64,000 bases of DNA from the human T2T-CHM13v2.0 reference genome, Homo sapiens. The stretch lies in assembly GCF_009914755.1 (NCBI RefSeq), contig NC_060936.1, one strand, 5' to 3'. The translations under genes and the position numbers were made by a program. Positions 1 through 64,000 of the stretch are shown one piece after another. Every line of letters begins with the position of its first letter. The stretch's first letter is position 1. The notes below the pieces were generated by a model that was not told where the DNA came from, did not search any database, and was given only the letters and a program-made list of their open reading frames with translations.

Positions 1-129
1 TTCAGTATTTTCCTCTAAAAATTGAATAAAGTGAGTAAAATTATAAATGTTATAATTATTTTGATATTATTTCAATCATGTTTTCACAAATTAAACAGAA
101 TAGTGTCAGATACTTCATGAAAAGTACAT

Positions 130-1517
130 TTAATGTATAAAATTTGATGAGTTTGGACATAGACAGACAACTGTAATACCATCCCCAAAATCAAGTAATA
201 AATATAACCATCACATCCAAAAGTTTTGTTGTGTCTTTTTGCATTATTCACGTGTGGTTGTGTATATGTGGTAATAACACAACACAAACTCTACCTTTTT
301 AATGAACTTTAAGGGCACCATACCATGTTAACTATAGTCACTATGTTGTACAGAAGATCTTTAGAACTTTATTCATCTTGCATAACTGTTTAATTTATGA
401 AAATTGAACAACTCCTCATTTTCCCCTACTCTTAATTTTTATCAACCACCATTCTATTATCTATTTCAGTGAGTTTGGCTATTGTAGATAACTCATATAT
501 GTGGAATCATGTAGTAATTGTCTTTCCATGACTAGATTATTTTACTTAGCATGATATCTTCCAGGTGTATCCATATTGTTGCAAAGGGCGGAATTTTCTT
601 CTTTTTAAATAATAATATTACATTGTATGTATAAAGCACCTTTTCTGTACCTATTTGTCTGTCAATGAGCATTTGGGTCAACTTCATATCTCAGCTATTG
701 TAAATAATGCTGCAAATAACATGGGAGTGTAGACATCACTTTGAGATCCTAATTTTAATTCTTACATATATATGACCAGAAATGGGATTGCTGGATTATG
801 CAGTAGTCCTATTTTTAATTTTTTGAGGAACCTCCATGCTATTTGCCATAGATGTTGTACCATTTTATATTCCCACCAACTGTGTGTAAGGGTTCTGATT
901 TCTCCACAAAGTTGCCAACACTTGTTATCTTTTTAAATTTTTTATGACAACCATCCTAAGACGTGTAAGGTGGTATCTCCAATAGTACAGGGAAAACAGA
1001 ATAGTCACATGCAAAAGAATAAAATTAGACCTCTATCTTACACCATACACACAAGTCAACTCAAGATGGGTTAAAGATGTAAATCTAAGACCTGAAACCA
1101 TAAAACTCCCAAAAGAAACCATATGCTTGAGAAAACTTTGTGACATTGGTCTTGTTAATGATTTCATAGACATGACATCAAAATCATAGGCAACAAAAGC
1201 AAAAGTAGGCAAGTGGTACTACATTAAATTAAAAGCATCTGTACAGAAAAGGAAACAATCAACACAGTGAAAGGCAATCTACAGAAATAGATACAATATT
1301 TTCAAACCTTATATCTGATATGGGATTTATTTCCAAAGTGTATAAGAAACTCCTACAACTCAACAGCCAAAAACAAAAAACAAAAAAGGGCAAAGGACTT
1401 GAATAGATATTTCTGCAGGGAAGACATAAAGATGAATAAAAGGTAATGTAAAGGTGCTCAACATCACTAAATGTAAATCAAAATCACAATGAGATTTCAC
1501 CTCACAACAGGATGGCT
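130..1517. mobile_element. Old L1 (L1MA/MB-like) 3' portion with 5' inversion: minus-strand part ~130-979, plus-strand part ~985-1517
   Basis: Antisense L1 3'UTR/ORF2-end motifs (tgggattgctgga, ccatcctaag...ggtggtatctc), then sense ORF2 C-terminal motifs (gggaaaac...cacatgcaaaagaataaaattagacc). Confidence 0.8.
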
Positions 1518-1784
1518 TTAATTATGTGGTTTTGATAAGGTTCACCAAAGGGTAATAATAACCAATTAATGAAGATGAAGTTGATTGCGCTTAGACTGAC
1601 AAATGATCTTTGATAATATACTGTGATTTTTCTGTTTGAATTTCTCAAGTGCATGTTGAGTATGATGCAGAACTTATTGTCTTCTTCACCCAGCTGAACC
1701 CTGCCTCAAAATGCCAATGCATTTCTTCTTTCAAATCTTCTTCTTGAAAATCTGAATGACATTGATTGTATTCCTATATTTCTT

Positions 1785-2005
1785 GTGTTAGTTCATTTTT
1801 ACACGGCTAATAAAGACATACATGAGACTGATAATTTATAAGGAAAAAGGATTAATGGACTCACATTTCCTCATGGCTGGGGAGGCCTCACAATCTGGGT
1901 GGAAGGCAAGGAGGAGCAAGTCACGTCTTACATGGATGGCAGCAGGCAAAGAGAGAGCTTGTGTGGGGAAACTCTCCCTTATAAAATCATCAGACTTTAT
2001 GAGAC
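1785..2005 (-). mobile_element. THE1-type MaLR LTR fragment
   Basis: tgtgttagttcattttt...ggctggggaggcctcacaatc...gcaagtcacgtcttacatgg matches the reverse complement of the THE1 LTR 3' half. Confidence 0.8.
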
Positions 2006-2965
2006 AAAGAGGCCACTGCTCGAACAGTCACTGGGGCAACTACAAAGAAGCACTGTGGAAGCACTTTGGCCTACGTCACAGCAACTAACATGACAGACAG
2101 AATAATTAGATTTATCACACAGCAAAAAAATTCTTAAGTTGTCCCACATCAGAGGAGATGTGGAAAGGTGCCATTTGAATCAGAAGGAAGGGAGAGGGCA
2201 CTCAGGAAAGCCGGATAGGTATCTGAGGGATAACATTTTTATTTTCTTTCTCAAGTAGCCAATTATACCTTCACAACTTATAAAAAAGCATCCTGTGTTC
2301 ACCTATTTGAAATACTAACTTTATCAAATATTAGTTTTGTAAGTTTTTTGTGGTATATGAATAGCAATCAATGTATCTATTGATATATTTGTCATATATA
2401 ATCTAGCTCTGCCATCTATTTGTAAAAATTTCAAAAACTTTTACTTTATTCGTCTTCATTTCTCATTCTTTTTCAATATCTTCTTTTCTTTCATGACATC
2501 ACCTACTTTTAGTGCAATCTTTATGAAAATAAAATTGGTTATTTATTTCATTATTAAACTCCTTTAAATTATTTTTCTTTTTTTATAATGAAGTATGAAT
2601 TCTCTTAGAATAAACCAAAATCCTTTAATGGTTATTTTGTGTCATATGAATATCCACTTATTTCAGCACTGTTAGCTGATATAAAAACTAAAAATTTACT
2701 TAAACAGTCATAGATAATAATATCCTATATCCACTGAATCAGCAGAATAGAATTCCATAAGACAAAAAGCAAACAAATAAAGCAAATTAAAAACAAAAAC
2801 CAACAATAATAAAGAACAATGAAGGCAAAATCCAATTCTTTGAGGTGGTAAATATAATTGATATAGCTCTAGTTAGAATGATCAGGGAAAAATGAAAAAT
2901 TACTAATTTTAGAATTGAGAAAGATGACATTACTACATATCCTACAGATATTAAAAGAATGTTGA

Positions 2966-3281
<316 letters not shown>

Positions 3282-3963
3282 CTATGAACAACTTTATGCT
3301 AAATAATAGACAATTTAGATGAAATGGACAAAATCATTGAAAAACCCTAAATGCCAAAGGTCACCCAAAAAGAAATACATAAGTTGAATAGTCTTATATC
3401 TGTTAAAGTAATTGATTTGTATTTTAAAAGCTTCACATAGAAAAAAAAAGATCTAGGACTGGATAGCTTTCCTGGTAAGTTATGCAACAAATTTTTAAAA
3501 ATATCAATTACATACAAATTCTTCTAAAAACCTGAAGAGGAGGAAATATTTTCCAATTTATCTTCAGGCAGCATTACTCTGACACCAAAAATGGACAAAC
3601 ACATTAAAAACATACAACCACAGTTAATATTCCTCATAAGTATACATACAAAAATTCTGAAAAACAATCAAAATGTATTTAATAATATTAATATATAAAC
3701 ATGATAATATATAATGACCAAAGTGAGGTTTATCTCAAGAATGCACTGTTTAGTTTAACATTAGGAAAAAACTAATGCAATTTACGGTGTGTTAAAAAAA
3801 CTAAAAATTTATTTAAAGAGTCATAGATAAATAATTTGATAAGATTCAATATTTATTGCTAAGAAAAACTCCAAGCAAGCTAGGCATAGAAGGGAACTGC
3901 CTCAATATGATGAAGGGCATCCAAATAATTTACAGCTAACATTGAAGCAAAAAAACTGAATGC

Positions 3964-4265
3964 GGCCAGGCATGGTGTCTCACGCCTGCAATTCCAGCAC
4001 TTTGGAAAGCTGAGGCAGGAGGACTGCTTGAGCCCAGGAGTTCGAGACCAGCCTGGGCAACATAGACTCCCATCTCTACAAATAATAAAAACAAAATTAA
4101 CTTGGCATGGTGGCATGCTCCTGTGGTCTCAGCTACTTGGGAAGCTGAGGTAGGAGGACCACTTTAGTCCAGGAAGTCGAGGCTGCAGTGAGCCAAGCCA
4201 TGATCACACTACTGCACTCCAGTGTGGGTGACAGGAGAATGAATCTCAAAATACAAAACAAAATG
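3964..4265 (+). mobile_element. AluJ-like SINE
   Basis: gcttgagcccaggagttcgagacc and gaggctgcagtgagcc; decayed A tail. Confidence 0.9.
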
Positions 4266-5769
4266 AAAAACCTGATAGCTTTCCCACTAAGATCAGGAAA
4301 AAGACAAGGATATTCACTCTCCTCATTTCTATTCAACAAGATACTGGGAGTTCTAGCCACTGACATAAGTCTAGAAAAATAAATAAAAGATAGCCAGATT
4401 GAAAAATAAGAAATAAAACTATTTTTATTTGCAGACAGCATCATCATGAAAGTAGAAAATCCAATGAAATCTATAAAAATTGTACTAGATTTAGTAAATG
4501 AGTATAGAGAGTTTGTAAGATATAGTATCAATCCAAAAATTAATCATATTCCTGCCTACTCTAAATTTAAAAAAAGTCAAATACCATCTTAAATTTTAAA
4601 GCCCAACATATTTAGAGACAAATTTGACAAAAGATGTATGTGATGTGTACACTGAAAACTACATAACATTGTCAAAATAAATTAAGAAGACCTTAAAAAA
4701 TTAAGCAATAGAGTGTGTTCATGGGTCAAAATGCTGAATATTTTTCAATTGTCTATTCTTCCGAAATTGATCTATAGGTTCAATGCAATATCAATCAAAA
4801 CTCCTAGAGCTTTTTTTTGGAGAAGTTGACAAACTGATTCTTAAATTCATATGGAAATGTGCAAAAGACCTGAAATTGTCAAACATCTTTGGAAGAAAAT
4901 AATAAAGTTGGAACATTAAAACTATCTGATATTAATACTTGGAATAATGGTACAATGTAGCATTGCCCTAATTTAAACAAGTAGATTAATGGAACAGAAT
5001 AGAGTACAGAAACACAGCACACCTATTATATATAGATAACTGATTTTTTGACAAATGTTCAAAGGCTGGTTAAGAAAGAACAAATTTGTTTTTATTTTTG
5101 TTTTCCCAAGGAATTGTTCTGATGTATTTCATGTATAAGAGTAGTAGGTCTGGACTGTTTTTCAACTCTGAATTTCTATAGTAGACCTGATGCTTTCTTA
5201 AGAATGGATGACAGTGAGCATTTTTTTCATGACTAAACATTAGTAACTAGTCATTTGGATTTGTTTTTGATGACATTTGTTTTGAGTCATGTTTTGTGGT
5301 CCTTAGGGCTTTGTTTAATACCTTTTAGAGCTTGGTTACAAAGACAATATACACTACCAATCCTTTTTACTCATTTTGAGTATAGTCTTTATATTAATAC
5401 GGTTCATGGGCTTCAGATATTCAAATTATCCTGCACCTGCATGTCACAAACCAAATGCAATACTATTGATTTTTTCCAAATTTATAAAAAGGACACTTTT
5501 AAAAATAATCAAACCCATTACCCTTGCATACCCAGTGTCCTGCCAGTACACAATTGAAACCTCATTTTAAGTTTGAATTTGTTTGCAATATTCAAGCCTG
5601 CTGTACACTTGTTTTGAATTTCTTTTTTTTTAGTGAAAGTAACAGAAAGATCTTTTTGTTTGAAAAAACTAGCCCAGCAGATTTTCTCACGTTGCCTCAT
5701 GACAGTGAGAACAATTGATGTTTTGTTGCATATTGCCTAGATTTTAAAAACAGACAGTATAGATTGTTA

Positions 5770-6300
5770 TATGCATAAATAAACTTTTTGAACAGCAGTC
5801 TCTAAGGAATTTTTTCTCTATTTTCTTTTGTTTTGTAGTTTCAATAGATTCCCTTGTGTCTTTACTGAGCAAAAAGATAAAAATACCTCTAGCTTAATGG
5901 GATACGTGACATTTCTCTACTTAAAGTCTTTCTTTAAGTTGTTCTTTTTCCTAGGCTTTCATCTTTGGTGTAACAAGTCTAGTTAAGTATTAATGAAAAC
6001 TTTTAGAAATTTAACCAGACTGTAGAGAATGATAGAGATACATTGGAATTTTGCGTGTGTGTCTGAATCCTGAGATGTGTAGTGAATATGAACTTAAGTG
6101 AAAGTGGAAAATATTTAAACAAAATATTGTCTCATTTTATCTTTACATGGATCCTTCTGAAGAAAACTAGGTATTTAATATCTCTTTAATAATGGGACAG
6201 TGTATTGAAATGATTATAAATATCCTTAATTTAGTTAGCCTTTGCATTCTATCATGTACCATAATATAAAAACAAATCCAATATACCCTGTGTAAGGTAA
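5770..6300 (+). promoter_or_regulatory. Relic promoter and noncoding exon 1 of the upstream OR6C pseudogene (paralogous to the OR6C6 promoter)
   Basis: Aligns by eye to the reverse complement of ~20870-21450; O/E-like sites (tctctaagga, ttcccttgtg); candidate donor aag|gtaaca near 6296. Confidence 0.55.
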
Positions 6301-6614
6301 CACCATTTTTAACTTATCTTTTTGTGCAACAAAAGTTAGGGCACAACTTTGGAAATCCAAGTCAGGGAATTAAATTTGCCCTTAAATTGTCCTATTTGCT
6401 TTATTCCTTCTGATGAAGAAGAAAACTTTCTAATATAGACATTAAATATATATTATTATATATATTTATATATATATTTAAAATTCCTAATATATATTTC
6501 TATTATATATAAGAAATTTTTACTTCTTCAGCTATATTTTCATATTTTTACCTCTATTTATCTTATATATAATGTAATAGAATACATTTTTTAAAAATAC
6601 AAATAAGTCTAATT

Positions 6615-6676
6615 TTTTTTCTTCAGCTTTTATTTTAAGTTTTGGGGTACATGTGCAGAATGTGCAGGTTTGTTAC
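6615..6676 (-). mobile_element. Very short L1PA 3'-end insertion
   Basis: ttttaagttttggggtacatgtgcagaatgtgcaggtttgttac; TSD tctaatt at 6608-6614 and 6677-6683. Confidence 0.8.
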
Positions 6677-8310
6677 TCTAATTAATTTTTTAATCTATCT
6701 CTATGAGCTTGTAGTTGCATTGAATGAATCATAGAGGAAATTAGAAAGCAGCTATTTACATGTTGAGAAAATCTACAAACACACTTACATCCAGCTTAAG
6801 ATTAAAGATAGCTATTGTGTTTAACAAAGCCCAGATTTTGATCAGTAGAACAATGATGAAATTTTAAAAAAATCTTCACTAATTATACTTAGTCTACCAC
6901 ATCATAAAAATTTCACAGATAATACATGAAAAAAGTAAATTTCTATTTATTACATTACATGTAATAATATGTAGTTATATGTAAAATATGTATTATAATA
7001 CATATACACATAAACTACATGTAAATTTTGTTATACTAGAAAAGGAGTGACTAATGAAAAACCCAAGAGATAACAAAAATAGAAATATTTTTACATTGCA
7101 AGTACTATTATGCATGCATTAACTTATTATTTATGAAAGACACACAAATTAAGATTACTAGAGAGCAATCATTGTTTAAAACAAAGATTCTAAGGATTCC
7201 TTAATTAAAAACAAAGGTTTTATAGGGATTCAGTAATTTTAAATGAATATATATAAATAAAAGAATATTAAGCTATGTAAAAAAGCAGAGAAATAATTAA
7301 ATATCTTAATCAAAAAAATAACTTGCATGATATTTGATTTTTTTATTATAGCTTGCATGTTATAAAAGGAAGCCAGAAAATGGAAAAAACGCCCTTTTGA
7401 ATATTGCCCAGGAATTCTGAAAATTGGCTAAGACGAAGCAGCCTTTCTTTAGCAAAAATAATTAACGAAAAATAAATTATAATCAGTTACTATGGAACAT
7501 AACTGCAATACTAGTCAGTAAGAAGACCTGCAACTAGTACTTAAAATCATTTTACATTGAAAATAAAACAATATATAGCTTCTTACTGTATTTGCAAAAG
7601 AAAGAAATAAGAAACCATTATAAATAGATTAAAGAAAAATGGAAGATAAAATATAGAAAGACTAGTTTTAGTTTTTCTGTTGGATATATCTCTGTCATAC
7701 AGAATTGAGGCACTGTTAATGACTTACTGGAAAAGTGGTCAATCTAAAGGCAATTGATAAAGTACGAATAGGCACGTAAGTGGAGCTAGAAAAACTGTAG
7801 GAATGGAAACACAAAAACTAAGTAAATAAAATATAAAATTGAACTTGATGATGGATAAACATATATCAATGAATAAATATAAAATGGAACTTGATGAATA
7901 AATGAATCTCTTAAGTAACAAGTTACTTGAGATGTTAGCTAAATTCAGAAATTTCAAACTACTAAACATTTAAACTGCCTTTTGGGATAAAGTGCTTGAA
8001 AGATGAATCAAAAGTTAACACTAACCAAAGTATGAAACTTATTTCAAATGACTGAAAAGCCTTCAGTAACGTGGCAAGTAGGACTTATTTAACTCTGGAC
8101 AAGAGAAGAATCTCTCAACATTCTTATAAACATGACTGATGAATTGGAGGATATGTTCATTTTTATGAACTATAAGTTGATTTGTGAAAATATCTGCACA
8201 AGGGTAATTTTCTAAATACGAAATTTTCTATGGTTGAGAATGAAGTAATGTATTTTCTTACTTGTGGTATTAGTTTTTATTTTCTGCAGATTTCACAGGA
8301 CAAAAGAAAA

Positions 8311-9235
8311 ATGAAGAACCAATCAATGGGGATAGTGTTCACTCTGCTTGGACTGACAAACGACCCCCTACTACAGATTGTGATTTTTTTGTTTCTATTT
8401 TTTAATTATGTCCTGAGCCTGATGGGGAACTTAACCATTATCCTCCTCAGCCTGCTGGATCCATGGCTCAAGACTCCAATGTATTTTTTCCTCCGAAATT
8501 TCTCCTTCTTAGAAATTTCATTCACAACTGTTCGCATTACACGATTCTCGACAAGCATTCTGACTGGAGACAAGACAATTTCCTACGATGCTTGTGCAAT
8601 TCAATTATTCTTCTTTCTTTTATTAGGAGTTACTGAGTTTTACCTCCTGGCTGCCATGTCCTATGACTGCTACATTGCCATCTGCAAACCACTGCATTAT
8701 CCAATCATTATGAGCAGCAAAGCGTGCTACCAACTTGTAATCATCTCTTGGGTAGCTGGATTCGTAATCATCTTTCCCCTTTTGGTCTTGGGACTCAAGC
8801 TGGATTTCTGTGCTTCCAAACTATTGATCACTTCTTATGTGACACTTCTCCTATTCTACAGATTTCTTGCACAGATACAAGTTTCATAGAATTAATGGCT
8901 TTTATCTTAGCTGTGCTGACACTCATCACCACATTGTTGTTAGTGATCCTCTCCTACACATACATCATCAAAACCATTCTAAAATTCCCTTCTGTTCAAC
9001 AACAAACCAAGGCTTTTTCCACTTGTTCTTCACACATGATTGTTGTCTCTATTACTTATGGGAGTTGTATCTTTATGTATATGAAACCATCAGCAAAAGA
9101 AAGGGTGACTTTAACTAAAGGAGTATCTGTACTCAATATCTCTGTTGCCCCTTTACTCAACCCTTTCACACTCTAAGGAACCAGAAGGTGAAAGAAGCTC
9201 TCAAGGACATGCTTCAAAGATTTTGCTATTTTTAA
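8311..9235 (+). pseudogene. OR6C72P: OR6C-subfamily olfactory receptor pseudogene, closest to OR6C6 (likely OR6C72P)
   Basis: MKNQSM start, [11 protein letters not shown] and KAFSTCSSH motifs; DRY changed to DCY; 1-nt deletion near 8820 and 4-nt deletion near 9168 relative to OR6C6; acceptor ttttctgcag at 8280-8289. Symbol inferred from recalled cluster order. Confidence 0.85.
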
Positions 9236-9881
9236 AACAAGGCAAAATTTGAATATAAATAATATACTGTTGGAACATGGATGGGAAAATTGAATGCAGT
9301 CTTCAATAAATTACCTTCGTTCAGAGTTATTCCATTTCTCCACTTGAATAATATCATATTCGGTTTACTACATCTCTATGTTCTCTGTAGCCCTCTGTGT
9401 TGTTCTTTCTGAGTAGCTCTTCCTACTCTCTAGTGATAAACTACCTTCTTCAATCCAGAATATTAAATTTCCTCTGTGCCTAGAAATAGCTCTTCCATAA
9501 ATAATAGTTTTATATACTGAGTGTTTTGTACCAGTGAATATTGCTAGATATACTGAGACAATTACTTCAATATGTGTGTTAATTGCTAAATATTGTATCT
9601 GCTCTTAAGTATTTTGCGTTCCTAAGACAGTCAAAAACACAGAATCTGATAATTATTATATTATGTAATTGATGCTGTGATAAAAACGAGGTAGAAAATC
9701 TGATTAATTTTAAAGATCAAAGTAGCCCCCCAAGAGATCATTGCTTATGATGGACCTTGAAAGATGAAGAAAAAAATTAAAGGTTCTAGGATGCTGTAAT
9801 CAGAGTATAAAATATGCAAATAAATTAGTCTACTGTAGAAGGTTCACCTGGAGAGTTACAATGATTAAGAATATTAAAAAT

Positions 9882-10363
<482 letters not shown>

Positions 10364-10784
10364 TTAAGGCCCTGGTTCAAATTGTTTATGTTGTCTTATA
10401 ATCTCTGAAGTCTACATGTGATAGTAACCCATGAAATAAATTCAAGGTATAATTTACTTATATTTGAGTTTGGGAAACTTTTCATGTATTTTAAATAATT
10501 CATAAACTAAAAGCTTTCTAATCAATTCTGCTTGTGTAAATTTTTACCAAATTAATTAAGTATATCTTTTATACAATAGCATACATAAAACAATGCATTT
10601 GGACAAATATTCATATTCATGTAAAAATACAGAAAACATTTACAACATATTAAATAGTTTCCTTTGCCTCTTTCCAGTCATTCTCCATCTCTCACCTCTA
10701 ACCCCATCTGTCACTGGATTGAGGTGTTCACTGGTGTTCTTTCAGTCACTACAGATGTGTTTTGTCTTTTCTGAAATTTCTTTA

Positions 10785-11105
<321 letters not shown>

Positions 11106-12055
11106 TGAACTTTATGTATGGCTGCTTTTGCTCAGGATAATATTTTTTGAGTTTCATTCATGCTATTGCATGCATTCATAGTTAATTCCTTTTTGTTGAT
11201 AGAATTTGGCAGAATATCTAGTGTCCTTTTGTGACAGCCAGCATTATCTCCTTTATCCCATACTTTGGTATTTTTATTCTCTGAAGAATATCTTCACATA
11301 ACTGAACCATTTAGTTTGATCAGTGTGAAACCTGATTACATTCCATATTCTGAATTGCCAATCCCTGAAGGCCTCTATCTTCCTATAATGTCTTTTAGAA
11401 ATAAGCTGATCCAACAAATGGGAGTTAATTGGAAGGAATTTTTGCCCTATGTCTTGGTGACTCTACTTCTCAATCCTATTCTCCAATGCAGTGGAGCTTC
11501 AAAAATTGTCTCTAAAGGAAAAGAAAAAGGATACACATGGAGGATCTCAATTCCTCATTTGCTTGCTCATTTTAGTGACCCATTTCAACCCCAAATTAAC
11601 TTATACTCTTTTGTATGCAGTAGGCTCCAAGACTCAACCTTCTTTTGAAGAATGGAAGGGAAGCAAAAGTCTGAGAACCAGAGATGAAGCTTGAGGAAAC
11701 TAGAACTAGAGATTTCAGCTCCAAGCCCTACAGAGAATGATTCAGGAAAGCTCAGTGGGAAATGGCAGTGACTTTCAGTAATTTTTGAGAAAGTTCTAAC
11801 CAATAGTCTTAGCAGTAAAGTATGTAGTTCTCAAACAGTTAATGAGAAGTTACTATGGATCTCACCTTGCTCTCCGGTTTGACTATAAATACCTCTGGAA
11901 AATAACAGCCTCTGCTTCTCTTACAACTTCCAAATTTTGAGCAAAGTACTCTCACTGAAAAACTTTGAGATAGAACTATACTGATCAGGGGATTCTGAAA
12001 AATGGCCTCCCGGTATCTCCTCTGCATTTACAGAACAATGAAAAAGGTCAAATAC

Positions 12056-12417
12056 GGGAATACTGCACAATCATAAAAAAAGAATTAAATCATGTCTTTT
12101 GCAGCCACATGGATGCAGCTGCAGGCCATTATCCTAAATAAATTAATGCAGAAACTGAAAACCGAATACTGCATATTCTCACTTACAAGTGGGAGGTAAA
12201 CATTGGGTACACATGGACATAAAGATGGGAACAATAGCTACTAGGGACTACTAGAGAGGGAAAGGGAAGTGATGGTTAAAAAATGACCTATCAAATACTA
12301 TGCTCACTACCTGGGTGATGGGATCATTTGTACCCCAAACCTCAGCAACATGCAATTCACTCATGTAACAGACCTGCACATGTACCCTTAAACCTAAAAT
12401 AAAAGTTGAAAAAAAAG
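12056..12417 (+). mobile_element. L1PB-like 3' end
   Basis: catggatgcagctgcaggccattatcc...cctgcacatgtacccttaaacctaaaataaaag followed by an A tail. Confidence 0.85.
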
Positions 12418-12584
12418 AGACATATGTGGTATTCAGTTGGCAACATAGAATTCAAAGTAGCTTCTTTGAAAGAACCAAAGCCATGGTTTCAGAAATATCA
12501 AATCATTGCTTCTATCACTGGCTCTACCCAAAGAGTGATATCAGTGTTGGAGACATGCTAGGAGAAATTGAAATGATCTAGGGT

Positions 12585-12755
12585 CAATGGTCTCATTGTC
12601 TGAAGTGTTATCCGAGCTCATTGTCTCACAACCAAGAAAATTAATAAGTGTGGACACAAGGGTGAGGTTGGAGCGAAAGCTTAATAAGCAAAAAAAAGTT
12701 CTCCACAGTAAAAAGGAGGCCAAAATGGGTTGCCGTTTTTACAGTTGAATCCAAA
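12585..12755 (-). mobile_element. ERV1-class LTR 3'-end fragment
   Basis: Reverse complement resembles the 3' end of the LTR at 51147-51774 (ctccaacctcacccttgtgtcc...cagacaa). Confidence 0.5.
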
Positions 12756-12781
12756 TTTGGATTCAATTTATCCCCAATTAA

Positions 12782-13151
<370 letters not shown>

Positions 13152-14086
13152 AGGCAGACTTTTTAACATTCTCTGTAGTTATACTTTAACTAATTTTAAT
13201 AGTGAGACCCTTATAAATGAATACAATGTTTCAATGCAGGATTACTCTTTTAATCATCAAAACAATAATGTTGTTTTCAGGGGTAGTGGGGTGTGAAATA
13301 CCTAAAGATGAAGCTTTCAGAAGAAATGGAAAATAGGACTCTAGGAGTAGAACATGGAAAAAAAAACATTTTTAATAATTTAAGAGTCTCGGAATCATTC
13401 AGTGATAATACTAGTAATCACAATTTTGGTAATAAATAAAAGTAGCTTGCAAATTTGGATATTAAATGAGAATTTCATATTGCTCATGAATTGCTATAAA
13501 CGTTCAAAATATAAGGCATTGTATGCCATTCTAAAGACTGTCACCAACAACTGGAAGTAGATGCATTTATGTCATGCTTACAAAGAGCTGGAAGTATTGA
13601 TCTTAAAACCAGAAACGAGAGGAGTGGGATAGAGAAAAGAAAAAACGTGGTTCGATTACCTTCCTGAAGCCAAGTTGAAATACCTACACAAAGAAATTGT
13701 TCTTTTCCTGGCTGGAAGCTTGCTGAATGATTGAATGTGCTGACCCACACTAGTGCTGCTCAAGGAGAAGACTGCATTATTTCCCATGATCAGAATTACT
13801 TAACATAAATTTGCTATGTAGAAAAGGAACTAGAATTGAGAAAAAGACTTTGAGATAAACCTTATATTAACCAGTGGTTTTAATGGCATTGTGTTGATAA
13901 GGAACAACTCTAGATTTGTTTTCATAACAATTTTATAAAACCATTGGGTCTTATATACAAAAAGCACATATTTATTATATGCAGTATTTATTCAGCAAAG
14001 TGATTCATTTTGAGTCAATACACATTTTAAAAGCTTTATTGAGGTGGTATGGAAGAAACTGCATAGATTTAAAGTATACAATATAA

Positions 14087-14429
<343 letters not shown>

Positions 14430-14728
14430 TTATTTTATATTTTCTAAGAATTATATAAAGCTGAAATCATCACTGCAAGTACAATATTGAACATATCCAG
14501 CACTACCAAAAGTTTCCTAATGCAACATTGTATCCCTGCTTACTATACCTCTGTCACTATACTTCAGGAATCACTTACCTGCTTTATGTCACTGTAGATT
14601 ACATTTCTATTTACTATCACATTTTCTAGAATGTTATAGGAATAGAATAATGCAGTATTCTTTTTGACTAGGCTTCTTTCACCCAGCCTAATTATTTTGA
14701 GATTCGTCTGTACTACTGCCTATGTTAA

Positions 14729-14908
<180 letters not shown>

Positions 14909-15777
14909 TAATCTAAATCAAAACTACCTCATGCATCATCAAGGATAGAGTGAGAGAATTACAGATCATCTGCTATTAATGCTTTCATTCTCAGCAATTT
15001 TGATTTTGTACAATAACCATTCCCTTTCAAAACAGATAATTTGTTATATGAAAAAAGTTATATTTGGAATCATTAGAAACATTACAACTGAATATTTAAT
15101 TTTTTCTTAATTTTCAAGGTGCCTATTTGATTGAAACAGAACCATAAAAATACTTTATTAACTGTCATCTACATGCTTAAGATGGTATCATAGCTATCAC
15201 TTCATAATTTGTTAGCAATGCATTATTAAAACTGAGTGGTAAAATAAAGGAATTGAACATAAACTAAGATTTGATATAGTACTGTGGTAAACAAGAATAG
15301 CTTTTGCCTGCTTTTGTCTACATACAGGAAACCAGAGAATGAATAAAGATGATAATAACATTCCTACGTCAATAAGAAATATAAATCAGTTCTGTTCATA
15401 CATTTGAATGTCTTAGATATGTGATCATGACAATGATGACAATGATGACAATGACAAAAAAAGATGAAAATGGTGATGAAAATGACACAATTATGGTCCT
15501 GGGGATGAAAGTCTTACACCATTAACCAATTACATTATCTGAGGAAAGCTATCTGAGATCATGGGTCCTGAGTTTCCTCAGAGATAAATGAATACATGGA
15601 AGGATACTTTCAGACTGAAAATCAAGTGATACTACAATTTTATATTATGAAGATATAGTCTAGATTTTCAGAAAGTGGAGATGAGATTTGTATACAGAAT
15701 GAGAAGAATTAATGTCTAAGTATTAGGTTGTTTCAGAACTCCTGAAAAAAATAAATCTCGTTTAGTTGGGATCAAAT

Positions 15778-15845
15778 CTCTCTCTCTCTCTCTCCCTCTG
15801 TGTCTCTCTCACACTCTCTTCTCTTTCTCTCTCTCCTTATCTCTC
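15778..15845. repeat. (TC)n-rich simple repeat
   Basis: tctctctctc tract. Confidence 0.85.
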
Positions 15846-16405
15846 CCCACACTGTTTTTATCCAGATGCATGAATATAATAAGATTAAAACTTGTGGGCA
15901 AATTGTTTATCTGAAGGACATGAAAGGATTATCTTAATTCAAAACCAAAATGCAATAGTCAGAATTGCTGTATGCTGTGGAGTAAAATGAACTTCCTTAA
16001 AATCATTTACTGTATATGTGGTTGGGAGTGAAAATAGAGAATTAAACCCAAACCCTCCCATTGAATTATACTCACAATCCAAAAGTTTATTAAAATATCT
16101 AATTTCTTTCTTGTAAATATCTTTGACTCTTTACCTGTATTCTAGTCCCACTGTCACATTTATACACTAAGATTTAAAATTTATAAATAGTTTAAAACAA
16201 AGGCCCCCTCACCTGCACCCTGATAATAAGACACCCCATATTCCATATCATTTCCAAGAGTAATCTCCCTAAAAACAAGAAGTTAACATTAAATTTTTCA
16301 TCTTAAATACACTTTCAATGACTTCTGTCTAGTTGGAAATGTCAATGAGATTGTAGCCTTTACTTGACATTTAACATGCAGGTTATCTACAATAACCTGG
16401 GGTGC

Positions 16406-16707
<302 letters not shown>

Positions 16708-16814
16708 TCCTGGGGTGCATATTAAACATAGGCTACATTAACTCTATCCCAGAAATACTGACTCAGAAGCAGTAAAAATGATAACTCGAAATTACATTTA
16801 CAAAATATCTAGGT

Positions 16815-17037
16815 CAAGCTTGTCCAACTCACAGCCCATGGGCCATATGTGGCACAGGACAGCTTTGAATGTGGCCCAACATCAATTTGTAAACTTTCTT
16901 AGAACATTGTGAGATGTTTTTGTGATTATTTTAAACTTCATCAGCTGTCATTAGTGTTAGTGTGTTTTATGTGTGGCCCAAGACAATTCTTCTTCTTCCA
17001 CTGTGGCCCAGGAAAGCCAAAAGATTGGACACCCCTG
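16815..17037 (-). mobile_element. MER30 hAT-Charlie nonautonomous DNA transposon
   Basis: Termini caagcttgtccaa and ttggacacccctg; 8-bp TSD atct(a/g)ggt. Confidence 0.88.
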
Positions 17038-17650
17038 ATCTGGGTGATTCTTGACAGTCAAAGCTTTGAAAATTATTGATATGATAGATTTAAGTCCGAA
17101 ATACTATCCTGGCAAACAGGGCCCTTTGTGCTTTCACCCTTCAACCTCCTCAAACTTATTGTTGACTTTACTTTCATCAGCACACAAAAATATTAGTTGT
17201 ACCACATTTTTGAATTGTTCAAAAATGTAAGTGCTATCTTTTATTGAGTGGTAAATAGTTCTAATAGCATATGTTTACTGAGCAATGAGGTATGGGGTAC
17301 ATTTCTCCCACTTTACATATGGAGAAACTAACACATAAAAAGTGTGCATGATCTGCGCAGTGTTCCAGAGTGTGTAGAAAAGCTTTTACTGAACCTAACT
17401 GAATATCTTGAAGCCATTTTCTAATAATGAGGTATACTAATTCTCCAAATGCATGCGGTTATCTAATACCTGTGTTATTTGCATATATTTATATCTCAGT
17501 CATCTTTCCTTATGCATATTTTAGCATAATTATTACTTTCTCTTGAAAGGCTTCCCTTATCTCCAAAATTCCATGGAAGCCATCCTCTCTGCCCCATAAA
17601 TGTTTTTGTAGATCTTTATTACAACACTAATTAGATGCTGTATATCAATA

Positions 17651-17991
17651 CAGTCATGTCCCACGTAATAACATTTTGGTCAATGACAGACTGCATGTAC
17701 AATGATGGCCCCATAATATTATAATACCATATTTTTATTGTACCTTTTCTGTGTTTAGATATGCTTAGATGTATAAATACTTACCATTGTGTTACAATTG
17801 CCTATAGTATTTAATACAGTAACATGCTGTACCAGTTTGCAGCCTAGAAACAAGGGCTATACTATATGGCATAGGTGTGTAGTAAGCTATACAACCTAGG
17901 TTCCTGGAAGTACACTTGGATGTTTGTACAACAGAATCACCTAGCGATACATTTCTCAGAAGTATCCCCATTGTTAAGCAATGCATGATCC
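17651..17991 (+). mobile_element. Tigger3a/MER7A-like TcMar element
   Basis: cagtcatgtcccacgtaataacattttggtcaatgac start, terminal inverted similarity, TA flanks. Confidence 0.82.
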
Positions 17992-18475
17992 TATTTTGTT
18001 TATGTGTTTATGTCCTTTAAACAATGAAAGCTTCTTAAAGGTACCGATTGAATCCTTCACAATGTCTGCAATAACATAGATTACAATAAATATATGGTGA
18101 ATTAGTTATCAAATTACATATGCCAAGTTACATTTATACAAGGCATATTTTATTCAAAGTCGTGGTTTCTGAAAAGTGATATGCCATAAAGAGGTGTTAT
18201 TTAAAAGTTGGATTAAAGAATCGAGGAAAGTGATTGTAGTAGTGTGAAACATTTCATGAGAAAGAATATAATGTAAGAGTGGAACTGAGCTATAAAGTTC
18301 TTCAAGAGACTACCCTATGTGAGATAACTCTTAAGGTGGGAGAACATGATCAAAATAAATGTATAAAACATGTTTTCCAGTTTTTCTTCCTTATCAGTTA
18401 TCAGTTATAGGATAGTCTCTTGAAGAACTTTATGGCTCAGTTCCACTCTAACTTTCTTCGATTCCTTAATCCAAC

Positions 18476-18804
18476 TTTTTTTATATTTATTTTTATTTAT
18501 TTATTTATTTATTTATTTTTTGAGACAGAGTCTCTCTCTTGTCGCCCAAGCTGGTGTGCAGTGGCACCATCTGGGCTCACTGCAACCTCCACCTCCCGAG
18601 TTCAAGCTATTCTCTTGCCTCAGACTCCTGAGTAGCTGGGATTACAGGCACTCTCCACCACGCCCAGCTAATTTTTGTACTTTTAAGTAGAGACGGGGTT
18701 TCACCATGTTGGCCAGGCTGGTCTCGAACTCCTGACCTCAGGTAACCACCCTCCTCAGCCTCCCAAAGTGCTGTGATTACAGGCATGAGCCACCATGCCA
18801 GGCC
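18476..18804 (-). mobile_element. AluS SINE just downstream of the OR6C6 stop codon
   Basis: Antisense dimer with (TTTA)n tail; 14-bp TSD gttttccagttttt at 18372-18385 and 18805-18818, enclosing an extra ~90 bp. Confidence 0.93.
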
Positions 18805-18847
18805 GTTTTCCAGTTTTTATGGTAAAGTTGTAATTTGTAGCAGATTC

Positions 18848-19792
18848 TTAAAATGGTCTTTTAGAAAAACACAAATTCTTTTGTAATACATCCCAGAAGA
18901 CTTCTTTCACCTGCTGGTTTCTGAGAGTATAAATGAAGGGATTTAGTAAAGGGGCAATTGAGGTATAGAGCAAAGCTACACCTTTGGATACAGTCACTCT
19001 TTCTTTTGCAGATGGTTTAATATACATAAAGATACAGCTACCATATGTCATGGAGACAACAATCATGTGGGAAGTACAGGTGGAAAATGCTTTGTTCCTT
19101 TGCTGTGCAGAAGAGAATTTCAGAATGGTCTTAATAATGCAAGTGTAAGAGAGAATCACTAATACCAGTGTGACCACAAGTGTCACCACAGCTAAGGTAA
19201 AAGACATCAATTCTAGGACATGGGTATCTGTGCAGGAGATCTGCAGAATAGGAGAAGTTTCACACATAAAGTGGTCAATAGTTTTGGAAGCACAAAAATC
19301 CAGCTTGAGTCCCATGACCAATGGGGGAAATATGATTAAGAATCCAGTTACCCAAGAGCTAAGTACAAGTTGGTAGCAGACTTTGCTGCTCATAATGATT
19401 GGATAATGCAGTGGTTTGCAGATGGCAACGTAGCGGTCATAGGACATGGCAGCCAGGAGGTAAAACTCAGTAACTCCCGGTAAAAGGATAAAAAATAATT
19501 GAGTTGCACAATTATTATAAGAAATGGTTTTGTCTCTAGTCACAATGGTTATCAAGAATCTAGGAATACACACTGTTGTGAATATTACTTCCAAAAAGGA
19601 GAAATTACGGAGAAAGAAATACATTGGCGTCTTGAGCCGGGGATCCAGCAGGGTGAGGATGATGATGATTAAGTTCCCCATCAGGCTCAAGGTGTAGTTG
19701 AGAAATAGAAACAGGAAAATCACAATTTGCAACTGTGGGTCATCTGTCAATCCTAGGAGAATGAACTCTATTTCCATTGATTTGTTCTTCAT
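18848..19792 (-). CDS. OR6C6: Olfactory receptor 6C6 (class II OR, 7TM GPCR), 314 aa
   Basis: Intact ORF with N-glycosylation site [50 protein letters not shown]; protein recognised. Confidence 0.95.
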
Positions 19793-19817
19793 TTCTCTTT
19801 TGTGATCCTTATCAAAT

Positions 19818-20878
19818 CTACATAGAAAGGGAAAAACAAAATTTATACATATATATACATATATGTATTTCTAAAGCAGAAAAAATATATCTTTTTAAAT
19901 TTATCCATGTGCAAATGGTTTCTCCAGCCTGAAATTGTAGATGACACATAATTACATACCATAGGTGAATTCAAAATTTGCTCTAATCTACTAGTTCTCT
20001 TTATAATATTCCTCACAAAGTTTCTTCCAGAACTTGAATAATATATACTTTTGGTAAATATGAATTTTAGCTTATCACTGTCAGATGAACTCTACTCTGC
20101 ATTTGTAATTTAAACAAAATCATATTAATATTTTAAATTTTTTTCTCTATTATTTCTAACATATCTGTACAAATTATACTATTAGTTTGTCTTTTTATAA
20201 CGAGTATGAGGATGATGTTTCAAAACCAGGATTTAGGGTTAAATTATAATTCCTGTACTGATCAATGACTATGGCAGCACTGATGCAATAAATAGTTAAA
20301 GATCCTCATTTCAATAGTTTTGATATTTTATTTGCATTGAGAATACACCATATTATTAACATTATTTTTATTGGCACTTTTCTATATTCAAATCAACAGT
20401 CGTTTAAGAGCTTATGGGACAAACAAATGAAAACATGATAAAATAAAGAAGTTATATATTTTAATAAAAAATTGTGTCTTCTTTTCAATTAACCTTTTTG
20501 AAATGTCATTTTATTAGTGTGGCTACATAATTTCGGCTATTTTTTACTTCCTCCATATTCTTTATAACACCATTGAAAATCCCTGAAGACATATTACTTT
20601 CTATCCTTTCTACATATAAGAATTCTATTTAGTCCCAGTTTGTAATATTTTTCTGTTATATTAAATGCGTCAGTCTACTTCATTATATTGATGCAACAGT
20701 ATATGAATAAAACAGATTACAACACTCATTAGTATATAACTATAAAATTAATGTACTATTAAAACACATTTATAAAGCATGAAAATTCAGTAGCCAAATT
20801 TAACTCCATGAGTTGCACTTACTGTACATTTGCCTTAATTTCTGATTTTAGACTAAGTTAAAATTATAGTTGACTTAC
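19818..20878 (-). other. Predicted 5'UTR intron of OR6C6
   Basis: Minus-strand donor AAG|GTAAGT at 20878; acceptor tttttccctttctatgtAG ending at 19818, 25 nt before the ATG. Confidence 0.6.
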
Positions 20879-21339
20879 CTTTTTTGGATCTATTATTCAT
20901 TTCTTTCTGTGTGCACGGAAGAGATGCATGCTAACATAATTAGTGACAATTCTACTCATTTTATGACCACATTTTATTATCCAATAGGCACATTTATTAC
21001 CAATGATTTTTGTGGGGAGAGGCAATGTGTACGTATTGTGTTTCTGTAGAGAATTTCCACATTTCCTCAACTTCATCCTCACTATAAAGATTGATACTCA
21101 GATATTAATAATTTTAATGGACATCTATCTTTCATTCCAAGTAACTTAAACTTTGTGAAATTTTGTTATTACAATTGAGATTGCCAACACTCAAAGCCTC
21201 AAACAAGATAGACATATATTCTTTGAAATAAAATAAGATTGGGAAGTGAAAATTAAAATCAAGAAATTATTTGATGAAAGATAAACAATTATTGCAAGAA
21301 AGAGATATTCTATATTACCAATTGTGCATTTATAAAATG

Positions 21340-21510
21340 CTGCAATTTTATCGTTTTTACTTACTATAGACTCAAGGGAATCTATTGAAATAAAACAAAG
21401 ACAAACTTTTCTCTGGGGGTCAGTGTTACAGAAGCACTAATTATCAGCAATAAAAGACACCACTCTAGGCTACTTTAGCTGAAGAAAAAGTATCCCAGAG
21501 GAATATTGTA
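21340..21510 (-). promoter_or_regulatory. Candidate OR6C6 promoter with O/E (EBF)-like and homeodomain (TAATTA) sites
   Basis: ctcaagggaa (~21370), ttctctgggggt (~21410), ctaattatc (~21437), atcccagagga (~21492); conserved with the block at 5770-5890. Confidence 0.55.
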
Positions 21511-21609
21511 AGTGATTTAGAAAAATCAATGAGATATTTAACAGTAACATCAGCAGTTCACTGTCCAGGGCAACATCGGACCATCTCAAACTGGTTTACA
21601 CATATATCG

Positions 21610-21940
21610 GAATAAACTACTGATACATAAAAAACAAGAATCTTAAAAATGGTATGCTAAGTGAAAGAAACAGATACAAATGATTTATAATCATATAAAA
21701 GTACTATATGGTTTCATTTATATGATTCTGGAAAAGACTAAACTACGGGAACAGATATTTGATCAGTAGTTCCAGAGGCAGAAAATTAGCTACAGAAGAG
21801 ATTAGCTGCAGAAGTTCCCGAAGGGAACTTTTTAGGATAATGAAAATGTTTTGTATCTTGATTGTGGGGGAATTGCATGACTATATATATTTGGCAAAGC
21901 ACATCAAATGATGTACCCACAAAAGGTGAACTTTTTCATT
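21610..21940 (+). mobile_element. Old L1M (MD/ME-like) 3' fragment
   Basis: atgctaagtgaaagaaacagatac; gaaaatgttttgtatcttgattgtgg. Confidence 0.6.
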
Positions 21941-22042
21941 AAATTCAAACTCGTTCATTAACCATTAAAATTATTTCGATATTATTTGCCTCTTTTTTAA
22001 CAGGCTATTTAGAAGACTACTTAGGTCTACACTGGCCCATAA

Positions 22043-22125
22043 GATAGATATATATTAGATATAGATATAGATACAGATATAGATATAGATATAGATATAT
22101 AGATATAGATATAAATAGAAATATA
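22043..22125. repeat. (ATATAG)n microsatellite
   Basis: Tandem atatag units. Confidence 0.9.
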
Positions 22126-22372
22126 TGGAGACACAGAGAAGAGAGTTGATTTTATACATGCTATATCAACAATGATGCATTGAACGTGGGAGTGCAGATA
22201 TCAATTTGAGATCCTGGTTTCAATTCTTTTGGATGTGTACCTAGAAGTGGGATTGCTGGATCTTATGATAGCTCCATTTTAATGTTTTTCCCCATGACTG
22301 CACTGTTTTCCATTCCCAACAACAGTGTACAATAGTTCTAATTTCTCCACATTCTCCCGAACAATATCTTTT

Positions 22373-23185
22373 ATTTTAAAAGGAAAACATTTATTTTAGG
22401 TTCAGAGGTACATCTGCAGGTTTGTTATATAGGTGAATTGCATTTCATGGGGGCTTGGTGTACAGATTATTTTGTCACCCAGGTAATAAACATAATACCC
22501 AACAGGGAGTTTTTCAATCCTCACCCTCCCCCTACCCTCTACCCTCCAGTAGGCATTGGTGTCTGTTGTTACCTTCTTTGCATCCATGTGTACTCAATGT
22601 TTAGCTCCCAGTTATAAGAGAACACAAGGTATTTGGTTTTCTGTTCCTGCATTAGTTCACTTAGGATGATGACCTCCAGCTCCACCCATGTTGCTGCAAA
22701 GGACATGATCTTGCTCTGTATTTATGTCTGTGTAGTATTTCATGGTGTATATGTACAACATTTTCTTCATCCAGTCTACCGTTGATGGGAATTTAGGTTG
22801 ATTCCATGTCTTTGCTATAATGAATAGTGCTACAATGAGCATACACATGCATATATCTTTATGGTAAAACAATTTGTATTCCTTTGGGTATTTACCCAAT
22901 AATGGGATTGCTAGGTCAGTGCTGGGATAACTGGCTAGTCATATGCAGATGGAAACCACATCCCTTCCTTACACCATATACTAAAAACAACGCAAGATGG
23001 ATTGAAGACTTAAATGTAAAACCTAAAACTATAAAAACCCTGGAGGATAACCTAGGAAATAACACTTTGGACATGGGCCCTGGCAAAGATTTAATGATGA
23101 AGACACCAAAAATAACTGGAACAAAAACAAAAATTGACAAGTGGGACCTAATTAAATTAAACAGCTTCTGCACAGCAAAAGGAAC
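22373..23185. mobile_element. L1PA/PB insertion with 5' inversion (minus 22373-22917, plus 22918-23185), nested in an older antisense L1 (~22150-23570)
   Basis: Antisense 3'UTR then sense CWDNW...CTAK segment; tatctttt repeated at 22365-22372 and 23186-23193; host L1 resumes afterwards. Confidence 0.85.
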
Positions 23186-23287
23186 TATCTTTTGCTTTTT
23201 GATGATAGCCATCCTAACAGATGTGAGGTGGTATCTCATTGTTGCTTGGATATGCATTTCCTGATAATTGTGATGCTGAAGATATTT

Positions 23288-23305
23288 TCAAATGCTTCTT
23301 TGTTA

Positions 23306-23342
<37 letters not shown>
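23288..23342. repeat. (GT)n microsatellite
   Basis: Pure GT run. Confidence 0.95.
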
Positions 23343-23345
<3 letters not shown>

Positions 23346-24444
23346 GGAGAAATGTATAGTCAAGACCTTTGCCCATTTTCTAATTGAGTTATTATTTAGG
23401 GTTGTTTACCTAAATTTAAGGTTGTTATTCAATTGTAGAAGTTTCATTTATATTTTGGAGATTAATCTTTCATTGCGGTTTTACAATTTACAAATACTTT
23501 CTCCAATTCCATAGGTTGCCTTTCCACCTTATAGATTGTTTGCTTTCCTGTGCAGAAGATTTTTATTTTATACATATATGTATATGTATAGCCATTACAA
23601 ATAGCATAGAATAAAATCAGAGTGAAGGGAAAGTAACAAAGTTATGTATTAATTTCATACACTATATGACCTTATGATAAATAATGTATATGTGCTTTTA
23701 CTTGTGTATATAAGAGATAGTGATGTTAAGTTTATTATATAGTGAATGGGCCAAATAAGTTTGAAATTGTAGACTAACAAGATTTGTTTGATTTTACATG
23801 TTATATTTTGAATAAAGTTGGAACTCTTCGTAAGAGCAAACAAATAAATTATCTTAGTCGATAATCCCTATGCAAAACAGCATCAAGGGAATGGCCAAAA
23901 GAAGAAAAATATTTTCTATTTTTTATAGACAGGCTACATATCCTAAATTTTTATGAGTTTTTGTAGTAAATAAATCATCGAGGATGAAATCTTCTATAAT
24001 GAAATTGTAATGATAAGAATAATGTGTCAGCTTCCCTTTTGTATTTTAATAAATTTTAGAACTTTAGTCACTGTGAATTTAGGAATATGATTCTACACAA
24101 TACCATCATGAACATATAACCCTGTTTTGAACAATACAAAGAGCAGTGTACATCCTACCATTTCACCAAAATGTTTGATTGTAATAAAAACAACCCTGGA
24201 CTTTCAGTCAATGAACTTGGGTTAACATACTGATTCTGCCTGATACTAGGGATAATGGCACTCACTTAAATACTAATATTCAATTTTAGTATATCTAAAG
24301 TAAGCAAAATTACCTCCCATATTTTCTGCTCCTATGGATTATTGATTATATTTACATTATTATAGGCTCTCCAAGATTGATATTTTTGATGGTAAACCCT
24401 TTCTCTATCTTCATGTCTCACTTTTGTAGTCAAGCAACTAATAT

Positions 24445-25510
24445 TTTTCAAGGGAAGATGAAGCATTCACCAAAATAGGTCAAATTCTGGACCATAAAGT
24501 GACAATTTGCATTCTCAGGCCACAATAAAATTAAGCAAGAAATCAATAATGCAAATACATTAGAAAATCCACACATATTTGGAATTAAACAATACAATTC
24601 TAAATAACTTATGCATGAAAAAGAAAGTCTCAAGGGAAAAATAAAATTATCTTAAGCTACATGAAAATAAAAAAATACCATATCAAAAATTTGGAACTAG
24701 AAGTAAAACAGTGCTTAGAGAGAGAAATTTACAGCATTAAATGCACATTTGGGGAAAAATTAAATTATACAGTGACATATACATATATATACACACATGC
24801 ATATGTATGTGTGTACACATGATTAAATGTATACAATTGAAATCAGAACATTATTTCCACCTCAGAAAATTAAACAAGGAAGAGCAAATTAAACGTACAG
24901 CAAGCAGAGGGGGAGAAATGACAAACATTACAACAGAAAGTAATAAAATAAACAGAAAAACAATAAAGAAAATAATAAGTCCAAAATCTGGCTTTTAAAA
25001 AATATCCAGGGAATTTATCAACATCTAGCAAGACTAGGTAAGAAAAACCTTAAAAAGACAAAAACACCAATATCAGGAAGGAGGGAAAAGGCATAGCTAT
25101 GATCCCCCAGTGCATTACAAACAATGCATGCCCATGAATTTGATAACTTACGTGAAATGGACCAATTCCTAATAATATAAAGACTAAAACTCACTGCAGA
25201 ATGCATAGTAAATTCAGCATCCCTGAGTCTATTAAAGAATTAGAATGTGTAGTTAAAAACCTTCCAAAAATAAAATATGAAGCTCAGATAATTTCACTGA
25301 TTAATGTTACCAAACTTTTAAGGAATAAATTAAAACATATGTACACACATCTTCCAAAAAACAGAACAGTAGAGAAACATACCAACTTATTCTGAGGCTA
25401 GCATTACCCTAATTTGAGAGTAGAAAAATAAATTACAAGAAAAGGAAACTACTATAGCCTTATATCTCTCACGAGCATAGATAACAAAATTCTTGATGAA
25501 ATTTGATCAA
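24445..25510 (+). mobile_element. Old L1M ORF2 fragment
   Basis: gaaatttacagcattaaatgcac, gaaatggaccaattcct, gaggctagcattaccctaat. Confidence 0.7.
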
Positions 25511-25513
25511 TAT

Positions 25514-27200
<1,687 letters not shown>

Positions 27201-27494
27201 TTTTTGATCAATAATTCAAGTATAGTGATTTGTAAAAAGGATAATGCATCAAAATGAAGTTTTGTGTTGCAACATCTCTATGTGAAACTGCATACATAAA
27301 TATGAATTAACCAAGGCCCTTGTCAGAGTTAGGTAGCTTTTTAATAGAAATGAAAATATGTAGAAATAATTGCAAATGAGTAAGGTGACAGTAGGAATTT
27401 AGAAGAGCAGAAAAGAGAGTGACTAATCCTGGCTTTGCAAACAGGGAATATTTCATAGATTACCTGATATTTAGATGAAACTTTAAAGAAAACT

Positions 27495-27562
27495 GTGTGA
27501 GTATGGGTTGGAGTGTGCGTGTGTGTGTATGTGTGTATGTGAGAGAGAGAGAGAGAGACAGA
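27495..27562. repeat. Compound (GT)n(GA)n repeat
   Basis: Seen directly. Confidence 0.85.
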
Positions 27563-28528
27563 GAAATAAAGAGATTGCCTCACAGTCACAAGAAATGGTG
27601 AACAATTTGATGAGGTCGGAGCAAAGGTTGCACAGAGCCTATGCTCTAGAAAATATATCATGCACATAGTTAATTCCCTAACAGTCATAAAAGGAGAAAT
27701 AACTACTTCCCCAGTTCTCAGTTATATATTTCATTTGTATTAAATGTAAAAGAATATTCATATAAACTTGAGGTAAGTAGGAAAGAATGTCCTAAGAAAA
27801 ATAGGCCACCAAGAACTCATGACAAACTGTCCAAACTTTTTGTGTTGAGACACATAATTAAAAAGTTAAAAAATAAGGATAGGCTCTGAAAACCTGTTGC
27901 AATGGATAAGACACACCAATAGTTTCTATTCATAATACACAAGTATCTCCTGTTCATAAATAAGACAATAAATCCAATGGAAAGTGAAGACGGGTTATTA
28001 ATAGGCAATTCCTAGGGAAGAAATACAAATATTAAAAATATTCAACCTCTATTAATTGGTGAATATGAAATTTAAAAATATATAACATGTATATACCAAG
28101 AATTGCTGTACCATTACTACTCTGCTAAGCACTTTTATCCATTATCTCATTCAAACTCTATAATATTCCATGACCTTGGAGTATTGGTCTTCCCCTTTTA
28201 TAGGCAAGGAAATTGATGCTCAGAATGGTTAAATAAATTTTGCAACTTTAAAAGGAATTTGTTCTTTTTAACCTCAAAACCCAGGCCCTATGATCTGGAC
28301 TTTATGATACCATCTTTATCATTAAATGAATTGTGATATCATTTTTATGCCTCTGCTTATAAAACTTTCAAGTGATTTATAATATCCAGTGTTGGTTAGG
28401 ACGCACTGAAAAGAATTGATTCGTGTCTATAGGAGGGAAATGTTGAAGTATCCATCAAAATTTAGCACTTATTTGTATGTTATACCAAAACTTGTACATA
28501 TGCAAATGAATGCATAAGAATGTCCTGT

Positions 28529-33730
<5,202 letters not shown>

Positions 33731-34384
33731 AAGAATGTCCTGTGGCATTGTAACTAATGAAAATAGTAACAATAAAATTCCCTAAATTTTAATCAATAAT
33801 ATTATTCAATTACATACAAGTATTTCTCTGGTATTCTATGCAATTGATACAAAAGGATGACTCTGTTTAGATAACTTGAGAAGGAATGACATTCATTATT
33901 TCTGGTTAACTAAAAAAAAGAAAAAAATACACAGTATCTTCTGTAATAAAAATTGCATAACTGTACAAAAAAGACCTCTTCTCCCTGAATGTGTTACTGT
34001 GACTGTTTATTGATGAATATACAGAACAATACCTGGTAGAACATATTATAAATGTTTAATACTGGCTTATTTTAAAACTGGTTTATTTGAAAATGAAGGT
34101 TTGGTTGGAAACATAAGGACCATTCCATGTATCATGATATACTCTTGTGACACTTGATTCTCATAATCTTAATCATAAATTAGTTTTAAAATTAAAAATG
34201 AAATGCTGAAGTTTTAAATATTTTTATGATTTTTTATAATATTAGAATGCTTTATTTAGTCATTCATTCTGCTCAATGCATATAGAGATGTGTGAATGAA
34301 TAAAGCATTGTTGGTACTACCCTCAAAGAGTGATCCACTGTTGAGTAGTTCAGCTCTGGAATTAACCAGCCCCGAAAGGAATGG

Positions 34385-34630
34385 AGAATAAATTATCTCC
34401 TGAGTGTAGACTCTGAGTGCCATGTGCGTATTAGGAAAATTAAGCATAGCCAAAAGGAAGGCAGTTTCATTGTATAAGCTGATTGGTACATCTTTATCTT
34501 GTTACATTGCTTGGCTTTCCAGAATGGTATGTGATGACTCATTACTTCTCTTGAATGTATCTCTCCATGCATCCTTCCTTTCTTCACTCTAGTCTCTCAG
34601 GGATCTATACGGTGACCAGAGAAGGTAAAA
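34385..34630 (+). promoter_or_regulatory. Candidate promoter/exon 1 of the second OR6C pseudogene
   Basis: aattatctcctgagtg (34391), gtctctcagggat (34592), donor-like aag|gtaaaa (34625). Confidence 0.35.
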
Positions 34631-36396
34631 TTGTGATATCTTTGTTTACTATTCAATCTTTATCTTATTCAGAGACCTTTGAATGGTTTTATCTTCCAAT
34701 TTCTTAAATAAATATTCCCTGAAAATTTACTTAAAGTCTCAGAATTACAATAGTAGCTTCTTGGAGTTCAGGCCAGAGCAACATGTACATTTGTATGCAA
34801 AGCTAAAAGATAAATTTATTTTTACTAATAACAGAGGCTGCTAAAAATCTTACATGTAATTCAGCCTATATTTTCTCAGTGTGAGGGATTTTTATGTAAT
34901 GGAGACAAGGGTAAACTAAACGACAAAAAAGTCTCCTGAAATGTATTATAAATGCATTATATTTCATATTTTAAATAAAACAAGAAAAATCTATAATTAT
35001 GTTTATGACTACATAATTAGACCTACCAAAAAGTATTTTTCTTATTTGTCAATAAATAGACAAATTTTTATCTTTTTTATCCAAAAGTTAATTTTGTTGG
35101 AATAAATACCAGGGATTCCCAAATTATCACTTTAACATCTTTACTACTATTAATTTTACATTTAATATGTTTCAGCATTGTTCAAGTCACAGTAACAATC
35201 TCTGTCTTTTGATCTGCCAGTTTTGATGATATGCTAATGACCAAGTGTGTATTTTCTTGAAAGAAAAGAATGCTAATTGACAGAAGAATAAAACAAAAAG
35301 TAGGAAAAAATGTACAGTAACAGCTTTGATACTTATCATCTCCTGAGTGGCTCAGTTCGTGCTACAGAAAGAAGGTAATACAACAAATATTCAGAACTCA
35401 TATCACAGACAGAATGCCATTTGCTAAGGATAAGGAGAGAACAAGACAGATAAAGGTCATGTAGATCACATTTTAGAGATTTGTGGTTTCTATAAAGAAA
35501 ATCCTACGTAAAATTTATTCAATTATTTAGTCTTCAAAAAAGGAGACCATGTGATTTTATGGCATCAGAAAAACTCCCTTGTGAGTTGCTTCTTGTCATC
35601 AGGCAAGTTTAAGATTAAAAAGATTAAGTTAATATAGTTTTTTTTAAAGTCAATTTTTATTTTAAATAACAAACATGAAAATTATATACATGGATCATCA
35701 GTATGTTGTAGAATGATATTATTGAACTCCATCTATGTGACAATCAATTTCTCTGGCTTGTGTTTTCTTTCCCATAAGTTAAAAACTTTCGTTTGCAACC
35801 ACAGCAACTCTAGTCTTATATTTCTGTGACTGCAAACACATTTATTTTTGTTGATCATATTTAAAAGAATATAAGTTAAGGATAAAAATAATAATAGCTA
35901 CTATTAAGCTCAGAAATTGTGATTAGGTAATAAATTTATACCAGTAAAATTTATGTTTGTAAATAACATTGGAATTCAAACTAAAAATCAGATATTTCAG
36001 TCCTAAAAACACTGGAAACTGAAAAACCATATGTAAAAATAAAAATGACATATATAATTTTAAAATATTGCTGTAGAGATCTGTAATTCAAAGATATATT
36101 GCACATGTAGAAGATTTTATTAGATGAAGAGGTTTTATATAAAGTCACCAATAAGAAGACTTTTCATATATGTGAATACGTGTTTTCATTTTAATAGAGG
36201 CTATGTAGAATTTTTCTGCTTTAATAGGAATAAGTGGATATTACAAAAATTACTACAAGGAAAGACATCCATTGCTTCATGTCACTGAAGCCAGTTATTA
36301 CAAATATTTAAATTTTAATTCCTTTACATTTCACTTATTCTTTTTGTGTGTTTTATTTTTCGCCAGCGGATCTTCTTGAAAGAAAAAAATCTCAGC

Positions 36397-37322
36397 ATGA
36401 GAAACCACACAACGATTACAGAGTTTGTACTCTTGGGCATATCAGACAGCCCAGAGCTTCAGATTGTAATTTTTATCTTTTTATTTATAACTTATGTATT
36501 AAGCATAACTGACAATTTAACCATCATCATCCTTACCTTGACAGACTCTAGTCTAAAGACTCCTATGTATTACTTCCTCCGGAATTTCTCCTTTTCAGAA
36601 ATTACATTCACCAGTGTTTCCATCCCCAAATTTTTGGGGGCAATTATTACTAAGGTCAAGACCATTTCCTATAACAACTGTTTAGCTCAATTATTTTTCT
36701 TCATCTTCATGGGTGCGTCTGAATTTTTTCTTCTAGCTGCAATGTCTTATGATCGTTATGTGGCCATCTGCAAGCCTCTCCACTACACCACCATCATGAA
36801 CAAGAAAATTTGCACCCTGCTTGTCTTTAAGTTCATGGCTGGGAGGATTTCTGACCATTTTTCCACCACTCACGCTTATCCTCAAATTAGATTTTTGTGC
36901 TTCCAATGTCATTGATCACTTCTCCTGTGAGTATTTCCCCATTTTACAACTCTCATGCTCAGACATATGGCTTTTAGAGATTATTGGTTTTTACTTTGCC
37001 TTTGTTACTCTGCTGATCACCTTGGCATTAGTAATTCTGTCCTACGTATGCATCATTTGCACTATTCTGAGAATCCCATGTGCCAGTCAGAGGAACTTAC
37101 TCCTCTCATATGATCGTCATCTCCATCTCTTATGGAAGCTGCATATTCATGTATGTCAAGCCTTCAGCAAAAGAAAGAGCATCATTGACCAACGGAGTAG
37201 CTATTCTGAACACTTCAATTGCCCCCATGCTGAACCCTTCTATTTACACCCTGAGAAACCAGCAAGTAAAACAAGCTTTTAAAGATTTGGCTCACAAAGT
37301 AGTGTTTTATAGAAACAAATGA
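36397..37322 (+). pseudogene. OR6C5P: OR6C-subfamily pseudogene, most similar to OR6C3 (likely OR6C5P)
   Basis: [10 protein letters not shown] start; +1 frameshift near 36829; 14-nt deletion removing KKAFS near 37093; GN changed to DN; three-frame ORF mosaic. Symbol inferred from recalled cluster order. Confidence 0.85.
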
Positions 37323-38810
37323 AAAGTATGTACTAACATGAATGAATGTCATCGTAAAGATTCAATAAAGGAAAAGTGAAGTTTTAACTTGTCCACTATC
37401 CTCCTATGCCCATCTCAAAGCTACCAGAAATGCTGAGTTCATTTGCTTCAGTTTTCTTTTTAACTTGAAAGTGACTGTGTTGTGCCTTCCTTTAAAACTA
37501 TCTGTAGGTTCCACGTAACCATTGATTTCCAATTTTGGTTAAAAAACCAGTGGCTATAAACATAAATCACCTTGTTGATTATTCTGAACAATACAAATGG
37601 TTCATACCATGGTTACTTAAAGAAGTAAACACTCTTTTAATCAACTTACTCTTAAAATTTCTCTTCTTGGTTACTCACATAACAATTTTTTCAAATGTTC
37701 TATATATATGATATATGAAATAAATTACTATCTGCAACAAACCTTTTTTGCATGCAGTATCCGTCCAATTCTTCCTACTCATCTGATGGACTTGGGTATT
37801 TATTTTCCTACTCACAAGTAATTTGAAGTTCAAAATATACTCTATTTTCTAGTTATGCTGAAGGTACACACTATGTCTAATTTATATGTTCTCCTTATTC
37901 ATCATGTCTTTGTTTTTGAAAATGTATAAAAAGATAAATATTTAGGCAGCCATCATTGCTCTTAGGCACCCTGAGAGTCTGATATAAACTTCCTAAATAA
38001 TAATAGCTCCTCTATAGAGAGTACTTACTCTGTTCCATATGCTGGGGTAGGTATGTTCTATCTCATATCTCATTTAATCTTTATAGCTACATGCAAAATA
38101 GACGTGGTTATCTGCTTTGTATAAATGTGTACATTGATACTCAGAAAAGTTGTGTAATTTGCCTAAGGTAACTGAGTTATAGTACACAATATAATAGTAT
38201 ATTTTAAAAAACAAACCAAAAAACTAGTCTTTGCTCTATTTTTACACATAGTGGAAACTCTGCAAGGACTTGCAAATTTTGCATAGCTTTTACTAAGAAT
38301 CTGCACAATTTTATTGTCTTGTTCAGTTACATTATCTCATTTGGGCATGATTATACTATTATAGTCTAGACAGACACTAACTCCTAAAAATATATTTGGT
38401 ATATAAATTGTAACATTAATCAATCAAAACAAGAAACTCTTCAACTGCCATTGCTGGTGAGCAATACAGTGAGCAGAGAAAAGTGTGAGCAGTATTACAG
38501 TAGTAAAAGTTACTAGAAGGCAGATTAAAAATAATGGGGTAGTAGTTTCCCAGTTTTACAAATGGCATGGAGTATTGAGTAGAGAGATCTGCACTAAGAA
38601 TGAAGATATTTGATTGCTATCTCTGTATGCCATATAATGTCAAGGGAAAAAAATCTTCACACTTAGTATTGTTTTTGTTTGTTGTTATTTTCTTTTCTGT
38701 CTCATTGGACACTGTGCCCCAAGCTTCCTTTTCCAATTTAAATAGTAATGTGTATTATGTTTTATATTCCCTAGTGTTTTGTGTACATTTCTCTTCTGGC
38801 AATTTTGATT

Positions 38811-39167
38811 CACTGAATTAGTCCCCTTGAGCCAGTGGCAGACAGACTAGATGAAACATTACGTACCTCGTGGCATCTAGTATCTATGTAGAAACCATGC
38901 CAGACAGTTCTAAAACACTTTCAGATACTTTCCCTATTTTATATTTTTGCTCCTTTCTCACTCTCTACTATCAAAGACACATATTCTGTCTGGATAAAAT
39001 GGGAAAATTAAGACAAAAGATTGAAAATAGGAAGAAAATTTCTTCAATGAGAAAGTGAATGTTTTCAGAAATCCTGGTTTTACTGGATAGCAATGGCATT
39101 TGCTAATATCTCTACTATTCCAGCCATTCTGAATGTTAGTGAAACTATATGAAAATCAGAGGTAAGT
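38811..39167 (+). promoter_or_regulatory. Candidate OR6C1 promoter and noncoding exon 1
   Basis: Adjacent homeodomain-like and O/E-like motif gaattagtccccttgag (38815-38831); consensus donor GAG|GTAAGT at 39162. Confidence 0.45.
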
Positions 39168-40654
39168 AAAACCTGTGGAAGGCAATGGAAGTCTCTCAAA
39201 TCATAGCATTGAATCATTACTTAACAGCTCAACTTTTAATCAAAGTAAATAGGTATTATACTTTGAAACTTCACATAATAAAATGTATAAAAAGGATTAG
39301 CATGTCCTATTATACCAGTTTATTCATTCTCTAATAATTAAAAGCAGGAAATCACTATCTCTGTCTCTGTGTTTTTAATCAAATATAGCTATATAGTACT
39401 GTGCTTAAGAGAAGAGGCTAAGTCGTCTGAATTATACTTAATGTTTGCCTAGCTATATGAATTAAGTTATATAATTTCTCTGAGCCTCAGCTCTTCTTTT
39501 CAGAATAAGGATAAAATCTTCAGTTATGTTATAAAGTCTAAATGAGATAAAGAAAAAAAGTCCCTAGTTCAGAATAGATACTGCCTTTAATAAATCACAA
39601 CTACAATGAATATTTTCCCAAATTAATTTCCAATAAAGGAAAAATAAATAATAAACTATTCCTAGAACCTACTAAATGCTGCATGATTTATGGAACACTT
39701 ATTTATAGTATTTCAATTAATTCCCAAAAACATCCTTGAAATTTCAACTCTGTTTTAAACAGAGAAAACTGAAATTTAAAGACATTAAGTAACTCACCCA
39801 AAGTCACAAATCCATTAAATGTCTCATTCATATCTCTCTAACGTTAAAGCCTATATACTTTCTGTGATAATAAATTGGCCTTATAGGTCATAAATAAGAA
39901 ATTAACAGTGTGTTAATACCACAGTTTTCTGTTAATTTATGTCCTTTTCCTATCTTGTTAAAATTATAAATGGCTAGTTAATGAACTGAAGGAATGAGGT
40001 TATGAGTGTTTATTTTCCAGAAACCTTTACAGAAATGAGTGTTACTATTTATGAAATTAAGTGTGATTTGGTGACACCTCTTTTCCCTTGATTTGTTTCT
40101 ATACACACTTGTATGAAGGTTGAGAATTAAACCTGCCCATCATTATCGAAAGGAAGAAATATAAATTATTCCTATTTCTCCGGGGAAATAGTCATCTAAA
40201 ATTGTTATAAAAACAGTAAAAAACAAATTTAATAAAATAATTATTTCAAGCACTCAATGAATTTTCCTGAAGAGCCACTGTTTCATTCAGGCCTACAGAA
40301 TTTCTCAAAGTAACCCTTGTGTCATGGCCCACAGCCTAGAATAACCGAGCAGTACCAAAGTGTATTTCAGCATAATTATAAAACTGAGCTATATATTGCC
40401 CACAACATTGAGCTAAATAATTTTCTTTTTCATTAGTGTATTAACCTAAGCTCTAAAGTTGAAAAAAAACACAGAGTTATATGAGCAATATAGTTTTTGA
40501 AGATACGCTCTGCAAAATTTTTTCAGTGATCTCTATTAAGGTGAAGAAGAAAGAACTGAGTAAACACAGAAAAATTTAAAAACTAGATTTTCAAAGTATT
40601 TGCATTACTAAGGGAGGGCTCAACTCAGTGTAATTTAATACCTTATTAAAAAGT

Positions 40655-40658
<4 letters not shown>

Positions 40659-40693
<35 letters not shown>
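40659..40693. repeat. (CA)n microsatellite
   Basis: Pure CA run. Confidence 0.95.
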
Positions 40694-40696
<3 letters not shown>

Positions 40697-42477
40697 CGAG
40701 AGAATAATAAAATAGAGCCAGTCAGTCCCTTATCTCAGTCTCTTAAAAGCACATACCTAGATTCTTCAAACTGATTTAGTCTCTAACAGTCCCTTTCTTA
40801 CCAGGCACATCAAATAACTGCCAATATTTAACCTAATTTATTTAAGGGGTCATCGTTAATATTTACCTGATGGCAGAGCAAGATATAGGGTTGTTTCTAG
40901 AAAGCTCTGAAGATGCTTTGTAACCATTTTATTTAGTAAATATTAAATATCACCCTTAATTTTCATTTTAAATGGCTCAAATAATTTGTTGCAGGAATCT
41001 TTAGAAAACAAGTAAGTAATTTTGTTGAAATGGTGGAAGGAAATGAAAACAACCTAAGCCATATTCTTCCAGGAGAAAATATGGATTTGCATTCAGATAT
41101 AAAAATCCAAGATAACTAATTAAATGCTTGGACCTATTCCTCATTATCTATATGAATACGTCCTGAGATCTTTTAATTCTCTAGGAATTCATTGCAACTT
41201 GTTAAACATTGAGGTTCAATCCTCTCAAAGGACTATGGATGCTGATAATTTTTATCAAGCTTATTTTATATTGGCAACTGAATACAATTCATTAAACTTT
41301 CATAAACATTTCTACATAAAAGCATGATATACCACACCCAGTTCTTGTTATTGGATCACATGCTACTAGAGTTCCTTTAAGCCTGTTTCCCTAGTCTTTG
41401 AAGACCAGCTATGGAAGTGTCTATTTTTTTTGTGAAGTCTCTCATGAACCCTTCAAATAACAACTTATATCTTCCCTCACAGCTTTTCCTATGTTCCCTC
41501 ACAGCTTTCATCTGAAGCAAAAGAATGAGTCATGGTATTATTACTGAGTAAAGTGTTAAAAAAAATTAGCAGGGAATTTAAGAGGAAAACAGATTTACAA
41601 AAAAAGTTGAAATAAGGTGAATAATACAGTGCATTGATACATTATTCACTATAGACCAGTAATAATATAATATATATTTTTTAAAAACTTGAGTCTCTCA
41701 TGTCAGTAAATTGTTGAATAAAATTGAATCTTCAGATTGAATCCAAATCTTGTATATTTGGTATGAATGTATTTTGTGACTTCACAGTGTTATGAAAAGC
41801 TCATGCTTTTAATGAAAAATAAACCCTGATGAAATAAGGATGATGTTGCTGGAGCTGGAGTAAAGTGAAATGAAAGGATGAATTGTAAAAAAATTTAAAC
41901 CCAGTAATTCAGAAATAATGTTTCATGAAGTTTTCTTTAAACTTATGTATCAATAAAATGTGGTTCCCTTTTCATATCTTTTGTTTTAAATTTAGCCAAT
42001 ACGGTGAACTTGATCCAAATATGTAAACACAGCTCACAAGGTAAGACATGTAAGAAAATACATCTTGTAAAACAAAGATAAAAAACTAAGTAAGATCCAG
42101 GCTAGAATATCAGCATAAAATAGCAAACTGCACTGATGGCAGTGTGTGATTCAATAACAAACTCAACTTTAATTAATTAATTAATTAACTAGATGAGTGT
42201 TTCCTTTAAGCCTACCACAACCATACTAAATACTGGATTATGTTGAAATAGCTTTGAAGATAAAATCCTGTTCTAACTCTCAAGAATGCACAGAGTAACA
42301 GAGGAGTTAACAGGAGATTTCAGCCTGTTGTAAGTGTGATGAGTTGGGAAGAATGAGCATAATATTCTCATGCAATGTACACAATGGGTATTAAACCTAG
42401 TGTTGTAGAAATAAGAACAAAGGTAATTTGGGATGTCATTACAATGTATTACCCACAATGTATTACCCACAATGCTA

Positions 42478-42650
42478 ATATATATATATATATTATATAT
42501 ATATGTATATATATACACACACACACACACATATATACACATATATATACATACACATATATACACACACATAAATACACACACATATATACACACACAT
42601 AAATACATATGCACACTCACATATGTATATATAATATATATGCACATATA
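42478..42650. repeat. Compound (TA)n/(CA)n low-complexity tract
   Basis: Seen directly; source of several spurious ORFs. Confidence 0.9.
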
Positions 42651-42781
42651 ATTTACTGTAAGCTTCAACCACTTTTAGAAGGGTTATTACTAATGAAGAG
42701 CAGAGAAAATAACTGGCTGTGAGTAGCAATGTTGACAAGCTATGAACATCACAGTGATCAAATCCTGGTTGAAGATAAGTG

Positions 42782-42783
<2 letters not shown>

Positions 42784-42825
<42 letters not shown>

Positions 42826-42835
42826 TGGTGGTGGT
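42784..42835. repeat. (GT)n then (GGT)n microsatellite
   Basis: Seen directly. Confidence 0.92.
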
Positions 42836-43911
42836 TATGAGGTGAAAGAGGCAGCTATACCATGGTGGGAGAGGTCAGCACCATGTAGACAAGGAAGAGC
42901 AAAGATTTACTTGCCTAGAATATCTGACAGGTACTATGAAACCTGGTGACTTTTTTCCTATTGCTTTGTTGTTATTGTTCTCATGTGACTCTCTTGGTGC
43001 CAAATATAATTATTACTATTTATTTAAGTCATAAACTTTTGGACAGGACACCATCCCATTTCCAGAGATTTTCAGCTCAATGGTTAGGAAATACTTTCTC
43101 CATAGAACAAAGCCTCATACAGCTTTCGCTAAATGCTAAGCATTTTTCTAAATGCTTTATAAATATATATTATACAATATATAATAAATTTATTTATATA
43201 AAAATATAAATATAAATTATACAAATACACATATTTATAAAGAATTTAGAAAAGTTATAAGTAAGCTAATATATATTAAGTTATATGAAAGTTATTAAGT
43301 TAAATATATTAACTTAATGCTCACAAAAACTATGAGACAGACTTGTATACAGTGGAAGAAACTATAGGTGAGGATACTGAGACACAGAAGTGTTAAGTGA
43401 TTTTCAGACGTAGTAAATGGGTTGGATTCAAAACTAGATAACCTCACTCTTTTCTATGGAAATGTTTATGACAATATCATCTGAACTTTATTTTTAAAAA
43501 GAAAGAATTAAAAATTGCTATTTCAAAGTATGAATACACAATTAAGCAAATCTTGGAGAATACTTATCTATCATCTCTTTAACTGAGGGCATCCTTCTCA
43601 AATTAATAATATTTTATTATTTACTTATTTATTTCAATTATAAAGCAAAATGGTTTCTACAGGAATAAAAGTTATAAAATGACACATAGGTAGGCTGAAA
43701 TATCATGAAATATCATGAAATATTGATTCACATGCAATAAACTTCAGTTTTGGGCTCTTCCAGCTTACATTATTCTATACTTCTTCCTCTTCTGTATTCC
43801 AAACATCTGAAGTTGTTCATGGTAATGGCTTAAGTATTTCTGATTTTCAATAAAGTGGACGTAGGAGTTGGAAAATCTGAATATTCACAAAAGTTGATCG
43901 ATGGCATTAAG

Positions 43912-44382
43912 GTTAAATAAAATACAGAGACAAATCTCTAAAATTTAAAACATCTTAGGTGGTAACCAAAAACTTCAATTCAAGGAATACACACAGACCA
44001 GGTGGTTTTTCAGTATGTCCAAAGAACGAAGAGAAGGTTAGAATCTGCATAAAAAAGAGAAATGTTATTTATTGCTCTTCAAGAAAGTTCATTGACACTG
44101 GAAAGGTTTAGGGGAGCTGCCAAGTTTTGATTGGTAAGTTAAGGCAATGAGTAAAACTACCCATAGGATACCCATAGGATCACAGCAGGTGATTTCAGCA
44201 GCTATTAGATAACACAGATTTCAGGTTACAGCAGGCAGTTTCAGCAGTCAGGCTTACACAGAATTACATTCTTAGAGCAATGCCATGTGCCCTGTGTGCT
44301 TTTTCCCACCTGGCATCTTGACCCTGTGTTGGTTGGGTATGACAAAAATGACCCAACCCAATCCATACAATCAACTTTCACA
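43912..44382 (-). mobile_element. Probable MER4-group/ERV1 solo LTR
   Basis: Reverse complement begins tgtgaaagttgattg...gtcatttttgtcatacccaa, typical of this group; family not certain. Confidence 0.55.
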
Positions 44383-44418
44383 ATGGCTAAGGACAAAGCA
44401 CTCACTTTTTAAAAACTG

Positions 44419-44739
<321 letters not shown>

Positions 44740-44859
44740 TCATCAGAGTAATCAAACTTTTACATAAATAGGAAACTTGTATAGGGATTTGTGCAAGAAT
44801 ACAAAGGTGGTTCTGATTAGGGAGGAAACTTGTAGGCATGTCTTTGAAAGATAACAGGT

Positions 44860-44975
44860 ATTATGTGGAGTCAGAAAAGTCTGGTTTCAAATTCCTGCCC
44901 TACCACTTCCAACTGTGATAACAAACTTTAATTTTTAACCTGTCTTATGTGAAGAGTTTTCACCTGTAAAACAGT
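44860..44975 (+). mobile_element. MIR fragment
   Basis: ggagtcaga...ggtttcaaattcctgccctaccactt...ttcacctgtaaaa. Confidence 0.55.
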
Positions 44976-45159
44976 GGAAATTAAAGGACCACTGTTATTA
45001 TCGGGTGGCGTTAAATTTCCCCTTGAAGTAGAAATGGCATACTATGTCAACCAAACTCCAGCTCCGTACTTGGATATTTGTTAATTGATAACTCTTCAAG
45101 TTTGTTCTTTGTACTTTCTCTTGTAGGTCTGGCAGGGGAAAAAAGAAAGCAACTGAAGA

Positions 45160-46098
45160 ATGAGAAACCATACAGAAATAACAGAGTTTATTCTTCTGGG
45201 ATTAACAGATGACCCAAATTTTCAGGTTGTAATCTTTGTCTTCCTGCTCATCACCTACATGCTCAGCATCACTGGGAACCTGACCCTTATCACAATTACC
45301 CTGCTGGATTCCCACCTGCAGACCCCCATGTATTTCTTCCTCAGAAATTTCTCCATATTAGAAATTTCGTTCACAACCGTCAGTATACCCAAGTTTCTGG
45401 GTAACATTATTTCAGGAGATAAAACCATTTCCTTTAATAATTGCATAGTTCAGTTATTTTTCTTCATTCTCTTGGGAGTCACAGAGTTTTACCTTCTGGC
45501 TGCCATGTCCTATGACCGCTATGTGGCCATCTGCAAGCCTCTGCATTGCTTGAGTATCATGAATCGAAGAGTCTGCACACTGCTTGTTTTTACTTCTTGG
45601 CTGGTTTCATTCTTAATCATATTCCCAGCACTCATGTTGCTTTTAAAGCTTCATTACTGTAGGTCTAATATTATTGACCATTTTACCTGTGATTATTTTC
45701 CACTGCTGCAACTTGCTTGTTCAGACACAAAATTCTTAGAGGTGATGGGATTTTCTTGTGCTGCGTTTACTCTAATGTTCACTTTGGCATTAATATTTCT
45801 GTCCTACATATACATTATCAGAACAATTTTGAGAATTCCTTCTACTAGTCAGAGGACAAAGGCCTTTTCCACATGTTCTTCCCACATGGTTGTTGTCTCC
45901 ATCTCTTATGGCAGCTGCATTTTTATGTACATTAAACCCTCAGCAAAAGATAGAGTGTCCTTGAGCAAGGGAGTGGCAATACTAAACACCTCAGTAGCCC
46001 CCATGATGAACCCCTTTATTTACAGCCTAAGAAATCAGCAAGTCAAGCAAGCTTTCATTAACATGGCAAGGAAGACTGTATTTTTCACAAGCACATGA
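45160..46098 (+). CDS. OR6C1: Olfactory receptor 6C1, 312 aa
   Basis: Intact ORF with [47 protein letters not shown]; acceptor ctttctcttgtAG at 45126; protein recognised. Confidence 0.95.
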
Positions 46099-48335
46099 AA
46101 TGGTATGGTGTGATGAATTAGAGGCACAGGAAAGGACAATATGAATTTTCAGTAGCTTCTTCAATCAAAATGGCCTCCTTGCAGTCTTCTGCATCATTTT
46201 CTTTTCCCTAAAAGTTTGCAAGCATATTTATTTAATATATTTCTCATTTGACTTAAAATAATTTTCTTGTGTCTTCCTGACACCCCCTCCTTTGAACAAT
46301 TTTTTGTAAAATTACAAGCTCTTCAAGAATATTTTGAAAACTAAAATTATTCTTCAGTTTACTTCAAGAAATAAAATTATACCTAGATACATTGGAATGG
46401 CTTTATAAATATCAATATGATATTCTACTTGTTATACACAGAACATATAGTTTTATAATTTTAATTTATTCTTATAGAAATTCCCTTCACTATGCTACTG
46501 ATGTTCTAGGAAATATGTGAAAGATACAATATAATTTTTAAAAAATGTAAGTGAATTCATTTGAAAAGCAAAAAAAAATTTCATTACTCATTTTAATTAG
46601 GTATGTTGGTGAAATTAATCTATTAATAAAGGAGCCTAGACCATTATCAATATATACTTTTTTGTTATAAGTGCTAAGTAGAGCTCCATATTTGTGAATC
46701 CCATAATATTCTCTCTGTAGAATGACAGATGATGGATAGACACATATGCAAATACATACATAAGTTTTGTCAAACATAGAGAATATATAGTATATTCCTA
46801 AGATATGTTAATTTTCTGTGAGTGGAAAATAAGCTTCTTTCTATCATTACCTAAAAGTAGTATGTAAATCTTCTTAAATTTTAGACTAGTTTAAAACAGG
46901 ATATGTATCCAAATTATTTTATACCTGAACAAAATTATTTAAAGTTTAGTTTTATAGAAAATAAAAGCTTCAGAAAAAAGCAAAAGTTTTTTAGTATATC
47001 TAAAATTATGATTTTTATCTGTTAAAATTTTGCTTCCTTGTACTTAACATATTAATAAATGTCTAAAATATGCAAGCAAGATGAGTGTGTGTGTGTGTCT
47101 GCGCCCATGGTTTCAAAAGCTGAAATAAGAATTAATGATACTAAAAAGTACTATAAATTTTATAGACCACATTTTTAAGTAATAGAAAAATTATCATTCT
47201 AATCAGTGATACAAAATTCCTTAAGATTTTTGTGCAATATATTCAACTGGGAGACTAAGAACAAGGTTTGCTGAGAAAAAAAGTCAAAGAAAACTGAAAT
47301 GAATTCAAAATGTTAAACAGAAGATAGAAATGGTTTCTTAATTTTATTACTTCCTATTAGAAATAACATTTTCATGTTAAACAAGAAAAATGATTGAAAG
47401 TCTGTGGTTTCTATGCCCTCTGAGCACATATTTTCTCATGTGTAAACCAGGCATAACATCTTAAGTAAGTTACTATAAGAATGGAAATCAATCTGTAAAG
47501 CATGTAACATAATGAGCTAACAATACATAGTAACGACTATTTCTATTGTTATTTTTACATATAGTACATCTACAATTATGTTCAGATTTACATTTTAAAA
47601 AATTTTATTTCTTTAGGATTTCAGGTCAATAATAGCTGACAGCTGACAGATGCATTTATAAAAATTAAAACTAAATGACATTATCATCAATGTTTGAAAA
47701 GATGTATAAACTAAATTCAGTAACAGATGAGGAGGAGAAAATTTTAATCAGAGTTATCTATGGAAACCTGATAAAGATGATTGTATGATTATAAAATATT
47801 GAGAAATTCATTATGCTGTAACATGATTGATATGAAAAATAATTACAGAATTTTGGAATTTTTAAATGAGAGAGGTGAGAGAGTCCTTGGAATATTGACA
47901 TTGGTGCATATTAGATTGTTACTGAGAAACAGGATATGTACATGTACTTAGCCAGAAACAAATTATAGAATTGCTTGAAGACCAGTCTGAAATATTTGTA
48001 TTCTTTATGGTAATTGATTTAGAATTATTTTAGACTTGTTAGAAAGTAATCAATATGATTACCAGGAATAAGTGCTTAGATTCTAAAGAATAATAACTCA
48101 ACCATTGTGTTCTTTATATGCAGATAGGTGATCCCACATTTGCAACACATAATCACATCATTAGATTCTTATTGCTATAAACTTCACTTGTCCATAATAG
48201 AGAGATTAGCATTCATTTGTCAGGCACTTTTTGAAGAGAGAGATAAAAAAAAACATAACTCATGCAACTAGAGTTCATTCACAGTATTATACAAGAAATC
48301 TAAAAGATAACTATCATAGAGGGCCTGGATGATAA

Positions 48336-48686
<351 letters not shown>

Positions 48687-49457
48687 TTCATCCTAGGTTG
48701 ACAGTTCCAAACTAACAGATTAACAGCTCAAAACAATTCAAATATATTATTGTCCTTAGAAACAAGTATAAGTTACATAGTTATAACCAACAGTATAATT
48801 CCTCTAGTGTCTTCCAAATAAGCTTTCACTTTCTGGAAGTGCTTGTAGACATTCAACATTTAATTCATATTACAGGTTTCTACCCAATAGGTATCTACTG
48901 ATATACAGACATTTTACAATGGTGTTGAATGGATAACTCTACCTTCAGATAGCTAGGTTTGGGTCATTTCCCAGGCTAAACTTCTATACTGATTTTACTT
49001 AACAAACAAGCTTTATTTAAAGGAAGTCTGTAATAGGAAATTGGACAGAACCTATACATATGGACACTTTAGTTTCAACCATAAATTATTACAGCAGTTT
49101 AGAAAGAATACAGTTGTGGGAAGTGGACTGTATTACTGATGAAAAACTTAGCCTGTATCCAGGAATAGGTTGTTCTCTGCATATTTTGAGACCTGAGATT
49201 CCTGAAATCCCCATTTCTCTTACCAACCAGACAGTCTGCAACAGTAGGGCTGCATTTTTCATTTCCAATATCTTAAGAATTGGATAAATGTCTTTAAGAA
49301 TTTGAATAAACTGTAGTATAGCTATACACTGCAGCTGTAGAAGGGATGAGAGATATACACTGTTGTAGCATGGTCCTCAGGACATATATTGATTAAATAA
49401 AACAGGGAAAATATTTGTATGTTTTACTAAGAAGGAGGAATATTAATGTGTAAATTA

Positions 49458-50636
<1,179 letters not shown>

Positions 50637-51146
50637 GAAGGAAAGAGGTTGGAAGAATCAATGTTTAAATATAGACTTTTTGAAATGTAATTAGGATTTA
50701 TTATTGACTTTGGGCAAATATTAGTATTTAATAATTACAAATGCATTAATTTTTTTAAAAATCCCTGAAAAATAAAACTTAAGTGAATTAAATATAATAA
50801 ACGGTGTATTAAGTTGGTGAAGTAACCACCTAAACAGAATTATTCCAGTTGGTTTTCAATACATCAATTGGTCTGTACCTCCACGTGGGGTTTAATCTAA
50901 GGGCACAAAGAGAAGAGCTAAAAATAAATCTGAAACTGTTCTCAGGAATGACATTGTGGGTGGCAGTGGCATCATTGTTATTCTAATACTGTTGTATATG
51001 CAACGTGAGGAAAAGAAACAAATGAAAATTAATGTGATAGCCAGGGTACTCAATATGAGAGAAAGAAGACACAAATGGATCAAAGAGAGAAGGGATTATG
51101 TAAAAATCGTGTAGTCCTAAATTTGAACAATATTAACATGCTTTAG

Positions 51147-51774
51147 TGATACAAGATCTAGAAATAAATTATTTAGGTAGTGAGGGTAAGAGAGTCCTTG
51201 GCAAGGTTTCCCTTTTAATAAAAAGCAGCCCCCAAGTCATTTCTTTTCTGACAATGAGCAGCCTGAAAAATCAAGCTGCAGACATAGAAAAGCAGGCTAG
51301 ATGCTTGAACAGGTGAATGCCGGCACTTGTGCCAATAGGAAAAGGCTATCTGGGGCCAGGCATATTCAACATGGCCACCCCCTCTTCCCTTTTGTTTGTC
51401 AACCACATGTACAGTAAAGAAGCAAGCAACATGGCACTGGCCAGGTGGAGAACTCATCTGCATAATAAAAAATTAGGGTGGGGAGGCCAGCTTCTTTGTG
51501 GGCTATGCAAAAGATACATCTGGTCTGACCAATCTCTCATCCTCTATGTAAATCAGACACCACCTCCTCAAGCTCATCTATAAATCCCTGTGCGTTTCAC
51601 CATGGAGCCAGAAGACCCACTCAGAAGCCCCTCTCTCTGCATGAGAGGGAGCTTTTCTCTTTCACCTATTAAACCTCCACTCTCAACCTCACTCCTTATG
51701 TGTCCATGTCCTTGATTTCCTTGATATGAGGCAACAAATCTCAGGTATTACCCCAGACAAATAATGTTGTTTCA
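51147..51774 (+). mobile_element. ERV1 solo LTR, MER50-like
   Basis: TG...CA termini, 4-bp TSD ttag, ctataaa and attaaa signals; family assigned by recall. Confidence 0.75.
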
Positions 51775-52406
51775 TTAGTATGCTCTTGTAAAGATTTTTT
51801 CAACAGCCTATTGTCCAAAGAATATTATGTGTTATAAAAATATATTTGCTTGTCCTTTCCACTGAAAATACCTTGAAAAGATGATCGACTTCATGACAAT
51901 TATTATAACTAGTGCTCAGATTGTTATCTTGATTTAATATTTTCCAATCAATGCAAAGAGAACTTTTTGGAGAAATTATTGATTCCAGATGTAATACAGG
52001 AAAGTGTAACATGAGCCTGGAAAGACGTACTACTTAAGAAGGAAACAATCTAAGAGTAAAAGCAGAATGTCCATGAGAGTCAGAAGACAACTTGAAGACT
52101 TTCTCCCTGGATAAATCACTCCAAAGAGGTAGAGATGTTAATTTAAATCTTTCTTGAAATACATATGTCAAACACTAACATGAGCTAAAGCTGATTTCAA
52201 AATTGTGAATGTATGTGTTTATAATGATACCAACAAACAGATACTGGCGAATCAACTTGGAATACTGAATGACGAACAAGTAAGCATTCACCTGAGATTT
52301 TCTATATGAATTTGTAACAATGTATAAGGAATGGTAAATGTTAGGTTAAGAATATAATCATTTTGTAGCACATAGTGAACAAATGAATCCAGCCATGGAT
52401 CACCAA

Positions 52407-53356
<950 letters not shown>

Positions 53357-54454
53357 CCAATAGCTGCTAATTATTTTTTTAATCAATTAAACATGTATCT
53401 CTGTTGAAAGTATAAAATTCCTTTTTGGATTAGTTTTGAAAGGAAAAAAAAACCTAAACCTAAACCTCAATTAAGCCTTTACATCTAAATAGCAACAACA
53501 GGATATCAATATGACAAGGATGCAATCAAGCAAGGCATTATTGCACTTTTCCCTCCATGAATAATGATAGAATTTCCTGCTTATTAATTGAGCTGTTATA
53601 ATGAAAACATAACATCATTTTTATAATAGCCAGAAAAGTGATCAACAAAAATTAAGTGATTAAGGGTAACACTCCCTATGATATGGAAACATATCTGCCA
53701 AAATGTTCCTTTATTAAATGCTCCTTTATAAGAGTAAAATACATCTTAAGTATATACTATTTTTGATTTCTAAATTATACCCCAATAAAGCTGGAAAAGA
53801 AAAAATAAAACATTATTTGATTGTATAAATTTATTGTATTTTTATACATTAAATACATATTTCATAATTTTATTAAAACATAATGCTTATTTTGTGTTAA
53901 TCTGTATTATATAATATGCACTATTAGTTTAAATAAATTATATGTTAAATAAATGGCTTATCTGATTACACTTTTTTTTGCCAAAATATTTGGGAAACAT
54001 AAAAAGAACACTAAAGAGAATAATTAGTTATAATTCACAAACCAGAATTTCACATAAATAAAATCATATTTTGTGGGTCTTTTTATTAGAATGTTGAAGG
54101 GATAACAGATGTAAAGGCCAAGATAAACAATAAGATGGACAAATTGACACTGCAATTAAATATTGCAATTTATAATGATAATTGAATTAGTTAACCTGAT
54201 AGCATTTTTAAAAAACTTGTGAGCACAATACTTGCATTATGATAGTTATTCTTTACTTAGCATTATGAAATAACCTTTTGCTTCTTGATGCCCTAACACT
54301 TAACAAAGCCTAAGTATAAAAAACAAAAATGGGATATGTAGAAAACTTTTTTAATCTCAAAAAGATGCTTAAATATCAATTAGATTGAGCTTTAGTTTTG
54401 TAAGAAAATAGATGTCATAGCTATTTTTATTACTTATGAAATATTAAGTATGCA

Positions 54455-54745
54455 TAATATATTAATTGCAGTTAATGGAAGTAAATATTCCACAGAAGAC
54501 AATATTTGAGGTCCTCTGTGGGCTAAAAGATGAACCTAACTGCTCTCAAGGGAGATCGACTACAGATAAGAGTTAGGAGGCTACTGAGAAATCCAAAGGC
54601 GACTTCCAGAAATCTTTCATGGTCTATAATACAGCAGAGATGTGGCCTGGACTTTGCTTTGTTCCCAGGAGATCAAATCTTTTGAGGTCAAAACAAAGAA
54701 ACTTGAAATATTGTAGATATAAGTATGACCAGGGGGAACCCAGAT
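54455..54745 (+). promoter_or_regulatory. Candidate OR6C3 promoter with clustered O/E-like sites
   Basis: attaattg/ttaatgg (~54461-54478), ctctcaagggag (54543-54554), ttcccaggaga (54662-54672); locally higher GC in apparently non-repeat DNA. Confidence 0.5.
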
Positions 54746-56260
54746 ACCAGAATCTAACTCATAATATCCAATGTGTCATATATTTACCTATTTTCTCTTT
54801 AAATTTTTTTTTAACTTCTAGCTCAACATTATTGAAGAGGAATAAATTTTTTTTGAACTTCTAGTTCAACATTATTGAAGAGGAATATAATGTATTTCCA
54901 CATCTTCCAAAGGTTTCTGGCATTCCATTTTTATTTCCTGAAATATATCCCTTAAACCATTATAAAATAGAGAAAAACATAAAATAAAATTTGATTAGTG
55001 TGAACTTTGGTAGTGTCCAGAAGAGAAGCAATAATTTTACATTCTATCCATCATAGCAGAAATTTGACAATCTAAAATATGGAGGAGACAACTATCAGGA
55101 TTTTAGCAGACAACATCTATAGAATAGAACATCCAGCAGTTCTTGAATAGCTGAAAATTAACTGACTAGGTTAGAATGAATGTGAGAGGGTTTCCTATAC
55201 AATTCTGGATATCCTTATGAATGAATGGTTGCATAAGGAAGAATGGTCTTATGTGGGACAAAATTTACTAGGAAATAAAACTTTTTCCGTAAAGCTCTGA
55301 AAGGAAGATGTTCAAATGGAAGATGCACTAAGCTATAATCCAAGTGAGAGAGTTGCTGAGATCTAAGGCAAGTAGTTACTTTTCCAATTTATGCTTCAGA
55401 GCAAAATGAAAAATAGATAAATATCACATGTTCCCTTAAGCTCAAAATTAAAATGTCTGTATGTAGAATATATATACACATTTCTTGTGAGTCATAGAAG
55501 ACATCAAACATTAAAGATTTTGATGGAATTATAAGACAAACCAATAAGTAAGCGAACATGTTCCCTATTTGTTGAGTAAAATAATTACATTATTTACTCT
55601 ATCTTATAGTAAATATACATCATATATAAGATGTTCTATTATCTTGACAATTAGACCAAAATATTAATATTAAAAATAAAATGAATAAATAAAATAACAT
55701 TATTTTAATATAAATATATGTTTTATTTGCTAAAAATCTTTAATTGGTTTCTCATATCATAAAAAGAATAATGGGTTATTAACAATCTTCTAATTTTCAC
55801 TTTTATCTTTTGATGAAGTTAAGAGCACCCATTTTATGTTTAGGTGGTAATATCCTTTAATGTATACATGATGAAAAAAAGAAAAATGTATGTTTCATGT
55901 GATTGTTTCAACAAAAAAGATAATGATATTTTGCATTAATGGGACACAAAGCAGGTATTATACATTTTATTAGCTGTTTCTCAGTGATGTGGCTTATTGT
56001 CTGAAGATATCCTAATTTCTGTTAGATTTAAAGTAAGAGAACTAGTAAATAGGCTGGACTTAGAAAAAAATATTAAAACATAATGCAAACAAGATAGTCA
56101 AAACTGTCAGACTGTAGAAGATTTTTAGAATTGTATTGATAATTATATGGATCATGATGAATTATATCTTTTATCTATTTTCCTTAATTATCATTCTACC
56201 AAAATATCTTTAAAAGAACAAAAAGGAGAGTGGAAGAAGGAGAGAGAGAAAGGACGAGAC

Positions 56261-57196
56261 ATGAACCACACAATGGTCACAGAGTTTGTCCTCCTGGGCC
56301 TTTCTGATGATCCTGACCTTCAGATTGTGATTTTTCTCTTTTTATTTATCACGTATATATTAAGTGTTACTGGAAACCTGACTATCATCACCCTAACCTT
56401 TGTGGACTCCCATCTGCAGACACCTATGTATTTCTTCCTCCGGAACTTCTCTTTCTTAGAAATCTCATTTACAACCGTATGCATCCCCAGATTTCTGGGG
56501 GCAATTATCACCAGGAATAAGACTATTTCCTATAACAACTGTGCAGCCCAACTCTTTTTCTTTATCTTCATGGGGGTGACTGAATTTTACATTTTAACTG
56601 CCATGTCCTATGACCGCTATGTTGCCATCTGCAAGCCCCTTCATTACACATCCATCATGAACAGGAAACTCTGCACTCTACTTGTGCTGTGTGCCTGGCT
56701 AAGTGGGTTTCTGACCATTTTCCCACCCCTTATGCTTCTCCTCCAGCTGGATTACTGTGCTTCCAACGTCATTGATCACTTTGCATGTGACTATTTTCCC
56801 CTCTTACAACTATCTTGTTCAGATACATGGCTCCTAGAAGTAATTGGTTTTTACTTTGCTTTGGTTACTTTGCTGTTCACTTTGGCATTAGTGATTTTAT
56901 CTTACATGTACATTATCAGGACCATTTTGAGAATCCCGTCTGCCAGTCAAAGAAAAAAGGCTTTCTCCACTTGTTCTTCTCACATGATTGTCATTTCCAT
57001 TTCTTATGGAAGCTGTATATTCATGTATGCTAATCCATCTGCAAAAGAAAAGGCATCATTGACAAAAGGAATAGCTATTCTCAATACATCTGTTGCCCCC
57101 ATGCTGAACCCCTTCATTTACACTCTGAGAAACCAGCAAGTAAAACAAGCCTTCAAAAATGTGGTCCACAAAGTTGTGTTTTATGCAAATCAATGA
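56261..57196 (+). CDS. OR6C3: Olfactory receptor 6C3, 311 aa (ORF is open 38 codons further upstream, to 56147)
   Basis: MNHTMVTEF start with NHT glycosylation site; all OR motifs intact; protein recognised. Confidence 0.95.
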
Positions 57197-57990
57197 ATTT
57201 TTGGTCAAAAATAAAGAGCACTTTAAAAAAACAATTAAGCAAAATTTTGAAATTTCTCAATATCTCTGTAAGTATCCTTGCTCTCCTAGTTTCTTTATAT
57301 GCTATGTTATAGTTAATTTTATATTTTCCCAGTCCATTTCTTCCACTTCTATACAAGTTTCTCCACTGCATTGTTTATTGACCTACTTAAAAATAAAGTA
57401 AAATTTATTTTCCTTACAAAATTGTCTGGAATTATATACATTTATTTAAAACTCAACTTGTGTATGATTTTATAGTAAAGTAATTTTACTAAAGTAATTT
57501 TAATTCTGTGTATGAGTTCCTTAAAGGCACATATGTCATCATGTTGTACTTCAAATGTAGTTTCAAACTTTAATTCTTCTGTATTTTCAAGATAAATATT
57601 GATAATGTCATAACACTTTTAGACTCTACATGTTCTTTTTCATGTTCATTAAATTCAGTCCCTAGAGGTACTATGCTCTATTGCATTGTACTTTAAATGT
57701 AGAGCTTTACTTCATGAAATTTAGTGCATGCCATTTTTATTTTCTTTATAAATTAAGTTCCTTATTTAAAATACAAGAATAAATTTTAAAAACACAGTAA
57801 TTTTTAAAATTATATGAATATCAATTCAATTATTAATCATTAGGCTTGAGGTATAAGTCACTGATTAATGGCTGGACTATCGGAGAATTCCACCTTCAAA
57901 TGTTAATTTTACTCTCATGTTCTCCCGAATGATGTTGATAAAAAAACTTTAGGTCTAGCACACTTTATCTGTAAATTTGTATACTGCTAT

Positions 57991-58959
57991 TGTGGGGAAA
58001 AGCAAGAGAGATCAGATTGTTACTGTGTCTGTGTAGAAAGAAGTAGACATAGGAGACTCCATTTTGTTATGTACTAAGAAAAATTCTTCTGTCTTGAGAT
58101 TCTGTTAATCTATAACCTTACCCCCAACCCCGTGCTCTCTGAAACGTGTGCTGTGTCAACTCAGAGTTAAATGGATTAAGGGCGGTGCAAGATGTGCTTT
58201 GTTAAACAGATGCTTGAAGGCAGCATGCTCTTTAAGAGTCATCACCACTCCCTAATCTCAAGTACCCAGGGACACAAAAACTGCGGAAGGCCGCAGGGAC
58301 CTCTGCCTAGGAAAGCCAGGTATTGTCCAAGGTTTCTCCCCATGTGATAGTCTAAAATATGGCCTCGTGGGAAGGGAAAGACCTGACCGTCCCCCAGCCC
58401 GACACCCGTAAAGGGTCTGTGCTGAGGAGGATTAGTAAAAGAGAAAGGAATGCCTCTTGCAGTTGAGACAAGAGGAAGGCATCTGTCTCCTGCCTGTCCC
58501 TGGGCAATGGAATGTCTCGGTATAAAACCCGATTGTATGCTCCATCTACTGAGATAGGGAAAAACCGCCTTAGGGCTGGAGGTGGGACCTGCGGGCAGCA
58601 ATACTGCTTTGTAAAGCACTGAGATGTTTATGTGTATGCATATCTAAAAGCACAGCACTTAATCCTTGACATTGTCTATGATGCCAAGACCTTTGTTCAC
58701 GTGTTTGTCTGCTGACCCTCTCCCCACAATTGTCTTGTGACCCTGACACATCCCCCTCTTCGAGAAACACCCACAAATGATGAATAAATACTAAGGGAAC
58801 TCAGAGGCTGGCGGGATCCTCCATTATGCTGAACGCTGGTTCCCCGGGTCCCCTTATTTCTTTCTCTATACTTTGTCTCTGTGTCTTTTTCTTTTCCAAA
58901 TCTCTCGTCCCACCTTACGAGAAACACCCACAGGTGTGTAGGGACAACCCACCCCTACA
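57991..58959 (+). mobile_element. HERV-K (HML-2) solo LTR, LTR5_Hs type, 969 bp
   Basis: tgtggggaaaagcaagagagatcagattg start, tataaaa, aataaa, acccctaca end; 5-bp TSD gctat at 57986-57990 and 58960-58964. Confidence 0.96.
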
Positions 58960-60645
58960 GCTATAACTTACAAAGTAAAATGTAAAAAAAAATTTCAAAT
59001 ATTTGTAAAATAATGAAAGCTTCAATTTTATAGATTTTAATATATTTCACATAATTTTTAGTCTTTTATGTCTCAACTATTTGCTGGTAAGATCTGGAAA
59101 CCAAAGTCTTCCAATATGAGCAATTAACATGGAGACATCTCTGAGGAACTTAATCTTTAGGAATTTGTGATACTTTAAAAGTTAACCTGTGCCTATATTT
59201 GAAATAATTTTAAGGATCTTTCACATGTGCCTTTTATTTGTTTATTCACTTATTTATTTATAAATGTATCTACTAAAGAAATGATTCAGTGATTGAAAAG
59301 ATTTGTTCTTGCTCTCACACAGATCTAGTAAGAGAGAAAAACATAAGCAAATGGATGACCACAATGCAATTTTATGTGTTGTATCTCTATGAAGAATATA
59401 TTGTATAGATATGTACATTCTCTATGAAGAATATATTGTATAGATATGTACATGTACAATCTATACATATTGTATAGATATCTAAATGATAATAGACTTA
59501 CAACATTGATAATATTAATAATTTGAAAAGATATACTGATAAGGAAGTTAGAATAATTGTTATTTTTTTTCTTCTGTCAGGATAGCCATGAAGAAGATAA
59601 CAGGTAAAGAAAAAAATACAATATCAGAAAGCCTCTGATAAATAGACATACCACTCAGATCTAACAGTTAGTACTTACAATGTCAGACATATTACTAAGT
59701 GCATAAACTTAATTATTTCTTTGCACTCTTATGACATATATAGTCATATTTTTTCAGTTGCTAAATGACTTGATCAATGTTGTCACATAAATGATATGAA
59801 TAGATTTTATTCTTTTAAACTCTCCTGGCTTATCCAAACAAAAGCTGTAATTCTGATCAACTTCATTACATTAAAATATTTTTATAAGTATAATATTTGG
59901 TCTGTGCAACTCTAGCAAAAAGAAAAAATAGTGTTCATATATGTAAATTTTGGTTCCATCAAAATATTAGATTTTAATTTTGTGGCTTTTTATCTATAAT
60001 TACCCAACAAAGTATAAGCAATGAGAAACACGTTTCTCTTTGGTTAAATGAGTTGAGGACCATTTGTGGAATTTTTGAGTTATGATGCTTGACCTTCAAT
60101 TTGCCAACAGTAAGAACTTAAGAAAATTAGACATGCTAGCTTTTTGAAGCTAATACTTCAGTTTTGATATTATTTTCTAATTGTGAGATCAATTACAAAA
60201 TACATGGAAACTTTTTTTACTAAGAAACGTTATTCAAATGCAACATTAGTATGCGCAGAGGCTATGAGATGAAAGTCTTAGATTTTGTTGCAAGTCCATG
60301 GTTTTGTTTGGCTGTCGGGAAGGTGGAACTGCCTCCCTAACAGGTAGAGACAGTACTCTTTGCAAGCAGTCATCAATCAAGTTGCCTATGAAATCTTTGG
60401 ATAAAATAAATATTAACAGTAAGGAGAACAGTGCTAATTAAGTTCATGTTGAAACAATGTGTCTTCATTCCCATTTATTTGGGTATAGACCAAGGTAATT
60501 TGCTACTCAATAAGGAATCGAGACTAGATGGATTCACTGGGAAAATGATGCTTTCACTCTCATCGTGTGGGTGTTTTACCCTAACATGCTGAGTTACTCC
60601 TGTAATAAGAACTTTGGCTATCAGGAAAAACTCTTGTCTCCTTGA

Positions 60646-61036
<391 letters not shown>

Positions 61037-62315
61037 ACTGTGCTGCTGGATTTGGTTTGCCAATATTTTGCTGATGATTTTTGCATTTATGTACACCAAG
61101 GATATTGGCCAGAAGTTTTCTTTTTTAGTTGTGTCTCTGCCAGGTTTTAGTATCAGGATGATGCTGGCCTCATAGAAGGAGTTAGGGAGAAGTGCCCCTT
61201 CCTAAATTTTTTAGAATAGTTTCAGGAGGAATGGTACCAGCTCTTCCTTGTACATCTGGGAGAATTCAGCTGTGAATCTCTCTGGTCCTGGGCTTTTTTC
61301 ATTGGTAGGCTATTTGTTACTCAATTTCAGAGCTTGTTATTGGTAAGTTCAAGGATTCAATTTTTTCCTGATCCAGTCTTGGGATGGTATATGTGTCCAG
61401 GAATTCATCCATTTCTTCCAGATTTTATAGTTTATGTGCATAGAGGTATTTATAATATTTTCTGATGGTTTGTATTTCTGTGGGGTCAGTGGTAATATCC
61501 CCCTTGTCATTTCTCACTGTGTTTTTTGAATCCTTTCTTTTCTTCTTTATTAGTCTAACTAGTGGTCTATTTTATTAATTTTCTCATAAAACCATATCCT
61601 GGATTGTTAATCTTTTGAGTGGTTTTTCATGTCTCAATCTCCTTCAGTTCAGGTCTGATTTGGGTTATTTCTTGTCTTCTGCCACCTTTGGAATCTGTTT
61701 GCTCTTCGTTCTCTACTTATTTTAGTTGTGATGTTAGGTTGTTAATTTGAAATCTTCTAATTTTTGACTTGGACCTTTAGTGCTATAAATTTTCCCATTA
61801 ACACTGTTGTATCTGTGTTCTCATTAGTTTCACAGAACTTCTTGATTTCTGCCTTAACTTCATTTTTTATCCACATGTCATTCAGAAGCAGGTTATTGAA
61901 TTTCCATGTAATTGTATGGTTTTGAGTGAATTTCTTAGTCCTGATTTCTAATTTGATTGCACTGTAGTCTGAGAGTTTGTTATGATTTCAGTTATTTCGC
62001 ATTTGCTGAGGAGCGTTTTATGTCTGTAGTTGATTTTACAAGTGATTTATTTTAGAGTATTTGCCATGTGGCAGTGAGAAGAATGTATATTCTGCTGTTT
62101 TGGGGCAGAGAGTACTGTAGATATATATCAGGTCCATTTGATCCAGTGTTGAGTTCAGGTTCTGAATATCTTTGTTAATTTTTTGTCTTTATGATCTATC
62201 TAATATTGTCAGTGGTATGTTAAAGTCTCCCACTCTTACCGCATGGGAGTCTAACTCTCTTTGAAAGTCTCTAAAAACTTGTTCTATGAATCTACATGCT
62301 TCTGTGTTGAGAGCA
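61037..62315 (-). mobile_element. L1P ORF2 (endonuclease-to-RT) fragment
   Basis: Antisense [16 protein letters not shown]; aagtctcccact (GDFN motif). Confidence 0.88.
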
Positions 62316-62399
62316 CCAGTATTAATCCTTCTGCCATTTGCTTTAGTTTCAGTGTTCATATCACAGAGAAGTTCATGTCATAAAAGAAGTCAAAAGAAT

Positions 62400-62603
62400 T
62401 CTTGAATAATCAGAACCTTTCTGCCAGATTGTCTAGTGTAAATTTGTTTTCTGGCACTGCTTCTTCTGTATCTTCTTCCTTATCATCTGGCTCTGGTTTG
62501 GGAGCACTTATCTCCATTGAGTTATCTCCTGTTTTCTCTTTTAGTGGTGTCTATTAGCTCTTGAAGTTCTCCAAGATGCATATCTTGAAATCCTTCATCG
62601 CCT

Positions 62604-62639
<36 letters not shown>

Positions 62640-63782
62640 CATATCCACAATCTCTTCCATGATTTTCTTGATTGTTTCTGTCTTAAATCCTGTGAAGTCA
62701 TGCACAACATCTGGACACAGCTTTCTCCAGCACGAATTTATTGTTTTCGGCTTGATGGCTTTCACAGCTTTTTCTGTAACAATGATGGCATCTTAAGTGG
62801 TGTGATCTTTTCAGACTTTAATGATGTTCTCTCAGAATTCTATAGTATTGACAATCCTTTCCATAGAGTACCATGAATAATGAGCCTTAAAGGTCCTTAT
62901 GACCCCTAACCTAAAGGCTGAATTGGGGATTTGTGTTTGGGGGCAAGTAGATTACTTTGGTGCCTTCTGCATTGAACTCATGGGGCTTGGGGGGCCAAGG
63001 GTATTGTCCAATATCAAAAGAACTATAAAATGCAGTCTCTTACTGGCAAGGTACCTCCTGACTTCAGAGATGAAGCACTATGAAACCAATCTAGAAAAAG
63101 AGTTCTCGTTCACTCCTTCTGGTTGTACAACCAAAACTGGCAGGTGGTGTTTATTTTTTCTTTCAAGGATCAGGGATTGGAGGCTTTATAAACAAGAGCG
63201 GTTCTGATCATAAATCCAACTGGATTTGCACAAAAATTAGAGTTAGTCTTCCCTTCTTGCCTTAAATCCTGGTGCTCATTTCTCTTCCTAATAAGTGCCC
63301 TTTGTGAAAAATTTTTTCTGGAATAGTGCACTTTTGTCTGCATTAAAAAAACTGTAGGGGCAAATGTCCTTTCTCCTCAATGATTTCCTTAATAGTACTT
63401 GGGAATTTGTCTATGGCCTCCTGATCAGCAGAAACTGCTTATTCGGTTAATCTCCTTATTTCGTTTTTTACAATGGTCCTTACACTGGATTATTTATTTT
63501 GAAATAGTGGGCCACCACAGCTGCAGACTTCAATCTCTGGTACATATTAAGCAATTCAAGTTTTTCTTGCAATGTCATGATTTTTTTCTACCTTTTGGGG
63601 GCACTTCCACCGTCACTAGTGACACTTCACATGGGTGTCATATTTCTAGGCTACGTAGTTTATCTGCAAGTTTTTTTAAATTGTTGCAAATCTCCAAAAG
63701 TTTTCCCAATACAGTTATTGAAAAAAGTTCATATAGAAGGAGACCTGTGCAAGTAAAACACATGTTGTTCAAGGATCAACCA
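62400..63782 (-). mobile_element. Tigger2 DNA transposon remnant (5' TIR and degenerate transposase)
   Basis: tgttgttcaaggatcaac plus TA is the reverse complement of the Tigger2 TIR; antisense GDEGFQDM.LGELQELIDT transposase-like peptide. Confidence 0.82.
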
Positions 63783-64000
63783 TACTAGAAAATTATGTAT
63801 AATTTATTTTTACTTTATATTTAAAATTTTCCTCACAATAAGGGGCTCCATGAAATTTTATTTTCATTTAAAAAATAAAAAAACTAAAATTCAGAGATAT
63901 TAAATAATTTGTTCAAAGTCACAATATTGTATATAGCTAAATTACATTTCTAATCCAAAACCCATAGGTTGCTCCATTAGTCCCACAAGTTATAAATTAA

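What the first reader, a model, noticed from the sequence alone, without database searches (positions are those of the whole stretch)
18203..18818. Alu insertion whose TSD also encloses an inverted, internally deleted copy of the neighbouring target DNA
Seen: a perfect 14-bp TSD (gttttccagttttt, 18372-18385 and 18805-18818) brackets the Alu plus ~90 extra bp (18386-18475). That extra DNA is the reverse complement of local upstream sequence: 18452-18475 matches 18207-18230 (2 mismatches in 24), 18407-18449 matches 18276-18318 (2 in 43), and weaker matching continues to ~18336. The 44 bp at 18232-18275 are skipped. The template's AAAA (18203-18206) gives the TTTT that runs into the Alu tail. Inference: the nicked 3' end folded back, copied its own strand with one jump, then primed on the Alu poly(A). 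That would be a germline-fixed templated insertion made before reverse transcription, not a 3' transduction. The structure starts ~30 bp past the OR6C6 stop, so a long 3'UTR could form a hairpin.
Basis: partly seen in the sequence, partly recalled or inferred. Interest (0 to 1): 0.8.

Follow-up and report, generated by a model that had tools for sequence, protein, structure and literature searches.

The report
Alu insertion with fold-back copy of target
An old Alu element just past the OR6C6 olfactory receptor gene carries, inside its insertion scars, about 90 extra bases that are a backwards copy of the neighbouring DNA, probably made when the cut DNA end copied itself before copying the Alu.

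Summary
A full-length Alu lies on the minus strand (body 18522-18804, A-tail 18476-18521). A perfect 14-bp direct repeat flanks it (18372-18385 and 18805-18818). That 14-mer occurs only twice in the window, against 0.10 expected.

The tail-side repeat copy sits 90 bp from the tail. The intervening DNA is an inverted copy of the flank just beyond. Positions 18479-18453 match 18203-18229 (2 mismatches in 27). Positions 18452-18389 match 18273-18336 (9 in 64). Forty-three bases (18230-18272) are skipped at a 2-bp microhomology.

The sequence is single-copy in the whole genome apart from its own inverted copy. This argues against 3' transduction and against a dispersed repeat.

Best reading (about 0.6): one complex target-primed event. 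The endonuclease-cut 3' end snapped back, copied its own strand, ended on TTTT, then primed on the Alu poly(A).

Fold-back inverted duplications at L1 integration sites are already published, but in the passages I read they lie on the other (reciprocal) end. I therefore rate this a new variant of a known kind.

The primate ortholog test could not be run, so a later, independent repair event is not excluded. Interest is moderate.

The parts
18203..18336 (+). Template (left arm). This is original target DNA. Its reverse complement reappears at 18389-18479. The AAAA at 18203-18206 is the last part copied.
18230..18272 (+). 43 bases of the template that are missing from the copy. This is the 'jump', with a 2-bp GT microhomology at both edges.
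   Evidence: sequence
18339..18378 (+). Small inverted repeat already present in the target: a 10-bp stem (18339-18348 with 18369-18378) and a 20-nt loop. It lies at the turn of the fold-back. Its register differs by 8 nt from the long arms.
   Evidence: the fold of the pre-event strand as a whole is not better than shuffles (z -0.25)
18372..18385 (+). Tail-side copy of the 14-bp target site duplication. Its 3' end (TTTTT) is the end left by the first-strand nick (TTTTT/AT).
18386..18388 (+). Three bases (CTT) between the nicked end and the first clearly templated base. Their origin is uncertain: untemplated, miscopied or later mutated.
18389..18452 (+). Inverted copy, block 1, made first. It is the reverse complement of 18273-18336, with 9 mismatches in 64. 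It holds a perfect 7-nt tandem array (18391-18408) that covers both multi-base mismatch clusters.
18453..18479 (+). Inverted copy, block 2. It is the reverse complement of 18203-18229, with 2 mismatches in 27. It ends in TTTT (18476-18479), which merges with the Alu tail.
18476..18521 (-). Alu A-rich tail, now partly an (AAAT)n microsatellite. It carries seven AATAAA motifs on the OR6C6 strand.
18522..18804 (-). Full-length Alu body. I call it S-type from recalled diagnostic positions, not from a library. It is uninterrupted and in the same orientation as OR6C6.
18805..18818 (+). Head-side copy of the 14-bp target site duplication, flush with the first base of the Alu.
18848..19792 (-). OR6C6 coding sequence, an open frame of 314 codons plus stop. 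The stop codon lies 30 bp from the duplication.
   Evidence: hub annotation

Best explanation
**One complex L1-driven Alu insertion.**

1. The L1 endonuclease nicked the + strand at TTTTT/AT, after 18385 in today's numbering.
2. The free 3' end did not anneal to the Alu poly(A) straight away. It folded back on its own strand about 40 nt upstream. There the terminal GTTTTT can pair with GAGAAC (18340-18345), and the target already held a 10-bp inverted repeat.
3. A polymerase extended the end along that strand, first over 18336 to 18273.
4. It then jumped 43 nt at a GT microhomology and copied 18229 to 18203.
5. Copying the AAAA at 18203-18206 gave a new TTTT 3' end. That end annealed to the Alu poly(A), and ordinary target-primed reverse transcription of the whole Alu followed.
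6. The staggered second-strand cut, 14 nt away, gave the normal 14-bp duplication. That duplication therefore encloses both the Alu and the fold-back copy.

**Shown:** the anatomy, the single-copy status, and the canonical nick site and duplication.

**Inferred:**
- the order of events;
- that the template was DNA;
- which polymerase acted. ORF2p itself copies DNA and hairpin primers in vitro, but a host repair polymerase such as Pol theta is equally possible;
- that about 180 nt of the primer strand had become single-stranded, by resection of the other strand or by flap displacement, before cDNA synthesis began.
For: **Flanking features are canonical.**
- The 14-bp repeat is perfect and occurs only at these two places: 2 matches against 0.10 expected.
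- One copy is flush with Alu base 1.
- The nick site TTTTT/AT fits the L1 endonuclease preference TTTT/A. That preference is quoted as TT/AAAA.

**The extra DNA starts exactly at the nick.** It begins at the base after the nicked end, with no tail T's to its left: both repeat copies end in five T's. A process acting on the nicked end predicts this. An unrelated later break would have to hit that one position.

**Polarity fits.** The extra DNA is the reverse complement of the same strand, and its first-made part matches the nearest template.

**The copy ends on T4.** Homology stops at A4/T4, where the Alu tail starts.

**Single copy.** A search of the 3.1-Gb genome with 18150-18475 found only the locus itself and its own inverted copy.

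**Age fits.**
- The Alu differs from a 67-copy majority consensus at 8 of 234 non-CpG sites, 3.4%.
- Arms of the same age should then differ at about 6 of 91 sites.
- Observed: 5 isolated differences plus 2 multi-base clusters, 11 bases in all.

**Biochemistry.** ORF2p uses DNA and RNA templates about equally. It extends 5-nt primers and hairpins, tolerates terminal mismatches, adds untemplated bases and jumps templates (PMC10830420, passages).

**Precedent.** Self-annealing of resected ORF2p-made ends is reported to give inverted duplications with the target duplication kept (bioRxiv 10.1101/2024.12.14.628481 version of 2026-03-04, passages and section 16). Short fold-back inverted duplications are also reported beside somatic L1 insertions, n = 3, 0.3% (PMC10191854, passages).

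**Rarity in a small sample.**
- Of 69 Alus with an intact 3' end and a tail in 264 kb, 2 scored as having an inverted match near the tail.
- Only this one has non-Alu arms that reach the tail.
- The other has an Alu-derived distal arm, and its proximal arm starts 48 nt from the tail.
Against: - No orthologous primate sequence could be examined. That the Alu and the 90 bp arrived together is therefore parsimony, not observation.
- The priming microhomology is imperfect today: 4 Watson-Crick and 2 G-T pairs of 6. Three bases (18386-18388) are unexplained.
- The pre-existing 10-bp stem is in a register 8 nt off from the long arms. The pre-event strand folds no better than shuffles, z -0.25.
- Self-copying needs about 180 nt of the primer strand to be single-stranded before reverse transcription. 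That is not the textbook order of events.
- The published inverted duplications that I could read about lie on the reciprocal end, not the primer end. Their figures and supplements were not visible to me.
- The age comparison is weak. My Alu divergence estimate ranges from 3.4% to 6.6% depending on the ad hoc consensus. With 91 sites it cannot exclude a somewhat younger duplication.
Confidence: 0.6

Rival explanations
1. **Two independent events.** The Alu inserted normally, with its tail against the 14-mer. Later a break or a stalled fork at the tail/duplication junction was repaired with a snap-back templated insertion (Pol theta-type end joining or replicative template switching). That repair copied the flank and rejoined through T/A microhomology in the tail.
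For: - Small inverted duplications unlinked to mobile elements are a common class of human structural variant: 277 events, median 284 bp, mostly with 1-15 bp microhomology (PMC12350158, passages).
- Snap-back templated insertion at breaks is well documented. I saw only the search listing and abstracts of PMC4912351 and PMC11724301.
- The final sequence would look the same.
- The arm divergence does not exclude a somewhat younger origin than the Alu.
Against: - The later break would have to fall exactly at the old nick position. No tail T's lie left of the extra DNA.
- That is one position out of a 46-nt tail, and out of the whole genome for an unlinked event.
- The isolated arm differences (5 in 85 sites outside the clusters) are about what a duplication as old as the Alu predicts.
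Confidence: 0.17
2. **One event, but RNA-templated.** ORF2p first reverse-transcribed a local + strand transcript covering 18203-18345, which was paired to the nicked end. It then switched template to the Alu RNA, giving a chimeric retrocopy.
For: - The geometry is identical to the DNA fold-back.
- ORF2p template switching and chimeric insertions are established.
- One somatic L1 insertion co-inserted part of a pre-mRNA transcribed near the insertion site (PMC10191854, passage).
- No resection of the target would be needed.
Against: - No + strand gene is annotated over this stretch. The hub table places only OR6C6 here, on the minus strand.
- The skipped 43 nt are not an intron. There is no GT...AG, and the stretch is far too short.
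- This needs a rare antisense intergenic transcript in the germline.
Confidence: 0.1
3. **The inverted repeat came first.** An old palindrome already existed, or a dispersed palindromic element such as a MITE, or a nick-associated fold-back without an insertion. The Alu landed beside it later, and the 14-bp repeat is chance or belongs to that earlier event.
For: Long inverted repeats exist for many reasons. The target already holds a 10-bp inverted repeat at the turn.
Against: - The 14-mer is perfect, flush with Alu base 1, and sits on an endonuclease-type site. The chance expectation is 0.10 per 64 kb even when 1 mismatch is allowed.
- The sequences directly beside the tail and beside the Alu head share no duplication of their own.
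- The DNA is not a dispersed element. The whole genome holds only this locus.
Confidence: 0.04
4. **3' transduction.** The 90 bp were carried in from the source Alu's downstream flank.
For: Alu transcripts do run into their 3' flank (general knowledge, recalled).
Against: - The 90 bp match the target's own flank at 88-93% identity.
- Nothing else in the genome matches.
- There is no second A-tail after the extra DNA, only the AAAAA that belongs to the duplication.
Confidence: 0.01

Closest known systems
Inverted duplication of target DNA at L1 integration sites by self-annealing of a resected ORF2p-made end (Mendez-Dorantes et al., bioRxiv 10.1101/2024.12.14.628481, version of 2026-03-04; passages and section 16 read)
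   Same: - An inverted copy of DNA next to the integration site.
- A small hairpin or microhomology at the turn.
- The target site duplication is kept.
- A canonical endonuclease site.
   Different: - Their two inverted duplications are on the reciprocal end (the element's 5' junction). They are somatic or experimental L1 events.
- This one is on the primer (primary RT) end, between the A-tail and the duplication. It must therefore precede reverse transcription.
- It involves an Alu and is fixed in the germline.
- Their single primary-end case is an inversion that includes the L1 insert, so it was made after reverse transcription.
- Their figures and supplements were not visible to me.
'Process C': short fold-back inversion beside somatic L1 insertions (Nam et al. 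2023, PMC10191854; passages read)
   Same: Extra DNA synthesis of similar size (52-220 bp) gives an inverted duplication of flanking DNA. It is rare (n = 3, 0.3%).
   Different: They describe it in the 5' upstream part of the target site. They assign it to the final resolution of the insertion, not to a step before priming.
Snap-back templated insertions in polymerase theta-mediated end joining (PMC4912351 and related papers; search listing and abstracts only)
   Same: A 3' end copies nearby sequence of its own strand in inverted orientation. There are jumps, low fidelity and microhomology at each junction.
   Different: From recall, such insertions are usually a few to a few tens of bases. 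Here about 90 bases were made, and the product went on to prime reverse transcription instead of being joined to the other end.
Twin priming (Ostertag and Kazazian 2001; known to me from citations and from recall)
   Same: A non-canonical use of a second 3' end or template during target-primed reverse transcription, leaving an inversion inside the duplications.
   Different: Twin priming inverts part of the retrotransposed RNA copy. Here the Alu is uninterrupted, and it is target DNA that is inverted and duplicated.
3' transduction and chimeric retrocopies by template switching (Law and Burns 2026, PMC13174262; passages read)
   Same: Extra sequence is enclosed with the element inside one pair of duplications.
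   Different: The extra sequence here derives from the target itself, in inverted orientation. It has no other genomic source.

Membership tests
Canonical L1-mediated (target-primed) Alu insertion | Full-length element with an A-rich tail | tested here: met
   Body 18522-18804, tail 18476-18521
Canonical L1-mediated (target-primed) Alu insertion | Target site duplication of about 7-20 bp at both ends | tested here: met
   Perfect 14 bp; 2 matches against 0.10 expected
Canonical L1-mediated (target-primed) Alu insertion | First-strand nick at a TTTT/A-type site | tested here: met
   TTTTT/AT on the + strand. The consensus is quoted.
Canonical L1-mediated (target-primed) Alu insertion | A-tail directly abuts the 3' duplication copy | tested here: not met
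   The gap is 90 bp. The 4 other window Alus with an exact duplication have gaps of -13 to 6.
Fold-back inverted duplication at an ORF2p-made end | Inverted copy of DNA immediately next to the integration site | tested here: met
   E 2e-16 and 1e-06 within the window
Fold-back inverted duplication at an ORF2p-made end | Target site duplication preserved | tested here: met
Fold-back inverted duplication at an ORF2p-made end | Microhomology or small hairpin at the turn | tested here: inconclusive
   GTTTTT against GAGAAC gives 4 Watson-Crick and 2 G-T pairs. A 10-bp stem lies nearby but 8 nt out of register. Divergence since the event blurs the junction.
Fold-back inverted duplication at an ORF2p-made end | Located on the reciprocal end, as in the published examples | tested here: not met
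   The copy lies between the A-tail and the tail-side duplication, which is the primer end
Fold-back inverted duplication at an ORF2p-made end | Made in the same event as the insertion | not testable with these tools
   No primate genomes are held. Paralogous OR6C genes share only coding sequence. The arm divergence is merely compatible.
3' transduction | Extra DNA derives from the source element's flank elsewhere and is followed by a second A-tail | tested here: not met
   The only genomic match is the local flank. There is no second tail.
Twin priming | Part of the retrotransposed element itself is inverted | tested here: not met
   A single co-linear match over Alu positions 1-283
Palindromic DNA transposon (MITE) | Many dispersed copies with terminal inverted repeats | tested here: not met
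   Single locus in 3.1 Gb. The tool warns that very common words are skipped, but here it did recover the self match and the inverted match.

The most novel reading that the evidence does not exclude
This locus may be a fixed germline record that an L1-endonuclease-made primer end can become single-stranded over about 180 nt and copy itself before any RNA is reverse-transcribed. It would then still capture an Alu RNA through a newly made T-run. If so, second-strand cleavage and resection (or long flap displacement) can precede first-strand cDNA synthesis in the germline. Retrotransposition would then occasionally build long palindromes of unique DNA beside genes. If such events recur, primer-end fold-backs would be an overlooked source of new inverted repeats at Alu and L1 tails, and a genome-wide readout of the order of events in target-primed reverse transcription.
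Probability: 0.35. Interest if true: 0.55.

Novelty: new variant of a known kind. Interest (0 to 1): 0.4.

Why it matters
Fold-back copies of target DNA beside L1 insertions have been seen in cancers, normal colon clones and reporter cells. In the passages I read, they lie on the end that does not prime reverse transcription.

A copy on the priming end that is itself the primer for the Alu says something about order. That end must have been freed and remodelled before cDNA synthesis. A remodelled end that happens to finish in T's can still be used.

The case is old and fixed in the germline, so the process is not confined to tumours or over-expression systems.

It also left a roughly 130-bp-armed imperfect palindrome of unique DNA about 370 to 650 bp downstream of the OR6C6 stop codon (18203-18479). 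As single-stranded DNA it folds at -76 kcal/mol. Such a structure could affect replication stability. If transcripts read through the Alu tail, it could form double-stranded RNA.

One locus proves little. The value lies in defining a signature that can be searched genome-wide.

Tried and rejected
- **Paralog outgroup.** BLAST of both flanks against the window showed that the other OR6C genes share only coding sequence. Homology ends near 18866. No paralog can show the pre-insertion state.
- **Dispersed repeat or transduction source.** The whole-genome search found only the locus itself. Both ideas are rejected.
- **Survey by duplication position.**
  - Window: 11 near-full-length Alus. Five have an exact duplication of 10 nt or more; 4 of these are canonical and 1 is this case.
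  - 200 kb of contig C19: 53 Alus, 15 with a duplication, 14 canonical. The remaining one had a match shorter than 12 nt, and my filter dropped it as likely chance.
- **Survey by inverted repeat anchored at the tail.** This case was the only hit among 12 window Alus. One hit among 57 in C19 was discarded because its distal arm is 86% Alu and its proximal arm starts 48 nt from the tail.
- **Survey limits.** It is far too small to measure a rate near 0.1-0.3%.
- **Hairpin in the skipped 43 nt as a cause of the jump.** Only weak 3-4-bp stems are predicted. Not supported.
- **Splicing as a cause of the skip.** No GT...AG, and the stretch is too short. Rejected.
- **Literature.**
  - A search for 'ORF2p' with 'snap-back' found 0 papers.
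  - Searches found no description of an inverted target copy between an A-tail and its duplication.
  - Subscription journals, figures and bioRxiv supplements were not searchable. I therefore cannot say it is not in print.

Full report
**What is there**

The + strand of 18203-18818 reads, in order:
- unique DNA;
- the 14-mer GTTTTCCAGTTTTT (18372-18385);
- 90 bases of extra DNA (18386-18475);
- a T-rich tract (18476-18521);
- the reverse complement of a full-length Alu (18522-18804);
- the same 14-mer again (18805-18818), followed by ATGG.

The OR6C6 stop codon follows 30 bp further on (18848-18850).

The 14-mer pair is the only direct repeat of its kind found (D3). With one mismatch allowed it still matches only these two places in 64 kb. 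The expected count is 0.10, and none of 100 shuffles gave two matches. The Alu is on the minus strand, the same strand as OR6C6. Its first base touches the right-hand 14-mer.

In Alu orientation the site reads AT/AAAAA. That is a good L1 endonuclease site (consensus TT/AAAA as quoted). So the head end of the insertion is entirely canonical, and the 14-mer is a real target site duplication.

**The extra DNA**

It is an inverted copy of the flank that lies just beyond the tail-side duplication.
- One search reports arms of 76 nt (82%) and 42 nt (81%).
- BLAST within the window gives E 2e-16 and 1e-06.
- A gapped alignment resolves two co-linear blocks. Positions 18203-18229 align with 18479-18453 (2 mismatches in 27). 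Positions 18273-18336 align with 18452-18389 (9 in 64).
- Between the blocks, 43 template bases (18230-18272) are skipped, with GT at both edges.
- The weak inner part is still real: 17 of 24 matches in a fixed register, P about 8e-6.
- Homology ends exactly at AAAA (18203-18206) against TTTT (18476-18479), where the Alu tail begins.

**What it is not**

- A search of the 3.1-Gb assembly with 18150-18475 returned only the locus and its own inverted copy. The DNA is therefore not a dispersed palindromic element. It was also not brought in from another locus as a 3' transduction, and no second A-tail follows it.
- The Alu aligns to other Alus as one uninterrupted match over positions 1-283, so this is not twin priming.
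- The sequences directly beside the tail and beside the Alu head share no duplication of their own. The Alu therefore did not simply land next to an older palindrome.

**Geometry and mechanism**

In target-primed reverse transcription the primer is the 3' end of the nicked strand. Here that is the + strand ending ...CCAGTTTTT at 18385. Whatever is attached directly to that end was made first. The extra DNA is attached there, and the Alu cDNA follows it.

The extra DNA is the reverse complement of the same + strand. Its first-made part matches the nearest template (about 18336) and its last-made part matches the farthest (18203). That is the signature of a 3' end that snapped back on its own strand and was extended.

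At the turn, the terminal GTTTTT can pair with GAGAAC (18340-18345) by 4 Watson-Crick and 2 G-T pairs. The target also already holds a 10-bp inverted repeat there (18339-18348 with 18369-18378). That stem is 8 nt out of register with the long arms, and the pre-event strand as a whole folds no better than shuffles (z -0.25). Three bases (18386-18388) are of uncertain origin.

Copying stopped, or the product was captured, when the template's A4 had given a T4 3' end. That is what an Alu poly(A) needs for priming.

I therefore read the locus as one complex insertion event. The steps are: nick, fold-back DNA-templated extension with one 43-nt jump, priming on the Alu tail, and then a normal finish with a 14-nt staggered second cut.

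**Which enzyme**

This is not decidable from sequence.
- Purified ORF2p copies DNA and RNA templates about equally. It extends 5-nt primers and hairpins, tolerates terminal mismatches, adds untemplated bases and jumps templates (PMC10830420, passages). It could have done every step.
- A host repair polymerase acting on a resected end, of the Pol theta snap-back type, is equally compatible (abstracts only).

Self-copying requires that about 180 nt of the primer strand were single-stranded. That implies resection of the opposite strand, and hence second-strand cleavage before cDNA synthesis, or a long displaced flap. This is the most interesting implication, and it is an inference.

**Fidelity clue**

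The arms differ at 11 bases.
- Five are isolated: 4 transitions and 1 transversion.
- The other six form two clusters (right-arm positions 18403-18406 and 18394-18395).
- Both clusters lie inside a perfect 7-nt tandem array (period 7, 2.6 copies, 18391-18408). The array exists only in the new arm and leaves length and register unchanged.

This looks like slippage or short jumps during synthesis rather than later point mutation. Without an outgroup it stays unexplained.

**Timing**

Against a majority consensus of 67 Alu copies (window plus 200 kb of C19), this Alu differs at 8 of 234 non-CpG sites (3.4%) and at 14 of 40 CpG columns. A cruder 13-copy consensus gave 17 of 257, 6.6%.

Arms as old as the Alu should then differ at roughly 6 of 91 sites, or up to about 12 with the cruder estimate. 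Observed are 5 isolated differences, 7 events, or 11 bases. This is compatible with a common origin. It argues against a recent duplication but cannot exclude a moderately younger one. The S-type assignment rests on recalled diagnostic positions, not on a library.

**Rivals**

- *A later, independent snap-back repair or replicative template switch at the tail.* It would give the same sequence, and small inverted duplications are common human variants (277 events, PMC12350158). But the break would have had to fall exactly at the old nick, because no tail T's lie to the left of the extra DNA. I give this about 0.17.
- *A local + strand RNA as template instead of the DNA strand.* It has the same geometry, and a single somatic precedent exists in which nearby pre-mRNA was co-inserted (PMC10191854). 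I give it about 0.1. No + strand gene is annotated here, and the skipped stretch is not an intron.
- *An older palindrome with a chance duplication, or 3' transduction.* Together below 0.05.

**Comparison with what is known**

Nam et al. [quoted passage not shown] They involve 52-220 bp of extra synthesis, assigned to the final resolution step.

The 2026 version of Mendez-Dorantes et al. proposes that resected ORF2p-made ends self-anneal and prime synthesis. [quoted passage not shown]

The present case works like these but differs in four ways. It is on the priming end, it must precede reverse transcription, it involves an Alu, and it is germline-fixed.

I found no description of that arrangement. 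Figures, bioRxiv supplements and subscription journals were out of reach. I therefore claim only that I did not find it.

**How rare**

The small survey covered 264 kb.
- Of 64 near-full-length Alus, 20 had an exact duplication of 10 nt or more.
- Of those 20, 18 were canonical, one was this case, and one had a short match that my filter dropped.
- Of 69 Alus with an intact 3' end and tail, only this one has unique-DNA arms folding back from the tail.
- The survey could not be extended. It is too small to estimate a rate.

**The gene**

The annotated OR6C6 transcript ends at 18548, inside the Alu. Seven AATAAA motifs in the Alu tail precede the arms, and the next one is at 18154, beyond the whole palindrome.

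If transcripts read through, the arms would form a very stable RNA hairpin (-127.9 kcal/mol, z -17.2). As single-stranded DNA the fold is -76.3 kcal/mol, z -15.5. Whether such transcripts exist was not testable here.

**Verdict**

- The kind of event is already described in outline, and this is a new variant of it.
- Interest is moderate, at 0.4.

Noticed in passing
window 18391-18408: A perfect 7-nt tandem array (2.6 copies) exists only in the new arm. It covers both multi-base mismatch clusters between the arms, and length and register are unchanged. This suggests slippage during the fold-back synthesis.
   Followed up: partly
window 18339-18378: The target itself holds a 10-bp inverted repeat with a 20-nt loop exactly at the turn of the fold-back. 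It overlaps the left 7 bases of the 14-bp duplication and is 8 nt out of register with the long arms.
   Followed up: partly
window 18154 and 18491-18517 (minus strand): Seven AATAAA motifs have arisen in the Alu tail microsatellite on the OR6C6 strand. The next AATAAA lies at 18154, beyond the palindrome, and may have been the gene's poly(A) signal before the insertion. The annotated transcript end (18548) fits neither.
   Followed up: no
window 18866-19100 against 9008-9197, 56950-57182, 45856-46046, 37104-37275: The OR6C paralogs in the window share 74-82% identity with OR6C6 only within the coding region. Their 3' flanks are unrelated.
   Followed up: no
L003-L022 joined (C19 40.0-40.2 Mb), position about 185832: An Alu is followed by an inverted repeat (score 93). 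Its distal arm is 86% Alu sequence, so this is an ordinary inverted Alu pair and not a fold-back of unique DNA.
   Followed up: partly
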